Positions 1-64,000 of a stretch of DNA of 64,000 bases are shown here, one piece after another. Positions within the stretch are counted from its first letter, which is position 1; every line of letters starts with the position of its first letter. The DNA comes from an uncultured Candidatus Saccharibacteria bacterium (GTDB lineage: Bacteria > Patescibacteriota > Minisyncoccia > Phycocordibacterales > UBA9973). Position numbers and translations under genes: made by a program. Location: the NCBI GenBank assembly GCA_964456475.1, contig CAYVZI010000007.1:294-64293 (forward strand). The letters are read 5' to 3'. The notes beneath the pieces are model-generated. The model was not told where the DNA came from. It did not search any database and saw only the letters and a list, made by a program, of their open reading frames with translations.

Positions 1-119
1 CCTATCCAAGAATCTATTTCATACTTACTCAGTACATCTGGGCTTGTTGTCTATGCGATGAAAGAGAGACTTCTTTCATTCTTTCATTTACCAAAAGGTA
101 GTGAGTTGCCACAGTAATT

Positions 120-434
120 ATGAATACGACTATTGACCAAGAAAATATACTTAGAGATCTCTTTTCTCAGCTTGTTGTAGATCAGGGTTTTTCGATTTCT
201 GAAGAAAATGAGCTGTTTGAAAAAATCGAGTCGACAATCATACTTACCGTAGCTGCAGAGCTTTTTACTACGCTTGATGAGGAAACAAGAGGGAATATTG
301 ATGAGAATGCTTTTTCAGACTACAAAGCAATGTTTGAATTTTTGAATGCACACACTCCAAAAGAATATTTCAGTGAAGTTGTGGCTTCAGTCACCGAATC
401 AGTCCTTGCCGAATTTTTGCATAATTTAAAATAG
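120..434 (+). CDS. hypothetical small acidic protein
   Basis: Complete 104-aa ORF with ATG start; no recognisable motif. Confidence 0.4.
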   Translation: MNTTIDQENILRDLFSQLVVDQGFSISEENELFEKIESTIILTVAAELFTTLDEETRGNIDENAFSDYKAMFEFLNAHTPKEYFSEVVASVTESVLAEFLHNLK

Positions 435-485
435 TCAGATTGACTTTTTGCTAATACGCTCGTATAATCCTTAAAAAATTCAGCC

Positions 486-929
486 ATGGTGTTAAAAAAT
501 TTCATAGAGTGTATTAAGAATTCAATCGGAACACGGATGTTTCGCAGTTATTTTGTTGATGATGTTGACGTGTTAAAAAATGGTGATTTGTCCTGCGCTT
601 TTTATGTAAGTTCACTGCTGCATATTTTTGGACTTATTGACCGAGCTCATTTCACGGTTGATGGTACGGAATTCGCCATGAAAAATGCAGGTTGGGTTGA
701 AATTAAAAAATTGAAGCCAGGATGCGTTATTTTTTGGGAGCCAATCATTCAAGATGGAAATCATCACAGGCATATCGGTTTTTATATTGGTGAAAACCAG
801 GCCATTAGCAACCGAAGCTCACTTCAAGCCGTAGGAGAGCACGCCCTTCATTATTCTGGTCTTGATAAGGATAATAAGAGGAAGAAGGCAAAAATCAATC
901 GCCTTTACTGGCACAAAAGCTTGGTGTAA
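486..929 (+). CDS. putative papain-fold cysteine peptidase (NlpC/P60 or CHAP-like), tentative
   Basis: 147-aa ORF with conserved Cys (LSCAFYVSSLL) and a downstream His cluster (NHHRHIGFYIG), the Cys-His spacing typical of NlpC/P60-CHAP folds. Weak call. Confidence 0.35.
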   Translation: MVLKNFIECIKNSIGTRMFRSYFVDDVDVLKNGDLSCAFYVSSLLHIFGLIDRAHFTVDGTEFAMKNAGWVEIKKLKPGCVIFWEPIIQDGNHHRHIGFYIGENQAISNRSSLQAVGEHALHYSGLDKDNKRKKAKINRLYWHKSLV

Positions 930-939
930 TATCACCTAC

Positions 940-1440
940 ATGAATGTAGTCGTAAAAGGATCAGAAGTGTCATTCAACAATGACACTTTTTTTAATTGCG
1001 TTTTTGGAAAAAATGGCTTTACTTCCGGTAAGGTAGAAGGTGATGAAAAAACACCTCTTGGCTTATTTGCCATAGAAAAGATTTATTTCAGAAGCGATCG
1101 TGTTCAGTCATTTGTTTCAATCTATAATTTGATTCCTATCAATAAAGATGATGGCTGGTGTGATGATGTGAATTCAGAATATTATAACCAGTTCATTAAA
1201 CTTCCGTTTGGGGAAAGTCATGAAGAATTATGGAGAGAAGATGAACTCTATGACATAATTGTGGTACTAGATTACAACACTAACCCTGTTACAAAAGGGA
1301 AAGGAAGTGCGATTTTTATGCATGTGGCAAAGGAAAACATGCAATATACGAAGGGCTGTATTGCTATGAAAAAACAGGATTTGATAGCCTTGCTGGGTAT
1401 GCTTGATTCTACTGATATAAAGGTGGAAATAAGGGCTTAG
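940..1440 (+). CDS. L,D-transpeptidase-like (YkuD/ErfK fold) protein
   Basis: C-terminal FMHVAKENMQYTKGCIAMK resembles the H...(S/T)xGC(I/V) catalytic motif of L,D-transpeptidases. The track ORF starts at 862 on TTG and overlaps the upstream ORF; the internal Met MNVVV just after the upstream stop is the more likely start. Confidence 0.5.
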   Translation: MNVVVKGSEVSFNNDTFFNCVFGKNGFTSGKVEGDEKTPLGLFAIEKIYFRSDRVQSFVSIYNLIPINKDDGWCDDVNSEYYNQFIKLPFGESHEELWREDELYDIIVVLDYNTNPVTKGKGSAIFMHVAKENMQYTKGCIAMKKQDLIALLGMLDSTDIKVEIRA

Positions 1441-1520
1441 AAGGTATATAAGGGCTTTCTAGAGGGGGAGGAAAGGTATAGCTTGATTTATTCCAGCAAA
1501 TATAGTACTATCTGCCTACT

Positions 1521-1679
1521 ATGTCACAAGATAAATTGATCAAACTCGCTTGCGGAACCTGTAAGCGCATCAACTACTGGAGCCGAAAGAATAAGAAACT
1601 CGTCACACGAAAGATCGAGCTCAACAAATACTGCAAATGGTGTAAGGTTCAGAAGAAACATAAGGAAGTTAAAAAGTAA
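1521..1679 (+). CDS. rpmG: 50S ribosomal protein L33
   Basis: 52-aa ORF below the track length cut-off. Hand translation MSQDKLIKLACGTCKRINYWSRKNKKLVTRKIELNKYCKWCKVQKKHKEVKK shows the CxxC...YCxxC zinc ribbon and the NY/ELxKYC/HKE signature of L33. Confidence 0.85.
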   Translation: MSQDKLIKLACGTCKRINYWSRKNKKLVTRKIELNKYCKWCKVQKKHKEVKK

Positions 1680-1684
1680 AAACA

Positions 1685-1710
1685 AAAGCCCCGAAAGGGG
1701 CTTTTGTTTT
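1685..1710 (+). terminator. rho-independent terminator after rpmG
   Basis: Hairpin AAAGCCCC-gaaa-GGGGCTTT followed by a T-run. Confidence 0.7.
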
Positions 1711-1759
1711 GGATTGGGTGGTATATAATGTTTATGTAACCCTACAATAGGGTTCTTTT

Positions 1760-2413
1760 ATGAAAAAAGATTTACAGCTTAAAACTATAGAGCTTCGAAA
1801 ACTCGGGCATTCTGTAAAAGAACTTCATGAGGAAATTGGAGTTTCAAAAAGCACCATTTCGAAGTGGATACAAACCGTTCCACTTTCGCAGAAGGCACAA
1901 AAGCGATTACGAGATCGGTCGACTAAGGCTCGAATAAAAGCCGAGGAGACAATTAGAGAAAAAACGAGGCAAAAAAATATTGTTGCGAGAGACTTCGCAA
2001 ATGACACTCTAGATTCAAGTAAAATTGATCAAAATATCCAAGCCGTGCTTTGTTCCATGATTTATTACTGCGAGGGTAATAAAGAATTAAAAGGGGTCAC
2101 TTTTACCAATTCTGATCCAGGATTGATTCGTTCTTTTTTAGTATTGTTTAGAAATTCATTTAGTCTTGATGAAGGCAAATTTCGAGTATTAATGCATCTT
2201 CATGATTATCATAACGAAAAGGAGCAAAAATTATTCTGGTCGAATATTACTCAAATTCCTTATAATCAATTCAATAAGTCGTACATTAAAAAAAGCGAAC
2301 ATAAGTATAAAAAAGAGGGGTATATGGGATGTATAAAGGTGGTATATGGTGATGTTTCGATTGCAAGAAAATTGAGTGCCATTGCAAAAACCTTTATGGA
2401 AAGGTATAAATAG
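1760..2413 (+). CDS. freestanding HTH + single-motif LAGLIDADG-like homing-endonuclease-family protein
   Basis: N-terminal HTH (LRKLGHSVKELHEEIGVSKSTISKWIQ) and a LAGLIDADG-like motif CSMIYYCEGNK (hydrophobic-x-G...EG). Clear paralog of ORF 17284..17967. Stop lies 7 nt before tRNA-Trp. Confidence 0.6.
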   Translation: MKKDLQLKTIELRKLGHSVKELHEEIGVSKSTISKWIQTVPLSQKAQKRLRDRSTKARIKAEETIREKTRQKNIVARDFANDTLDSSKIDQNIQAVLCSMIYYCEGNKELKGVTFTNSDPGLIRSFLVLFRNSFSLDEGKFRVLMHLHDYHNEKEQKLFWSNITQIPYNQFNKSYIKKSEHKYKKEGYMGCIKVVYGDVSIARKLSAIAKTFMERYK

Positions 2414-2419
2414 ACGCAC

Positions 2420-2490
2420 GGGCGGTTAGTTTAGTGGTAGAACAAAGGACTCCAAATCCTTTGGCGGGAGTTCGATTCTTCCACCGCCCG
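2420..2490 (+). tRNA. tRNA-Trp (anticodon CCA)
   Basis: Hand-folded cloverleaf. Acceptor GGGCGGT/ACCGCCC, anticodon stem AAGGA/TCCTT with loop CTCCAAA, T-arm GGGAG-TTCGATT-CTTCC, discriminator G. CCA not encoded. Confidence 0.85.
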
Positions 2491-2498
2491 CAAAATGT

Positions 2499-3029
2499 AT
2501 GACTCAAGAAAACATTCAATCTCCTGAAAAAGTAACTTTTAAAAAACCAGGACCGGAAGACTGGGAAAGATTTCGAAAAATTAGACTAGAAGCTTTGCAA
2601 ACAGACCCGCAAGCTTTTGGGGGTAATTTTGAGAATGAATTGCAGGAAAATGAACTATATTGGCGAGAAAAATTATCAGATAAAGATAGAAGTTTCTATG
2701 TAGCTGAAGAGAATTCGGATTTTGTTGCAACAGCCGGTGCAAGAAAGATAGATGATACAGAGTGGATGCTTTCAACTATTTATACCTCGCCTAGTTCTAG
2801 AGGAAAAGGGATTTCAAATGAGCTGTTATTGCGAGTTATACATGAAGCAAAAAAATCTGGTGTAAAGAAGGTATCTCTCAATGTAAATTCTGAACAGGAA
2901 AATGCTGTTGATTTATATAAAAAATTAGGATTTAAAATAATTGCAGAAGGAAAAGGTATACAGATGGGGGATGGAATTATTCATCACGAGTATTACATGG
3001 AGAAGGAGCTCGATTCTCTTTTAGACTAA
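2499..3029 (+). CDS. GNAT family N-acetyltransferase
   Basis: 176 aa with typical GNAT motifs (RxxGxG/A-like SSRGKGISNELL, C-terminal KLGFKI). Confidence 0.8.
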   Translation: MTQENIQSPEKVTFKKPGPEDWERFRKIRLEALQTDPQAFGGNFENELQENELYWREKLSDKDRSFYVAEENSDFVATAGARKIDDTEWMLSTIYTSPSSRGKGISNELLLRVIHEAKKSGVKKVSLNVNSEQENAVDLYKKLGFKIIAEGKGIQMGDGIIHHEYYMEKELDSLLD

Positions 3030-3030
3030 C

Positions 3031-3969
3031 TTATCTCAAAAAATCCTTAATCGCTTTCGTTTCTTTTACTACCTCGCTTTTCTTCAGTGGATTTATCCAA
3101 ACGATTGTTTCATCTCGCTTGAACCACGTTCTTTGGCGTTTTACATAGTGCCAGATATCCATTGCGAGTTCTTCTTCGAATTGCACGCGAGTTGTTTTCT
3201 TTGTAAGGAGCTTTGCCATTTCGCGATATTCAAGGCCGAGTGCTTCCATACGTTTCCATGACAGACCTTTTTTATGAAGATTGATGGCTTCACGAAGCAT
3301 GCCTGCGTTGAGTCGCTCTTTTAAGCGCTTCATGATGCGCGTTTTAAGTTCCATGTCTCCCATATCCAGTCCAATTTTGAGCGTGTTATATTTCGGTTTT
3401 ATGTTCTTGAGTTTTGGAACCTTGCCGAGTGCTTTTGCTATTTCGATAGCACGAATAAGGCGAACGGGGTTTTGCGCATCAATTGTTTTTGCACGAGCTG
3501 AGTCGAGTTTTTTGAGTATTTCAAAAAGCTGCTCTGCGGTTTTCTTTTCGAGTTTTTTGCGGAGTTCTACATTTGGTGGTACTTCGGGCAAAGTTGTGCC
3601 GTTTATCAGCATGTCGATATAGAGTCCTGTTCCTCCGCAGATGATAGGTAAATTCCCGCGTGAAAGAATATCGGCAATAGCTTTTTCCGCGAGTGTTACA
3701 AAATCAGTGACGGCGAATTGTTTCTTTGCGTCGGCAACGTCGAGTAGGTGATGGGGAACACTAGACATTTCTTTTTTGGTGACCTTGCCGGTACCGAGAT
3801 CAAGTCCTGTATATACTTGGCGTGAATCAGCAGAAATAATCTCACCACTATATTTTTTGGCGAGCTCTATAGAGAGCGAAGTTTTTCCTGTGGCTGTTGG
3901 GCCGAGGAGAACTAAGATTTTAGGATTAGAAATTAAATTCTTGTTCTTTTGTTTCGGGTTTGCGGTCAT
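3031..3969 (-). CDS. miaA: tRNA dimethylallyltransferase
   Basis: P-loop LLGPTATGKTSLSIELAK, SADSRQVYTGLDLGTGK, HHLLDV and GGTGLY motifs characteristic of MiaA. Confidence 0.9.
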   Translation of the reverse strand: MTANPKQKNKNLISNPKILVLLGPTATGKTSLSIELAKKYSGEIISADSRQVYTGLDLGTGKVTKKEMSSVPHHLLDVADAKKQFAVTDFVTLAEKAIADILSRGNLPIICGGTGLYIDMLINGTTLPEVPPNVELRKKLEKKTAEQLFEILKKLDSARAKTIDAQNPVRLIRAIEIAKALGKVPKLKNIKPKYNTLKIGLDMGDMELKTRIMKRLKERLNAGMLREAINLHKKGLSWKRMEALGLEYREMAKLLTKKTTRVQFEEELAMDIWHYVKRQRTWFKRDETIVWINPLKKSEVVKETKAIKDFLR

Positions 3970-4423
3970 TCCAGTATTTAATATATTTAGGAGTAATTAT
4001 CCAGACTTTTGAATCTTTATCGTTGTCGTGAATCCATTTAATAGTAATTCTTTCTTTGAATTCAGGACATTTTGCGTTGTGAAGTTTTACACCTTTTGTA
4101 ATCTCATCCTCAGTTTCTGCAATCCTGCAAATACCAGTTCCCTGAACACCTTTTCGGTCAGTTGAATCATCAGGATTAAACCATGCGGTGGCGAATGCAA
4201 CCGAGTCATTTGCAAGTATCTCTTGTGAATGACGTGTATCCTTTGAACTAATGAAATACAGTGTTCCTTTTTCATCTGAACACATATACACATTCGCAAC
4301 CCAGGGTGTACTTGAGTTTGTTGTTGCAAGTGTAAATAGTTTTTGTGACTGTAGAAATTCTATAAGATTTTCCATTTTATTTAAGGGGAGGTTGGTCACA
4401 GATAATCTTTCGCCGTCGCTCAA
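3926..4423 (-). CDS. pyridoxamine 5-phosphate oxidase-like FMN-binding split-barrel protein
   Basis: 165 aa; LFTLATTNSSTPWVANVYM...LYFISSKDTRHSQEI pattern typical of the PNPOx-like / general stress protein 26 family. Confidence 0.55.
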   Translation of the reverse strand: MSDGERLSVTNLPLNKMENLIEFLQSQKLFTLATTNSSTPWVANVYMCSDEKGTLYFISSKDTRHSQEILANDSVAFATAWFNPDDSTDRKGVQGTGICRIAETEDEITKGVKLHNAKCPEFKERITIKWIHDNDKDSKVWIITPKYIKYWNDRKPETKEQEFNF

Positions 4424-4544
4424 GATTTCCGCGACCCCGCCTCACGGTTTCGCGTGCTCGCGAAACATCGTTCCGGCTTTCAACTCCCTCACACGAACCA
4501 AGTAGTTGGTTCGCTCTTCGGTACAATTTCATTATATTCAATTG

Positions 4545-4625
4545 TGCCGAAGGAGGGAGTTGAACCCTCATGAGTTGCCCCACTCGATTTTGAGTCGAGC
4601 GCGTCTACCATTCCGCCACTTCGGC
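4545..4625 (-). tRNA. tRNA-Leu (anticodon CAA)
   Basis: Reverse complement folds as GCCGAAG...CTTCGGC acceptor, anticodon loop CTCAAAA, and a long variable arm (TGGGGCAACTCATGAG) typical of tRNA-Leu. Discriminator A, no encoded CCA. Confidence 0.85.
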
Positions 4626-4828
4626 ATACTTTTCTTTTTTGGGTCATCCTGAATTTATTTCAGGATCCAGGTTTATACGGATTCAATTAGCCTGGATTCC
4701 CGGTCAAGCCAGGAATGACAATGCAGAATCCAATACTCGGAGATTCTAACCTATTATTCACATTTTTTCCAGGGTTTATGTGTTTTCCCCGACTTTCGAC
4801 TTTCGACTTTATGACTTATACTAGCTCC

Positions 4829-5842
4829 ATGGCAGAATTTTATTCCAACTCAATTTTTTGGGTCGACATCGACAAGGTGCGCCCAAACCCTTATCAGCCT
4901 CGCCGAGAATTCGAAGAGGGTCCACTCAAGGACCTTTCAGAATCAATTCGTCAGTACGGCGTGATGCAACCGCTCACCGTGTCTCGTATTGAATTTCAAA
5001 AAGATGATGGAGGTATTGGTGTAGAGTACGAGCTCATTGCCGGAGAGCGTCGTTTACGTGCTTCAAAGCTCGCAGGACTGTCACAAGTGCCTGTGCTTAT
5101 CCGTGAGGGTGACACGCCACAAGTAAAGCTCGAACTTGCGATCATCGAAAACCTTCAGCGTGCCGATCTCAATCCCGTAGAGCGTGCACACGCATTCATG
5201 CGACTCGCCGACGAATTCAAACTCGCTCATGTAGATATTGGAAAGAAGCTTGGACGTTCTCGTGAATATGTTTCAAACACTTTGCGCATTTTGATGCTTC
5301 CGGATGAAATGCTCACCGCGCTTGGACAAGGCAAAATTAGTGAAGGACACACACGTCCACTTCTTATGCTTGTCGATCGCCCCGAAGAGCAAATGGTCTT
5401 GTTTAAGGAAATTATGACCAAGAAGGTGACCGTGCGTGAAGCTGAGCGTGCAGCCCGAAATATTGCTGTCGATCGTGCGCGCAAGGTGCCTCGCAGTGCC
5501 GATCCTGAAATCGCCATCTTCGAAGCTCGACTTCAAGAACTCCTCGGTGAACGTGTTCGTGTCGAGCAAGACGTGATCGGTGGACGCGTGACGATTAGCT
5601 TCATGAATCCAGATGAACTTCGCTCTTTTGTAGAGCAAATTCATCCAGCGGAAGAATCAATGAACAACGACAACGAGGCTAAATCCGACACGGTCGGATC
5701 GCCCGACGCTTCGGAAGAAGCGTTTAGGGAACAAAGAGTGAATGAAATTGTGTTGGAAGAAATTCCAGTAGTAGCACCGGTTGTTATCGAAGAAAAGCCT
5801 GACGACTCGGATCTATATTCAATAAATAGTTTTTCACTCTAG
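4829..5842 (+). CDS. parB: ParB/Spo0J-family chromosome partitioning protein with acidic low-complexity C-terminal tail
   Basis: ParB box motifs (GERRLRASKLAGL, IIENLQRADLNPVERA) and an HTH. Start set at MAEFYSN because the upstream part of the track ORF is hydrophobic junk overlapping hairpins. Confidence 0.85.
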   Translation: MAEFYSNSIFWVDIDKVRPNPYQPRREFEEGPLKDLSESIRQYGVMQPLTVSRIEFQKDDGGIGVEYELIAGERRLRASKLAGLSQVPVLIREGDTPQVKLELAIIENLQRADLNPVERAHAFMRLADEFKLAHVDIGKKLGRSREYVSNTLRILMLPDEMLTALGQGKISEGHTRPLLMLVDRPEEQMVLFKEIMTKKVTVREAERAARNIAVDRARKVPRSADPEIAIFEARLQELLGERVRVEQDVIGGRVTISFMNPDELRSFVEQIHPAEESMNNDNEAKSDTVGSPDASEEAFREQRVNEIVLEEIPVVAPVVIEEKPDDSDLYSINSFSL

Positions 5843-5848
5843 TATTTA

Positions 5849-5886
5849 AAAATGCCCCGCGACTTTAGTCGCGGGGCATTTTTTTG
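5849..5886. terminator. bidirectional rho-independent terminator between parB and rel
   Basis: AAATGCCCCGCGAC-ttta-GTCGCGGGGCATTTTTTT; A-run on one side and T-run on the other. Confidence 0.75.
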
Positions 5887-5919
5887 CTAGAACCTAGAAG
5901 CTATGAACCTAGAACCTTC

Positions 5920-7407
5920 CTATCTGAATTTCTTTGGCAAAAATCGAGCAAAAATACTTTCTTCCTCGTGTTCTTTTATATAGGTGCGAATATGTTTTTT
6001 TGCCAAAGCCGTTTTACAAAAATCGAGCCACTTCGATTTTGGTGTTCCGTCTTTTCGAGTTTCAATATGTACGATATCACCAGAATGAAGTATCGTATCA
6101 AGTGCTACAAATTTTCCGTTTACACGAGCTCCGCTCGCTTTGTCACCAATATCAGAATGCACTGCGTAAGCAAAATCGATAGTGCTCGAGCCTTCTGGGA
6201 GATCTATAACCTCACCGATTGGGGTAAACACGAATATTCGATCATGAAAAAAATCGAGTTTGAGGTGTTTTAGAAAATCGTCTGGTTCGGTTGCTGTTTT
6301 GCCGAGATTCTTGAACTCGTCTATCCAGTGAAATTTTCCGTTACCATTTGTGTTCTTTTTTGAATCACTTTGTTCTTTGTAGAGGAAGTGTGATGCGATA
6401 CCGAATTCTGCGCGTCCGTGCATTTCCAATGTACGAATTTGGACTTCGACGAGATCACCGTCACCAGTAAAAATGGTGGTATGAAGCGATTGATATCCAT
6501 TGAGTTTAGGAAGCGCAATGTAGTCTTTGATTCTCGCAGGAAGAGGCTTCCAGAGCGAATGAACTACTCCAAGAGATGCATAACATTGCTCTATCGTTTC
6601 GACAATGATTCGCAAGGCAACTACGTCATAAATATTTTCGATATTCATGTCCTTTTCTTTGAGTTTTTTCCAAAGACTGTATTTGTGTTTGATGCGGTAC
6701 TCAATTTCAAGAACATTGATATGTACCTTTTTGAGCTCGTCACTTAGCTTACTGTATACATGCTGGAGTGAATCTTTGAGTCGCTCACTTCTATCAGAAA
6801 GAATTTTTTCTACCTCAGCGTATTCTTTTGGATAGGCAAAAGGGAAGGCTGCATCTTCGATTTCACCCTTGAGTTTTCCGATACCAAATCTGTCGGCAAG
6901 CGGAGCATATACTTCGATTGATTCAAGTGCGATGCGTTTTTGTTTGTCTTCGCGCACGTGTTGGAGTGTTTGAAGATTGTGCAAACGATCGGCGAGCTTG
7001 ATCATGAGTACGCGATAATCCTGAGCAAGCGCCATGAGGAATTTGCGAAGACTCTCTACATGTCTGATATGTCCTTGGTATTTTACGGTACCGAGTTTGG
7101 TTACCCCCTTTACGAGCTCGACGATTTCTTTGCCGAACTCCTTCTCCATTTCTGCTTCAGTGGTTTCGGTGTCTTCAAGCACATCATGCAAAAAGCCGGC
7201 GGCGATAGTTATTGCATCCATTTCGTAGCGAGCGAGGTTTTTGGCAGTCTCGAATACGTGGATGAAATAAGGCTCGCCAGAACGACGAAATTGCCCTTGG
7301 TGGGCTTTGAGAGCGAAATTATAGGCATGCATAATAAGCTCGATTTCCTTCTTGAGGGGATGAGCTGGGAGTTCGGCGAAGATGTCTTTGACATCAAATC
7401 CTTCCAT
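5920..7407 (-). CDS. rel: bifunctional (p)ppGpp synthetase/hydrolase, short form (HD + RelA/SpoT synthetase + TGS, no ACT)
   Basis: HD domain (HDVLEDT), synthetase domain (YDVVALRIIVETIEQCY...GYQSLHTTI) and TGS domain (IFVFTPIGEVIDLPEGSSTIDFAYAVHSDIG). Confidence 0.9.
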   Translation of the reverse strand: MEGFDVKDIFAELPAHPLKKEIELIMHAYNFALKAHQGQFRRSGEPYFIHVFETAKNLARYEMDAITIAAGFLHDVLEDTETTEAEMEKEFGKEIVELVKGVTKLGTVKYQGHIRHVESLRKFLMALAQDYRVLMIKLADRLHNLQTLQHVREDKQKRIALESIEVYAPLADRFGIGKLKGEIEDAAFPFAYPKEYAEVEKILSDRSERLKDSLQHVYSKLSDELKKVHINVLEIEYRIKHKYSLWKKLKEKDMNIENIYDVVALRIIVETIEQCYASLGVVHSLWKPLPARIKDYIALPKLNGYQSLHTTIFTGDGDLVEVQIRTLEMHGRAEFGIASHFLYKEQSDSKKNTNGNGKFHWIDEFKNLGKTATEPDDFLKHLKLDFFHDRIFVFTPIGEVIDLPEGSSTIDFAYAVHSDIGDKASGARVNGKFVALDTILHSGDIVHIETRKDGTPKSKWLDFCKTALAKKHIRTYIKEHEEESIFARFLPKKFR

Positions 7408-7502
7408 GGGCAGAGTATACAGTATTTTGTGCTCAGTATACAGTATAATCCAACGAATATTGACTTTTTAAAATAAGACTGTAAAGTGATAAAAACTAAA
7501 AT

Positions 7503-8444
7503 TTGACAATCATGGATAAGAATCAAGTTAATAAGCTGTATCAAACAAAGGTACTCAACTTTCAGAACGCGATACATGCGTTTGAAGAATTCCGTGGCCT
7601 CGAGCGTTATAACTCTCAGGACGGCTACAATGATTATGATGATCGGTATTGGTCTTGTGTGTTACATAGGCAAAACCCGGATCTTTCATTAAATAAGGAA
7701 AGCAGACTGAGTTATGGATTTGGTGAATCTGAGTACTCGATAATTTTTATTTACGATCACGAAACCGGGAAAACACTTTTTATTCAGGGTAACTTTGATC
7801 CGAAAGATGAAAAGTCGTACCTCAATTATTGCCAGTTTGCACAATATTATTCACAACAAAATATTCTTGTCGCTCAGTTCGTAAATCGATTGGTAATGTA
7901 TCAACTTGATAGCGATTTTCGGGTTACGAAAATTATTGATAGCCATAAATCACTTGAATATATTGACAGGTATTTTAGCAAAGGCTTTAAGAAAGTGGTT
8001 TTTGAAAAAAGCGGCCTTAATTACTTAGTTATTGTAGATAGTAATGGTGATCCATCATTAATCCATTTCGATATGGAAAATGAAAATATTCTGACATACG
8101 ATAGTCTTCCGGGATATATGACCAGTTTTGGTTCTGTGGACACGCTTTATATCAAAGAGCTTGGCTTATATCCAATTGTTGTAATGGGAATACACGGTAA
8201 GCAAAAAAGCGACCCTGATCCTGGGTATTCTGTGTTTATACAAAATGGCAAACCAGAAAAAGGTTTTAATTTATGGAATTTCAAAAATGCTTTTTTTCAA
8301 TCATGGAGCCCAAACAAATTTGTTTTTGGTGAATGGTTTGGAGGTGAAGGTTATATTGAAATTTCTGTATTCGCGGATGAGTTATTGCTTGAAAAGGTAA
8401 CCCTGCCGACAAATATGAATTTTAAAAGAGAGAAGAAGGGGTAA
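7503..8444 (+). CDS. hypothetical protein
   Basis: 313-aa ORF, no recognisable motif. A TTGACT ... TAAAAT promoter-like sequence lies upstream. Confidence 0.5.
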   Translation: MTIMDKNQVNKLYQTKVLNFQNAIHAFEEFRGLERYNSQDGYNDYDDRYWSCVLHRQNPDLSLNKESRLSYGFGESEYSIIFIYDHETGKTLFIQGNFDPKDEKSYLNYCQFAQYYSQQNILVAQFVNRLVMYQLDSDFRVTKIIDSHKSLEYIDRYFSKGFKKVVFEKSGLNYLVIVDSNGDPSLIHFDMENENILTYDSLPGYMTSFGSVDTLYIKELGLYPIVVMGIHGKQKSDPDPGYSVFIQNGKPEKGFNLWNFKNAFFQSWSPNKFVFGEWFGGEGYIEISVFADELLLEKVTLPTNMNFKREKKG

Positions 8445-8484
8445 ATAGTAAATTATTGTAATAAAAAGCTGAATGAGGAATCAT

Positions 8485-10698
8485 TCAGCTTTTATTTTTC
8501 TCTATTTTATCTGGTCTATGGTTAGGGCATTTTGTATTCGAACATCTCTCTGGGATTGTTTTGGTACCCAGCATCATTAAAGAATTACACATTGGACAAA
8601 TGTTTCCGGTAGGTTTTGCTTTGATTGCGTTTTTGCAGTCGGGGTAGTTGCTACATGAGTAGAAGATTCCAAAGCGCCCGCGGCGTTCCATCATTTCGCC
8701 TTTTCCGCAGGTTGGGCATTTTACGCCAGTCATTTTCTTTTTCTTTTCTTCCTCGTCTTCTTTGATGAATTTACATTTTGGATAGCGAGAACAAGAGATG
8801 AACATGCCAAAACGGCCCTCGCGCATCACGAGTTTACCGCCGCCAGATTTACCTTTCTTTTCTCCACAGAGTGGACACATCTCACCAGTTTCTTTTGGCC
8901 CGGCCATTTCTTCGCCGTCAAGTTTGCGAGCACCGACGCATTCTGGATATTTTGAACATGAATAGAATTTTCCGTTGCGAGAAAGTTTGAAGATCATAGC
9001 TTCGCCACACTTTGGACATTTGATGTCGTCCGGTGCAGCGCCAAGATCGGTCGCCTTTGCGAGCTTATCCTTCTCTTTTACTTCCTTCAAGAAGGGTCCA
9101 TAAAAATCTTTGAGTGTTTTTACATATTCGCGGTCACCATTTGAAATATCGTCGAGCTTGTCTTCCATCTCGGCGGTGAATGTATCAGAAATATAATTTG
9201 CAAAATGTTCTTCCAAGAAACTCGAAACAACATCACCTGTGTCGGTAGGGTAGAGGGTTCGGCCTTGTTTCGTGACGTACCCACGGTCTTCAAGCGTACT
9301 CATGATGGATGCGTACGTAGACGGACGACCGATACCACGCTCTTCAAGAGCTTTGACGAGTGCTGCTTCAGAATAGCGATTTGGCGGCTCAGTCGCTTTT
9401 TCAGTGCTTACAAGGTCAAGAAGCTTGAGTGTTTCTCCAGCCGTAACTTTTGGAAGTTCTACATCTTCACCGCGCGCATCAGAATCAACTTTGAGCCAAC
9501 CAGGGAAAAGCACACGTGATCCATTGGCGGTAAAGTCGGGGATGTCATCGTGACCGACAACGTTCGCGATAAGCTTTGTCTTGAGCAATTTTGCGTCGGT
9601 CATTTGCGAAGACACGGCACGCTCCCAAATAAGTTTGTAGAGTGCTTTTTGTTCTTCGTTCATTCCTGCGGAAAGTTTGTCGACATGTGTCGGACGAATA
9701 CCTTCGTGAGCTTCCTGAGCATTTTTTGATTTTGTTTTGTAGCTGTGCGCTTCAGCGTATTCTTTACCGTACTTTTTTTCTACGAGCTCGAGGATTTGTG
9801 CTTGGGCTACAGCCGATAGATTCGTGCTGTCAGTACGCATGTAGGTGATGTGACCGGCTTCATACAATTTTTGTGCGACTTGCATCGTGCGCTTTGGCGA
9901 AAAACCAAGACGAGTACTTGCAGTCTGCTGAATTGATGAAGTCGTAAAAGGAGCACGTGGTGAACGCTTTTGTTCTGATTCTTTTACATCCGAGACAATC
10001 CATGGATTTGCCTTTCCGACCGTGAGGATTTTTTCTACGATTTTTTCATCGCGAGGTTCTTCAACACAAGAAAGTTTGATTTCAACTTTTGCTTTTGTTT
10101 CAAACAGTCCTTCGAGAGCCCAGTATTTTTCAGGAATGAATGCGCGAATTTCACGTTCGCGTTCCATGAGAATGCGAAGCGCAGGGGATTGTACTCGTCC
10201 AGCAGAAAGTCCGTAACGAACCTTTTTCCAGATTACGCCGGAGAGGTCGTAACCCACCAGTCGGTCGAGTACGCGTCGTGCTTCTTGAGCCTTCACGAGC
10301 TTCTCATCGATTTCACGAGGTTCTTTGAGTGCTTCTTCTACAGCTTCTTTGGTGATTTCATGGAAGGCCGCACGCATGATTTTTGCCTTCACTTTTTTGT
10401 CAGCTTTGAGGAGTTCTTTGAGGTGCCATGAAATTGCTTCTCCTTCGCGGTCCGGGTCGGTTGCGAGAATGATTTCTTTGGCTTGTTCGGCAAGGGCGGT
10501 GAGTTCGTGAACGACTTTTTCTTTGCCTTTTGAAATTTCGTAATGAGGGACGAATCCAGCTTCGATGTCGATTGCTTTCTTGCTCGACTTTGGAATATCG
10601 CGAATGTGTCCTACAGAGGCACGCACGACATAAGCCCCATCGAGATATTTCTCAATAGTTTTTGCTTTTGATGGTGACTCGACGATAAGTAATTTCAT
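8485..10698 (-). CDS. topA: DNA topoisomerase I with C-terminal zinc-ribbon repeats
   Basis: TOPRIM start MKLLIVESPSKAKTIEKYL, active-site region and several C-terminal CxxC...CxxC zinc fingers. The canonical start MKLLIV is at 10698; the track ORF extends to 10719. Confidence 0.9.
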   Translation of the reverse strand: MKLLIVESPSKAKTIEKYLDGAYVVRASVGHIRDIPKSSKKAIDIEAGFVPHYEISKGKEKVVHELTALAEQAKEIILATDPDREGEAISWHLKELLKADKKVKAKIMRAAFHEITKEAVEEALKEPREIDEKLVKAQEARRVLDRLVGYDLSGVIWKKVRYGLSAGRVQSPALRILMEREREIRAFIPEKYWALEGLFETKAKVEIKLSCVEEPRDEKIVEKILTVGKANPWIVSDVKESEQKRSPRAPFTTSSIQQTASTRLGFSPKRTMQVAQKLYEAGHITYMRTDSTNLSAVAQAQILELVEKKYGKEYAEAHSYKTKSKNAQEAHEGIRPTHVDKLSAGMNEEQKALYKLIWERAVSSQMTDAKLLKTKLIANVVGHDDIPDFTANGSRVLFPGWLKVDSDARGEDVELPKVTAGETLKLLDLVSTEKATEPPNRYSEAALVKALEERGIGRPSTYASIMSTLEDRGYVTKQGRTLYPTDTGDVVSSFLEEHFANYISDTFTAEMEDKLDDISNGDREYVKTLKDFYGPFLKEVKEKDKLAKATDLGAAPDDIKCPKCGEAMIFKLSRNGKFYSCSKYPECVGARKLDGEEMAGPKETGEMCPLCGEKKGKSGGGKLVMREGRFGMFISCSRYPKCKFIKEDEEEKKKKMTGVKCPTCGKGEMMERRGRFGIFYSCSNYPDCKNAIKAKPTGNICPMCNSLMMLGTKTIPERCSNTKCPNHRPDKIEKNKS

Positions 10699-11189
10699 AA
10701 ATGCAGTATAAAGTATCATGTATAAAGTATCATGTATGAACGCTTAATACCTAATACTTCATACTTTATACTGGGCTACCGTACTACACATTTATTTTTT
10801 ACGCAAATTGGCAAATAAAAAATGCACCGAAATATCGATGCATTTGTGCAATAGTAAACAAGCAGGTGAACGGATGCGCTTAGGCCCCTTTTTCCGATTA
10901 GCAAACCGGTTAAAAATAATCAGGCATAAGCGAGGTATACAATAACATGAACCATACCGGAAGCGTCCAGAAAACGGATAGTTCTCTTGTGTCGAGCTTC
11001 TGAAATATGTTGAAAAATAATCAAGGAATTCGTAAACAATAAGTACTGCAAGTAATAACTGAATAAACGGTATATCAAAATGCATAGTGCGTGATTTGAA
11101 TGCAATCATACTCTCGTAAGTTTATTTGTCAAATTTTTACAGGCCTACACGAGTTGCTTACTATAAATAAAAACGGGTTGATATACATA

Positions 11190-11319
11190 TCAACCCGCTC
11201 GTTTAGATTCTTTTTCTGTTCTTTTAAATTTTTTCCGCCACATGTAATTTGTAATCGTTCCTTCTGTCATAATGACTATTGCAATGAATACTGTAATCAA
11301 TATATATATTTTATTCATA
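11190..11319 (-). CDS. possible small membrane protein (~42 aa)
   Basis: Hand translation MNKIYILITVFIAIVIMTEGTITNYMWRKKFKRTEKESKRAG. Single TM helix then a basic tail, followed by a hairpin terminator (GGGTTGATAT-acat-ATCAACCC). Below the track cut-off; speculative. Confidence 0.25.
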
Positions 11320-11352
11320 TAATGACATTTGTAATGAACAGTACCACTTTTA

Positions 11353-12228
11353 CTATGTGTTCACAACTCTGCGAATTTCTCCAAGTTCTTCTTTTATCAA
11401 TCCTTTGATCTCCATTGCAGAGAGTAGGGAATTGATTTCTTGAATCGGTTTGCCTGATGCGTCTATTATTGTATCTCGAGATTGGGGTTCGACGATGAAT
11501 TCCCATATTTCTTTCTCTTCCTTGGATAGATTTCCAAGTTCGTTTTCCGCTTCGTCAAACAGGCTTTCTTGCTTGAGTCCGAATACTTCAAGAATATCTT
11601 CACTTCGCGTGATTGGTGTCGCGCCTTGCTTGATGAGGAGATTGGTTCCGAGCGAGGTGGGAGAATTGATTGGACCTGGCACGGCGAGGACTTCGCGATT
11701 GTAATCAAGCGCGAGCCGAGCCGTGATGAGCGTTCCGGATTTGTCTGCAGCTTCGATGATGAGTGTGGCATGCGCTATGCCCGCTATAATTCTGTTGCGT
11801 CTTGGAAAACTCCATTGCGTTGCTTTAAACGCTGGTTCAAACTCAGAAACGAGCGACCCACCCGAGGCGAGAATTTCTTTTGCGAGCGAAAGATTGGTGG
11901 CAGGATATAGTGCTCGTTCCGAAAGTCCAGAACCCGGGAAGGCTATCGTTTTGAGCCCTGCCTTCATGGCCGAACGATGGGCGATCGAATCTATTCCGAG
12001 TGCAAGTCCCGATACTATTATTATGTCACTACCTTTGAGGCCACGAATAAGCGAGTCACACACGTCTGCACCATAGTTTGTGTGAGTGCGTGAACCGACC
12101 ACCGACAGGTATAAGCCATTTGGATTAAGCGGTGCGCCTACTATATAGAGCGACGAGGGCGAGTCGGGAATTTCAAGAAGCTGAGGGGGAAAGTCATTCG
12201 GTTCGATTTTCTCGATTCGAAAGTCCAT
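11353..12228 (-). CDS. dprA: DNA-processing protein A (Smf)
   Basis: Rossmann-like DprA core (IIVSGLALGIDSIAHRSAM, LAVPGPINSPTSLGTNLLIKQGA). Confidence 0.85.
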   Translation of the reverse strand: MDFRIEKIEPNDFPPQLLEIPDSPSSLYIVGAPLNPNGLYLSVVGSRTHTNYGADVCDSLIRGLKGSDIIIVSGLALGIDSIAHRSAMKAGLKTIAFPGSGLSERALYPATNLSLAKEILASGGSLVSEFEPAFKATQWSFPRRNRIIAGIAHATLIIEAADKSGTLITARLALDYNREVLAVPGPINSPTSLGTNLLIKQGATPITRSEDILEVFGLKQESLFDEAENELGNLSKEEKEIWEFIVEPQSRDTIIDASGKPIQEINSLLSAMEIKGLIKEELGEIRRVVNT

Positions 12229-12267
12229 GATTTTGATATTTTACCATTTGTGTTAGGATTTGAATAT

Positions 12268-13527
12268 ATGTTGGACATCAAATTTATTAAAGAAAATCAG
12301 GATATTGTCAAAGACGCTATTCGTAAGAAGCATGTCACGCTTAATCTTGACGATCTTATTACTCTCGACGATTCGCGTCGCGAGCTGCTTCAGGCAGTTG
12401 AGACGCTTCGCGCTGAACAGAAAACCGTATCTGATGGTATGGTTAATGCCGATACTGCTAGACGTGAGGTACTTCTGACACAGTTGCGACCACTCAAAGA
12501 AACACTTCAAGTAAAAGAAGAAGAACTCAAAAAGATTATGGAAGAATGGCGCGAACTCATGCTTCGCGTACCTAACGTGCCAGACATGACAGTACCCGAA
12601 GGTGACAGTGATGCTGACAATCAGGAAATTCGTGTGTGGGGAGAGAAGACCAATTTTGATTTTGAACCAAAGGATCACGTTGAAATTATGAACGCTCTCA
12701 AGATGGTGGATTTTGAGCGTGGAGCAAAGGTACACGGTTTTCGCGGATACTTTCTTACTGGCGACGGCGTAATGCTTTGTTTTGCAATTTGGAATTATGC
12801 ACTCAAGTTTTTTGGAGATCGAGGGTTTGTTCCTGTGATCCCACCAATGATTGTACGCAAGCAAAATCTCTACGGTACCGGACATTTGCCTGGCGATGTG
12901 GAAGACTATTATATGACACAAGATGGAGATGCTCTTGTTGGAACATCTGAAGTCCCGGTTATGGGCATGCATGCTGATGAGGTTCTTGCTAAAGATCAAT
13001 TCCCAATAAAGTATCTTGGATTTTCTCCTTGTTACCGCCGTGAAGCTGGAAGCTATTCAAAAGATGTGAAAGGCCTTATCCGCGTGCATGAATTTTATAA
13101 ATTTGAGCAAGTGATTTTGACAGAAGCTTCACACGAAAAGTCTGTGGCCTATCACGAAGAGCTCGTACGAAATACTGAAGAGTTTATTCAGTCACTCGGA
13201 ATTCCGTATCACGTAGTCGTGAACTGTGGTGGAGATCTTGGTTTGGGTCAGGTGAAGAAGTACGATATCGAACTTTGGGTTCCAAAGGAAGAAAAATATC
13301 GAGAGATTGCATCAGCATCGTATTTCCATGATTTTCAAACTCGACGATTCAACACACGATACAGAGATGAAGAGGGTAAAATGTACTACGCTCACTCCCT
13401 CAACAATACGGCGATTCCAACTCCACGCATACTTGTATCATTGATTGAAAACTATCAAGAAGCAGATGGACGCATCCGAATTCCGGAAGTACTTAAGCAG
13501 TACATGGGCAAAGATTACATCGGATAG
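12268..13527 (+). CDS. serS: seryl-tRNA synthetase
   Basis: N-terminal coiled-coil arm MLDIKFIKEN...; class II motifs (FRREAGS-like YRREAGSYSKDVKGLIRVHEF, GLGQ...). Confidence 0.9.
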   Translation: MLDIKFIKENQDIVKDAIRKKHVTLNLDDLITLDDSRRELLQAVETLRAEQKTVSDGMVNADTARREVLLTQLRPLKETLQVKEEELKKIMEEWRELMLRVPNVPDMTVPEGDSDADNQEIRVWGEKTNFDFEPKDHVEIMNALKMVDFERGAKVHGFRGYFLTGDGVMLCFAIWNYALKFFGDRGFVPVIPPMIVRKQNLYGTGHLPGDVEDYYMTQDGDALVGTSEVPVMGMHADEVLAKDQFPIKYLGFSPCYRREAGSYSKDVKGLIRVHEFYKFEQVILTEASHEKSVAYHEELVRNTEEFIQSLGIPYHVVVNCGGDLGLGQVKKYDIELWVPKEEKYREIASASYFHDFQTRRFNTRYRDEEGKMYYAHSLNNTAIPTPRILVSLIENYQEADGRIRIPEVLKQYMGKDYIG

Positions 13528-13586
13528 TCTAGTGTTCAGTATTCATACTGTATACCGTATACTAAATACTGTATACTTATTTCACT

Positions 13587-14534
13587 ATGCGTCGCGAAGA
13601 AAATTCTTCTCTCAAAAAAGCAATACAAGATTCACCGAAACTGCAAGAGCTTCGGGCAAAACGAATTTCTACTCGACGACGACTCAGTATTCTTTTTGGT
13701 GTATTTTTTCTCACACTCCTCGGTGCCTTTATTTTCTTTGTGCATTTACCGAAATATCACCTATCAAATATTGTTGTAATAGGAAATCAAATTATCGGTA
13801 CAGATGAAATTGTTGATGAAGTAAACTCAATTATCTCGGGCAATAAATTATATGTGATTCCATACAAGAATGCTTTTTTTTATCCGAAAGCTAGGATTAT
13901 AGAATCTCTCACTCAAAAATATCCCAAATTGAATACAATAGATGTGTATCGTATCGGATATACAAAAATGGTCGTGTCGGTTACAGAGAGGAGAGGGTAT
14001 GCGCTTTGGTGCGGGCAAAATGCTTTAGTAAATGAAGAAGGAGAAGTCTGTTATTTTACTGACAACACAGGAAAAATAATTTCACTCGCTCCATATTTTT
14101 CTGGGAATGTATACCCACGTTTTTTTGGCCTAAGCAATACTGCAAGTATTGCCGGCCGAACCGATAATTCGGTTTTAGGCAAATCGATTTCCTCGATTGA
14201 GTCCGAGCCACTCGGCAAACATTTTATTGACGAATCGCAATTCCAGAATCTATTGGCATTTCAAAAACGATTCAACGATTTTGGTTTTCAAGTAAAATCA
14301 ATTAATTTGGTTTCTGATACTGAGTATCAATTGGTGCTTGATCTCGGGAGTCAAAAGACTGCAAATGTCCGCTTTTTGAACAACGCAGACTATAAACTAC
14401 TTGCCAACAATCTCGCTGTGGCAATGAGCAAGAAGGAATTTGCAGATAAGCTATCGAAGAATCGGGCTAATCTCGAGTATTTTGATCTGCGCTTTACAAA
14501 CAAAGTCTACTACAAATTTTCAGAACATCCATAA
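13587..14534 (+). CDS. FtsQ/DivIB-like cell division protein (TM + POTRA-like)
   Basis: N-terminal basic region and TM helix, then a POTRA-like pattern (IVVIGNQIIGTDEIVDEV...YKNAFFYPKARII...IDVYRIGYTKMVVSVTERRGYALW). Confidence 0.5.
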   Translation: MRREENSSLKKAIQDSPKLQELRAKRISTRRRLSILFGVFFLTLLGAFIFFVHLPKYHLSNIVVIGNQIIGTDEIVDEVNSIISGNKLYVIPYKNAFFYPKARIIESLTQKYPKLNTIDVYRIGYTKMVVSVTERRGYALWCGQNALVNEEGEVCYFTDNTGKIISLAPYFSGNVYPRFFGLSNTASIAGRTDNSVLGKSISSIESEPLGKHFIDESQFQNLLAFQKRFNDFGFQVKSINLVSDTEYQLVLDLGSQKTANVRFLNNADYKLLANNLAVAMSKKEFADKLSKNRANLEYFDLRFTNKVYYKFSEHP

Positions 14535-14655
14535 CAGACGCATTTCCGCGTTACTGCGCTCGACTCACTTCTGCAACGTACGTCAAAGTACGTCTTGGTC
14601 ATAAGCCGAGCTTGCGCCTTGAACTGCATTCTGTTATGAATGTTCTATACAACCT

Positions 14656-15627
14656 ATGAATTTCTGGCAAAAACTTCCAAAACCATTCTTCGTCCTTGCA
14701 CCGATGGCTGACGTTACCGACGCTTCTTTTCGTCGTATCATTGCCAAGTATTCACGGCATGGAGAGGTGAATGGTACCCCCGACGTATTCTGGACCGAAT
14801 TCGTTTCGGCTGATGGTCTTATGAGTCCTGGACGCGAAGTGCTTCGTCACGACCTTGGATTCACTGAGGCAGAGCATCCAATCGTTGCGCAACTCTTTGG
14901 GTCACATCCCGACAAGATGGAAGGTGCGGCACGACTCTGTGCTGAACTTGGGTTTGATGGCATAGATATCAACATGGGCTGTCCTGACAAATCGATTGAG
15001 AAACAGGGCGCCGGTGCTTGCATGATGAAAAATCCGGAAAGTGCAAAAGAGATCATTCGCGCCGCGAAACGCGGCGCTCCAAATCTTCCTGTATCAGTGA
15101 AAACGCGCATCGGCTACAACAAAAACGAAATTGCAACGTGGATTCCGGCATTACTTGAAGAAGATATTGCTGCACTCACGATTCATTGCCGTACTCGAAA
15201 AGAAATGAGTAAGGTTCCAGCACGTTGGGAACACGTGAAGGAAGTGGTAGAACTTCGTGACAAGCTCGGATCAAAAACACTCATTCTTGGAAATGGCGAT
15301 GTAAAAGACATTGCCGATGCAAAGCAAAAAGTGGTCGAAACTGGCTGTGATGGAGTAATGCTTGGACGAGCCATCTTCGGCAATCCATGGCTCTTCGATC
15401 AGTCTCGTACAGAAATTCCACTAGAAGAAAAATTGCAGGTGATGGTGGAGCATACGAAGCTCTATGAAGAATTGCTCGGTGGAATCAAAAGCTTCTCAAT
15501 TATGAAGAAGCACTACAAAGCATATGTGAACAATTTTCCCGGCGCAACAGAACTCCGGGCCGAGCTCATGTTGTGTGAAGACGCAAAAAGCGTTGAAAAA
15601 ATAGTTCAAGAATTTTTGAAAAAATAA
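14656..15627 (+). CDS. dus: tRNA-dihydrouridine synthase
   Basis: FVLAPMADVTD, GIDINMGCP, VSVKTRIGY and HCRTR motifs of the Dus family. Confidence 0.85.
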   Translation: MNFWQKLPKPFFVLAPMADVTDASFRRIIAKYSRHGEVNGTPDVFWTEFVSADGLMSPGREVLRHDLGFTEAEHPIVAQLFGSHPDKMEGAARLCAELGFDGIDINMGCPDKSIEKQGAGACMMKNPESAKEIIRAAKRGAPNLPVSVKTRIGYNKNEIATWIPALLEEDIAALTIHCRTRKEMSKVPARWEHVKEVVELRDKLGSKTLILGNGDVKDIADAKQKVVETGCDGVMLGRAIFGNPWLFDQSRTEIPLEEKLQVMVEHTKLYEELLGGIKSFSIMKKHYKAYVNNFPGATELRAELMLCEDAKSVEKIVQEFLKK

Positions 15628-15631
15628 AAAA

Positions 15632-15672
15632 ATCCGTATCGATATGATACGGATAATGTGTTTGTTTTTTTG
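15632..15672 (+). terminator. rho-independent terminator after dus
   Basis: ATCCGTATC-gatat-GATACGGAT then a T-rich run. Confidence 0.65.
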
Positions 15673-15675
15673 TTG

Positions 15676-16095
15676 TTACGGGTTTTGAATACCCAATCTT
15701 TTTTTCATAATATCGACTGTCAGTTGAATGGTTTCTTTTGCCAGTGGTGCAATCAGATAGTGTTCAACCTGATTGTGAACTTGAGCTTTCTTCATGTCAT
15801 TTCTATTAATGCCTGGTGTTACAAGCATTAAACGCATGCTTTGTTTAATGTTAGTTTCCATTTTTTCCACCTCATCCGCGAAAATGAAACCGTCGATTGG
15901 ATTCATGGGAATGTGGACATATAAAATTGTGATTTGACCGTCAACAACCGGTTTTTTTTGTAAAAAATTCAACGCCTCTAATGGATCCATGAAGGATTTT
16001 TTATCAGCGGTGGGGTAGGTTTTTTCAATTACCCTTTCGGTTAGTTTATTGTGAATGGCATCATTGCTCACCACAACGAAGTCTATTTTGCTCAT
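15676..16095 (-). CDS. atypical CheY-like receiver (pseudo-receiver) domain protein
   Basis: Receiver-like fold pattern (IDFVVVSND...ITILYVHIPMNPIDG) but the phospho-acceptor Asp position appears substituted (YVH) and the conserved Lys is unclear. Confidence 0.4.
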   Translation of the reverse strand: MSKIDFVVVSNDAIHNKLTERVIEKTYPTADKKSFMDPLEALNFLQKKPVVDGQITILYVHIPMNPIDGFIFADEVEKMETNIKQSMRLMLVTPGINRNDMKKAQVHNQVEHYLIAPLAKETIQLTVDIMKKRLGIQNP

Positions 16096-16179
16096 AAATA
16101 ATATTTTTTCTCATACTACGATTAATAAGATACTTTGTCAAAAATTACAGAATGAAATTTTCTGTTATAATCGCTCTGT

Positions 16180-17217
16180 ATGGAACACACATCTCTCTAT
16201 CGCAAGTACCGTCCCGAAGCGTTTGCCGACCTTGTAGGGCAGGAGCATATTGTAGCTGCGCTCGAAGGTGCACTCAAGGCCGACAAGATTGCACACGCAT
16301 ATCTCTTCTGCGGAAGTCGCGGAACGGGCAAGACCACCTCAGCTCGCATTGTGGCGCATGCACTCGGCACGAGCCCCAATGATATCTACGAAATCGATGC
16401 CGCTTCCAACAACGGTGTTGATGACATTCGCGAGCTTCGCGAAAATGTTGGCACACTTCCATTCGATTCAAAATACAAGGTATACATTATTGACGAGGTG
16501 CACATGCTTTCCAAAGCTGCGTTCAACGCATTGCTTAAGACTCTGGAAGAGCCACCAGCACATGTTGTGTTTATTCTCTGTACCACTGAGCTCGAAAAAG
16601 TGCCCGACACTATCGTGTCACGTTGTCAGACATTCCTCTTTCGTAAACCTTCACAAATCGTTCTTCGCACACTCATTGAGAAGACTGCAAAAAAGGAAAA
16701 AGTATCACTTGGCGCAGGGGTTTCGGATCTTGTCGCGCTTCTTGCCAATGGTTCATTCCGTGATGCTCTTGGAACATTACAGAAAGTGATTGGTGCGAGT
16801 AATGGCAAAGATGTATCGCTTGAAGACGCATCACGCATCACTGGATCGCCATCACAGACGATAGTGCACGACATTATCGAAGCTGTGGCTCGCGGAGCTC
16901 TTTCAGACGCACTCATAACAGTCGAGAAATCTCGCACCTCAAACATTGCACCGAAATTGTTGCTCGAACTCATACTCCACACATTCCGCCGAATTCTGTT
17001 GCTCAAAGTGGCACCGGCACTTTCAAAAGGGGAGATTGATGGGCTTTCGGATGAAGAAAAAGAATTCATCACACGACTCTCAAAAATGGAATCAATTCAT
17101 ATCAATTCGCAAAGCCTGCTTACATTGCTTGATGCACTATCAATGCAGAAGTATGCGTATATTGATGAGCTTCCACTTGAGCTCGCTCTCATCAAAATTC
17201 TCGGGGATTATAAATAA
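16180..17217 (+). CDS. dnaX: DNA polymerase III subunit gamma/tau (short gamma-like form)
   Basis: YRKYRPEAFADLVGQEH, Walker A GSRGTGKTT, DEVHML, and sensor SRCQ motifs. Confidence 0.85.
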   Translation: MEHTSLYRKYRPEAFADLVGQEHIVAALEGALKADKIAHAYLFCGSRGTGKTTSARIVAHALGTSPNDIYEIDAASNNGVDDIRELRENVGTLPFDSKYKVYIIDEVHMLSKAAFNALLKTLEEPPAHVVFILCTTELEKVPDTIVSRCQTFLFRKPSQIVLRTLIEKTAKKEKVSLGAGVSDLVALLANGSFRDALGTLQKVIGASNGKDVSLEDASRITGSPSQTIVHDIIEAVARGALSDALITVEKSRTSNIAPKLLLELILHTFRRILLLKVAPALSKGEIDGLSDEEKEFITRLSKMESIHINSQSLLTLLDALSMQKYAYIDELPLELALIKILGDYK

Positions 17218-17283
17218 TCCCCAGTTCTCTTTTGTGAACGCTCGTTCACAAAAGAGAAATTCCTTGATATAATTATCCAAGGA

Positions 17284-17967
17284 ATGATTATAAAAAGTAT
17301 TGAAAAAGAAAAAGCGATTTCTCTTCGCCGAGAAGGCAAAACATATTCAGAAATAATGAAAGTTGTTCCTGTGGCCAAATCAACAATCTCACTTTGGTTA
17401 CGTGAGGTTGGACTTTCTGTTCCTCAACAACATGTTTTGACTGCAAAGAAAATCGCGGCCTCAAAACGAGGCGGTTTGGCAAAAAGAAAGCAACGAATTG
17501 ATAGAACTAGCACTATTTTTGAAGAAGCAAAGGCTGAAATTGGGACTCTTTCTAAGAGGGAATTATTTCTGATAGGAGTTGCTTTGTATTGGGCAGAAGG
17601 ATCAAAGCAAAAAGAACACAATGTGAGTGAGCCGCTTGTATTTGGAAATTCAGACCCAAATATGATAGAGTGCTTCTTGAGATGGTTGAATTTGGTTGGT
17701 GTACAAGACTTAGACGTTTGTTATGAATTATATATTCATAAATCAGGTAACGTTGAAAGAGCCAAGCAATTTTGGGTGAAAATAATAAAACAACCTATTT
17801 CGATTTTTGATAAACGTGTGTATTTTAAAAAAGGCAATCCAAAGACCAAGAGAAAAAATAGTGGAGAAAAATATATTGGCTTGTTGAGAATTAAGGTAAA
17901 ACGAAGTACTGATTTGAATCGAAAAATATTAGGCTGGACACACGGCATAATAAAAAATTGTATTTAA
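17284..17967 (+). CDS. freestanding HTH + single-motif LAGLIDADG-like homing-endonuclease-family protein (paralog of 1760..2413)
   Basis: HTH YSEIMKVVPVAKSTISLWLR; LAGLIDADG-like LIGVALYWAEGSK; GNSDPNMIECFLRWL aligns with GxSDPGLIRSFLVLF of the paralog. Stop lies 3 nt before tRNA-Gln. Confidence 0.6.
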   Translation: MIIKSIEKEKAISLRREGKTYSEIMKVVPVAKSTISLWLREVGLSVPQQHVLTAKKIAASKRGGLAKRKQRIDRTSTIFEEAKAEIGTLSKRELFLIGVALYWAEGSKQKEHNVSEPLVFGNSDPNMIECFLRWLNLVGVQDLDVCYELYIHKSGNVERAKQFWVKIIKQPISIFDKRVYFKKGNPKTKRKNSGEKYIGLLRIKVKRSTDLNRKILGWTHGIIKNCI

Positions 17968-17970
17968 AGC

Positions 17971-18041
17971 TGGGGAATCGTCTAACGGCAGGACTCCTCC
18001 CTTTGAAGGAGGCTATCTTGGTTCGAGTCCAAGTTCCCCAG
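17971..18041 (+). tRNA. tRNA-Gln (anticodon TTG) with U1:A72
   Basis: Acceptor TGGGGAA/TTCCCCA, anticodon stem CCTCC/GGAGG with loop CTTTGAA, T-arm CTTGG-TTCGAGT-CCAAG, discriminator G. The U1:A72 pair is characteristic of bacterial tRNA-Gln. Confidence 0.8.
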
Positions 18042-18073
18042 CTTTGAATAGAATTTGTACCTCAAATTTTTTA

Positions 18074-18781
18074 ATGAGAATAGATTTATTAAATAAAATA
18101 CCCAAGGTCTATTTTGCTTATATTTTGGTTATGGCTGTTTCAGTCATTGCTACCTTGAAATGGCCGGTTAGCGAAACAATTCAAAATATTGCAGCGCTTC
18201 CAGGCGTCGGAGCTTTGTTTCTTGTTTTATTCCAGATTTGGAAAGACCGCTTGTCTCACGACCGTGCGATAGAATTACAAAGTAAACAACAAGATTTTGT
18301 TTTGGGAACTGCTTCGCATATGGCTGAGGTGGCTTATGATAAGCACGTTTTATTTTGTGAGGCTTATATTGCAAGAGTTCAAAAAGGATTTCAAGAGTTG
18401 TTAAGAGATGGTCCATCAAAGAACTGTTTAAATATAGGCAGAGAGTTAGTCAATATTCGACAGGACTTTTCTCCTTGGTTAACTAAAGAAATCGAAACTA
18501 AGTTAAAACCATTTGAACAGATCTTGATTAAAATAGGAGCAAAAGATGGATTGATTGAAAACTTACCAATCGGTGAACAAAGAAATAAAGTAATAGATGA
18601 AGTTTATAAATCGTTTGGACTCATTCTTGGTCATGAGCAACCAGGTAGTGAGGAAGAAGAAGGGCTTGCTATAGATCAAATAATTGAAAAAATCAGAGTA
18701 ATACTCGGTATTAATATTTTGACAGAATTGAGAACAAAAACAGCTGAATTGGCTTTAGTTAGAGTTCGTAGTAGTAAGTAA
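18074..18781 (+). CDS. hypothetical membrane protein
   Basis: Two N-terminal TM helices then a soluble domain. The track ORF begins at a TTG inside tRNA-Gln; the ATG (MRIDLL) is used here. Confidence 0.45.
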   Translation: MRIDLLNKIPKVYFAYILVMAVSVIATLKWPVSETIQNIAALPGVGALFLVLFQIWKDRLSHDRAIELQSKQQDFVLGTASHMAEVAYDKHVLFCEAYIARVQKGFQELLRDGPSKNCLNIGRELVNIRQDFSPWLTKEIETKLKPFEQILIKIGAKDGLIENLPIGEQRNKVIDEVYKSFGLILGHEQPGSEEEEGLAIDQIIEKIRVILGINILTELRTKTAELALVRVRSSK

Positions 18782-18825
18782 TTTTATACTCTACCCCTCC
18801 CCTCCAAAAGTGCTATCATATACTC

Positions 18826-19233
18826 ATGAACAACAGCTACTCTTGGTACTCGCAGCTTATCAAACCCTCATGGGCGCCACCATCGTGGGTCTTTGGTCCT
18901 GTGTGGACTGTGCTCTACATACTTATCGCTATTTCATTCGGTACGGTTTTTAAGCGAGCTTTTGAAGGCAAGATTTCTTGGATGGTCGCGTTGCCATTCA
19001 TTCTCAACCTCCTTTTTAATTTCATCTTTACTTGGATTCAATTCGGACTCAAAAATAATCTCCTCGCAGCCGTCGATATCTTTCTCGTATTAGTCACATT
19101 AATCTGGGCAATGGTTGCTATCTGGCACGCATCGGCAGAACTACGTTGGATTACATACATCAACATTCCATATCTTGTATGGGTGTCCTTTGCCATTACT
19201 GTGCAATTTGCTGTAACTTATTTGAACCGATGA
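18826..19233 (+). CDS. TspO/MBR (tryptophan-rich sensory protein) family membrane protein
   Basis: WYSQLIKPSWAPPSWVFGPVWTVLYILI signature and multiple Trp-rich TM helices. Confidence 0.65.
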   Translation: MNNSYSWYSQLIKPSWAPPSWVFGPVWTVLYILIAISFGTVFKRAFEGKISWMVALPFILNLLFNFIFTWIQFGLKNNLLAAVDIFLVLVTLIWAMVAIWHASAELRWITYINIPYLVWVSFAITVQFAVTYLNR

Positions 19234-19682
19234 TCATCAATCTAGACTTTGTAGGATTATTTCTCTTTATCGCCGGATTCATCATTGGACTCGGCGCAGT
19301 CACTGTGATTGATATTCACGGTTTTCTCGGACGCAAGTCGAGCTATTGGACCGAGGCGACGATTCGTACACATAAAGTCACTAAACCAATGATCTGGGTG
19401 GGTATTACGTTTGTCGTGCTAGGTGGTGCTATCTTCTATCGCAATGTACCGTTTGCTGGTATACCACTGTATCAATCCATCATCGCGCTCGCACTTGTAC
19501 TCAATGGTATATTCCTTTCGTTGTATGTGAGCCCTTTTCTCCTCGCACGTGAACGAGAAGGGAAACAAACCGAACTTTTGCCCGACTCACTCCAGAAGAA
19601 AATCATGATAAGTCTCATCGTCTCAGACCTCGGCTGGTGGGGTGGCTTGGCACTATTGGTCTATTACATTACGACAGCATAG
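19230..19682 (+). CDS. integral membrane protein (4 TM)
   Basis: ATGA start/stop overlap with the upstream gene (MIINLDF...); hydrophobic throughout. Confidence 0.5.
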   Translation: MIINLDFVGLFLFIAGFIIGLGAVTVIDIHGFLGRKSSYWTEATIRTHKVTKPMIWVGITFVVLGGAIFYRNVPFAGIPLYQSIIALALVLNGIFLSLYVSPFLLAREREGKQTELLPDSLQKKIMISLIVSDLGWWGGLALLVYYITTA

Positions 19683-19749
19683 TTTTTTGTTGTGTATTGC
19701 AAATCCACACCTCTCAAATCGAAGTCATGGCGTATAATAGGGCATCGCT

Positions 19750-20610
19750 ATGAAAAAAATAATTGGAAAATTGAAGAATGATCAGAATGTGCTCGTGTTT
19801 GATAACGCCGAATTAGATGGTCTGAAAGATGCGTATAAAGTGCCGAATGTGACGCTCGCTATTCCTTTTGAAGTCGATACCCGCAAGCTTGCTGAAGGCG
19901 AGTGGTATTACTTCGTGCTCACTGAAGAAGAAAAACAAGAAATGCTTGGCGGATTCGTGTCAGAAGATACAAGCGTGGGGCTCGATACAATGGTTGCCGA
20001 TTATTACTCAGAACTTAAAGCAATATATCTTGTATCGGGTGAAGAGCGAATCTTTACAAAGGTCACTCCGCGACAAGTGCTCCGTTCCGAGATGTATGTG
20101 TCATTTGGTGAGAAGCCGAGTTTGGTTGAACAGGGTAATGCCATCCGTCTCACTGGAGAAGTGGATGCATACTGGAATGGTTCACGTCTCTTTTTCAAAA
20201 AATTCACCCTCATTCAATCACTCTTCCCAGGAATCAAAAAAATGTATCGTCAAGTCACTGAGCAGGGTACGAATGAATTTCTTTCAAGTACACTCTTCGA
20301 ATTGAAATCAGAAATGAGTAGCGAGATTATCGGTCTGCGTAATCGCAGAAAGATGGTCTCAATCATCGAGTCCAAAACTATCGATTTGAAGGATGAAGAA
20401 GTCTGCAGTAAATATCTCGAGTATGCCAAGGAATACAATCTCGATCTCGAAATCACCGATGGTAAGATTGCACTCATCGACAACACAGACATTGCGACTG
20501 TCATCAATCTCTTTGGTGAGAATTTCTACACCACAGCAATCACTGGCGAGCGCCGCGAAATCCGTACGAGCAAAAAACTCGTGCCAACCCCACGCAAGCG
20601 AGCAAAATAA
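19750..20610 (+). CDS. hypothetical protein
   Basis: 286-aa ORF with ATG start and a basic C-terminus; no recognisable motif. Confidence 0.5.
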   Translation: MKKIIGKLKNDQNVLVFDNAELDGLKDAYKVPNVTLAIPFEVDTRKLAEGEWYYFVLTEEEKQEMLGGFVSEDTSVGLDTMVADYYSELKAIYLVSGEERIFTKVTPRQVLRSEMYVSFGEKPSLVEQGNAIRLTGEVDAYWNGSRLFFKKFTLIQSLFPGIKKMYRQVTEQGTNEFLSSTLFELKSEMSSEIIGLRNRRKMVSIIESKTIDLKDEEVCSKYLEYAKEYNLDLEITDGKIALIDNTDIATVINLFGENFYTTAITGERREIRTSKKLVPTPRKRAK

Positions 20611-20661
20611 TACCCCTTTTATCCTAAGAGTAGGGTAACTATGTATTAAAAAAATCCCTGG

Positions 20662-21162
20662 TTATCCAGGGATTTTGAGTGATTTCTTAAAATAACAAGT
20701 TTCGTATGGCTTAGTTTGGACCGTTCGATATAATACAAAGCCAAGTTTTGGATACAGATGATGGCCAGCTTTGTTTCCATCGGTGTTTGAGGTGAATAGT
20801 TTGATTGTCTCTAACTTTGGATGAAGTGAGCAAATATGATCAATCATTTGTTGAAGCATCTGTGCTCCGAGTCCTTGTTTTTGAAAACAAGGTCGTATAC
20901 CAAGGTATCCAATCCATATCTCAGTCTCCTTTGGGTGGCTTCGAGAGAAGTAATACCCGATTGTGCCTACCGTTTGATCGCCTCGTTTGACCAAATAATA
21001 CCAGCAGGTTTTATTTCCTTCATCGAATGCGTATTTGTAAGAGTACGTCGGTTGAAAAACATTAGTATTATCAAACTCTGTAGGAAAAATTTCCTTTGCG
21101 AGCATCGCAGCGCTATATATGTTTTCTCCGTTGATAAGGGTAAACGTTAATTTATTTCTCAT
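20662..21162 (-). CDS. GNAT family N-acetyltransferase
   Basis: Motif A QKQGLGAQMLQQM and C-terminal KLGFVLY. Confidence 0.75.
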   Translation of the reverse strand: MRNKLTFTLINGENIYSAAMLAKEIFPTEFDNTNVFQPTYSYKYAFDEGNKTCWYYLVKRGDQTVGTIGYYFSRSHPKETEIWIGYLGIRPCFQKQGLGAQMLQQMIDHICSLHPKLETIKLFTSNTDGNKAGHHLYPKLGFVLYRTVQTKPYETCYFKKSLKIPG

Positions 21163-21261
21163 TAATGATAAATTTTAGTCATAATACATACTTTATTAAA
21201 ATAGTCAAAATACAATTTTAACAACTCTAGTTTGATTTTTATCATTTGGTATACTGTTTTC

Positions 21262-22263
21262 ATGAAAAAAATATACACTATTTTTGTACTAACGTTGTTC
21301 GTCCCATTGCTCACTTCAGCTCATGTAAAGTGGTTTGTAGATAGCGATGAGGTGATCAAAACGTCTCATGGTATTTTGCCGTTCTATGGTATTACCAACA
21401 AAGAAGTTCTCATTTGGTCATTTATCGTACTTCTCACTGTTTTCATATTTAGTGTAATAGACACACACATAAAGAGTCCTAGTAAACTCCTCGCATTTGG
21501 CCTCAAAAATGAAAAGGTCATCAATCGAATATCCCAAGCGGTGCTCGGATTGTTTTTGATTACAGTCAGTTTGGTTTGGAAGATTATTCTTATTCCCGAA
21601 ATTCCAGTTGAGGCTTCTGTAACGTATATTTTGCAAATTATACAAATCGCAGTTGGTTGTATGTTTGTTTTCAATATCTTGCCTCGCGTTGCGTCGGTCA
21701 CGCTGATGCTCTTTTGTGGAGGACTCATATTTCAGACTGGTTTCGTATCTCTTCTCGAAAACACAATTTTACTTTCGCTCGCGTTCTATTTCTACATCAT
21801 TCATTCCCCAGAGGACTCACGAGTGTTTCAAATGTTGAATAAACATGCAGTAGAAATCGTCCGCATTGGAACTGGTATTTCGCTCATTACTCTCGCATTT
21901 ACAGAAAAGTTTTTGTATCCAGAATTGAGCATGCAATTCCTCCAAGTGCATCATTGGAATTTTATGCAGGAAGTGTTTCCTTGGTTTAGTGACAAGCTTT
22001 TTGTGCTCAGTACTGGATTTGCGGAGACAATTTTTGGCATTCTCTTTATTTTCGGTTATATCACTCGCGTTACGACAGTGCTTATTGCCGTTTTCTTCGG
22101 GCTTTCGGTCACAACGATGCTTGTGCAATTTCGTCAGTGGGAAGTGGAAGACCTTGTGGTGTATTCAGCTGCTATACTTTTTATTTTTTATGGTCATGGA
22201 AAGACAAAGTTCTTTCATTTCATTCGGAGAAATACATCATTTCAAAAGAATGTAATCGGATAG
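21262..22263 (+). CDS. polytopic membrane protein (about 8 TM)
   Basis: Signal/TM MKKIYTIFVLTLFVPLLTSA followed by repeated hydrophobic helices. Confidence 0.5.
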   Translation: MKKIYTIFVLTLFVPLLTSAHVKWFVDSDEVIKTSHGILPFYGITNKEVLIWSFIVLLTVFIFSVIDTHIKSPSKLLAFGLKNEKVINRISQAVLGLFLITVSLVWKIILIPEIPVEASVTYILQIIQIAVGCMFVFNILPRVASVTLMLFCGGLIFQTGFVSLLENTILLSLAFYFYIIHSPEDSRVFQMLNKHAVEIVRIGTGISLITLAFTEKFLYPELSMQFLQVHHWNFMQEVFPWFSDKLFVLSTGFAETIFGILFIFGYITRVTTVLIAVFFGLSVTTMLVQFRQWEVEDLVVYSAAILFIFYGHGKTKFFHFIRRNTSFQKNVIG

Positions 22264-22269
22264 TATTTT

Positions 22270-22764
22270 ATGTACCTCACCAAAAAAGAACAGAATGAAT
22301 TGATAGTAAAAAAATCCAAACATGGCAAGGGTGTTTTTGCGTTACGTACATTCAAGCCAGAACAAAAAATATTTCAGTTTGCGGGTAAGCTTATTTCATG
22401 CGATGCAGATGATTCGACGGATGATATCACTCGTTCAAATACAATTCGTTTTGACTCTGATTGGTTTGTGAGTCCTGCTGGAAGAATTGGTGATTTTTTG
22501 AATCATTCATGCGAGCCGAATGCAAAGGTAATCAAAAAGGATAATAAACTATTTATGATTGCAATCTTGCCAATCCAAAAAGGAGAAGAGATAGTTTTTG
22601 ATTATTCGACAGTTATCGCATCGGACGATATTTGGACGATGCGATGCAAATGCGGAAGCAGTAATTGTCGTGGTGTAGTGAAGCAGTTTCAGAAATTACC
22701 AAAAAAACTACAAAAGCAGTATATTTTTGAATCAGTCGTACCGAGTTATATTTTGGAAATCTAA
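22270..22764 (+). CDS. SET-domain protein (putative protein-lysine methyltransferase)
   Basis: NHSCEPN motif, FDY, and post-SET Cys cluster CKCGSSNC. Confidence 0.75.
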   Translation: MYLTKKEQNELIVKKSKHGKGVFALRTFKPEQKIFQFAGKLISCDADDSTDDITRSNTIRFDSDWFVSPAGRIGDFLNHSCEPNAKVIKKDNKLFMIAILPIQKGEEIVFDYSTVIASDDIWTMRCKCGSSNCRGVVKQFQKLPKKLQKQYIFESVVPSYILEI

Positions 22765-22780
22765 CTGATATACTATCTAT

Positions 22781-23314
22781 ATGCAAAAGAATCTACTTAT
22801 CTTTCTTACCGTGCTCGTATTTGTCATTGCTGGAATTTTGTATTTACAAAAGAGCGGAAGTGATATTGTGCCCACAAATACAGTCGATCGCTACAAAAAC
22901 ATTTCGTATATAATCGACGGAAGAAATGTAGCGCTTGTCGATGGTTATGCAGAGGAAGAAATTGCTCCTGATTCAGCTACCATGCTCGTTACTCAATATT
23001 TCGGTAACAGAGCAACAGGAGATCTCAATGGTGATGGAAAAGAAGACATCGCATTCCTTCTCACTCAAAATAGTGGAGGAAGTGGAACGTACTTTTACGT
23101 AGTTACTGCTTTGAAAGTCGCGGATTCATACATTGGTACGAATGCCATATTTCTCGGTGACCGAATTGCTCCACAAACGACTGAAATTCATGACGGGAAA
23201 TTGGTAGTCAATTATGCCGATCGTGCAGTGCTTGATCCAATGACTACAAGTCCTTCAATCGGAGTATCAAGATATCTCATAGTAGATGGGACTGAACTAG
23301 TTGAGGCACACTAA
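22781..23314 (+). CDS. secreted/membrane-anchored hypothetical protein
   Basis: N-terminal TM/signal (LLIFLTVLVFVIAGILYL); DLNGDGKEDIAF calcium-binding-like loop. Confidence 0.45.
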   Translation: MQKNLLIFLTVLVFVIAGILYLQKSGSDIVPTNTVDRYKNISYIIDGRNVALVDGYAEEEIAPDSATMLVTQYFGNRATGDLNGDGKEDIAFLLTQNSGGSGTYFYVVTALKVADSYIGTNAIFLGDRIAPQTTEIHDGKLVVNYADRAVLDPMTTSPSIGVSRYLIVDGTELVEAH

Positions 23315-23597
23315 TACTGTTGTTATGGAAGAAGAATTCCATGTATACATACTCGAGTGTTCAGATAAAACACTCTATATCGGTTCGACAAATGACTTGG
23401 AAAAGCGACTCCACGCACACAATCATTTGAAATCCGGGGCGCACTATACGAAGATTCGACGCCCTGTAGTTTTGAAATACAGTGAAAAACACCCTACATA
23501 CTCAAAAGTGAGGGAAAGAGAGGGTGAGTTGAAGAGACTTACGAGAGCGGAGAAGTTGAAATTGATTCAAAAGAGAAAATCCAAATCTGGATCCTGA
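23301..23597 (+). CDS. GIY-YIG nuclease superfamily protein (UPF0213-like)
   Basis: FHVYILECSDKTLYIGSTNDLEKRLHAHN is a GIY-YIG core. Overlaps the upstream gene by 14 nt. Confidence 0.75.
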   Translation: MRHTNTVVMEEEFHVYILECSDKTLYIGSTNDLEKRLHAHNHLKSGAHYTKIRRPVVLKYSEKHPTYSKVREREGELKRLTRAEKLKLIQKRKSKSGS

Positions 23598-23674
23598 AAC
23601 TAGTTCAGGATGGCCCAGGGAATCGTAACCGGGTATTTGTGTTGGTTTTATAAACTTTACAAACTTTTTAACTT

Positions 23675-24418
23675 TCAACTATTTTGGCTTTTCCAGCGGT
23701 CGAGGATTATGGCGCCGGCTACGCCTGCGTTGAGTGATTCTGCGCCACCGAATTTTGGGATAGTTACTTTTTCAGTAATGCATTTTTCTACTTCGCGACT
23801 AATGCCGTGTGATTCGCTGCCGACGACAAGTATGCCATCTTTGGGAAATGTGAATGTGTGAACTGATTTACCTTTCATATCTGCACCTAGGATCGGTGTT
23901 TTTTGTTTTTTGAGAAATACGGGAAGTACTGTGTAATATCCGTTTACTCGAGTGAATGAACCCATCGAAGCAGCGATCGTCTTTGGATTGTGCCAATCGA
24001 CGCAAGTGTCGCTACAAATGATGTTTTTGATACCGTACCAGTCGGCAATACGGATAAGTGTACCAAGGTTGCCTGGATCACGAATGTCGTCGAGTACGAG
24101 TGTGACGCCAGAGAGGGTCGGGATTTTGATTTCTTTCTGTATGACGATGGCAAGTGCACCGTCGTTGTGTTCAAGTGTCCCAAAAGCCTTGAGTTCAGCT
24201 CCGTCAACAATTTGCACTCGAGCGTCTTTTCTTGTGTCGAGGAGTTCTGTGTACTCTTTGCGGAAGTCGGTAGTGATATAGAGATTGTCTATCTTGTAGT
24301 CACTTCGGAGAAGCTCAACCACGTTCTTGGTCCCTTCCACGAGGAATTTCTTGGTTTCTTGGCGGTATTTCTTCTCGCGAAGCGCTTTTATGATTTTTGT
24401 GCTCATTGGGTTGGTCAT
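23675..24418 (-). CDS. TrmH/SpoU-family RNA 2-prime-O-methyltransferase
   Basis: SPOUT motifs (LVLDDIRDPGNLGTLIRIA, VVGSESHGIS, ESLNAGVAGAIILD). Start placed at MTNPMS; the track ORF extends over the upstream promoter motif. Confidence 0.8.
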   Translation of the reverse strand: MTNPMSTKIIKALREKKYRQETKKFLVEGTKNVVELLRSDYKIDNLYITTDFRKEYTELLDTRKDARVQIVDGAELKAFGTLEHNDGALAIVIQKEIKIPTLSGVTLVLDDIRDPGNLGTLIRIADWYGIKNIICSDTCVDWHNPKTIAASMGSFTRVNGYYTVLPVFLKKQKTPILGADMKGKSVHTFTFPKDGILVVGSESHGISREVEKCITEKVTIPKFGGAESLNAGVAGAIILDRWKSQNS

Positions 24419-24473
24419 GCCGGATAGTATACAGTATTTTGTATGGAGTATACAGTATGGATGCAAATGCAAA

Positions 24474-24498
24474 GCCCCGCCGGTTTTGCCGGCGGGGC
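24474..24498 (-). terminator. rho-independent terminator (minus strand) after ORF 24541..24807
   Basis: GCCCCGCCGG-tttt-CCGGCGGGGC, A-run on the plus strand = T-run on minus. Confidence 0.7.
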
Positions 24499-24540
24499 TC
24501 ATACTGTATACACAATACCGTATATTAAATACTTGCTTTT

Positions 24541-24807
24541 TTACTGATTCATCATACCTTGTCCGTATCCCATATCATACGTGTCGCCAGAATACATCAT
24601 TTTATTGCCTGCGTGGTTGCGGAAGTCTCCATACCCACGAGATTCAAGCATGCCTTTGAGTTCTCCAATTTTGAATGCGAAACAGAATACGATAACAAGA
24701 ATAGTAATCTTGATAACCCATTTCAAAACATGTAGGTGGTTCTTGCTGCATCCGTGTCCACAGCCTCCACATTCCATACTGCAAACATGATTTTCTTTAT
24801 TTTCCAT
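24541..24807 (-). CDS. small Cys/His-rich membrane protein
   Basis: CSMECGGCGHGC cluster, one TM helix, Gly/Tyr/Met-rich tail. Confidence 0.4.
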   Translation of the reverse strand: MENKENHVCSMECGGCGHGCSKNHLHVLKWVIKITILVIVFCFAFKIGELKGMLESRGYGDFRNHAGNKMMYSGDTYDMGYGQGMMNQ

Positions 24808-24880
24808 ATTTTTGTTGATTAATTTTTAATAGAGTAAGTATATCAAAATATTTCGAGCGTTGCTATGTATATGAGAATAA

Positions 24881-25792
24881 TTAGTGTAATTGAGCTTTCT
24901 CTTTGGATCCAAATGCGTGAATTTTTTCTTCGACCACTTTTGCAACAGCGTCGATAACTTCATCCATGAGTTTGACTACGGCAAATTCTTTTGGATTTTC
25001 AGCAAGCTCTTGTTCGAGTGTGGTGCGAAACGCGTATCGCATGTCTGAATTGATGTTGATTTTGCTTACGCCTATTTTGACGGCGTCTTCAAAAAAGTGG
25101 AGCGGAGTATCGGACCCGCCGTGGAGACTGATGTTGCAATCTATTGAGTTGCGAATCTTTTGGAGTAATTCAAGATCGAGCTCTTTTGGCACTGGGTATT
25201 TTCCGTGCAGATTTCCAACGGCAGCTGCAAACGTATCAATACCTGTCGCATCAACAAATGCTTTGGATCCTTCGGGCGTACTGAACGTCTTTTTGATTTC
25301 TGCATAATCAATATTCTCAGCATGTACGTTGCTTGATCCACCGAAATAGTGAGGTTCAGATTCTACGATAGCTCCAGTTTTTTTGGCGTATTCCACCACC
25401 TCGCGGGTTGCAGAAATAATTTCCTCATCTGTCGCACCGTGATTTTCTTGCGATACATCGATATGGATGAATTCAAATCCCGCATCGATTCCGGCTTTTG
25501 CCGCTTCAACACTCGGACTGTGGTCGAGATTGAGGTAAATCTCGATTCCGTATTCTTTTTTGTAGTTGGTGACCATATCGCGCGCATTGTCGAGACCAAT
25601 GGCTTTCACTTCGCCATGAGAGAGCTCGATGAGGGCAGGGGAATTGAGTTTTTGTGCTGTTTTACAAATTGCGACAAGCGTTTCTTGGTTGTCGATATTA
25701 AAAGCTCCTACCGCAAAATGTTCGGTGCGAGCACGTGTCATAAGTGTTCGAGCGTGTTTACAATTTTCTTGGATTTCTTCGAGAGTGATCAT
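24881..25792 (-). CDS. fba: fructose-bisphosphate aldolase class II
   Basis: FAVGAFNIDN, LDHSPS, and HGGS-like metal-binding motifs of class II FBA. Confidence 0.9.
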   Translation of the reverse strand: MITLEEIQENCKHARTLMTRARTEHFAVGAFNIDNQETLVAICKTAQKLNSPALIELSHGEVKAIGLDNARDMVTNYKKEYGIEIYLNLDHSPSVEAAKAGIDAGFEFIHIDVSQENHGATDEEIISATREVVEYAKKTGAIVESEPHYFGGSSNVHAENIDYAEIKKTFSTPEGSKAFVDATGIDTFAAAVGNLHGKYPVPKELDLELLQKIRNSIDCNISLHGGSDTPLHFFEDAVKIGVSKININSDMRYAFRTTLEQELAENPKEFAVVKLMDEVIDAVAKVVEEKIHAFGSKEKAQLH

Positions 25793-25835
25793 AAAAATAT
25801 GGTATTACCTATAATGAATATAGTATACTGTACGT

Positions 25836-26726
25836 ATGCAAAAAAAGCTTTCTATTTTTTTTCTTGTCACATTCCTTTTTTTACAGGCAGATGTTGCTTC
25901 TGCTTCGACTGGATTTGTAGGTAATCCAATTTGGATTTATCCGGAATTCCCTCGTGAAGACGAGATGACGACTCTTTCAACGCTTTTTCGTAATGGAGAA
26001 ACACAAAAACTTTCTGGAACAGTCTTGTTCTATGACAATGAGGTTTTGATTGGCAAAAAATCGCTTACCATTTCTGCTGGAACAGTAGCTACGGCAAGTA
26101 TTACGTTTCGCATCGAACCAGGCAATCATGTTTTTTCGGCTACGGCCCAAGGTTTTCAAGAAATTTCAAATAACGGCTCGGCCAAAACATATGCACTACC
26201 ACTTGGTAAAGCAGAAATGTCAAAATTATACATGACCAAAAACGGGAGTGGCTCGGGGGTAGAAGCGGTAGGCCTAAAAGCAAGTGCTCAAGCACAACCG
26301 ATCCTCAACAAAGTAGATGAATTTGAAAATAAAGTAATTGAGAGTGTTCCTGACTCGGTCAAAGAGCCAATTATTGCAACAGTAGATTCACTTGAGAGAC
26401 TTCGAGTGACCACAAGTGTCTCGTTGGAAAATTCAGTTGCTAAGGCAACGGAAGCGGTTGAAGAACAGAAAAAAGTTGCAGAAGAGCAGATCAAAGAGTC
26501 TGGCGCTGTGGCCCCTTCGACCAAGTATATCAATAGTCCATTTGCTACAGTTCGACTATTTGTCGCGCGACTGTTCCATTACATATTTTCACATGCGTAC
26601 CTCTTCTATATTGCATTTTTTGCAGTCCTCTTTTTCTTGGTTCGTTCGATTTTCCGTAAAATCAAACGGACTCGACATGAAAATCGTGTTACCAAAAAAG
26701 TTTCTAATAGAATCTCGAAAGAGTAA
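25836..26726 (+). CDS. secreted protein with C-terminal TM anchor
   Basis: Signal peptide (FLFLQADVASAST), coiled-coil-like central region, C-terminal TM then RKIKRTRHENR. Confidence 0.5.
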   Translation: MQKKLSIFFLVTFLFLQADVASASTGFVGNPIWIYPEFPREDEMTTLSTLFRNGETQKLSGTVLFYDNEVLIGKKSLTISAGTVATASITFRIEPGNHVFSATAQGFQEISNNGSAKTYALPLGKAEMSKLYMTKNGSGSGVEAVGLKASAQAQPILNKVDEFENKVIESVPDSVKEPIIATVDSLERLRVTTSVSLENSVAKATEAVEEQKKVAEEQIKESGAVAPSTKYINSPFATVRLFVARLFHYIFSHAYLFYIAFFAVLFFLVRSIFRKIKRTRHENRVTKKVSNRISKE

Positions 26727-26807
26727 TCACTTCGGATGATATATTGACTTATGGCTCAGAATATGCTATATTCTGAGCCATTTTAACTTTCTAAAATTTA
26801 ATAGTAT

Positions 26808-27227
26808 ATGCAAAAAGGTGTATTGAAGTATGAATTAAAATTTGCTGAGACCGGGAGATCGGCAGCCTATTTTTGTAACGGCGTTCAAGTCAGCCCAGAC
26901 TTTACATGTCAGAGTAATCTGATCAAGGTTGTCCTTGTATTGTCAGAGCTAAAATTGATAACGAGCGAAAAGCATAATGAGATGCTAAGCTCGATTATTG
27001 AAAACAAAAAGATGCCGGCGGTGATGCCAGGCATGATGAATTTCTCTGTTGTAGTTACGGATGACTTCAATATTATTGTGGAGGCATGTGGAATGACGTT
27101 TAATACAAAAGCATTCCATCCCACCTCGTATTATGGCAATATTTTCAATGGCTTCCAGGAAAACATCTATTTCAATTCATTCTTTAAGAAAAAAGAACAA
27201 AGTGAGCCAGCTTCTGTTCATAACTAA
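26808..27227 (+). CDS. hypothetical protein
   Basis: 139-aa ORF followed by a terminator; no motif. Confidence 0.4.
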   Translation: MQKGVLKYELKFAETGRSAAYFCNGVQVSPDFTCQSNLIKVVLVLSELKLITSEKHNEMLSSIIENKKMPAVMPGMMNFSVVVTDDFNIIVEACGMTFNTKAFHPTSYYGNIFNGFQENIYFNSFFKKKEQSEPASVHN

Positions 27228-27243
27228 TTTGCCAGAATGATGG

Positions 27244-27275
27244 CAAAACCCCGCTGTAACACAGCGGGGTTTTTT
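27244..27275 (+). terminator. rho-independent terminator
   Basis: AAAACCCCGCTGT-aaca-CAGCGGGGTTTTTT. Confidence 0.75.
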
Positions 27276-27277
27276 AA

Positions 27278-27317
27278 TACCCGCACACTTCCTTTTTGCA
27301 AAAAGGAAGTGTGCGGG
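27278..27317. repeat. 40-nt perfect palindrome
   Basis: ACCCGCACACTTCCTTTTTG / CAAAAAGGAAGTGTGCGGGT are exact reverse complements with no spacer. Confidence 0.8.
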
Positions 27318-27329
27318 TATACTGGGTTC

Positions 27330-27593
27330 ATGCGATTTCGTATTTTTTGTACAATTTTTCTACTGATATCCGTTTGTGCGTTTCCTCTTTATTTTACAAT
27401 GGCGATAGGGCTTTTTTCGGTAGTTTGGTTTCGGAAGTATTATGAACTCATCCCGCTCTTTCTATTGAATGATATTCTATATGGTGTTCCACTCGCTCAT
27501 TTTTTCCATTTTTCATACGTTATGACGCTACTCGCTGTAATTTTGGTTGGAATAAGTATTATTGTTAGAAAAAATATATTTACCAATGAATAG
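27330..27593 (+). CDS. small membrane protein
   Basis: MRFRIFCTIFLL...; the upstream part of the track ORF is spurious because it spans the terminator and palindrome. Confidence 0.3.
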   Translation: MRFRIFCTIFLLISVCAFPLYFTMAIGLFSVVWFRKYYELIPLFLLNDILYGVPLAHFFHFSYVMTLLAVILVGISIIVRKNIFTNE

Positions 27594-29298
27594 ACTATTT
27601 AGAACAATCAAAAAGAAAACATTATTGAAGCGGAATTATCACAATCCGATGATTGAACCCGATCAGATTTTTTTGGATTCAAAAAATTTGCCTGATTTTG
27701 ACACTCAGCAATTTGAGGGACAGATTGAGCGTCCTATCTCACGATGGTCAATGTTTGGTGTCGGTATCACATTTTGTTTGGTTGTGATTTTGTTTGCTGG
27801 GCGTTTGTGGTTTTTGCAGATCACACACGGAGAAACGTATACCAAAATGAGTCAGAATAATAGTCTTGCAAGTGAGCCGATTTTTGCTGCACGGGGGACT
27901 ATTTTTGACAGAAACGGTGTATCTCTTGCTTGGAACGACACCAAAACTGATCAATTCCCATGGGGCAAACGCACATACATTTCGCAGTCAGGTTTTTCTC
28001 ATGTGCTCGGTTATGTTCGATATCCGGCAAAGGATAAATCAGGAAATTATTGGCAAAAGGAAATAATCGGCCAAGACGGAATAGAAAAAAAATACAATAG
28101 TGACCTTTCGGGTAAGAACGGTTCGACGATTGTTGAGCGTGATATATCTGGAAAGGTTTCAAGTGGCAATATTGTAAATCCAGCAATTGCAGGAAAAAAT
28201 ATCACTCTTTCAATAGATTCTCGATTGCAAAATAAGTTGAACGAGCTATTGGCGGGGGCGGTACGGACTTCTGGATTTCGTAGTGCTTCAGGAGTCGTAA
28301 TGGATGTGCATACTGGTGAAGTAATCACACTCACGAACGTTCCGGAATACGACTCAAATATTATGTCATCTGGAAGTGATGTAAAGACGATTCGGATGTA
28401 TCTCACAAATTCAAATACTCCACTTATGAATCGTGCTGTGTCGGGTTTGTTTACTCCTGGATCTGATGTGAAGCCGTATGTTGGACTTGAAGCATTGCAA
28501 CAAGGGGTAATCGGTGAATGGACAAAGATTGAATCAAATAATTACATCACTATTCCGAATCCGTACTTTCCAGACAAGCCATCGATCTTTCGCGATTATT
28601 ACAAAAATAATGGCTGGGTAGATATTCGAGAGGCGCTCGAAGTTTCTTCAAACATTTATTTTATGGAGGTAACCGGTGGATACAAAAGTCAAAAAGGAAT
28701 AGGTATTGCTGGTATCCAAAAATCGTGGCTTCGTTTTGGTATTACACAAAAGACAGGTGTTGATTTGCCTCTTGAAAATACAGGTACGATTCCCGGCCCA
28801 GAATGGAAGGCAAAAAAATTCCCAGGCGAAACATGGAAGCTCGGAGATACATATAACACCTCTATCGGACAGTATGGTGTGCAGGTCACACCAATACAAA
28901 TCGTACGTGCAGTCGCTGGACTCGCAAGACGAGGAACATTGGTGAATCCTCATATTGTAAAAGATGTGCCGACAGTCGAGACAAAAATCACCGATGTTGA
29001 TGACAAAAATTACACGCCAATTCTTGAAGGTATGCACATGGCTGCAGTACACGGTACCACTCCAGGTATTACTCATGTTCCATTTAGTCTTGCTACAAAA
29101 TCTGGAACCGCTCAAGTGGGTCCAGGAGGGAAGAACGTGAATTCTTGGATGACTGGATTTTTTCCGTACGAGAATCCAAAATACGCCTTTGTAATCATGC
29201 TTGAAAATGGACCGGCTCCGGCGATTGGAACGGCGCATCGGGTGACTCGTGATTTTCTTGGTTGGGTTGGAATAAACGCTCCAGAATATGGTAAATAA
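27586..29298 (+). CDS. penicillin-binding protein 2-like transpeptidase
   Basis: TM anchor, PBP dimerisation domain, SxxK (GSDVKP), SxN (SSN) and K(S/T)G (KSGTAQ) motifs. Start taken at MNRLFRT. Confidence 0.85.
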   Translation: MNRLFRTIKKKTLLKRNYHNPMIEPDQIFLDSKNLPDFDTQQFEGQIERPISRWSMFGVGITFCLVVILFAGRLWFLQITHGETYTKMSQNNSLASEPIFAARGTIFDRNGVSLAWNDTKTDQFPWGKRTYISQSGFSHVLGYVRYPAKDKSGNYWQKEIIGQDGIEKKYNSDLSGKNGSTIVERDISGKVSSGNIVNPAIAGKNITLSIDSRLQNKLNELLAGAVRTSGFRSASGVVMDVHTGEVITLTNVPEYDSNIMSSGSDVKTIRMYLTNSNTPLMNRAVSGLFTPGSDVKPYVGLEALQQGVIGEWTKIESNNYITIPNPYFPDKPSIFRDYYKNNGWVDIREALEVSSNIYFMEVTGGYKSQKGIGIAGIQKSWLRFGITQKTGVDLPLENTGTIPGPEWKAKKFPGETWKLGDTYNTSIGQYGVQVTPIQIVRAVAGLARRGTLVNPHIVKDVPTVETKITDVDDKNYTPILEGMHMAAVHGTTPGITHVPFSLATKSGTAQVGPGGKNVNSWMTGFFPYENPKYAFVIMLENGPAPAIGTAHRVTRDFLGWVGINAPEYGK

Positions 29299-29340
29299 CA
29301 TTGCATTTTATGGCTAGTAGTGTATACTTTTGCAACTTAT

Positions 29341-29808
29341 ATGGATACACAAAAGCACTATATTTCTGAAGAAAAGAAGAAGGAGCTCGAGCGCGAGCTT
29401 ATAGAAATGCAGACAACAAAACGCAAGGAAATCCTTGAGGCTCTTGAATTTGCCAAGTCACTCGGTGATCTTTCTGAAAATGCAGAATATCATCAGGCCC
29501 GTGAAGAACAAGGCAAGCTCGAAGAACGCATTTCTTCAGTTGAAAATCTTCTCCAAAATTCAGCAATCATCAAATCTCACCACGGAACAAAAGTTGAAGT
29601 TGGAACGACTGTAGTTGTCCAAAAAGAAGGACAGAAAGAAAAACAAACATTCAAGATCGTTGGCTCAGAAGAGGCAGATTTTGCAAAAGGCATGATCTCA
29701 AACAATTCTCCGCTTGGTATGGCTTTGCAAGGCAAATCAAAAGGCGACACTGCAAAATTCAAGACTCCAAAAGGAATCATCGAGTACAAGATCATCAATA
29801 TTGAGTAA
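29341..29808 (+). CDS. greA: transcription elongation factor GreA
   Basis: GDLSENAEYHQAREEQ coiled-coil motif and C-terminal FKBP-like domain. Confidence 0.85.
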   Translation: MDTQKHYISEEKKKELERELIEMQTTKRKEILEALEFAKSLGDLSENAEYHQAREEQGKLEERISSVENLLQNSAIIKSHHGTKVEVGTTVVVQKEGQKEKQTFKIVGSEEADFAKGMISNNSPLGMALQGKSKGDTAKFKTPKGIIEYKIINIE

Positions 29809-29811
29809 TAC

Positions 29812-29842
29812 AAAATCCGCCTTCCTATAGAAGGCGGATTTT
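29812..29842 (+). terminator. rho-independent terminator after greA
   Basis: AAATCCGCCTTC-ctata-GAAGGCGGATTT then T. Confidence 0.7.
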
Positions 29843-29860
29843 GCTATAGTATTTGAGCGT

Positions 29861-29893
29861 CTACTTACTACTATCTACTAACTACTTACTAGC
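29861..29893 (-). repeat. stop-codon-rich TAGTAAGTAG-type repeat (copy a, reverse orientation)
   Basis: ctacttactactatctactaactacttactag. Its reverse complement matches the family consensus ctagtaagtag-nnnn-tagatagtag-naagtag. Ends 2 nt before the lysS ATG. Confidence 0.6.
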
Positions 29894-29895
29894 TC

Positions 29896-31353
29896 ATGGC
29901 CTCACTTGAAGAAATCAGACAATCACGTATTGAAAAAATAAATCGCCTTATTGAGGCGGGGATGGATCCGTATCCGGCTCGCGTTCCTCGCGATTATCCA
30001 CTCGTCAACGTCAAAGACGAATTTACCGCACTTGAGACCTCGGGCGAGACTCGTTCGATTACTGGACGTATTATGGCTATTCGCGGACAAGGAGCGATTC
30101 TCTTTGTAGTGCTCGATGATGGTACGGCAAAATTTCAAGTTGTATTCAAAAAAGATACACTCGACGAAAAAACATTTTCACTTTTTGAAACTACGGTAGA
30201 CATCGGAGATTTCATTTCAGTCACCGGTACATTCTTTACAACTCAACGCGGTGAACAATCGATGCTCGCAACTGGTTGGATGATGGCGACAAAATCACTT
30301 CTTCCACTTCCAGAAAAATGGCATGGTATCACTGATCCTGACGAACGCTTCCGTAAGCGCTATCTTGATATTGTGATGACCCCAGAACTTCGCGACATGT
30401 TTTATCTCAAAGCTAAATTTTGGGAATCAACGCGCAACTTTATGAAAGAACACGGCTTCATGGAAGTCGAGACTCCAACACTCGAACTCACGACTGGCGG
30501 TGCGGAAGCCAATCCATTCAAGACTCACCACAAGGATTTCGACATTCCGGTATATCTTCGTATTTCAATTGGAGAACTCTGGCAGAAGCGTCTTATGGCA
30601 GCTGGATTTCCAAAGACGTTTGAAATTGGTCGCGCGTACCGCAACGAAGGCACGAGTCCTGATCATTTGCAGGAATTCACCAATATGGAATTCTATTGGG
30701 CATACGCTGATTACAACGACGGCATGAAGCTCACACAAATGATGTATCAAAAGATTGCGACTGAAGTATTCGGCAAAACTGAGTTCACTACACGCGGACA
30801 CACATTTGATCTCGCGGGTGAGTGGCTTGTTGTGGAATATGTGGGTGAAATTTTGAAGCAGACTGGCATCGATGTGCTTACTGCAACTGAAGCTGATATG
30901 AAAGCTAAGCTCGATGAACTCCATGTGAAATATGAAGGTGCGAATCGTGAACGACTCACTGACACACTCTGGAAATATTGCCGAAAGAATATTGCTGGTC
31001 CGGCTTTTCTCGTGCATCATCCAAAGCTTGTTTCTCCGCTCGCAAAGGAATCAAAGGAGCGTCCAGGCACCGTCGAACGTTTTCAGATTTTGATTGCAGG
31101 ATCAGAGGTAGGGAATGGATTCTCAGAACTCAACGATCCAATCGATCAACGCGCCCGTTTTGAACTCCAACAAAAACTCATTGAAGACGGCGACGACGAG
31201 GCGATGATGCCAGAATGGGAATTCGTCGACATGCTTGAACACGGCATGCCACCAACCTGCGGATTCGGATTTGGAGAAAGACTATTTGCATTTATGGTGG
31301 ACAAACCAATTCGCGAGACACAACTCTTTCCGCTCATGAGACCGCACAACTAG
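29896..31353 (+). CDS. lysS: lysyl-tRNA synthetase (class II)
   Basis: OB-fold N-terminus and class II motifs (FMEVETP, FEIGRAYRNEG, MEFYWAY, GFGFGERL). Confidence 0.9.
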   Translation: MASLEEIRQSRIEKINRLIEAGMDPYPARVPRDYPLVNVKDEFTALETSGETRSITGRIMAIRGQGAILFVVLDDGTAKFQVVFKKDTLDEKTFSLFETTVDIGDFISVTGTFFTTQRGEQSMLATGWMMATKSLLPLPEKWHGITDPDERFRKRYLDIVMTPELRDMFYLKAKFWESTRNFMKEHGFMEVETPTLELTTGGAEANPFKTHHKDFDIPVYLRISIGELWQKRLMAAGFPKTFEIGRAYRNEGTSPDHLQEFTNMEFYWAYADYNDGMKLTQMMYQKIATEVFGKTEFTTRGHTFDLAGEWLVVEYVGEILKQTGIDVLTATEADMKAKLDELHVKYEGANRERLTDTLWKYCRKNIAGPAFLVHHPKLVSPLAKESKERPGTVERFQILIAGSEVGNGFSELNDPIDQRARFELQQKLIEDGDDEAMMPEWEFVDMLEHGMPPTCGFGFGERLFAFMVDKPIRETQLFPLMRPHN

Positions 31354-31383
31354 TTAGTAGTAAGTAGATAGTAGTTAGTAGAA
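31351..31383 (+). repeat. stop-codon-rich TAGTAAGTAG-type repeat (copy b)
   Basis: tagttagtagtaagtagatagtagttagtag. It begins at the lysS stop and lies in inverted orientation to copy a. Confidence 0.6.
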
Positions 31384-31443
31384 ATACAAAATACGCAAAA
31401 GAAAAACCGTCCTGGGGGACGGTTTTTTTATAATTTAAGATAG

Positions 31444-31626
31444 TTAGGCAAGTAGTGCCTCTGCGAGTGATTTTGGCGGTCCGATAAATTCTGAGCGGAT
31501 AGCCTCTGTTACTTTACCAATATTGATTTTAATTAACTTTAGTGTAGTTTTACCCTCTTGTTCTGATTGAACAATCTGGAAAAAACCGGTTGTCTCTTCG
31601 TTGTTCTGAGTAGCGTTATTTTCCAT
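31444..31626 (-). CDS. hypothetical small protein
   Basis: 60-aa ORF from MENNATQ; weak. Confidence 0.3.
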   Translation of the reverse strand: MENNATQNNEETTGFFQIVQSEQEGKTTLKLIKINIGKVTEAIRSEFIGPPKSLAEALLA

Positions 31627-31817
31627 AAAGTGCGTTTTTATTAAATATAGTATACAACCGATACATTTTGGTGTCAAAGGCAATTTTGGGTCAAAAAGTT
31701 TTCCCCCTTTTTAACTTTGCTATGTGGGACAGAGTGGAGTAAAATAGATAGTAAGTGGGGAAGAGTGGGGCGAGAAATTTCCTCGAAATTTCTCGCCGAA
31801 ACACCACAAAAAACAAT

Positions 31818-32252
31818 ATGTTAATCGGCGAATACATCCATTCCATAGACGACAAAAACCGGGTGAACTTGCCTGTGCGCTTTAAGAGTGAGTTGGGAAA
31901 GAAGGTGGTGCTTGCTCCAGGACTCGATGGTGCAATCTTTATGTTCAGTGCGAGTGAATGGGAAAAGATTTCGAATCGTCTTGCAGAGAACTCAATGCTC
32001 ACTGCTGACAACCGAAGCTTCAACCGTTTTATGTTTGGAGGTGCACAAGAAGTGGAAGTGGATAGTGCAGGACGTATCCTCATTCCAGACTTTTTGAAGG
32101 GCCGTGCAAAGCTTTCTGGAAAGATTGCGATTATCGGCGTACAGAACCGTGCAGAAATCTGGAACGAGAAAGCATGGGCAAAGTACAAGGCAGGAGTCGA
32201 AACGCAAGCAGAAACGCTTGCAGAAAAATTGGGTAACGTAGGAGCTTTGTAA
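31818..32252 (+). CDS. mraZ: transcriptional regulator MraZ
   Basis: Duplicated SpoVT/AbrB-like halves with DxxxR motifs (DDKNRVNLP, DSAGRILIP). Confidence 0.85.
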   Translation: MLIGEYIHSIDDKNRVNLPVRFKSELGKKVVLAPGLDGAIFMFSASEWEKISNRLAENSMLTADNRSFNRFMFGGAQEVEVDSAGRILIPDFLKGRAKLSGKIAIIGVQNRAEIWNEKAWAKYKAGVETQAETLAEKLGNVGAL

Positions 32253-32253
32253 T

Positions 32254-33156
32254 ATGGAACACGTTCCCGTTCTTTTACAAGAAAGTATAGAAGGTCTCAA
32301 CTTGAAAAAGGGAGATGTGATCGTTGATGCGACGCTCGGTGCAGGTGGTCATTCATCTGCGATTGCAAAAGTTCTCGATGGTGAGGTTGCGATTGTAGGT
32401 TTTGATCTTGATCAAGATGCACTCGATATTGCAAAAAAGACGGTTGGTGCAACAGGAACACAATTCATTCCCATTCATGCGAATTTCAGAACTATGGAAT
32501 CCGCATTACGTGAGAAGGGAATTACAAAGGTGCAGGGTGTGTTGTTTGATCTTGGAATCTCTTCAATGGAGATTGGAGAGTCAGGTAGGGGATTTTCATT
32601 CAAGTATGATGAACCACTCCTCATGACCCTTCAGAATCCAATCGAGAGTGATACGCTGACCGCTCGTGATGTAGTCAATTCGACTCGAGAAGAAGAATTG
32701 GCCAACATCATCTACGAGTACGGCGAAGAACGTTTCTCTCGAATGATTGCAAAGGCAATCGTGGAAGCGAGACGAAAGCAAAAGATCGAAACAACAGCAC
32801 AATTGGTTGAAGTCATCACGAACGCAGTCCCCCCATTCTATCGAAAAGGCAAAATCAATCCAGCAACGAAAACATTTCAGGCCTTGCGAATATATGTGAA
32901 TGACGAGCTTGGTGCAGTAAAGGAAGGTCTAAGTGGTGCATGGAATGTACTATCGCCAGGAGGAAGAATCGCAGTCATTACGTTTCATTCGCTCGAAGAC
33001 CGCATCGTCAAAAATTATTTTAAAGAATTACCAAAAGAGGAAGCAGTTATTATTACAAAAAAACCAATTGCACCAAGTCGTACGGAAATAGTCGAAAATC
33101 CACGATCTCGAAGTGCAAAATTACGAATTGTTCAGAAAGTAGAAAATAGTAAGTAG
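32254..33156 (+). CDS. rsmH: 16S rRNA (cytosine1402-N4)-methyltransferase
   Basis: HVPVLL, DATLGAGGHS, FDLGISS motifs. Its 3-prime end overlaps repeat copy c. Confidence 0.9.
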   Translation: MEHVPVLLQESIEGLNLKKGDVIVDATLGAGGHSSAIAKVLDGEVAIVGFDLDQDALDIAKKTVGATGTQFIPIHANFRTMESALREKGITKVQGVLFDLGISSMEIGESGRGFSFKYDEPLLMTLQNPIESDTLTARDVVNSTREEELANIIYEYGEERFSRMIAKAIVEARRKQKIETTAQLVEVITNAVPPFYRKGKINPATKTFQALRIYVNDELGAVKEGLSGAWNVLSPGGRIAVITFHSLEDRIVKNYFKELPKEEAVIITKKPIAPSRTEIVENPRSRSAKLRIVQKVENSK

Positions 33157-33168
33157 AAAATAGAAATC
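33136..33168 (+). repeat. stop-codon-rich repeat (copy c)
   Basis: gaaagtagaaaatagtaagtagaaaatagaaatc; includes the rsmH stop codon. Confidence 0.55.
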
Positions 33169-33219
33169 TAAACACAAAAGAATTTACTACACCCTTATCC
33201 CTTAACCCTACTCCCTAAT

Positions 33220-33555
33220 ATGCAAACAAAAATTGAACAATTTCAAACATTCGCTTTTCCAAATCAAGATAGAGTACGCACCGTTGTACTCGCTGGAATT
33301 GCAGTCTTGGCGCTTTTTGTAAGCATGTATGTGTATGTTGTGGGTAAAATAGTGTTTGATGTAGTCGCACAGCGAGGAGCTGAGTCTTCGATTCGAGCAT
33401 CACAAAGCGCTATTAGTTCGCTCGAAGCAGATTATTATGTAAAAATACAATCAGTCACCCTAGCAGATGCAGGGCAAGTCGGTTTGTCAGAATCGCGCGA
33501 TACACTATTTGCAAGTCGATCTGATTTTAATGCGACTGCATTTTTATCAAACTAA
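33220..33555 (+). CDS. FtsL-like small bitopic membrane protein
   Basis: Position between rsmH and ftsI; single TM (VVLAGIAVLALFVSMYVYVV) followed by a helical region. Confidence 0.45.
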   Translation: MQTKIEQFQTFAFPNQDRVRTVVLAGIAVLALFVSMYVYVVGKIVFDVVAQRGAESSIRASQSAISSLEADYYVKIQSVTLADAGQVGLSESRDTLFASRSDFNATAFLSN

Positions 33556-33573
33556 TGTACGATATATAGTGCC

Positions 33574-35307
33574 ATGAAAAATAATTCCCATCAGCGAATT
33601 ATATATGTACTTGGCGCACTTGTTATTCTTGCCATATTTATTATTGGCAAGCTTTTTTTTATTCAGATTATTCAAGGAAAATCTTTTGCAGAAAAGGCAA
33701 ATCATCAGTATTCACCAACGACCATTGGGCGTTTTGATAGAGGAAGAATTTTTGCAACCACAAAAGATGGCAGTCTTACTGAGATTGCTGGTGTTTCTCA
33801 GGGGTTTAAACTTGCGATAGTTCCAGGTCAAATTCTCGATAAAGAAGCCGTGTATCTTGCTTTGAATGAGATTGTGCCAATTGACTACAAAATCTTTATG
33901 GCTCGCGCAGCAAAGACGAACGACCCATATGAGGAAATTGCTACACGTATTTCAAAAGAGGATGCAGATGCCATACAAAAAAAGGATATTGAAGGAGTAA
34001 CACTTTTTACTGACAGTTGGCGTACGTATCCTGGTGGTACTCTTGCTGCAAAAGCCATCGGATTTTTGGGTTATAAAGGTGACTTGCTTACAGGAAGATA
34101 CGGAATTGAACGTCAGTACAATGACGTATTGAATCGCACAAAAACAAGTCTCTATACAAATTTCTTTGCGGAAATTTTTGATACAGTGAAGGGCACTTTC
34201 AGTAATACAAGCGCTGAGGGTGATGTGGTTACTTCGCTTGAACCTACCGTACAAACATACTTGGAAAAAAACTTGTATGAGGTTATGCAAAAATTCAATG
34301 CCGATAGTGCGGGAGCAATCGTTATGGACCCCCATACCGGAAGTATTATCGCTCTAGCTGGCTTTCCGACATTTGATCCAAATTTCTACGGTAAAGCAAA
34401 TTCGGTTTCGGATTACGGTAATCCAATCGTAGAGGGAGCATTTGAATTGGGTTCAATTGTAAAGGCACTCACCATGGCAGCTGGACTTGATGCTCAAGTG
34501 GTAACAGCTGAAACAAAATATACAGACAAAGGCTTTCTCATTCTCGACAAATCACGAATCAACAACTTTGACTTGAAAGGGCGAGGATATATCACGATGC
34601 AGGAGGTGTTGAACGAGTCACTCAATACGGGTGCCGTGTTTGTAGAACAGAAGCTCGGCAAGGAACGATTCCGAGATTATTTTTACAAGTTTGGTTTTAA
34701 CGAAAAAACCGGTGTTGATTTGCCAGGAGAGGTTCCTGGTTTGATTGCAAACCTAAAAAGTCCCCGAGAGATCGAGTATGCCACTGCATCTTTTGGTCAG
34801 GGTATTGCACTTACCCCAATATCAGCTATCAAGGCATTTTCTGCGCTCGCAAATTTTGGCGTCCCAGTGACACCTCATATTGCGCGTGAGATACAGTACC
34901 CAGAAGGCACGTCCAAGAAAATAAATCCTGACGTGTTGCCACGTGCGATCACTCCTGAGGCGTCACATGCAATTACGGAGATGCTTGTGGCTGTGTATGA
35001 TCAAGCGGCTTTGCCGGGAAGAACAAAGGATTTGCCATGGAGCATCGCGGCAAAAACAGGAACTGCCCAAATTGCAAACCCGAATGGGGGAGGGTATTAT
35101 AGTGACCAGTACCTGCATAGTATTGCAGGGTATTATCCGGCATATGACCCAAAGTTTGTGACGTTGATGTTTTTGGTGAATCCAAAGAATGTGAAATATT
35201 CTGGTTCAACAGTAACGTACACATTTTTTGATGTAGCAAAATTCTTGCTGAATTATTATCAAATCCCGCCAGATCGCGAGCAGAGGAATACAATCAAGCC
35301 CCACTAA
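33574..35307 (+). CDS. ftsI: peptidoglycan D,D-transpeptidase FtsI (PBP3-like)
   Basis: dcw-cluster position; SxxK (GSIVKA), SxN (SLNTGA) and KTG (KTGTAQ) motifs. Confidence 0.85.
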
Positions 35308-35343
35308 TTCTCGAGATCATTAAAACAATTAACCAATTAACCA

Positions 35344-36645
35344 ATGAGACAACTACTAAAGAAAATTATCACCTGGAAGCTCACCTTGATTGCGCGGGCG
35401 ATTCTGTGGCGTCATAAGCCATATGTTATTGCAATTACAGGGAGCGTTGGAAAGACTTCTACAAAAGACGCGATTTACACCGTGCTCAAGTCGAGCGGGA
35501 GTGTTCGTTGTAGTGAAAAAAGTTTCAATAGTGAGCTCGGAGTTCCATTGTCCATTATTGGAGCACAGAGTGGTTGGAATAATATGCTCTCATGGATTGA
35601 GGTTATATTTCTCGGACTGAAACAAATTGTAAGTCCTCGCGGAAGTTATCCCAAGACTTTGGTATTAGAAGTTGGCGCTGACAGACCTGGAGATATCAGT
35701 ACGATAGCAAAATGGCTCAAACCCAATATCGTGGTTATTACGCGATTGCCTGATGTTCCTGTACATATCGAATTTTTTCCAACACTCCAATCACTCATTG
35801 ATGAAAAAATTTCTCTCGCACGATATTTGCGCAAGGAAGGCACGCTGGTGCTGAATGCTGACGATGCCCGAGTGCTTGAAGCAAAAGAAATAATTCATGC
35901 ACGAACAATAACATACGGTACAAACCCGATAGCAAATATACGAGCCTCAAATGTGCAATTACTTGCCCCATCTGATTTGGGGAGTGGAGGACTTGCCTTC
36001 AAGCTCGAATTTGAAGGCAAAATTTTGCCCGTACTCTTGCCGAATATTTATGCAGAAAGTTTTTTGTCGGTCGCTCTTGCATCACTTGCTGTTGCCCATG
36101 TCATGAATCAGAACATGGTCACAGCGATTAATGATATTGGCACCTACAAAACACCACCTGGACGAGTGCATCTTATTGCGGGTACTGGAGACACAGTGCT
36201 GATTGATGATACCTATAATTCTTCTCCCGCTGCGTGTGAAGCTGGATTAAAAATGCTTCACGGCATTCCATTTGGAAATCGAAAAATTGCCATAATTGGT
36301 GATATGCTCGAACTCGGGAAACATACAATTGATGCTCATCGTGCAATCGGAAAAATTGCAAAAGAGTCTGCAACTATTCTTATAACCGTAGGTCTTCGTG
36401 CAAAAGAATGTGCAAATGGAGCTCGGGAATCTGGTATGAATGATAAGAAGATTTTTGAAACGGACAATGCTGTTGCAGCCGCAGAATGCATGAGAAGTAT
36501 GATCAAAAAAGGTGACATTATTTATATAAAAGGAAGTCAGGGAATGCGTATGGAACGTACAGTTAAAGAGCTGATGGCATATCCAGATCAAGCACATGAT
36601 TTGCTTGTTAGACAAGACGATAAATGGACAAAACCACACGCATAA
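35344..36645 (+). CDS. murF: UDP-N-acetylmuramoyl-tripeptide--D-alanyl-D-alanine ligase
   Basis: Mur ligase P-loop ITGSVGKTSTKD, DDTYNSSP and central/C-terminal Mur domains; dcw position. Confidence 0.8.
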   Translation: MRQLLKKIITWKLTLIARAILWRHKPYVIAITGSVGKTSTKDAIYTVLKSSGSVRCSEKSFNSELGVPLSIIGAQSGWNNMLSWIEVIFLGLKQIVSPRGSYPKTLVLEVGADRPGDISTIAKWLKPNIVVITRLPDVPVHIEFFPTLQSLIDEKISLARYLRKEGTLVLNADDARVLEAKEIIHARTITYGTNPIANIRASNVQLLAPSDLGSGGLAFKLEFEGKILPVLLPNIYAESFLSVALASLAVAHVMNQNMVTAINDIGTYKTPPGRVHLIAGTGDTVLIDDTYNSSPAACEAGLKMLHGIPFGNRKIAIIGDMLELGKHTIDAHRAIGKIAKESATILITVGLRAKECANGARESGMNDKKIFETDNAVAAAECMRSMIKKGDIIYIKGSQGMRMERTVKELMAYPDQAHDLLVRQDDKWTKPHA

Positions 36646-36727
36646 TTTTGTAGTGTGACACATGACGATTTATTTGATTTGAATTCACAGAATTATTCTA
36701 TAATGAGGTGCTTTTGCATGATATACT

Positions 36728-39700
36728 ATGAGAGTATTTTGCACTTCATTGATGATAAAAAAAGCCTTGCGTTATATAGATATAATAAAGAGTATGGTAA
36801 ACAAAAAAAGTTTGCCGTCTTCGCGTTCTTTTTTTCCTAAACAATCTAATGTTCTTAATCTAAAAAAGAAATCGCCCATTATTGAAATCCATATTCCCGT
36901 ATTGAAAGATTTTTATTTTGAGCACAAGAATACAATTCTCAAATTTGTTTCATTTGTTGTTTGTCTTAGTATTTTGACATCATTCTTTCGAGTCAATGCA
37001 TCAACGGCAGTATTCTATCCAGAGAATTGTTTGGGTGGATGGCAACACACAAAAAATGCTCAGGGCAAGCCGAGTCTTGAAGAAGATGCACCTGCAGAAA
37101 AATTTACAATTCAAAACTCTGCAGTTCTTGGAAACTCGTCTGCTCAAATATTTTGTGGTGCTTTCGTCGGAGAAATTCCAGAAGATACAATGCCGAAGAA
37201 ATTTTTGCTTTCGTTGCGTTGGTCTGTGGATGATGGATCTGTAGTTCACCAGAATGAAACAGATATTGGGTCACCATTTGGTAGCGCAGAAAAAGTTCCT
37301 TCGTCTATTCCGGAATCAAACGCAGAAAATACTGTATCCGAACATACTACAGTTCCTACCACTGATACTGTTCCCCCAGAGGATGCAAGTGTGATTACTA
37401 TTACGCCTTCAGAATCTCAAGATGCATCATCGACATCTGAGCCCACACCTACAACTGACGGAGATCAGTCATTCCTCGATTATTTTTCACCGACAAAAGT
37501 ACATGCTGAAGATACACAATCTGACTCTGCTTCTATTCAAACGGAACAACCAGCAGTATTAGAAAATACCACAAGCACACCTTTGCAAGAAACAAACATT
37601 GTTTCGAATGATACGCCTGTCGATTCTAGTACAACTGTAGAAACAGAGTCACAATCGGAAGAAATTCAAAACAATACTAGTCTCGAAGTTTTGTCTACGC
37701 CAGAAGACGATGGAGCATTTGCTAAAGTGTCCTACACTCTTGATGGTGTCGCATGGAATACTTTGGGTAAAGTAAGTGTCGCTAACTGGAAACAGTCCAC
37801 GTTTGATATTCCACTTGGTACATGGACTGATATCTCGAAACTCCAGGTTTCGATTGATACAATTGTAAGTTATGACAAACAGCCGGTGGTGTATCTCGAT
37901 GCAATGGAGATATCTGTTGAATACGAAGAGGGAAAAATCTTTCAAAAGCCAACAGTGACGATAAAAAATGGTGATGCCCAAGTACTCGAAGGAGATACTG
38001 ATTTTTCTTCAGGCGAGGCACCGATGTTTGCTGTTGTTGACCCGAATCTTTCTCGAAGAGAACTCGCTGATTTGGTAAAGGATAAAAAAGCAGAAGTTGT
38101 TCAAGATTCAGACAAAGTTCTTTCTCCAGAACCTGAAAAGCAAGAAATTGTTCAAACAGAAACTTCAAATTCTAATACGCTTCTTGATGGTATTAAAAAT
38201 GTATTTTCTAGAGATGTTGAAAACGATACACCAAAAGAAAATAATACAGATACACAAACATCACAACCAGATCCTGTAGTAGATACTATTCCTGCTTCAG
38301 AAAGTACAAGAGAAGGTGAACAAACAGCTCCAGTCGAGGTTATTGAAGGTGCTCCTACAGAAGAGGCCGTTACTGCTCCAGAAAATCCACCAGCTGAAAC
38401 TCCAACACCGAGCGATCCTGTTGTCGCTATCTCTCAATTTTTCAAAAAGACGACTGTGTCAAAAATTGCCAGCCGTCCGCGTACATCATTGCCAAAACGA
38501 ACAGAAAATGAAAATACCCATTTATCACTTTTTGCACCGCTTGTAGCCTATGCCGAAGATATATCAGCCCGCACACCAAAAATTACCAATGCACGCGTGC
38601 TTGATTACAACGGCAACCCAACCACGATAAAAACCAAGGTTCAAACTGTCACAATCGACGGAGAGAGTCGTGACGGTGTGAGTATCGAAAAGCAGGAACG
38701 TCATTTCCGTGCAGGGCGCTATACACTCGAAGTTACCGTTGAGACCGCTACTGCAATTATTATTTCCCAACAAGATTTTACTTGGGGGGTGCTTGCAGTG
38801 AACGTAGACAAGAGTGTCTACTCTGCGGGAGATACAGCATTCCTTCAGATGGGAGTGCTTGATGACAAAGGAAATACACTCTGTGATGCACCACTTGAAC
38901 TTTCGATAAAAAGTCCTTCTGGTGCTGTGCAGCATTTTAGAACGACCGATGATACAATTCTACAAAGTAAAAAATGTGCACGAAATAATGTTGTAGAAGT
39001 CGCCGATTATTATGCTCACTATCCAATTCCTGGCGAGCCCGGTACATATATCATTCGATTGACTGCACACACCGACAACGGTACGCGTACTATTCGAGAT
39101 GTGTTTGTTGTAGGTAGTCCGGACTTTGATGTTTCCCGTGCTGCCCCAACTCGTATTTATCCATTCAGTAAATACGATTATCCAATGACGATTCGTATTA
39201 CTCCGAAGCATGATTGGTCCGGTACTGTCGTCGAAACGATTCCCGCTGGCTTTGTTATGTCTCAGCCAAAAAGTAGCCAAAAGTACGATACGCTTAAATC
39301 TACCGATGAACTCACCACTCTTACATGGGATGTTGATTTGAAAGCGGGTGAAGAAACTGTGCTCGGATATCTATTTAAGGGTCCAGAAGTGAGTCCCGAG
39401 TTTTTCTTGGTTGGACCACTCGAATTTTTTGATAAGGGCGCAGATCCCATTACTGCAATACCAGCATTCAAAGAATCTCGTTCATGGCAGATTGCAGATG
39501 ATGCAACGTGTACCGCTGCAGCGAACGGTCCTTGGAATACTTCTGGCACATGGAGTTGTGGAAACGTACCAACTTCATCAGACTCAGTTGTGATCAACGC
39601 CGGTGTTACTGTCACGATGGATGTGAATTCGGCGTCAGTGCTTGGCGTAACAATCAATGGAACACTCGATACTATTACAAGTGGAACGAGTTATTCACTT

Positions 39701-42700
39701 ACTACAACGACGCTTACTATCGGTTCGACTGGCACACTCACTGCCAATGCTTCTACGATTACACTCACTGGTACGACCGGTACGCTTTTTACAATTACAT
39801 CTGGCGGAGTCTTTACCCAAGGGACATCTGAAGTAGTGGTGACAAGCGCGTCTGGAACTCCGACACTATTGTCGGCGGCAACTACTTTTCATAGACTCAA
39901 GATCAATAGTACCGCTACGGTCATCAATGCAGGTGCGGCCATTACAATGAGTTCTGCTGATTCTGCCAATCGTCTCTACCTAGACTTTGGTGTACTCAAT
40001 GACGGCGGCAATCAAATAGTAGGAACTGCAAACGGAACGCTTGTTATAGATGGTGGTGCGGCGCTGTGTATTGGAGGCACTGCCTCTTCTACAAACGCGA
40101 CGTGTAATTCAGGTGCGACTCCAACTTCGGCAACTGTATTTCCGACGAACTATACAAATGGAAATATCACTATGAATGCTGCTGGTGGAGGTGGTTGGTA
40201 TAGTCCATCATGGGGCTATCGAACAAAGCTTACAATTGATGAATCCAAAGTTGGGTCTTCGGACAGCTCTGATTTTCCAGTTTTGGTTAGTTTGACAGAT
40301 AATCGTTTCAGAACAACCGGAAACGGTGGACATATGGGAAATGCTGGTGCCACGGACATGCTCTTTACTTCAAGTGATGGTACAACCAAGCTTAAACATG
40401 AAGTTGAATATTATGTTGCGTCGACCGGGCAGATAGTTGCCTGGGTCAAAATTCCAACACTTTCGTCTACGATAAATACAGAAATCTACATGTACTACGG
40501 CAATGCTGGTGCTGCCGCTCAAGCCGATGCCGCCAATGTGTGGACGAATGGATTTAAATCGGTGCTTCATGTCTCAGATGGAACAACTCTTTCGGCGACT
40601 GATTCCACAGGTACTTACAATGGAACTGTTTCTGGTACAACAGCTACAACAGGTCAGATTGATGGAGGAATGGCGGTAACATGCGGAAACGAAATTACTT
40701 CTCCTCAGGGTCTCTATACAATGGTAGGTGGAGGAAGTACCTATTCGCTTAGTATGTGGGTGTATCAAACATCTACTGGTAATCGATATATTTGGGATGG
40801 AGATTCTACCAACGGACTTTCTGCGTTTATGAGTATTCAAAGTGGAGTCAACCTTGAATGGGGTAATCGAGATATTGCTTCAGAAGGTATTTTATATCGT
40901 GTGTATACGGGGTTGAGTCTGGGTTCAGGTTCATGGCATCATATACTTGCTCAAAAAACGGGAAGTGGAAACAGTGGTGAGTTGTATGTAAATGGTGCTC
41001 TTAAAACCACGTATACTGGATCAATAGGTGGACTTAGTAATTCTTCAAGCGGTATGTATTGGGGTAATTACCATAATTCTGCAACTAACTGTCTTGATGG
41101 AACTATGGATGAAATGCGCATTTCGAGTACAACTCGTAGCGCGGATTGGGTTACAGCCGAATATAATAACCAAAGCTCTCCATCGACATTTTTCCTCACA
41201 CCAGCAACTGAAGAAGCGGTAGAAACAGATGCTACTGTTTACTACAATGCTGATGCGAATACTACGATTTCGAGCACACCTTCTTACCGCAATCTTGTGA
41301 TTGCTCCGCCAATAACTGGTACTCCAACGTATACCTTTGCTTCTGGTGCAACGACTATAAACGGAAATTTCACTATCAATCCGAGTGGATCAACCGCGCT
41401 CACTGTAAATATGGGTGATGATATTACTGTTGCCTCAACAAAGACGACAACTATCACGAGAACTTCCACTGCAACTTCTACGCTTGCGACCGTTTCAAAT
41501 GGTAATGATCTTTCAAGCGGAATTATTGTAATTGATACTGGTGGTACTCTTACTGCGAGTGGAACGACTTCGACGATAACACTCACAGGAACGAGTGGTA
41601 CTCTTCTCACTAACACAGGTACATTCACAGAAGGTACTTCGACTGTGGCGGTCACGAGTGCAACCGGGCCGGTCGCGTTGGTCTCAGCAGCAGAAACTTT
41701 TCATATCCTCACTATCAACTCCGCCTCGTCCAGTACTGTTGTGAACGCCACTGCCGCTGTTACGATTGCAGACGCAACAGGATCTGCACTCACGGTCACA
41801 TCCGGAGTATTTAATGATTCTGGTTTTGGGATTGCCACATCAGGTTCCACCAACAATACTTTAACTCTTGGTTCGGCGGGTACAATGTGTCTCGGTGGTG
41901 CAGCTGGTGCGAATACGGCAACGACCTGTGATACTAGTGCTACATCTACAACAACTCGTGCGATGCCGAGCTTTGCTTCTTACAGTTTTAATGCGACTTC
42001 AACAGTGGTCTATCTTTCGGATGCAGCAACAACTATCGCCAATGCGCAAACATACGGAAATCTTATTTTCCGACCTCGTTTTGTTGCGACAGCCCGTACA
42101 TATACTCTCGGTGGTGCAATGACAATTAACGGAGACTTTACGATTCAGCCGACAAACTTTGCCGCTCTTCTTACGGTGAATCCAGCGGGTAATATCACGG
42201 TCGCTTCTGGCAAGACAACAACTATCAGTTGTACAACCGCAACTTCAACGCTCGATCTTCGTCCGAGTTCGACTGACTACAATCTTTCCACTGGGCTTCT
42301 TGTTGTAGCAAGTGGTGGAACACTTGATGCGGGAAGTGCAGCTTCTGTCATTACACTTTCGGGAACTTCTGGCACACTCTTTACACGCGCAGGCACGTTT
42401 ACACAAGGAAGTTCAGTAGTAACACTTTCTGGAAACGGTGCAGCTACGATCAATTCGGGAACAATTACTTTTTACGATCTCACTCAAACTGGAACGGGAA
42501 CAAAAACGGTTGGAAGTTCATCTGCTCTTACCATCAACCACGACTTGATAATCTCTGCCGGAGAATTCGCACCAAATCTCCAGTTGGTTACCGCTAGTGG
42601 CACCAACGTTCTTTCAGTTGCTTCAGGTGCAACACTTTATGTAGATACGAGCACGTTTGCGGGAAATTATACTGGTTTTGATACGCGTACTATTTCAGCC

Positions 42701-45700
42701 GGCTCAACAGTGGATTACAAGCTTGCCGGAACACAGACTGTTGACTCCACACTCACGTACTCAAATTTGGTTATTTCCGGAGCTTCAGGCACAAAATCAC
42801 CGGATGGAAATATCACAGCAACACTCACGTTTGTACAATCTGGAGGTAATACATTTGACCTTCTTCCAGGTTCAACCGATTACAACCTCACTACTGGAAA
42901 TCTTACAATCGGCACGGGGTGTACACTCGATGGTGGAAGTTCTTCAGCAATTATCACACTCACAGGAACTTCCGGAACACTCTTTACAAAAACCGGAACA
43001 TTTACCCAAGGCACAACGACTGTTATTGCAACTTCTGCTTCGGGAACGCCGACACTCCTTTCTGCGGCAACCACATTCCATCGTTTGACGATTAACGCGG
43101 CGGCCACCGTAGTTAATGCTGGTGCAGCTATTACCATGAGTTCGACGAGCGCTCTCAATAGACTCTATATTCAAAAAGGTGTATTGAATGATGGCGGAAA
43201 TCAAATTACTGGTACTGCAAACGGGACACTCATTGTTGGTGGAAATGCAGCACTCTGTATTGGAGGTACGGCTACAGGAACGAACGCCACTTGTGATTCT
43301 GGTGCGACGCCGATTTCGGCCACGACATTCCCAACAAATTACACAAATGGAAATATCACGATATACGCATCTGCAATTGCAGGTTCATGGTACAGCAGTT
43401 CATGGGGTTACCGCACAAAAATCACCATTGACGATGCAAAAGTGTCTACGACAAATCATACAGACTTTCCAGTTTTGATTAATAGTACGAATGGAGATTG
43501 GAAATATACAGGCTCGGGAGGGAAAGTGGGCAACTCCGACGGCACAGATATTTTGTTCACATCATCTGATGGTACGACAAAACTCAAACATGAAATCGAG
43601 CGATATATATCCACGACAGGAGAGGTTATTGCTTGGGTAAAAGTTCCAACACTTACTACTTCGGGCGATACTGAACTCTATATGTATTACGGTAATGCTG
43701 GAGTTGGAGCGCAAGCAGATGCGGCAAACGTGTGGGATTCAAACTTCAAAACGGTGCTGCACCTTGGCGATGGTTCGACACTCTCTGCTGCGAGTTCGAC
43801 TGGTATAAATAATGGAACTAAAGTTGGAACTATTTCGGCACTTGAAGGAAAGATTGGTGGTGCGGCTTGTGCGAACGGAACCACACAGTGTAGTGGTACG
43901 GCGAGTACGAGCAATGGTCTTACATTTACTACGTTCTCCTCAACGACTCCGACTCTGACCGCATGGATCAAACTCGACAATGCAAGCGGATACCAAAACG
44001 TGGCGGCTCTCAACCAAACAAACGGAGTTTGGTTGAACGCCGGTAAAATGGACCTGTATACGACAGCCGACCATAATGCGAACACAAGTGTAGGTACAGG
44101 ATCGTGGGTGCATGTGGGTATGACGTATGATGGAACAACGATTCGTTACTATTACAACGGAGCTACTGATGGTACTGGCTCTGTTGCATCGTTTAACTAT
44201 CAAATCAACGGTATGTTTAAAGATGCGACTGGTACAGCTGAAACATTAAAGGGATCAATGGACGAAATTCGATTTTCAAATACCGTTCGTTCTGCCGGAT
44301 GGATTCAAACTGAATACAACACAATGAACTCACCATCGACATTCTATTCCCTTGGAGTAGAGGAAGTATATGGTGCGTCATCTGCAATTGTGTATTACAA
44401 CGCAGATGCGAATACAACGGTTTCGGCTACACCAACATATGCTGATTTGCGACTTCGACCCGTACTTACTGGAGACAAGACCTATACGGTTTCTAGTGCG
44501 CTTACAGTAAACGGTGATCTCAGTATCAACCCGAGTGGTAGTGCAAATACACTCACTGTGAATGCAGGTGGGCACATCACGCTTACGTATGGAACGACAA
44601 CCATTACAAGACAGGGAAGTAATGCGCTTTCTTCGCTTGATCTTCGTCCAAGTTCGACCGACTATAATCTTTCATCACAGTATCTGACTATCGCCACTGG
44701 CGGAACCCTCGATGCCACGAGTGCCGCTTCGACAATCACACTTACTGGAACATCAGGAACTCTTATTACATTTGGAGGAACTTTTAATGTCGGTACGTCA
44801 ACGGTTCTTATTTCTGGAAATGGTACGGCAACACTCAACTCTGGTGTGGGAAATTTCTATCACCTTACGCAGAATGCAACTGGCACAAAATCGCTTGGCG
44901 CTAATATTACGATCGATCCAGCGGCGACACTCACTATCACGCTCGGAACACTTGATACCACAGGTTCAAACTACATAATCTCTGCTGGCCATATTGATAT
45001 TGCAAACTCGGCAAGCGCAGTACTTACGGCAAATGCTTCCGCAGTTGGACTTACCGGAACATCCGGAACCCTGCTTACTCGTGGAAGCTCGGGTGTATTT
45101 ACCGCAGGAACTTCAATTGTTACTGCCTCGGGGAATGGTACGGCGACATTCAATTCGGGTACATTCACTGGTAGTAATGCGTTCAATGATCTCATTTCAA
45201 GCGGTACAGGCACAAAAACATTGGGAGCTGCTATAGATATTGGAGGCACGTTCGGTGTCACTGGAGGTACTTTTGCACTTAGCTCACACAATATAGGAGT
45301 TACTGGAGTTACAATCGGTGCCTCCGGTACTATCGATGGTGGAAGTGCAACGATTACAAACTCTGGAGGTTGGACAAATAGCGGAACTTATACATCGAGC
45401 ACCAGTACTGTTCTGTTTAATACTGCAAGTACGATTACTATTTCCGGAACAACAAGTTTCAATAATCTCACCATTACACACACTGCTGCAAAAGTGGTTA
45501 ACTTTGCGGCTTCTGGTGGTACTCCGACCTATACTGTAACTGGTGCCTTTACTGTGACAGGACATGCTGCTGCGCTCATCAAGCTTTGGTCGGCTTCTAG
45601 CGGAACAAAATGGGATTTGTTGCCGAGTGGTACGGCATCTGTTGATTATGTAGACGTTATGGACGGAGGCTGTCATTCTGGAGCAATTAATATTAATCCA

Positions 45701-46201
45701 ACAAATGCGACAAATAGTGGTAACAACGATTCATGTTGGGGATTTAACGTTGCTCCAACGATTACATTTTCAATTAATTCAAATTCCGTTCCACTCGGAA
45801 CACTTACTTCAGTTGGTACAGGATCAGGTTCACATACAATTAGTATGTCAACGAATACCGGCGCATTGCTCCTTAGTTATATTGGTGCAACACTGACGAG
45901 CGGAGCGAATACTATACCCGCATACCCCTCACTCTCTGCGTCGGTTGCTGGAACTGCTGGATTTGGAATAAATGCGGTTGATACGGCAATAAGCAATGCT
46001 TCCGGCACTTGTTCCGCAGCCATTGACTATGCGACGGCAAGCGCCTACACGTTCGTAACAGGAACTACAACTCCGTTTGTTACTTCTTCTTCTCCTGCTG
46101 ACTGTACAATCACTGCTACATATAAGGCAAACATCAGTACAGTTACTGCGGCCGGTTCGTATTCAACGGGTCTGACATATATCGTGACAGGCACATTTTA
46201 G
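36728..46201 (+). CDS. giant (3157 aa) cell-surface protein: N-terminal TM anchor, acidic S/T/P/E-rich linker, long T/G/S-rich beta-helix-like repeats, two DUF2341 + LamG (concanavalin-like) modules, and a WxL-like C-terminal domain ending TGTF
   Basis: Single uninterrupted 9.5-kb ORF. DUF2341 signature twice (SWGYRTKLTIDESKV...DFPVLV...DGTTKLKHEVEYY...AWVKIPTLS...IYMYYGNAG). LamG-like ends twice (MDEMRISSTTRSADWVTAEYNNQSSPSTF, MDEIRFSNTVRSAGWIQTEYNTMNSPSTF). ~300-aa T/G-rich repeats (LDLRPSSTDYNLS...GGTLDAGSA...TLTGTSGTLFT). The true start may be the internal Met MVNKKSLPSS. Confidence 0.8.
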   Translation: MRVFCTSLMIKKALRYIDIIKSMVNKKSLPSSRSFFPKQSNVLNLKKKSPIIEIHIPVLKDFYFEHKNTILKFVSFVVCLSILTSFFRVNASTAVFYPENCLGGWQHTKNAQGKPSLEEDAPAEKFTIQNSAVLGNSSAQIFCGAFVGEIPEDTMPKKFLLSLRWSVDDGSVVHQNETDIGSPFGSAEKVPSSIPESNAENTVSEHTTVPTTDTVPPEDASVITITPSESQDASSTSEPTPTTDGDQSFLDYFSPTKVHAEDTQSDSASIQTEQPAVLENTTSTPLQETNIVSNDTPVDSSTTVETESQSEEIQNNTSLEVLSTPEDDGAFAKVSYTLDGVAWNTLGKVSVANWKQSTFDIPLGTWTDISKLQVSIDTIVSYDKQPVVYLDAMEISVEYEEGKIFQKPTVTIKNGDAQVLEGDTDFSSGEAPMFAVVDPNLSRRELADLVKDKKAEVVQDSDKVLSPEPEKQEIVQTETSNSNTLLDGIKNVFSRDVENDTPKENNTDTQTSQPDPVVDTIPASESTREGEQTAPVEVIEGAPTEEAVTAPENPPAETPTPSDPVVAISQFFKKTTVSKIASRPRTSLPKRTENENTHLSLFAPLVAYAEDISARTPKITNARVLDYNGNPTTIKTKVQTVTIDGESRDGVSIEKQERHFRAGRYTLEVTVETATAIIISQQDFTWGVLAVNVDKSVYSAGDTAFLQMGVLDDKGNTLCDAPLELSIKSPSGAVQHFRTTDDTILQSKKCARNNVVEVADYYAHYPIPGEPGTYIIRLTAHTDNGTRTIRDVFVVGSPDFDVSRAAPTRIYPFSKYDYPMTIRITPKHDWSGTVVETIPAGFVMSQPKSSQKYDTLKSTDELTTLTWDVDLKAGEETVLGYLFKGPEVSPEFFLVGPLEFFDKGADPITAIPAFKESRSWQIADDATCTAAANGPWNTSGTWSCGNVPTSSDSVVINAGVTVTMDVNSASVLGVTINGTLDTITSGTSYSLTTTTLTIGSTGTLTANASTITLTGTTGTLFTITSGGVFTQGTSEVVVTSASGTPTLLSAATTFHRLKINSTATVINAGAAITMSSADSANRLYLDFGVLNDGGNQIVGTANGTLVIDGGAALCIGGTASSTNATCNSGATPTSATVFPTNYTNGNITMNAAGGGGWYSPSWGYRTKLTIDESKVGSSDSSDFPVLVSLTDNRFRTTGNGGHMGNAGATDMLFTSSDGTTKLKHEVEYYVASTGQIVAWVKIPTLSSTINTEIYMYYGNAGAAAQADAANVWTNGFKSVLHVSDGTTLSATDSTGTYNGTVSGTTATTGQIDGGMAVTCGNEITSPQGLYTMVGGGSTYSLSMWVYQTSTGNRYIWDGDSTNGLSAFMSIQSGVNLEWGNRDIASEGILYRVYTGLSLGSGSWHHILAQKTGSGNSGELYVNGALKTTYTGSIGGLSNSSSGMYWGNYHNSATNCLDGTMDEMRISSTTRSADWVTAEYNNQSSPSTFFLTPATEEAVETDATVYYNADANTTISSTPSYRNLVIAPPITGTPTYTFASGATTINGNFTINPSGSTALTVNMGDDITVASTKTTTITRTSTATSTLATVSNGNDLSSGIIVIDTGGTLTASGTTSTITLTGTSGTLLTNTGTFTEGTSTVAVTSATGPVALVSAAETFHILTINSASSSTVVNATAAVTIADATGSALTVTSGVFNDSGFGIATSGSTNNTLTLGSAGTMCLGGAAGANTATTCDTSATSTTTRAMPSFASYSFNATSTVVYLSDAATTIANAQTYGNLIFRPRFVATARTYTLGGAMTINGDFTIQPTNFAALLTVNPAGNITVASGKTTTISCTTATSTLDLRPSSTDYNLSTGLLVVASGGTLDAGSAASVITLSGTSGTLFTRAGTFTQGSSVVTLSGNGAATINSGTITFYDLTQTGTGTKTVGSSSALTINHDLIISAGEFAPNLQLVTASGTNVLSVASGATLYVDTSTFAGNYTGFDTRTISAGSTVDYKLAGTQTVDSTLTYSNLVISGASGTKSPDGNITATLTFVQSGGNTFDLLPGSTDYNLTTGNLTIGTGCTLDGGSSSAIITLTGTSGTLFTKTGTFTQGTTTVIATSASGTPTLLSAATTFHRLTINAAATVVNAGAAITMSSTSALNRLYIQKGVLNDGGNQITGTANGTLIVGGNAALCIGGTATGTNATCDSGATPISATTFPTNYTNGNITIYASAIAGSWYSSSWGYRTKITIDDAKVSTTNHTDFPVLINSTNGDWKYTGSGGKVGNSDGTDILFTSSDGTTKLKHEIERYISTTGEVIAWVKVPTLTTSGDTELYMYYGNAGVGAQADAANVWDSNFKTVLHLGDGSTLSAASSTGINNGTKVGTISALEGKIGGAACANGTTQCSGTASTSNGLTFTTFSSTTPTLTAWIKLDNASGYQNVAALNQTNGVWLNAGKMDLYTTADHNANTSVGTGSWVHVGMTYDGTTIRYYYNGATDGTGSVASFNYQINGMFKDATGTAETLKGSMDEIRFSNTVRSAGWIQTEYNTMNSPSTFYSLGVEEVYGASSAIVYYNADANTTVSATPTYADLRLRPVLTGDKTYTVSSALTVNGDLSINPSGSANTLTVNAGGHITLTYGTTTITRQGSNALSSLDLRPSSTDYNLSSQYLTIATGGTLDATSAASTITLTGTSGTLITFGGTFNVGTSTVLISGNGTATLNSGVGNFYHLTQNATGTKSLGANITIDPAATLTITLGTLDTTGSNYIISAGHIDIANSASAVLTANASAVGLTGTSGTLLTRGSSGVFTAGTSIVTASGNGTATFNSGTFTGSNAFNDLISSGTGTKTLGAAIDIGGTFGVTGGTFALSSHNIGVTGVTIGASGTIDGGSATITNSGGWTNSGTYTSSTSTVLFNTASTITISGTTSFNNLTITHTAAKVVNFAASGGTPTYTVTGAFTVTGHAAALIKLWSASSGTKWDLLPSGTASVDYVDVMDGGCHSGAININPTNATNSGNNDSCWGFNVAPTITFSINSNSVPLGTLTSVGTGSGSHTISMSTNTGALLLSYIGATLTSGANTIPAYPSLSASVAGTAGFGINAVDTAISNASGTCSAAIDYATASAYTFVTGTTTPFVTSSSPADCTITATYKANISTVTAAGSYSTGLTYIVTGTF

Positions 46202-46261
46202 GTTGGTATTTATACACAAATTTAATTGCGTATCTATTTTTAGACATGTTATAATAATGAT

Positions 46262-47398
46262 ATGTTACAAACATTCTCTCAAAAGTATGCGAGTAGTTTT
46301 AAAAAAATAGCTCATGTTTTGACCAACACTGTCCTTATTATCACTCTCTCGGTTGGTATGCTTGTTCCAGCCCTCACTAACGCTGCTACACTTACATCTG
46401 CAGCAGACACAATGAGCAATGAGAAAGTCAGTGCAAACTCCGATCACACATTTACTTGGACTTCTGTTGCTGCTTATGCCGCAAACGACACTATTACGAT
46501 TACATCGTCTACTGCCAACAACTATACTTCAGCCGGCTCTTGGGTGGTCGGAGACTTTCAGCTTACAATGACTGGCGGTACAAACGGCACTTCGGCAACA
46601 AACCCAGTTGCGGTAGCTTCCTCAGGACCATCATGTTCAGCTGGTGCGGGTAATTACACAGTTACTTATACGAACTCAACCAGTCCATCATTTGTTATTA
46701 CGCTTTGTAGCTCTTTTGGAACAACAAGTACAACGAGTGCTGTCACATTTAAGATCAAAGGTGCAACGGGTACAGGAACTCTTACCAACAAATCAAGTGC
46801 CGTTGCCTCAACTCTTTGGACTATCACAAACGGAGTAGGAAACACTGACAGTACAACAGTTGCAGGTGTAATTATCACCGATAACGTTGTTGTCGTTTCT
46901 GCTACTGTAAATCCAACTCTTACTTTCTCACTCGGTGCAACAACAGTTAGTCTCGGAACTCTTACTACTGGTACCACCGGTACAGGTCAACATACTCTAC
47001 TTGCAGCTACAAACGGTTCGGGTGGTCTTGCTATAACATATAGTGGAACCACACTTACTGCTACAGGAGGCACAATTGCTGCGTATGGAGCCTCAGCTGT
47101 AGTTCCTGCAGTTGGTACGGCGGGTTACGGTATTAATCTTAAAGCAAACACCAGTCCTTCGGTGGCGAGTTCAGATAACCCTATAACAAACGCTGGTGCT
47201 ACCTGTACTGCTGCAACTCCCTACAACTCTGTAAATGAGTTTGCCTTTGTTGGAGGAAGCACTATTACATCTCTAGCTTCAGCTGGTGGTGCCGCAGACT
47301 GCACCTTTCGTGTATCTTACATTGCGAATATTTCAAGTGTTACTCCATCCGGATCATATTCTTCTTCGATTAGCTACATCGCTACCGGAACATTTTAA
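46262..47398 (+). CDS. secreted T/S/G-rich protein sharing the C-terminal (WxL-like) domain of the giant protein
   Basis: Signal anchor (VLIITLSVGMLVPALTNA). The C-terminal ~150 aa aligns with the end of ORF 36728..46201 (SLGTLTTGT...GTAGYGINLK...ADCTFRVSYIANISSVTPSGSYSSSISYIATGTF versus ...ADCTITATYKANISTVTAAGSYSTGLTYIVTGTF). Confidence 0.7.
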   Translation: MLQTFSQKYASSFKKIAHVLTNTVLIITLSVGMLVPALTNAATLTSAADTMSNEKVSANSDHTFTWTSVAAYAANDTITITSSTANNYTSAGSWVVGDFQLTMTGGTNGTSATNPVAVASSGPSCSAGAGNYTVTYTNSTSPSFVITLCSSFGTTSTTSAVTFKIKGATGTGTLTNKSSAVASTLWTITNGVGNTDSTTVAGVIITDNVVVVSATVNPTLTFSLGATTVSLGTLTTGTTGTGQHTLLAATNGSGGLAITYSGTTLTATGGTIAAYGASAVVPAVGTAGYGINLKANTSPSVASSDNPITNAGATCTAATPYNSVNEFAFVGGSTITSLASAGGAADCTFRVSYIANISSVTPSGSYSSSISYIATGTF

Positions 47399-47404
47399 TT
47401 ATTT

Positions 47405-48448
47405 ATGATCAGTAACCTCAAAAAATTTCTTCCTCGATTCTTACCTATTTTTCTTTTCGTTATTACTGTTTTTTTTGCTCTATCAGCACCGAATGCATTT
47501 GCTTTGACCATCACACCTATTCGTTTTGAGCTTAAGGCTAATCCGGGTCAAACGATCAAACAAGAAATTACACTTTTCAACGAACACGAAACTGAAGAAA
47601 TTTTGTATGTTTCGTATGCCAATTTTGAGGCATCGGGAGATAGTGGAAATCCTACCTTTGTTGAACCCAAGGATGGTCTTGGTACTTGGATGAATGCAGC
47701 CGAGAAGGTGACTATCGCTCCAAAATCATCACAAATTGTACCACTCGTTATTACTCTCCCACACGATGCAACACCAGGTGGTCATTTTGCGGTGGCTTTC
47801 TGGGGTACCGTTCCACCAAAGAGTACGAGTAATCAGGTATCTATTGGTTCAAAGACAGGAGTTCTCGTGCTCCTTTCGGTTTCTGGAGCTGTAAGCGAAG
47901 ATGGTGGAATTATCGAATTTGATACAAAGGACAAAAAGAACTTTTACACTTCGCTTCCAGTTAGTTTTTTTTACAAATTTCAAAACAATGGAGGAGATCG
48001 GGTAAAGCCTACAGGAAATATCATAATCAAAAATATGATTGGTATTACAGCGTCAAAAGTTCAAGGAAATCCTGTTGATGGAAATGTGCTTCCAAACAGT
48101 ACTCGAAAAATTGAAACAGTATGGCAAGGCAAGGACGGTGATACTCCTATCGATGATGTTGATCAAGGTAATTTTTTTACCAAAGCAGGTCGTGAGTGGC
48201 GTAATTTTGCATTCGGTTATTACAAAGCCAATCTTTCGCTTTCATACGGTACAAAAAATCAGGTAACAATGGCAAGTGTTGGAATTTGGGTTTTTCCGTG
48301 GCATCTCCTGATACTTATACTCATTGTTGGATGTATTGCATACATCGCACTTCGAAAGGGTATTAGTCACTACAACAACTGGGTTATTTCACGAGCTGAA
48401 GACATGCTACGACGGGAACATGTTCGTCGTAGTAAAAAACAACAGTAA
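47405..48448 (+). CDS. DUF916/DUF3324-like Ig-fold cell-surface protein with C-terminal TM anchor (CscA-like; alternatively PapD-like chaperone fold)
   Basis: Signal peptide, LTITPIRFELKANPGQTIKQEITLFNEHE beta-sandwich pattern, second Ig-like region (GNIIIKNMIGITASKVQGNPVDGNVLPNSTRKIETVWQG), then TM helix and basic tail (RKGISHYNN...RRSKKQQ). Architecture recalled from Firmicutes WxL-locus partner proteins. Confidence 0.6.
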   Translation: MISNLKKFLPRFLPIFLFVITVFFALSAPNAFALTITPIRFELKANPGQTIKQEITLFNEHETEEILYVSYANFEASGDSGNPTFVEPKDGLGTWMNAAEKVTIAPKSSQIVPLVITLPHDATPGGHFAVAFWGTVPPKSTSNQVSIGSKTGVLVLLSVSGAVSEDGGIIEFDTKDKKNFYTSLPVSFFYKFQNNGGDRVKPTGNIIIKNMIGITASKVQGNPVDGNVLPNSTRKIETVWQGKDGDTPIDDVDQGNFFTKAGREWRNFAFGYYKANLSLSYGTKNQVTMASVGIWVFPWHLLILILIVGCIAYIALRKGISHYNNWVISRAEDMLRREHVRRSKKQQ

Positions 48449-48453
48449 TCGCC

Positions 48454-49377
48454 ATGCGTACCTCTCTTCTTATACTACTCTCTATTTTGGGATGTGTTTT
48501 TATTGTAAAGACGTCTTTTGCTGTTGAAGTTAGTTCTGGAGGAAGTGCGACTGTGACAGCTTGCGTCGGTAGTAGCTGTGATGGAGGTGGAGGCGGCGGG
48601 GGTGGTGGAGGCGGCGGGGGTGGAGGAGGCGGTGGCGGCGGGGGGTATGGAACACCGACGAGCATTAGTTTTTCTGGTAGAGCGTACCCGCTCTCACGAG
48701 TGGTAATTCTTAAAGACGGTCAAGAGGTACTGAATACAATTTCGGGACCCGATGCGCGATTTTCACTCTCTATTTCAAATTTGACTGCCGGGATGTCTAC
48801 GTTTTCAATTCTCTCGGAAGATAAGACTGGACGTCGTTCGACGTTGTTTACGATTCCTATTTCAATTACGGCTGGGACATCGTCAGTTATTTCCGGAGTT
48901 TTTCTTTCGCCCACAATTGACGTCGATAAAAGAACAGTAAGAAAGGGTGATCCTATTACAATTTTTGGCGTCACGGCTCCTGGTTCTGAAGTGACTATCA
49001 CGGTCAATTCGCTTACTCCACATTTGTTGAGCACGATGTCTGACGAAGATGGTGCATATTTTTATACGTTCAATACGGCACCACTTGAATATGGGCGACA
49101 TAGTACTCGATCAAAAGCCGAAATCACTTCCACAAACGAAGTCACATCGTATGGTTCTGTTGTGTCGTTTGATGTGGGCTCTGTCACAACCCTAAAGAAT
49201 GGCTGTGATACGCTCAAAGGTGATTTTAGCACTGACTGTCGTGTGAACTTAATTGATTTTTCAATTATTTCGTATTGGTATAAGCGTGTTGGCTTTTCGT
49301 CAAAAATTGACCTGAACGGTGATGGTAAGATTACTTTTGTTGACTTCTCAATCATGGCGTACTATTGGACAGGCTAA
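48454..49377 (+). CDS. secreted protein with 23-residue poly-Gly linker, Ig-like domain and C-terminal dockerin-like module
   Basis: Signal peptide; G23 tract; two dockerin-type Ca-binding segments at the C-terminus (DFSTDCRVNLIDFSIISYWYKR and DLNGDGKITFVDFSIMAYYWTG). Confidence 0.65.
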   Translation: MRTSLLILLSILGCVFIVKTSFAVEVSSGGSATVTACVGSSCDGGGGGGGGGGGGGGGGGGGGGYGTPTSISFSGRAYPLSRVVILKDGQEVLNTISGPDARFSLSISNLTAGMSTFSILSEDKTGRRSTLFTIPISITAGTSSVISGVFLSPTIDVDKRTVRKGDPITIFGVTAPGSEVTITVNSLTPHLLSTMSDEDGAYFYTFNTAPLEYGRHSTRSKAEITSTNEVTSYGSVVSFDVGSVTTLKNGCDTLKGDFSTDCRVNLIDFSIISYWYKRVGFSSKIDLNGDGKITFVDFSIMAYYWTG

Positions 49378-49380
49378 CTG

Positions 49381-49417
49381 ACTAGTAAGTAGAAAATAGA
49401 TAGTAGAAAGTAGAGAA
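49381..49417 (+). repeat. stop-codon-rich repeat (copy d)
   Basis: actagtaagtagaaaatagatagtagaaagtagagaa; shares a 30-nt identical core with copy e at 62821..62850. Confidence 0.65.
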
Positions 49418-49421
49418 TACA

Positions 49422-50363
49422 ATGCAAAAAATAGTAATACACAAACAAAATAACCCTCTCCACAAGAATGTAATTCGAGTTTTTTCTACTTTCTATTTTC
49501 TGCTTTCTATTTTCTGCTTCGTAACCGAAGCACACGCGGCCGATTCTCAAATGCAATTTGTGCTACCCTCGAGCTCTGTTGGAGTCGGCGATGAATTTGC
49601 TGTACCACTGACACTCCGAAGTGGTGATCAAAAGGTGAATACAATAAGCGGTGATATTGTTTTTTCAGATTCTACGGTTCGACTCGCTCGTGTGTCTACT
49701 GCAAATTCGATTATAACTTCATGGATCGATCAACCGATTCTTTCAGGGAATTCGGTCACCTTTTCTGGAATTATTGCAGGTGGTTTTGAAGGTGTTATTG
49801 ATCCAACAACCAACACACGTACTGATGGTGTTGTGATTACTTTGTATTTTGAGGCGACTCATCAAGGTACGGCTTCAATTTCCTTTGCTGATTTTCATGC
49901 ATATCTCAATGACGGCATGGGGACAGAAGCAACACTCTCCTTGCTTCCACTTACTTTTGTTGTTGAAAAGATTGGTACAGGAATGAAGTCTGATATACTA
50001 GATACAGTTCCTCCAGAATCATTTACTCCAATTGTTTCTGCTATACCTGATTTGTACGACGGTGCGTATGCACTATTCTTTCAAACAACAGACAAAGGAT
50101 CAGGACTCAGTCATTATGAAGTGAGCGAAGCATTCGGACCCTGGAAGAGGGTAACGAGTCCGCACCTGCTTTCAGATCAATCGCTCCGTGGTCCAATTCG
50201 AGTAAAAGCGGTTGATGAGGCCGGTAATTACAGAATCGAAACAATGCCAGGGGCTGGTCTATTCAACAAAAATATACTTTTGATTCCGTTTGGTCTTGTG
50301 GGGCTACTTGTATTATGGATTTTCCTTGTGTACAAAAAGAAAATGAAGAAAAAATATATATAA
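49422..50363 (+). CDS. cohesin-domain surface protein with C-terminal TM anchor
   Basis: Signal peptide (AHAADS), cohesin-like beta-sandwich (QMQFVLPSSSVGVGDEFAVPLTLRSGDQKVNTISGDIVFSDSTVRLARVS...VVITLYFEATHQGTASISF), Ig/FN3-like middle (VKAVDEAGN), C-terminal TM + KKKMKKKYI. The N-terminal codons overlap an inverted copy of the stop-rich repeat (49486..49525). Confidence 0.65.
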   Translation: MQKIVIHKQNNPLHKNVIRVFSTFYFLLSIFCFVTEAHAADSQMQFVLPSSSVGVGDEFAVPLTLRSGDQKVNTISGDIVFSDSTVRLARVSTANSIITSWIDQPILSGNSVTFSGIIAGGFEGVIDPTTNTRTDGVVITLYFEATHQGTASISFADFHAYLNDGMGTEATLSLLPLTFVVEKIGTGMKSDILDTVPPESFTPIVSAIPDLYDGAYALFFQTTDKGSGLSHYEVSEAFGPWKRVTSPHLLSDQSLRGPIRVKAVDEAGNYRIETMPGAGLFNKNILLIPFGLVGLLVLWIFLVYKKKMKKKYI

Positions 50364-50372
50364 TTTTACAAA

Positions 50373-51932
50373 ATGAACAAGAGGTTACTCACATCATTTA
50401 CAGTACTCGGATTTTTGCTTCTTTCTATTGCAACGCCTGTGTTTGCAGCAGATTTGTTGATTACTCCAAGTTCAGGATCCTATTCTGTGGGTAGGGATTT
50501 TACTGTATTGATCAAGGTTTCCACACCAGACCAATCTGCAAACGCATTTTCTGGCGAGATTGGCTATCCTACCGACAAACTTAGAGTACAGAATGTTTCA
50601 AAATCAAACTCAATAATCAACTATTGGCCGACAGAACCATCTGTATCTTCTGGAATCATAAAATACGAAGGAGTAAGTGTGAACCCTGGCTATACTGGTT
50701 CCTCTGGAACATTGCTTCAAATTACGTTTCGTACGCTTGCACCCGGAGTTGCGACTGTGAGATTCAAATCTGCGTCAGTTTTGGCCAATGATGGTCTTGC
50801 CACAAGTATTCTCAACAATCTTGGAATCGGTTCGTATACAATCAAGACACTCGATGTTCCCATTGAAGACATTCCAACAAAGGTGACTGCAGTACCCGGG
50901 TTACCCGAAGCACCTCAGGTGACTTCAAGTACTCACCCTGACCAGACATTGTGGTACAAAAACAATACGCCACTCATAAACTGGACAATACCTAGCGGAA
51001 TTTCCGGTGTAGGTCTCATGGTCAACGAAACTGCGACCACAATTCCTACCGTGCGGTCTCTCGGACGTGTCACGGGATATAACATTGCGAAACTTACCGA
51101 TGGGGAGTGGTATGCGCACGTTCGCTATTTGAATGGAAACGGATGGGGTACTACAGCGCATTATCGATTTGGAATAGACACCGTACCTCCGACTGATTTT
51201 GCTATTACCCCAAATATTCCTGAAAAAGATGCCACAACCGCCACACTTTCTTTGTCTACGACTGATACTGTGTCTGGAATTGATCGATATATCTTGAGTA
51301 TTGATGGAGGTGCTCCAATTGTCGTTCCTGCGACAATGGTATGGGAGACTCCAGTGTTGCCACCAGGTAATCATACGGTGGTAGGAGAAGTATTCGATAA
51401 GGCTGGCAACAGTAAGAGTGTAACGGCTACATTTACAACGACTGGAATTCCAGCTCCAACAATTACTACCTATCCAAAGGAATTGAAGACGGGAGAGACT
51501 CTTATTATAACTGGAAGTGCACATCCGAAATCGACAGTTCTGATTTCGATTACAGAGAAGACTGACAATAAATATTCGTTTGGATCAATCGTATATCAAA
51601 AGAACGATAGTCCAGATGTAGAAGAAGTCGTCGCTGATGCACAAGGAGCATTTACATTTATTTACGATAAGAAGGTAAAGAGCGGTACATACACACTCTC
51701 TGCTGTCACCAAGTTTGGAGTATATGAAAGTGCTTCCAGTAATTCCGTTACGATTAATGTAACGCAGTCGTTGTTTATGCGACTTCTCGGGTTGTTTATC
51801 CAGTACTTCAACATAATCGTTTCTTGTATAGCTATCATCTCATTGTTTATTTCGGTAATGCTGTATCGCGAGATCAAAAAAATCCACAGGCACATCGGCT
51901 ATCCGGAAGGAGGCCCAAAGCCGATGGTTTAG
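50373..51932 (+). CDS. cohesin-domain surface protein with Ig/FN3-like repeats and C-terminal TM anchor
   Basis: Signal peptide, cohesin-like N-terminal domain (DLLITPSSGSYSVGRDFTVLIKVSTPDQSANAFSGEIGYPTDKLRVQNVS...LLQITFRTLAPGVATVRF), FN3-like modules (VFDKAGNSKS), C-terminal TM (IIVSCIAIISLFISVMLY) and charged tail. Confidence 0.65.
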   Translation: MNKRLLTSFTVLGFLLLSIATPVFAADLLITPSSGSYSVGRDFTVLIKVSTPDQSANAFSGEIGYPTDKLRVQNVSKSNSIINYWPTEPSVSSGIIKYEGVSVNPGYTGSSGTLLQITFRTLAPGVATVRFKSASVLANDGLATSILNNLGIGSYTIKTLDVPIEDIPTKVTAVPGLPEAPQVTSSTHPDQTLWYKNNTPLINWTIPSGISGVGLMVNETATTIPTVRSLGRVTGYNIAKLTDGEWYAHVRYLNGNGWGTTAHYRFGIDTVPPTDFAITPNIPEKDATTATLSLSTTDTVSGIDRYILSIDGGAPIVVPATMVWETPVLPPGNHTVVGEVFDKAGNSKSVTATFTTTGIPAPTITTYPKELKTGETLIITGSAHPKSTVLISITEKTDNKYSFGSIVYQKNDSPDVEEVVADAQGAFTFIYDKKVKSGTYTLSAVTKFGVYESASSNSVTINVTQSLFMRLLGLFIQYFNIIVSCIAIISLFISVMLYREIKKIHRHIGYPEGGPKPMV

Positions 51933-52093
51933 CTATCCTCAAAAACAGTCAAAAAGCCTTAAAAATAAGGCTCTTTGACTGTTTTAGGGTATAAATTACT
52001 TGACAAATATAATATAATATGGTAATATATAAATGAAAAGGTGTGGCATTCAGCTACTCCGCAAAAATACAAACAAACTAAAATTGTATATTT

Positions 52094-52459
52094 ATGAAAA
52101 GTGTTCTTTTAAGTATCGCCATGTTAGTAATCATCGTGTTGACCTCAAACCAGGCTAGTGCTCAGACTTTGGGCACATATGAGCCAAAGGTGATGAGTGA
52201 AAACTTCACTATTGGTGGAGTTCAGATTACGATGAAATGGTTCTCGGAAACGGGAATCCATTATTACGGTAAAGACATACTGAATAAGTATGTCACCATC
52301 AAAAACGGCGTAATTTACGCCAAACCCTGCTGTGACAGGCCGGTGTCCATTACGGTGGACACAAACAGCGGCCAAGCTGTACACTTTGTACAGCCGGGTG
52401 ACAAAAAAATTATTCTCGCTCGCACCAGCGAAAAGGCACGCATCGAACTGCAGTTTTAG
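52094..52459 (+). CDS. small secreted protein
   Basis: Signal peptide MKSVLLSIAMLVIIVLTSNQASAQ; 121 aa; own terminator. Confidence 0.5.
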   Translation: MKSVLLSIAMLVIIVLTSNQASAQTLGTYEPKVMSENFTIGGVQITMKWFSETGIHYYGKDILNKYVTIKNGVIYAKPCCDRPVSITVDTNSGQAVHFVQPGDKKIILARTSEKARIELQF

Positions 52460-52478
52460 TAGCAGTTCATAATATTCA

Positions 52479-52509
52479 AAAGAGCCGGATTTAATTCGGC
52501 TCTTTTTTT
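52479..52509 (+). terminator. rho-independent terminator
   Basis: AGAGCCG-gatttaatt-CGGCTCT + T7. Confidence 0.7.
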
Positions 52510-52559
52510 GTTTTGACATCAAGCAATACTATTGGTATTGTTATGAAAAATACGGGTTT

Positions 52560-52904
52560 ATGAAAAAAAAGATATTGATTGTTGAAGATCTTGAATTACA
52601 AAATTTCATATATAGAGAACAAATGGAGCGTTATTTTGAACTTCTTTTTGCAACCACTCATCAGGAGGCACTCAAGCTCTTTTCAGATAATTCTGATATA
52701 GAATTGATCGTCATGGATGCTTATTTGGAAGGGGATACTCCGGACACTATTCCGTTGGTGACTTATTTTAGAAAGTCTTTTTCTAAAACAATTATTGCCA
52801 CTTCGAGCGATATTAAATACCGCAAGTATTTACTAAGCGCCGGATGCGACCTCGAGTGCGACAAAAATGAGGTGGCAAAGGTTGTAAGGAAGATTTTACA
52901 ATAA
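52560..52904 (+). CDS. stand-alone CheY-like response regulator receiver protein
   Basis: KILIVEDLEL, phospho-acceptor region ELIVMDAYL, conserved T (IIATSS) and K. Confidence 0.6.
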   Translation: MKKKILIVEDLELQNFIYREQMERYFELLFATTHQEALKLFSDNSDIELIVMDAYLEGDTPDTIPLVTYFRKSFSKTIIATSSDIKYRKYLLSAGCDLECDKNEVAKVVRKILQ

Positions 52905-52907
52905 CCA

Positions 52908-52938
52908 ATCACCGCTGATTTTCAGCGGTGATTTTTTA
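52908..52938 (+). terminator. rho-independent terminator
   Basis: TCACCGCTGA-tttt-TCAGCGGTGA + T-run. Confidence 0.75.
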
Positions 52939-53075
52939 TGAGGTATTTTGACACGTACTAATTTTTGTAGTATTGTTCAATCGAAATTGTATATCCTGTC
53001 GCTATTTCATGGTATTACACCAGTTCCAATTTTTTTGGCGCAAGACGGGTTTCCTTTACAAATAAATAGTACTAA

Positions 53076-53807
53076 ATGAAACAGATTACATTTCCACCCA
53101 ATGGGCAAACAACCGACCTTCAATTGGCAAGTTTTTTTAGAATAACTCATGAATTAGGTGATCGCTATAAGAGGGGCTTACTACCTCATGATTTTACCCT
53201 ACAAGGACTTCAGCAACTGCTTGAAAATAAATACTCATTTCAAACTGATTTTGGTGTATTTAAACTCTTTGGACACTCTATTAAAGTTTACGACGTTCAA
53301 ACGAGAAGCGGATATGGACCTGAGGAATTTTTTAAAGAAGAAAACATTCCAAATATTGCTAAAGCGGAAAGGCTACCATACACAGAAGAGTTTATTCAAA
53401 GCTTCAAGGTAGATAGTGCCAGCACAGCCCAACTTATTGTTTTGGCACCATATCGCTTCCCAGAAAAAGCAAATATCGAGTATATACTCGATGAAATAAG
53501 TAATCAAAGATTATTTCCGAAGATCACGTTGGGTCATATGGAAGGCATGCTAAAAAATTATACCTCTGGATTTTCACGCGATGAGGCCCTGTTTGAGGGT
53601 ATTGATGGTAACTATTTCCCGATTCGCGATAATCAAAAACAAATATGGCTAATCCGTGTATGGCTGCATTCAGATGGACACTGGTATTATAAGTTTATTA
53701 ATTCAGCTGATTTTTCGAAAGAAAAGTTGCGTCCAAATGGACGATTGTGGCTAATTTCAAGGAAGGACTATCTTGCAAATGGAAATGATTGTAGCAGCTT
53801 CGTTTAA
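53076..53807 (+). CDS. hypothetical protein
   Basis: 243-aa ORF, no motif. Confidence 0.5.
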   Translation: MKQITFPPNGQTTDLQLASFFRITHELGDRYKRGLLPHDFTLQGLQQLLENKYSFQTDFGVFKLFGHSIKVYDVQTRSGYGPEEFFKEENIPNIAKAERLPYTEEFIQSFKVDSASTAQLIVLAPYRFPEKANIEYILDEISNQRLFPKITLGHMEGMLKNYTSGFSRDEALFEGIDGNYFPIRDNQKQIWLIRVWLHSDGHWYYKFINSADFSKEKLRPNGRLWLISRKDYLANGNDCSSFV

Positions 53808-53940
53808 TTGACGAATAGAAAGTTGAAAATTATCAGTAGTAGTACATTAAATACAGCTCTCACCTGCTGTATTTTTTTATATTGACGAATTGCGATGAAA
53901 TGATAGTGTAAAGTAAAATCACTTATTTAATCAATCTGAT

Positions 53941-54387
53941 ATGACAAACGAGATATTAAAGGCCAAAGAAATCCTCAATAAAAGGTTTTGTTTTATGGAA
54001 TGGCAGGCAATCGATGCTCGAGCATGTGGCGAAACTCTTATGAAAATGGATGACATCGAATACCTGCTGTCTTTAGATGGTTTTGCAAAAGGCGATGTTG
54101 TTTCTTTTGCTTCAATAAATGAGGAGTCGTATGATTCGTCGTTGTTATTTGAGACCATAGAAACTGCCAAGAACACAGGCAAGCAAGGTGTGCGCATAAT
54201 GTGCACGATTTTAACTGGTCCGGATAGTGTCAGATTAAGGAAGAGCGGTTACTATATCGTTGATGCAGGACACGGGTCAGTAATCTGGGATGAAATTTAT
54301 TTTTCAGAAGAGGCCTATATCAAAAGCCAAATAGCAAGTTTTCAAAACTTGTTTGGAGGACTTAAGAGTATTGCTCAAATGATTTAG
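53941..54387 (+). CDS. hypothetical protein
   Basis: 148-aa ORF, no motif. Confidence 0.45.
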   Translation: MTNEILKAKEILNKRFCFMEWQAIDARACGETLMKMDDIEYLLSLDGFAKGDVVSFASINEESYDSSLLFETIETAKNTGKQGVRIMCTILTGPDSVRLRKSGYYIVDAGHGSVIWDEIYFSEEAYIKSQIASFQNLFGGLKSIAQMI

Positions 54388-54407
54388 TATTTGAATACGA
54401 AAACTGT

Positions 54408-54441
54408 AAAAATGCAAAGGAAATGCCCTTTGCATTTTTTA
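54408..54441. terminator. bidirectional rho-independent terminator
   Basis: ATGCAAAGG-aaatgc-CCTTTGCAT flanked by A-run and T-run, between convergent ORFs. Confidence 0.7.
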
Positions 54442-54459
54442 TTAGGAAACCTTGGTGTG

Positions 54460-54672
54460 TTAATCTTCCAGATTGATTTTACCCTCTGCGATTTTAAAAC
54501 AAGTATTTTCCAGCATAAAAAGTTTGTGTTGCAGCTCTCTTAGGGTGTTGAGTTCTGAGATGAAAACCTGAGCTACTTTAGGGTTTTTTAAAAAGGCTAA
54601 AATATGCTTATCATATTCCGTATTGTACTTTTGCCACTCATCAGCGATTTTTTCAAATTCTTCTCTTTTCAT
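54460..54672 (-). CDS. hypothetical small helical protein
   Basis: 70-aa ORF convergent with the upstream gene and sharing the terminator. Confidence 0.35.
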   Translation of the reverse strand: MKREEFEKIADEWQKYNTEYDKHILAFLKNPKVAQVFISELNTLRELQHKLFMLENTCFKIAEGKINLED

Positions 54673-54781
54673 GAGTATATTTTAGCATTTTATATGAATT
54701 ATTTAACATAATGATACTAAATTTTATTTTAAAAAAAGAGGGACAGGTAGGGTTAAATGGATCCTGTCTCACAAAGTCGGG

Positions 54782-55444
54782 TTGGTTGTTTTAAAACAGC
54801 AGAATGACCATTCTCGTGCGTCTCAAAAATCCTTTACTTTAATTAATTTTCATGTTAAAATAAAAGAAAATTCTAGTATTATGAAACCAATCGACTCAGT
54901 ACATTTACAGAAATTTTACGGAATACTAACTGAAATTGATAAGATATTTCCGCTAAACATGTCAAATATCCGCTCAGTAATTGAGACTAAGGGAAAGAAA
55001 TCATTTCCTGCAAACGAAAAGACAGCCGTGGCTCTTGCGGTAACAGATAACATACGGGATCAATGCAAACCGTATGTTCCAGTTATAGCTATTACCTCTG
55101 CCCCTCATCATTTATCCGACCACGTAGGAATACTAGAGCTTAAAATTATGGATAGTAGAAAAAACTCTGCTGATGGACTAAGCTTTATCGCATGGTTGTC
55201 AGTTTTTCCAAGCGGCAGAATGATTTTTGGAATGGATGGAGCCAGTCTTGATTCCAATGGAAAAAATATTGTTATCAACGAAGACGTGGCGCGTCGCGAC
55301 CATAAGTTTTTTGCTGAGAATACCCTGGTTCGCAATTTGCGAGTGACAATGCTTCAGGTTTTTAGGTCTAAAGAAACAATCGCAATCGATGCAAAAGCAC
55401 AACTACTCAGAATCTTTTCCGAACAAATCCCTCAGAATAACTAG
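54782..55444 (+). CDS. hypothetical protein
   Basis: 220-aa ORF (a later start MKPIDSV is possible); own terminator. Confidence 0.45.
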   Translation: MVVLKQQNDHSRASQKSFTLINFHVKIKENSSIMKPIDSVHLQKFYGILTEIDKIFPLNMSNIRSVIETKGKKSFPANEKTAVALAVTDNIRDQCKPYVPVIAITSAPHHLSDHVGILELKIMDSRKNSADGLSFIAWLSVFPSGRMIFGMDGASLDSNGKNIVINEDVARRDHKFFAENTLVRNLRVTMLQVFRSKETIAIDAKAQLLRIFSEQIPQNN

Positions 55445-55461
55445 GATTTGTAGAACTACTA

Positions 55462-55496
55462 CCGCCTATAAAGCATCACTTTATAGGCGGTTTTTT
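55462..55496 (+). terminator. rho-independent terminator
   Basis: CCGCCTATAAAG-catca-CTTTATAGGCGG + T6. Confidence 0.75.
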
Positions 55497-55549
55497 ATAT
55501 CCCGACCTTCTCATTTACATATTCCTACGGGGAAGTGGGTACAAGGATC

Positions 55550-55599
55550 GGTCAGGAATAATTTTGCTATCGTCAAAGCAAAATTTTCACGACCCTGAC
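55550..55599. repeat. palindromic REP-like element, copy 1
   Basis: ggtcaggaataattttgctatcgtcaaagcaaaattttcacgaccctgac; internally self-complementary (GGTCAGG...CCTGACC arms around AATTTTGC...GCAAAATT). A second copy is at 56516..56564. Confidence 0.65.
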
Positions 55600-55727
55600 T
55601 CGCCATTTTTTGTGCTCAATAAATATGGCTGCGTCTTTCGATTCTCCGACACGAGACAAGTAGTTGTCTCGTTTAGAGTCACCGAACAAAAATGGCTCGA
55701 CCAAAGTCGAGCGCATTTTTGAACCGG

Positions 55728-55799
55728 TGACTCTACGGGGAATCGAACCCCGATTTAATCCTTGAGAAGGATCTGTCCTAACCGTTAGACGATAGAGCC
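55728..55799 (-). tRNA. tRNA-Glu (anticodon CTC)
   Basis: Reverse complement: acceptor GGCTCTA/TAGAGTC (one G-U pair), D-arm GTCT-AACGGTTA-GGAC, anticodon stem GATCC/GGATT with loop TTCTCAA, T-arm CGGGG-TTCGATT-CCCCG, discriminator A. Confidence 0.7.
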
Positions 55800-55920
55800 A
55801 ATATTAAATTTATACACAACCCCGATTTCAGTCACTCATAAATCGTTGTTACGATTTTGTGCGACCCCGACTCAGACCGCCGTCTTCCGTCTTTAATAAA
55901 GCATCCCATGCTTTATTAAC

Positions 55921-55958
55921 TTGAGAAGGATCTGTCCTAACCGTTAGACGATAGAGCC
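55921..55958 (-). pseudogene. duplicate of tRNA-Glu positions 1-38 (5-prime end through the anticodon loop)
   Basis: 38 nt identical to 55762..55799, lying ~120 nt upstream of the intact tRNA on the same strand. It ends exactly at the 37/38 anticodon-loop position. Confidence 0.7.
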
Positions 55959-56068
55959 TTAATAAAACAAGCTTACATTAGCACATTTTGTGTCAAGTGT
56001 AAATATTTTGACTAGAGTGATATAATAGTTACAGAAAAATATTATTAATTAGTACTAAGAAGTATTTT

Positions 56069-56308
56069 ATGCACAAAGTTTCAATCTACACGACAGACAC
56101 CTGTCACTACTGTCATCTTGCAAAGGATTATTTTAAGGAAAATAATGTTGCCTATGATGAATTTAACGTAGGAGTTGATATGGTCAAGCGAAAGGAGATG
56201 GTAGAACTCTCAAAACAGCTCGGAGTACCGGTTATCAAAATTGACGATTCATTCGTGGTTGGTTTTGATCAGCCCAAAATCGCCTCACTTCTTGGACTTT
56301 CAGCTTAA
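56069..56308 (+). CDS. glutaredoxin-like protein (NrdH/YruB-type)
   Basis: 79 aa, CHYC active site at the N-terminus, thioredoxin-fold pattern (VSIYTTDTCHYCHLAKDYF...VPVIKIDD). Confidence 0.8.
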   Translation: MHKVSIYTTDTCHYCHLAKDYFKENNVAYDEFNVGVDMVKRKEMVELSKQLGVPVIKIDDSFVVGFDQPKIASLLGLSA

Positions 56309-56356
56309 GTAAAAAATGTGTATGCTAAAGACACCCTAACGGGTGTTTTTAGATTA

Positions 56357-56428
56357 GCCCCCGTAGTTCAATGGATAGAACAGTCCCGTCCTAAGGGATA
56401 GATGCACGTTCGATTCGTACCGGGGGCA
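56357..56428 (+). tRNA. tRNA-Arg (anticodon CCT)
   Basis: Acceptor GCCCCCG/CGGGGGC, D-arm GTTC-AATGGATA-GAAC, anticodon stem GTCCC/GGGAT with loop GTCCTAA, T-arm CACG-TTCGATT-CGTA region, discriminator A. Confidence 0.75.
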
Positions 56429-56437
56429 CGAGATGGA

Positions 56438-56465
56438 AAAGAGCGAATCTACTTCGCTCTTTTTC
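56438..56465 (+). terminator. rho-independent terminator after tRNA-Arg
   Basis: AAAGAGCGAA-tctac-TTCGCTCTTT + T-run. Confidence 0.7.
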
Positions 56466-56515
56466 TATACTCGTGCCGGCCGGATCGATGTTTTACCATC
56501 GGGTAAAACCGTGAG

Positions 56516-56564
56516 GCAGGGTCGTGAAAATTTTGTTTTGACAAAAACAAAATTATTCCTGACC
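56516..56564. repeat. palindromic REP-like element, copy 2
   Basis: Reverse complement reads ggtcaggaataattttgtttttgtcaaaacaaaattttcacgaccctgcc; about 85 percent identical to copy 1. Confidence 0.65.
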
Positions 56565-56755
56565 ACACACAAAACAAAATCACCCCAAACGGGGTGATTT
56601 TGTTTTTCTGCTTGCTGGTCACAAATAATTCTTCGTCGCCACTCGGAATTTTCGCGACCCCACCTCGTGGTTTCGCGTACTCGCGAAGCATCACTCCGGT
56701 TCACAAAAGCGAAAGAGAGAGCCGTAGAGGCTCTCTCTTTACACTCACGCTTTTG

Positions 56756-56828
56756 TGCTCGGGACCAGACTCGAACCGGTGACCTATCCCTCTTCAGGGG
56801 AGCGCTCTACCAACTGAGCTACCCGAGC
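56756..56828 (-). tRNA. tRNA-Phe (anticodon GAA)
   Basis: Reverse complement GCTCGGGTAGCTCAGTTGGTAGAGCGCTCCCCTGAAGAGGGATAGGTCACCGGTTCGAGTCTGGTCCCGAGCA folds canonically with anticodon loop CTGAAGA. Confidence 0.85.
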
Positions 56829-56921
56829 ATTTATTTATTGTAAAAACAGTATCATATTCTTGGCATTTTGCCGACCCCTATCTCTCTGAGGGGATAAACA
56901 GTGTGGGACAGTGTTTATTTC

Positions 56922-56941
56922 ACCAACTGAGCTACCCGAGC
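56922..56941 (-). pseudogene. duplicate of tRNA-Phe positions 1-20 (acceptor 5-prime strand + D-arm)
   Basis: 20 nt identical to 56809..56828, ~95 nt upstream of the intact tRNA on the same strand; followed by unrelated hairpin sequence. Confidence 0.65.
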
Positions 56942-56983
56942 ATATTATTATTTTGTATTTCCTAGAGCCTAATTATCTAAGGC

Positions 56984-57289
56984 CTAGTTCTGTTGCTGTT
57001 GTGTGATTTGATCTATGATACCTTGAATATTTTTTGCTTCAGGGATTTGAAAAAGGGAAGTGCCTTCCTTTTTTTCTCCACTGATACTTGAATAAAGATT
57101 GTTCAAGGTGTTGAAATATGGCTTGAGAAAATAAAAACCACCAACGGCAAATGTGATGATAGCTACCCAATAAATCGCCTTGAACATCTGAGTGTTTTTC
57201 TGAGTACTACGAACCTTCTTGATGTACTCATTATTTTCCTCAGCAAGAGCAAGGATGCGATCTAGCTTTTTTGAATCTTCTGCGTCCAC
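56984..57289 (-). CDS. hypothetical small membrane protein
   Basis: 101 aa; one TM (AIYWVAIITFAVGGFYFL); Gln-rich C-terminus. Confidence 0.4.
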   Translation of the reverse strand: MDAEDSKKLDRILALAEENNEYIKKVRSTQKNTQMFKAIYWVAIITFAVGGFYFLKPYFNTLNNLYSSISGEKKEGTSLFQIPEAKNIQGIIDQITQQQQN

Positions 57290-57385
57290 AGGACTACTTT
57301 AACACAAATATATACGTATTTCAAACAGTACTGGTATAAAAAAATGGCAGGCTTTTCATGCCTGCCAAAAATACGTTTTACGTTC

Positions 57386-57874
57386 CTATACCAGAATTCC
57401 TTCCATTGGTTCGGTGATACTACAGCCATTCCGACTGTACATCACAAGTGAGCCTTCCGTACTTAGTATCCCGTGACCATAAGGGATTGTAGTAGGTCGT
57501 CCATCCGAACTTATTTCAAGTAATTCTTTTGGAAGTATGTACCTGTCGTCTTCATGTGCCACAAGAATGAGCACTTTTGCGCTTGAATTCTGCAAGTGGT
57601 TCAGTATGATTTTTGCCTTACTCAGGTAATTCATACCGTCGTACTCGCGAAGCTCAGGTATTTCATCAAAAGGAATTCCCAAAGGTCCTGCGATGATTAA
57701 AGCTGTTTCTATTGCTTTGTCGGTGGGTGAGGAGATTATAAAGCATTCCTTCATCCCAATGTTTTTTGTAATTGGATCGAGAATGCTCACAATCTGCTTC
57801 TTGCCTTTTGTCGTTAAGTGTCCGCTGTGCGAATTTCCTGGGTTAACGAATAAAATCATTTCCAATAGTTTCAT
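57386..57874 (-). CDS. possible histidine phosphatase superfamily (SixA/PGM-like) protein
   Basis: N-terminal GNSHSGHLTTKG and LILVAHEDD loosely resemble the RHG...SH motifs; weak. Confidence 0.35.
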   Translation of the reverse strand: MKLLEMILFVNPGNSHSGHLTTKGKKQIVSILDPITKNIGMKECFIISSPTDKAIETALIIAGPLGIPFDEIPELREYDGMNYLSKAKIILNHLQNSSAKVLILVAHEDDRYILPKELLEISSDGRPTTIPYGHGILSTEGSLVMYSRNGCSITEPMEGILV

Positions 57875-57979
57875 AAAATGAGTTAGTTTTTGTTTGAAAC
57901 TATATTAACACATATTTGAAAAAATGTACATAGTTTGGAATTGTTTACCGCTTTGTACAAGATTTGATACAATATCAGC

Positions 57980-59002
57980 ATGAATAAAACACGAGTAGCA
58001 ATCAATGGATTCGGCCGTATCGGCCGAGCATTTTTAAAAGTGGCTTGGGAGAGACCGGAAATAGAAATAGTAGCAGTTAATGATTTGGGTTCGATTGAAT
58101 CGCTTACTTATCTTCTTAAATATGACACTGTGTATCGAGGTTGGGGGCATGAAGTGAAAAATGACGGCAAAGATATTTGGGTAGATGGAAAGCAAATCCA
58201 TTTCATCTCAGAAAAAGACACAACCAAGCTTTCATGGAAAGATCTCAATATTGACGTAGTTGTCGAATCTACCGGACTCTTTACTTCATTTGAGGCATCA
58301 CAATTCCATATTACAAATGGTGCAAAAAAGGTGGTTATTTCTGCTCCTTCAAAAGGCGACGGCACAGTACCCGGCGAAACAATCCTTCTTGGTGTAAACG
58401 AAGAAAAATTCGGCACCTGCGCTATCACTTCAAACGCATCATGTACGACAAACGCAGCATCTCCAATCATCGGTATCCTCAGCGAGGCAATCGGTATTGA
58501 GAAGGCGATTCTCAATACTGTACATGGGTACACAGCTTCACAGGCGCTTGTGGACGGTCCAAGCAAGAAAGATCTTCGCGAAGGACGTGCAGCTGCCCAA
58601 AACATCGTGCCAAGTTCTACGGGCGCAGCTATTGCTGTGACCAAGGCATACCCAGAACTCGAAGGACTCTTCGATGGCATTTCAATCCGCGTACCTGTAC
58701 CGGCAGGATCAATCGTCGATGTCACATTCATCGCAAAGCGAGCAACGACAGCAGAAGAAGTAAATGAAATTTTGAAAAAAGCCGCAAACGATCCGCGCTG
58801 GGCGCATGTGTTTGCAGTCACTGAAGAACCGCTCGTCTCGTCAGACATTCTCGGCAATTCACACGCATCTATAGCTGATCTCGCCCTCACTCGTGTAGTA
58901 GGAGGCAATCTCGTGAAAGTAATGGGCTGGTACGACAACGAGATGGGGTATACCCATACACTCGTCGAGCATGTGATTAAGACAGGTAATACGATTAAGT
59001 AG
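57980..59002 (+). CDS. gap: glyceraldehyde-3-phosphate dehydrogenase
   Basis: NGFGRIGR Rossmann motif, SNASCTTN active site, and C-terminal catalytic domain. Confidence 0.9.
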   Translation: MNKTRVAINGFGRIGRAFLKVAWERPEIEIVAVNDLGSIESLTYLLKYDTVYRGWGHEVKNDGKDIWVDGKQIHFISEKDTTKLSWKDLNIDVVVESTGLFTSFEASQFHITNGAKKVVISAPSKGDGTVPGETILLGVNEEKFGTCAITSNASCTTNAASPIIGILSEAIGIEKAILNTVHGYTASQALVDGPSKKDLREGRAAAQNIVPSSTGAAIAVTKAYPELEGLFDGISIRVPVPAGSIVDVTFIAKRATTAEEVNEILKKAANDPRWAHVFAVTEEPLVSSDILGNSHASIADLALTRVVGGNLVKVMGWYDNEMGYTHTLVEHVIKTGNTIK

Positions 59003-59004
59003 CT

Positions 59005-59232
59005 ATGGAAAAAATTAGAATCACCGCCGATAATATCAAGGACTGGTCAAAGTTTCAAACTCTACTCGATGAAGGAAAAGTTAAATTTGATTCTGTTGGT
59101 CGATTAAGATATCTGCACGGTGCTCCAGTTGGTGATTTAATAAAGATTGAAGATGGGTCGTACAAGGAAACTACTGATGAGTGGTTTGATCCTGAAAGCC
59201 TAAAAGCTAAAGAATTTGTATGGTCTCAGTAA
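59005..59232 (+). CDS. hypothetical small protein
   Basis: 75-aa ORF directly after gap. Confidence 0.35.
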   Translation: MEKIRITADNIKDWSKFQTLLDEGKVKFDSVGRLRYLHGAPVGDLIKIEDGSYKETTDEWFDPESLKAKEFVWSQ

Positions 59233-59308
59233 AATGTTGTCGTAATTAAGCAATATATACGCATACTTTGGTTGAGTATGTAATTAATACTGGTGTGACT
59301 ATATAAAA

Positions 59309-59515
59309 ATGAAAAAAATAATCTTGTCTATCATTGTAATCATTTTGGTTCTCGGAATTTGGTTCCCGGTTGTTCCTTTCCCCGCTAAAAAAGGCTGGCA
59401 CGGCGTAAACGGCGAATTCTGCGGAATCGTCTACACTGCGGATTGCGACAAAACGACAATCAAACTCTTTACGCATAAGGGGATCAAAGACGTGATCCAA
59501 AACAAAGCTTATTAA
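59309..59515 (+). CDS. hypothetical small membrane protein
   Basis: 68 aa, N-terminal TM. Confidence 0.35.
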   Translation: MKKIILSIIVIILVLGIWFPVVPFPAKKGWHGVNGEFCGIVYTADCDKTTIKLFTHKGIKDVIQNKAY

Positions 59516-59520
59516 ATTAT

Positions 59521-60327
59521 ATGTCACTCGAAGCACCAGAAAAAAAGGAAAGTTGGGTAAAACGAAACGCTCGTAAAATAATTACTGGCGGAGCTCTTAC
59601 ACTCGCTTCGTTGGTTCCGCATGAAGGGCACACCCAGACATTATCATCCGAGAAGGATACTACTGTATATCCGACAAAAGAGTGGACATATCAAGAAGGT
59701 GATAAGGATTATGGCGTTCATCAATCTAAAAAATATCCAGGTTTTGTAGAATATTTTGGACGCAATATTTACAAGGGAAGCACGGATACAAATGCGTATA
59801 CTTTTACAGGGTATATGACTGAGGACCAAATCCCGATTGATCCGCCGGAAGTAACTGAGCAGAAAATAATAGAGAAAGAAATTGAACTTACATATTTCGT
59901 AGACCCTGAAGAATGGGCTAAAAACCGCTTTGAATTTCAGAAAACCGATGCCTTCAAACAAGAAATTGATTCAAGTTTTGTCGCTTCACTACAAGAGCAA
60001 ATAGAAGCTGGGGAGTTGATGGAAAGGAAGGTTGACACAACAACACCCGATCCATCTGTACCACTAACTGTAGGAGGAGTGGAGGGTTTTATTGATTTGC
60101 GAAGTCCCGATCAAAAATATGGACATGCGGTAAAAGAACTGAATGGTTACAAAAACCACAAAGAAGAATGGCTGCCTTTGATTGTCCAACAAGAGACAAA
60201 AACATATGAACAGCTGGTTGCGGAAGCGAAATCAAGGAAGTCAGAAATTGAGCAAAAGATTAAGGAACTTAGAAAAGAAAAGGAAGAAACCATTAGATAT
60301 ATTCAAGAACATTCAACTAAAAAATAA
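59521..60327 (+). CDS. membrane-anchored hypothetical protein with C-terminal coiled coil
   Basis: N-terminal TM, charged helical C-terminus (EQKIKELRKEKEE). Confidence 0.5.
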   Translation: MSLEAPEKKESWVKRNARKIITGGALTLASLVPHEGHTQTLSSEKDTTVYPTKEWTYQEGDKDYGVHQSKKYPGFVEYFGRNIYKGSTDTNAYTFTGYMTEDQIPIDPPEVTEQKIIEKEIELTYFVDPEEWAKNRFEFQKTDAFKQEIDSSFVASLQEQIEAGELMERKVDTTTPDPSVPLTVGGVEGFIDLRSPDQKYGHAVKELNGYKNHKEEWLPLIVQQETKTYEQLVAEAKSRKSEIEQKIKELRKEKEETIRYIQEHSTKK

Positions 60328-60330
60328 TTT

Positions 60331-60774
60331 ATGAAAATTTATATCGGAACAGATCACGCAGGCTTTGAACTCAAAGAGTCACTCAAGACTTATTTGGTAG
60401 ATTTAGGATGTGTGGTTGAAGATAAAGGCGCTTTCACCTTTGATCCTACAGATGATTATCCAGATTTTGTCCGACCTGTCGCTGAAGCTGTTGCAAAGGA
60501 TGAAGGAAGTCTCGGAGTCGTCCTTGGTAAGTCTGGCGAAGGGGAGGCAATGGTGACTGATAAGGTAGAAGGAATTCGTACAGCTGTGTATTATGGTGGT
60601 TCGCTCGATATTCCGCGCCTTGCACGTGAACACAATAATGCCAATATTCTTTCCCTTGGCGCCGGATTTCTCACAGAAGACGAAGCCAAACAAGCCGTAA
60701 AGATTTTTATTGAAACACCATTCTCGGCTGAAGAAAGACATGAACGCCGAATCGAAAAAATTGAGGATGTTTAA
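60331..60774 (+). CDS. rpiB: ribose-5-phosphate isomerase B
   Basis: MKIYIGTDHAGFELK start and the RpiB/LacAB fold pattern. Confidence 0.85.
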   Translation: MKIYIGTDHAGFELKESLKTYLVDLGCVVEDKGAFTFDPTDDYPDFVRPVAEAVAKDEGSLGVVLGKSGEGEAMVTDKVEGIRTAVYYGGSLDIPRLAREHNNANILSLGAGFLTEDEAKQAVKIFIETPFSAEERHERRIEKIEDV

Positions 60775-60787
60775 CTAACCATTTGTA

Positions 60788-60825
60788 ATCTATACTGTAA
60801 TTTTGCAAAATACCAGTATAGATTC
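60788..60825. promoter_or_regulatory. 38-bp imperfect palindrome (putative ArsR-type operator), copy 1
   Basis: aatctatactgtaattttgcaaaataccagtatagatt, centred on TTTTGCAAAA, immediately upstream of the arsR-like gene. Confidence 0.55.
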
Positions 60826-60838
60826 AGGCAGGTAAAAA

Positions 60839-61114
60839 ATGAACAAAGTCGAATACTATAAACTCGAAAGACTGTTCAAAGGATTTGCGAATCATCGCAG
60901 GATTGAAATCATGTTCCTTTTGGAAGAATCGCCCGAATTGTCTGTGGATGAAATATCTCAAAGACTCAGAGTGAATTTTTGTACAATATCAGACCATATT
61001 CGAAAGCTCGCACAGACAGGTTTGGTTATGAAGCGCTCCGATGGCAACTCTGTTCGACATGCCCTAACAGACAAAGGTAAATCTATACTAGTATTTTGCA
61101 AAATTACAGTATAG
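60839..61114 (+). CDS. ArsR/SmtB-family HTH transcriptional regulator
   Basis: ANHRRIEIMFLL...LSVDEISQRLRVNFCTISDHIRKLAQTGLV winged-HTH pattern. Confidence 0.7.
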   Translation: MNKVEYYKLERLFKGFANHRRIEIMFLLEESPELSVDEISQRLRVNFCTISDHIRKLAQTGLVMKRSDGNSVRHALTDKGKSILVFCKITV

Positions 61115-61117
61115 ATT
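61080..61117. promoter_or_regulatory. 38-bp palindrome, copy 2 (inverted orientation, 1 mismatch)
   Basis: aatctatactagtattttgcaaaattacagtatagatt. Overlaps the last codons of the arsR-like gene and lies upstream of rpe. Confidence 0.55.
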
Positions 61118-61138
61118 TTTTTGTGTATACTTAGATAT

Positions 61139-61855
61139 ATGACTGAGATAATACCAGCAATATTAGAAGCTTCGCTCGAAAATATCGAAAAAAGACTCGA
61201 ACAAGTCCGCACTCATGCAAAAATGGTGCAGATTGATATTTGCGATGGAACTTTTGTACCAAGTCTCACTTGGCCGTTTGTTTCGCCTGCGATCCTTGGA
61301 AAGGCGCTCAATTTGGAAAACAGTCTTACAGAAATGGTGGCAGATGAAAAACAAATGCCGTATTGGGAGGATATGGATTTCGAATTGCATTTGATGGTAG
61401 CAGAACCGAAGAAACTATTTCCGAATATTCTTATAATCGGCCCATCACGAGTATTTTTTCATATCGAAAGTTTTACCGACCATTATGTTGAACTCACTGA
61501 ATGCTTGAAACTTTTGCCCACCATCGTTGAGCCGGGCATTTCTATCAATCCAGATACAAATCCTGAAATTCTGTTTGAAATACTTGATGATGGGCTCGTA
61601 ACATCCGTTCAATGTATGGGAATAGCCAAGATTGGTGCACAAGGTGAACCATTTGATGAACGAGTACTCAAAACTATCGAAGTTCTACATGCCCGATACC
61701 CAAATCTTCCAATCTCTGTTGATGGTGGAGTGAATCTCGAGAATGCAAAACGACTTGTTGATGCCGGTGTATCACGACTTGTTGTTGGTTCTGCGATATT
61801 CACAGCTACCGATATACCAAAACGCATCGCTGAGTTTCGAAAGGTGGTACAATAG
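61139..61855 (+). CDS. rpe: ribulose-phosphate 3-epimerase-like
   Basis: TIM-barrel pattern (IIPAILEAS, VQIDICDG, HLMV, DGGVNLENAKRLVDAG, VVGSAIF). Confidence 0.75.
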   Translation: MTEIIPAILEASLENIEKRLEQVRTHAKMVQIDICDGTFVPSLTWPFVSPAILGKALNLENSLTEMVADEKQMPYWEDMDFELHLMVAEPKKLFPNILIIGPSRVFFHIESFTDHYVELTECLKLLPTIVEPGISINPDTNPEILFEILDDGLVTSVQCMGIAKIGAQGEPFDERVLKTIEVLHARYPNLPISVDGGVNLENAKRLVDAGVSRLVVGSAIFTATDIPKRIAEFRKVVQ

Positions 61856-61952
61856 CAGAGTGTCAATGACTAAATCCTAATTTCTAATTACTAATGAAAT
61901 GAATGAGTTATTTAGAAATTAGATATTAGAACTTAGATATTGAAATTCACTT

Positions 61953-62816
61953 ATGTTATCCGACCAGAAAATTTTAGAACTCGAAACGACTGCGAATAAT
62001 ATTCGCATGTCGATTATTGAAATGCTTCTCGAAGCCAAGAGTGGTCACTCAGCTGGTCCACTTGGTATGGCAGACATTTTTTCATATTTATATTTTCACG
62101 CACTTCGTCATGATGCAAAGAGACCTGATTGGGTAGAACGTGATCGTCTCGTACTCTCGAACGGACATATCTGTCCGGTATATTATGCAACTCTTGCTCA
62201 TGCAGGATATTTTCCGCTATCTGAATTGCAGACGCTACGTAAATTTGGCTCGCGACTCCAGGGTCATCCGCATCGTGAATGGCTTCCATTTGTTGAGACG
62301 TCATCCGGTCCACTTGGGTCCGGTCTTTCACAGGCTGTGGGTATGGCAATTGCGGATAAGATTGATTTTGGCGAAGTTGCTACACGACGCATCTATGCGT
62401 TGCTCTCAGATGGCGAGCTTCAAGAAGGGAATACTTGGGAGGCAGTAATGCTTGGTGCGAAATATAAGCTTCATAATCTCACTGCGATTGTGGATTACAA
62501 TAATATTCAGATAGAGGGATACATCGAAGACATCATGCCACTCGCGCCGCTTGCAGAAAAATGGAGAAGTTTCAACTGGCATGTGATCGAAGTCGATGGA
62601 CACGATTTTACTGCTATCGACAACGCATTTGAAACAGCAAAAACTATTTTTGAAAAGCCAACCGTAATTCTTGCCCATACAATCCCAGGCAAAGGAGTAG
62701 ATTTTATGGAGCACGACTTCCATTGGCACGGCAAACCGCCATCTACTGAAGAAGGAAAGAAGGCACTGAATGAACTCCGAACATTGGGTGGTAAGATAAA
62801 AAGTGAACATCAATAA
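61953..62816 (+). CDS. transketolase, N-terminal (TPP-binding) subunit
   Basis: GHSAGPLGMADI, GHP, and LSDGELQEGNTWEA motifs of the transketolase N-terminal half. Confidence 0.85.
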   Translation: MLSDQKILELETTANNIRMSIIEMLLEAKSGHSAGPLGMADIFSYLYFHALRHDAKRPDWVERDRLVLSNGHICPVYYATLAHAGYFPLSELQTLRKFGSRLQGHPHREWLPFVETSSGPLGSGLSQAVGMAIADKIDFGEVATRRIYALLSDGELQEGNTWEAVMLGAKYKLHNLTAIVDYNNIQIEGYIEDIMPLAPLAEKWRSFNWHVIEVDGHDFTAIDNAFETAKTIFEKPTVILAHTIPGKGVDFMEHDFHWHGKPPSTEEGKKALNELRTLGGKIKSEHQ

Positions 62817-62817
62817 G

Positions 62818-62856
62818 AATAGTAAGTAGAAAATAGATAGTAGAAAGTAGTAAGAT
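62818..62856 (+). repeat. stop-codon-rich repeat (copy e)
   Basis: aatagtaagtagaaaatagatagtagaaagtagtaag, directly after the transketolase-N stop. Confidence 0.65.
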
Positions 62857-63112
62857 GCAAAATCAAAGACCAAAATTAAAGCCGACCGATCGAATACTTT
62901 TGATTTTTATCATTGTGTTGATTATTATTGGGGTTGTAGTTTACTTTTTTCAATTTTATCAAAAATATGTTCATCGAGTATGTACAGAAGAATCGATTGA
63001 GGAAGAAGTTCGAACTCATATTCCTCGGCCGTATACATACATGAGCTGCCGCCATAATTATGGAATATTTCAAAAAGGTGACGATGCACCACTTGCTCCA
63101 GCTCCATACTAA
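62855..63112 (+). CDS. hypothetical small membrane protein
   Basis: 85 aa, one TM (ILLIFIIVLIIIGVVVYFF), between the two transketolase subunit genes. Confidence 0.35.
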   Translation: MQNQRPKLKPTDRILLIFIIVLIIIGVVVYFFQFYQKYVHRVCTEESIEEEVRTHIPRPYTYMSCRHNYGIFQKGDDAPLAPAPY

Positions 63113-63120
63113 CTAGTTAT

Positions 63121-64000
63121 ATGTTAAACCCTAATGCAAAATTAAATCCAAAAGTGTGGAATGACGACGTCGAGCAAGTGCCGATCCGTCAGGGTTTTGG
63201 TGATGGTTTGCTCCAGGCGGGGACCGAGGACGAAAGCATTGTTGGTCTTTGTGCTGATCTCACTGAATCTACCAAGATGAATCTCTTTGCTGGCCGATTT
63301 CCAAAGCGATTTGTGCAGGTGGGGGTTGCCGAGCAGAATCTTGCAACCGTTGCATCCGGAATGGCGGCAATGGGCAAGCTTCCTTTTATTGCTTCATACA
63401 CCATGTTTTCGCCTGGACGCAACTGGGAACAAATTCGCACGACTATCACATACAATAATGTACCTGTAATCATCGTAGGAGCGCATGCAGGAGTTTCTGT
63501 GGGGCCTGACGGTGGAACACACCAGGCGCTTGAAGATATCGCTCTTATGCGCGTTTTGCCACGTATGAATGTGATCGTGCCGTGCGATGCGATTGAGGCT
63601 AAGAAGGCAACACTCGCACTTGCGAAACTTCGACAACCCGCATTCATTCGTCTTGCTCGCGAGAAAAGTCCAATCGTTACAACTCTCGATACACCGTTTG
63701 AAATCGGTAAGGCGCAGATATTTTTCCAACCCGATGGAATTGCGCATGTGGGAGTTATTGCAATGGGTGCACTTGTGCACAACGCGATGAAGGCTGCGCA
63801 GAAATTGGAGAAAGAGGGAATTCGCGTGAAGGTGATGAATCTTTCATCAATTAAACCGCTTGATACTGAAGCTATTATCGCACTCGCGCGCGAAGCCAAA
63901 ACTCTTGTCACTGTGGAAGAACACCAGGTTGCTGGTGGAATGGGATCTGCTGTCGCTGAATGTCTTGCAAAAAATCTGCCCACGCCGATTGAATTCGTCG
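63121..64000 (+). CDS. transketolase, C-terminal (pyrimidine-binding) subunit; runs off the window end
   Basis: Hand translation from ATG 63121: MLNPNAKLNPKVWNDD...GVAEQNLATVASGMAAMG...GPDGGTHQALEDIALMR. No stop before 64000. Confidence 0.85.
   Translation, partial: MLNPNAKLNPKVWNDDVEQVPIRQGFGDGLLQAGTEDESIVGLCADLTESTKMNLFAGRFPKRFVQVGVAEQNLATVASGMAAMGKLPFIASYTMFSPGRNWEQIRTTITYNNVPVIIVGAHAGVSVGPDGGTHQALEDIALMRVLPRMNVIVPCDAIEAKKATLALAKLRQPAFIRLAREKSPIVTTLDTPFEIGKAQIFFQPDGIAHVGVIAMGALVHNAMKAAQKLEKEGIRVKVMNLSSIKPLDTEAIIALAREAKTLVTVEEHQVAGGMGSAVAECLAKNLPTPIEFV

Follow-up and report, generated by a model that had tools for sequence, protein, structure and literature searches.

What process leaves an intact tRNA gene standing behind a copy of its own front end? 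The question is raised by a stretch of 64,000 nucleotides (hereafter the window) from an uncultured Candidatus Saccharibacteria bacterium, in which tRNA-Glu(CTC) and tRNA-Phe(GAA) each follow, on their own strand, a duplicate of their own 5' portion. Features of the locus are listed in Table 1. Genomes and loci used for comparison carry the prefix L, and nt numbers refer to positions within a tRNA.

Table 1. Positions of tRNA genes, tRNA fragments and associated elements in the window
Feature	Position	Strand	Evidence and remarks
Trailing element after tRNA-Leu(CAA)	4388..4487	(-)	113 bits
tRNA-Glu remnant nt 58-67, exact	55525..55534	(-)	
Trailing element after tRNA-Glu	55544..55645	(-)	90 bits; contains palindrome 55550-55599
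Terminator-like hairpin, 3' of tRNA-Glu	55695..55712	(-)	
tRNA-Glu(CTC), intact	55726-55799	(-)	ARAGORN and Rfam, 61 bits
tRNA-Glu remnant nt 44-54, exact	55818..55828	(-)	
Miniature trailing element	55824..55901	(-)	33.9 bits, E about 2e-7; outside training set
AT-rich hairpin, perfect 11 bp, TGGGA loop	55893..55919	(-)	directly after Glu fragment
Exact copy, tRNA-Glu nt 1-39	55920..55958	(-)	re-alignment, 39/39
Glutaredoxin gene	56069-56308	(+)	Pfam E=4e-16
tRNA-Arg(CCT)	56357-56429	(+)	ARAGORN and Rfam
Trailing element after tRNA-Arg	56469..56570	(+)	91 bits; contains palindrome 56516-56564
Trailing element after tRNA-Phe	56611..56710	(-)	102 bits
Terminator-like hairpin, 3' of tRNA-Phe	56712..56740	(-)	
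tRNA-Phe(GAA), intact	56755-56828	(-)	ARAGORN and Rfam, 65 bits
Phe insert, 93 nt	56829..56921	(-)	homologous insert in L003; none in L002; in L137/L138
Exact copy, tRNA-Phe nt 1-20	56922..56941	(-)	re-alignment, 20/20

Duplicated 5' ends of tRNA-Glu and tRNA-Phe

ARAGORN, Rfam and Pfam confirm the genes named in a preliminary description of the locus, namely tRNA-Glu, tRNA-Arg and tRNA-Phe together with a glutaredoxin gene that serves as the conserved anchor of this neighbourhood. On re-alignment, the Phe copy matches the intact gene exactly, as described, and lies 93 nt upstream of it on the same strand. The Glu copy, 120 nt upstream and likewise on the same strand, is exact too, but it does not end at the 37/38 junction of the anticodon loop, as had been thought; identity extends past nt 38 by one base, into the 3' strand of the anticodon stem. 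Both copies thus represent the 5' part of the gene, the unusual side for such a duplication, to which the preliminary description had drawn attention.

The native upstream flank directly adjoins the Phe copy, and a conserved promoter-side flank lies 5 nt upstream of the Glu copy. The sequence beside both exact copies is unrelated to the leaders of the intact genes; since the adjoining leader is not duplicated, simple recent tandem duplication of either tRNA gene is ruled out. Both fragments are identical in sequence to their intact genes, so the fragments themselves give no sign of a foreign origin, a point that weighs against the explanation we favour below. At tRNA-Glu, three colinear exact remnants (nt 1-39, 44-54 and 58-67) of a second copy flank the intact gene on both sides, the last of them downstream of both the intact gene and its trailing element, in flank shared with the related strain L001. 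Matches of at least 10 nt to tRNA-Glu are expected by chance at a rate of 0.04 per shuffle. The intact tRNA-Glu appears to be nested within an older, split tRNA-Glu copy. A split tRNA or an intron is ruled out, with the downstream gene complete and the upstream piece itself interrupted and shortened in L001 and L004.

No ORF, nuclease gene or recombinase gene occurs within the 93-nt and 120-nt inserts that separate the fragments from the intact genes. The Phe insert contains two hairpins (GAAATAAACA..TGTTTAT and CCCCT..AGGGG), the core motif GGGTCGGCAAAAT of the trailing element described below (56865-56877), and a promoter-like site that ends 9 nt ahead of tRNA-Phe. The TGGGA-loop hairpin of the Glu insert recurs in L001 and L004, where the stems differ in sequence and are fully compensated, and nowhere else in 362 kb; being found only after the tRNA-Glu fragment in these three lineages, it is not a genome-wide repeat. 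Its retention in all three hints at a selected role for the fragment region, which a pure scar would not explain. Ten of the larger ORFs from 50.4 to 62.8 kb carry no recombinase domain, in agreement with the integrase-free surroundings reported earlier. A blastn comparison of the region with 50,697 phage records returns generic tRNA matches only, which rules out a phage origin. Against Rfam 15, the tRNAs alone pass; the inserts, the trailing element and the cassette leaders described below score far below gathering cut-offs.

Variation among relatives

The closest genome, L002, is 96% identical in the flank and is missing both inserts. An intact tRNA-Phe sits exactly where the window has its fragment, and tRNA-Glu, 100% identical to the window's gene, stands without a fragment. 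The Phe insert is retained in two independent assemblies, L137 and L138 (100% and 98.9% identity). No independent assembly that would confirm the Glu arrangement for this strain was found, which tells against our preferred explanation. Strain L001 shows a similar arrangement of fragment and hairpin at tRNA-Glu. In L001, L003 and L004 each fragment follows the allele of its own tRNA, including at stem positions.

The site between a small membrane-protein gene and tRNA-Phe is orthologous across loci and occurs in many states. It is empty in L002, holds nt 1-20 plus 93 nt in the window and nt 1-20 plus 75 nt in L003, carries three stacked 5' pieces in L016, and in L006 contains nt 1-15, a hairpin module and a GIY-YIG ORF. 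The inserts are polymorphic for presence and absence, and the comparison with relatives that the preliminary description proposed shows the segments between the repeats to be variable instead of forming a conserved leader. Its reading of the duplicated tRNA segments as insertion scars is supported.

We screened 81 tRNAs from the window and 46 related loci for fragments of themselves with a mismatch-tolerant search, using shuffled tRNAs as the control. The 21 matches obtained, against 0 with shuffled tRNAs, exclude chance. Fragments follow a polarity rule: every same-strand upstream fragment (12/12) begins at nt 1 of its tRNA, while the simple downstream fragments (L013 and L017) and one piece of an array in L002 (nt 41-74) extend to the 3' end of the tRNA. 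The remaining pieces of the L002 array, nt 23-40 and 41-65, are internal. In the window's own clade the breaks fall at scattered positions (nt 12-23, 39 and 54-58) and point to no single site, an observation that does not favour our explanation.

A GIY-YIG nuclease cassette in sister lineages

At the same site as the window's Phe insert, sister lineages carry a cassette of about 0.3 kb. Its order is tRNA nt 1-10/15, a two-hairpin module, tRNA nt 11/16-26, an 87-aa GIY-YIG ORF, and the intact tRNA, whose T8-A9-G10 often provides the stop codon of the ORF. In at least nine further metagenomic loci the GIY-YIG gene adjoins the same membrane-protein gene, seven of these with it abutting tRNA-Phe and two of them truncated loci that show the same neighbourhood. 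The gene also lies ahead of glutaredoxin-linked tRNA-Arg in L057 and L082, a position where the window's tRNA-Arg has no insert.

Association with tRNA genes holds throughout the nuclease family, which is found at 16 or more tRNA types (Thr, Arg, Lys, Phe, Val, Ile, Met, Ala, Asn and others). A same-strand tRNA starts between -7 and +114 nt from the ORF end at 74 of 80 nuclease loci, and the two-hairpin module is present at 68 of 74. An upstream fragment of the same tRNA was detected at 35 of 73 loci (control 1), and an upstream piece of the same tRNA at 37 of 59 non-redundant loci. The last nucleotide of these 5' pieces is nt 10-11, 13 or 15-17, and in 29/61 (control about 1) the tRNA picks up again at nt 16-18 or 11. 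Downstream remnants occur at 19 of 57 loci (control 0), seven of them beginning at nt 16 or 10/11. Just over half of the upstream pieces (19/37) carry 1-3 nt differences from the intact tRNA, mostly at acceptor-stem positions, as expected if they derive from a displaced resident allele. The family also includes ORF-less units of about 85-115 nt, in L051 and L068.

The sister-lineage ORF matches the Pfam GIY-YIG model PF01541 at 60.9 bits (cut-off 22.6). Residues Y6, Y16, G18, R26, H30 and E62 are invariant in 31 sequences, and the 87-aa nuclease looks functional by this measure. The tRNA-linked proteins are 85-90 aa long and lack the separate DNA-binding domain that characterizes nucleases of the I-TevI and Seg type. 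Only their N-terminal 35 or so residues match the NCBIfam group I intron endonuclease model, below its cut-off. The closest solved relatives are UPF0213 proteins, PDB 1zg2 and 1ywl (profile E=5e-14 and 3e-11). For a protein of 87 aa that consists of a catalytic domain only, we see no obvious route to sequence-specific DNA recognition, and the presumed target would still be present in the intact tRNA of the occupied allele; both observations sit awkwardly with homing.

A search of viral contigs found only distant relatives of the tRNA-linked nuclease, which does not support them as its carriers. The window's sole GIY-YIG gene (23325-23597) is ruled out as a local driver: it is a member of another subfamily, whose genes sit among protein-coding genes and show no link to tRNAs. 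This, like the lack of a nuclease ORF in the window's inserts, counts against our preferred explanation. Searches of the window inserts by nhmmer and regular expression found no homology to the two-hairpin module, a result that goes against the explanation we prefer, and the best window match to a covariance model of the module (8 bits, E about 3) falls outside the inserts.

A structured element that trails tRNA genes

The two palindromes of the locus had been described as paired, REP-like, self-complementary elements of about 50 nt that bracket the Glu-glutaredoxin-Arg segment. They do form an inverted pair (55550-55609 and 56505-56564, 60 nt, 87% complementary), but they bracket no mobile segment. 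Both belong to longer structured elements of about 100 nt, being two of five copies, and each trails a tRNA; they are inverted relative to each other only because tRNA-Glu and tRNA-Arg are oppositely oriented. The element invariably shares the strand of a tRNA and lies 39-84 nt downstream of it, and all nine strong copies detected by nhmmer (9/9) follow a tRNA in this way. The copy at tRNA-Leu(CAA), outside the tRNA-Glu/Phe locus, makes the family window-wide. Two miniature copies, detected by a covariance model only, lie beside tRNA-Glu pieces. The one in the window retains the outer stem and hairpin 2 while hairpin 1 is deleted, and has a homologue in L003 at 122-199.

Like REP/BIME sequences, MITEs and integron attC sites, the trailing element is short, imperfectly palindromic and intergenic, with a variable centre and compensatory changes that preserve the structure. 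Unlike them, it obeys a strict rule of position and strand, beyond the tRNA terminator, and is not dispersed regardless of the neighbouring gene as REP and MITE sequences are. Neither terminal inverted repeats nor target duplications were recognised for it, and no associated transposase or integrase was seen in the 64 kb. The element is uncatalogued and shows strong covariation.

Origin of the inserts

We consider it probable, on balance, that the fragments are tRNA 5' ends displaced by inserts that brought replacement parts with them along a homing-like route. A short DNA segment would insert into the body of the tRNA gene, in the D-arm for tRNA-Phe and in the anticodon-arm and T-loop regions for tRNA-Glu. 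Each insert would carry its own leader and a replacement tRNA, in part or whole, so that an intact gene is regenerated downstream, and the old 5' piece would remain joined to its old upstream flank. Judged from sequence, insertion most likely occurs by a homing-like mechanism, in which the nuclease presumably cuts within the conserved 5' half of a tRNA gene that is not occupied and repair presumably copies the occupied allele as donor, with tRNA sequences acting as homology arms. The best reading of the data is that insertion into tRNA genes is a common process in Patescibacteria, of which the window is one instance, and that the sister-lineage cassettes before tRNA-Phe are the autonomous form. 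The window's inserts comprise hairpins together with a miniature trailing element (Glu) or its core motif (Phe) and, having no nuclease gene, would be non-autonomous or decayed versions. They show no sequence homology to the cassette leaders; their link to the nuclease, and with it a shared route of origin, is therefore an inference. Among the alternatives raised in the preliminary description, unusual elements that target tRNA genes fit best.

Other histories account for parts of the same evidence. Cassettes of tRNA, hairpin and trailing element could have been duplicated locally by unequal recombination or replication slippage and then have decayed by internal deletion and hairpin insertion, with no nuclease or mobile element involved, while gene conversion kept what remained of the extra tRNAs identical to the functional gene. 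The Glu fragment is indeed followed by a hairpin and then by a miniature trailing element, the normal cassette order; tandem units exist in L016 and L002; the Glu remnants would be colinear by chance in about 1/6 of orderings; and the tracking of alleles in L001, L003 and L004 is what gene conversion predicts. We nevertheless judge local duplication unlikely. The leaders beside the exact copies are not duplicated, decay does not account for the strict polarity of upstream and simple downstream fragments, and gene conversion across tracts of 11-20 nt is itself improbable. Moreover, the seven downstream-remnant loci (7/19) with pieces starting at nt 16 or 10/11 complement the upstream breaks at nt 15 or 10 in the nuclease family, and the ORF-bearing cassette appears repeatedly at the same site.

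A variable insert flanked by direct repeats of a tRNA segment also recalls the att duplications of tyrosine- or serine-recombinase elements, which would here have been deleted to about 100 nt between attL and attR, and the fragments are stacked much as tandem integrations would be. Integrases typically cross over in the anticodon arm and T-loop of tRNA genes, and several breaks lie near them (Glu nt 39 and 54-58; Arg nt 56/57 in L013 and L017). Such an origin seems to us quite improbable, however: with the 5' part duplicated the element would need to supply a promoter, inserts of 42-160 nt in many independent genomes would call for the same near-total deletion each time, and the ORF-bearing versions encode a GIY-YIG nuclease and no recombinase, a domain likewise missing from the ORFs searched around the locus. 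Classical site-specific integration, with which the preliminary description compared the duplications, does not match a pattern of 5' parts, inserts of about 100 nt and no recombinase. We give still less credence to a functional leader, in which the 5' copy and hairpin would act as a decoy or alternative pairing partner for the tRNA 3' half and so control folding, processing or transcription of the downstream tRNA. Co-variation of the fragments with their own tRNA at stem positions, the compensated TGGGA-loop hairpin confined to this position in three lineages, and the old promoter-side flank that still adjoins the fragment would suit such a role. The segment is absent from L002 despite its identical tRNA-Glu, though; the same site takes a wide variety of states, the fragment is interrupted and shortened in L001 and L004, and no Rfam family matches.

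Displacement of tRNA 5' ends by inserts may have a more specific form, which we put forward tentatively and as a joint reading. Minimal mobile elements of a class not yet described might reside in Patescibacteria and home into a conserved part of many different tRNA genes, the D-arm region, each with its 87-aa nuclease placed between a displaced tRNA 5' piece, split by the module, and the regenerated intact tRNA. The tRNA segments might act as homology arms that travel with the element; a guide function is also conceivable. Where the stop codon is drawn from tRNA nt 8-10, processing by RNase P would remove the stop from the message, and this loss could throttle expression of the nuclease. The window's ORF-less inserts and trailing elements could be non-autonomous members mobilised in trans.

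A search of the full-text literature found no description of a link between GIY-YIG genes and tRNAs in CPR bacteria, and the family of tRNA-gene-invading elements is apparently undescribed. The usual view of tRNA genes is of passive landing sites at which integrases use the 3' end. In the present case the target would be the 5' half, and the invader would restore the gene with a new front end and leader; in the sister lineages, with a single gene for an 87-aa nuclease, it would be near the minimal size for an autonomous element. If correct, this explanation would give a mechanism by which tRNA genes of ultra-small bacteria turn over fast, have alleles replaced and change orientation, would offer a new nuclease that is compact and has a conserved DNA target, and would account for assembly breaks and odd pseudo-tRNA pieces in CPR genomes.

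Comparison with known systems

Integrase att sites share with this locus the direct repeats of a tRNA segment around an insert, the use of tRNA genes as hot spots, and fragments that can be stacked. In classical cases the 3' part of the tRNA is duplicated and the recombinase gene is kept, whereas the window has duplicated 5' parts, inserts of about 100 nt and no adjacent recombinase; polymorphism among relatives is common to both. Stand-alone GIY-YIG proteins of the UPF0213/YhbQ type (96-107 aa) are similar in size to the tRNA-linked nuclease. Their function is uncharacterised, we know of no described link to tRNA genes, and the window's own member of this broader group is not tRNA-linked.

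Seg proteins, of about 200 aa or more, have DNA-binding domains, and to our knowledge neither partial tRNA duplication nor a hairpin module has been described for them. Phage T4 SegB is a free-standing GIY-YIG homing endonuclease encoded in a tRNA gene cluster (PMC2330249). It resembles the present case in placing such a nuclease gene among tRNA genes, and its intron-less homing involves co-conversion of adjoining tRNA sequence; the T4 genes reside in a phage, the nuclease described here in a cellular chromosome.

The mobile endonuclease ORFs (mORFs) of fungal mitochondria carry a replacement portion of the gene they invade, as in atp6 of Allomyces macrogynus and atp6, atp9, cox2 and nad3 of Glomus (PMC3630166). 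Like the T4 case, they are a precedent for the explanation we favour. They replace the 3' (C-terminal) part of a protein gene, whereas the tRNA-invading elements would replace the 5' part of a tRNA gene, on a bacterial chromosome. The cassette ORF, moreover, encodes just 87 aa or so and its stop codon may fall on tRNA nt 8-10, and the displaced piece is divided by a conserved two-hairpin module. No ORF exists in the window's own copies, which show no detectable homology to the ORF-bearing cassette; at the orthologous site one is present in L006 and seven metagenomic loci. What the two systems have in common is an endonuclease ORF (GIY-YIG in atp9) together with a copy of part of the invaded gene, the variable presence of both among close relatives, and the outcome: one copy of the duplicated part completes a functional hybrid gene, and the native part is left displaced as a duplicate, sometimes of a different allele. 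By this analogy the tRNA-invading elements can be regarded as a variant of the homing-endonuclease elements that carry a replacement gene part.

Partial tRNA copies in the window

The 64 kb of the window are part of a bacterial chromosome; among the genes on them are those for ParB, TopA, SerRS, RelA/SpoT, PBP, Mur ligase, GAPDH and transketolase, the last one split. Every related contig comes from a Patescibacteria (CPR) MAG of the Nomurabacteria/Paceibacteria type. The three tRNA genes that the preliminary description had placed beside a glutaredoxin-like gene are called concordantly by ARAGORN and Rfam. Exact re-alignment confirms a same-strand upstream copy of the start of tRNA-Phe; the tRNA-Glu copy is likewise exact, but runs one base beyond the nt 1-38 first proposed. 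The Phe arrangement was found again in two independent assemblies (100% and 98.9% identity) and is therefore no artefact. The leader beside each exact copy is not duplicated, which is evidence against simple tandem duplication, and that origin is disfavoured. Elsewhere in the window, a single ORF of 3,157 aa spans 36728-46201(+), and a 38-nt sequence noticed while aligning comparison locus L139 occurs twice about 290 nt apart (60787-60824 and 61080-61117), matching in both direct and inverted orientation.

Coordinates of tRNA genes, partial tRNA copies, trailing elements and neighbouring genes in the window
Feature	Position	Strand	Support or remark
Trailing element, full copy after tRNA-Leu	4388-4487	that of the tRNA	profile and covariance model
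GIY-YIG gene, stand-alone, 90 aa	23325-23597	+	
tRNA-Glu piece, nt 58-67	55534..55525	-	past the trailing element, within the flank shared with L001
Trailing element, full copy after tRNA-Glu	55544-55645	that of the tRNA	profile and covariance model
tRNA-Glu(CTC)	55726-55799	-	ARAGORN and Rfam concordant
tRNA-Glu piece, nt 44-54	55828..55818	-	
Miniature trailing element	55824-55901		covariance model, 33.9 bits, E ~2e-7
tRNA-Glu piece, nt 1-39	55958..55920	- (tRNA strand)	exact re-alignment; 120 nt upstream of gene
Glutaredoxin gene	56069-56308	+	
tRNA-Arg(CCT)	56357-56429	+	ARAGORN and Rfam concordant
Trailing element, full copy after tRNA-Arg	56469-56570	that of the tRNA	profile and covariance model
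Trailing element, full copy after tRNA-Phe	56611-56710	that of the tRNA	profile and covariance model
tRNA-Phe(GAA)	56755-56828	-	ARAGORN and Rfam concordant
tRNA-Phe piece, nt 1-20	56941..56922	- (tRNA strand)	exact re-alignment; 93 nt upstream of gene

Fragment-bearing and fragment-free relatives

Presence or absence in relatives, one of the checks named in the preliminary description, was examined in related loci. In the closest genome, L002, whose glutaredoxin is 99% identical to that of the window, the tRNA-Glu gene matches that of the window at 100% identity and has no upstream fragment, while an intact tRNA-Phe occupies the exact position of the window's 20-nt fragment within a flank of 96% identity. 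The Phe fragment of the window recurs in L003, together with an insert homologous to the window's own. L001 and L004 have a tRNA-Glu fragment in which a perfect hairpin separates nt 1-22 from the rest; the loop of this hairpin, TGGGA, is that found in the window, and its stem is wholly different yet fully compensated; no TGGGA-loop hairpins besides those of the window, L001 and L004 occur in 362 kb.

A screen of all 81 tRNAs of the window and 46 related loci for fragments of themselves gave 21 matches, versus 0 for shuffled tRNAs. Every one of the 12 same-strand upstream fragments begins at tRNA nt 1, and the simple downstream fragments (L013, L017) extend to the tRNA 3' end; L016 carries a stack of three 5' pieces. 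Downstream of tRNA-Phe in L002, at 4800-5125(-), two tandem 161-nt units contain internal and 3' pieces of that tRNA, in the order 14-nt spacer, tRNA nt 23-40, 98-nt structured insert and tRNA nt 41-74, with the final unit closing with a different 3' allele. The insert of this array has the motif ..GAAAAGGTGTACnG..CTGTAAG in common with the inserts that L013 and L017 carry on the 3' side of tRNA-Arg.

The neighbourhood of glutaredoxin, tRNA-Arg(CCT) and tRNA-Phe(GAA) is conserved across the clade (loci L001-L046), and each of the tRNA genes switches strand between genomes. About 10 of the 73 positions of tRNA-Glu(CTC) are not the same in the window and in L001 (1435-1507). Most of these are paired stem changes, and the flanks are 91-99% identical, which suggests that the allele was replaced rather than altered by drift at single points. 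In L034, the 145 nt from a tRNA-Phe nt 1-23 fragment to the intact gene (about 4319-4463) are a masked run of N.

A structured element trailing tRNA genes

The two palindromes of the preliminary description do form an inverted pair, but not a stand-alone REP-like one: both belong to a family of about 100 nt that follows tRNAs, copies of which were sought by profile and then by covariance model. The closest relatives hold additional copies. Each strong copy follows a tRNA on that tRNA's strand at a distance of 39-84 nt, past a terminator-like hairpin. The consensus fold has 31 pairs, with 96% of cells paired versus 83% when shuffled and 38-49% with partners slid, and two-sided changes in 18 pairs versus 8.4 expected (reached in 0 of 500 shuffles). 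Two pairs are G-U, one invariant and the other in 6 of 8 copies, so the structure is strand-specific (RNA or single-stranded DNA). No Rfam family resembles it.

The Glu inter-repeat segment contains a miniature copy, outside the training set, without hairpin 1. The Phe insert gives no match to the covariance model and holds the exact core motif GGGTCGGCAAAAT. A weak match at 27225-27325(+) (18.8 bits, E ~0.003), with no tRNA nearby and overlapping coding ORFs, is probably spurious.

A GIY-YIG nuclease cassette in relatives

The MAG locus L006 has the same neighbourhood of glutaredoxin, tRNA-Arg, small membrane-protein gene and tRNA-Phe as the window. There, a tRNA-Phe nt 1-15 fragment is separated from the intact gene by 307 nt that encode an 88-aa GIY-YIG nuclease (Pfam, 60.9 bits), its stop codon within the tRNA. 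Close homologues of this nuclease, about 87 aa long, number more than 180 in CPR bacteria, with Y6, Y16, G18, R26, H30 and E62 invariant; among solved structures its nearest relatives are uncharacterised UPF0213 proteins, SLX1 and I-TevI being just distantly similar, and viral contigs yielded distant relatives only.

Among 80 metagenomic loci retrieved for this family, 74 have a same-strand tRNA, of at least 16 anticodon types overall, whose start lies between -7 and +114 nt relative to the ORF's last codon; 27 loci use T8-A9-G10 of the tRNA itself as the stop. Upstream of the ORF, 35 of 73 loci carry a fragment of that tRNA (control 1). Immediately after tRNA nt 10-11, 13 or 15-17 comes a two-hairpin module, conserved in 68 of 74 loci, that reads CCCCGACG..CGTCGGGG, then xxCCGAC..GTCGGxx. 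Past the module, tRNA sequence restarts at nt 16-18 or nt 11, right before the ATG (29/61 loci, control ~1). Upstream pieces deviate from the intact tRNA by 1-3 nt in 19 of 37 cases, largely at acceptor-stem positions, as a resident allele that had been displaced would. Remnants also occur downstream of the intact tRNA (19/57 nuclease loci, control 0), seven of them beginning at nt 16 or 10/11, and L051 and L068, within this family, carry ORF-less units of cassette design.

In L105, L093, L073 and L068, small CCGAC..GTCGG hairpins sit nested in each other or in tandem inside pseudo-tRNA pieces, and behave like self-propagating mini-palindromes. For the tRNA at 1752-1825 of L102, which adjoins a nuclease ORF, ARAGORN gives the anticodon TTA; such a tRNA would read UAA stops, and this one is possibly a suppressor tRNA or a mis-call.

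The window itself has ORF-less scars only, and its link to the cassettes is one of architecture and position only. The window's conserved neighbourhood is also that of L006 and of at least nine metagenomic nuclease loci, all of them with the nuclease gene adjoining the small membrane-protein gene; L006 and seven of these nine have the ORF abutting tRNA-Phe, at the site orthologous to the window's insert. In L057 and L082 the cassette lies between the glutaredoxin gene and tRNA-Arg(CCT), where the window is empty. The two-hairpin module was not detected in the window by nhmmer, regular expression or covariance model. The window's own GIY-YIG gene is ruled out as the local driver: it belongs to a different, very large and highly conserved Patescibacteria subfamily (more than 2,200 matches, many at 75-88% identity) whose neighbours in other genomes are protein-coding (e.g. 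YgjP-like), without tRNA linkage. A hairpin, TGGATCCTGAA-N5-TTCAGGATG, occurs exactly twice in the window (0 expected), about 20 nt upstream of tRNA-Leu at 4645-4669(-) and overlapping the stop codon of this GIY-YIG ORF at 23588-23612(+).

Proposed origin of the fragments

Exact duplication, polymorphism, polarity, colinear remnants and same-site cassettes are all observed, and the fragments are best explained as 5' ends displaced by insertions that brought either a replacement for the 5' part or an entire tRNA together with its leader. The minimal GIY-YIG cassette would be the autonomous form; it most likely breaks tRNA genes that are unoccupied, within their conserved D-arm, and is copied in by break repair, tRNA sequences most likely serving as homology arms. 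We infer these break-and-copy steps, and likewise a common origin of the window's inserts and the cassettes; the window's copies would be non-autonomous or decayed, made from a structured element that is a different one and specific to the lineage. In a variant of this idea that needs no nuclease, the inserts would have entered by homology-anchored illegitimate recombination during DNA uptake.

At tRNA-Glu, exact pieces of a second copy surround the intact gene in colinear order, where matches of at least 10 nt are expected 0.04 times per shuffle. The simplest reading is nesting in two steps: a unit of leader, tRNA-Glu, terminator and trailing element would have entered the T-loop region of an older tRNA-Glu, and that older copy would have gained a further insert (hairpin and miniature trailing element) after nt 39. 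The same pieces could possibly be a decayed array of cassettes.

Comparison with known systems

Full-text literature searches, with most subscription journals outside coverage, found no description of this arrangement. Classical integrase att scars duplicate the 3' part and keep a recombinase, two defining features that are absent here. The closest known systems are the mobile endonuclease ORFs of fungal mitochondria, which carry a replacement C-terminal gene portion (PMC3630166), and T4 SegB, a GIY-YIG homing endonuclease within a tRNA gene cluster (PMC2330249). Unlike these, the present case concerns tRNA genes of a cellular genome, which it targets on their 5' side, is extremely small, has a module splitting the displaced piece, and has an ORF that takes the tRNA's own bases as its stop codon.
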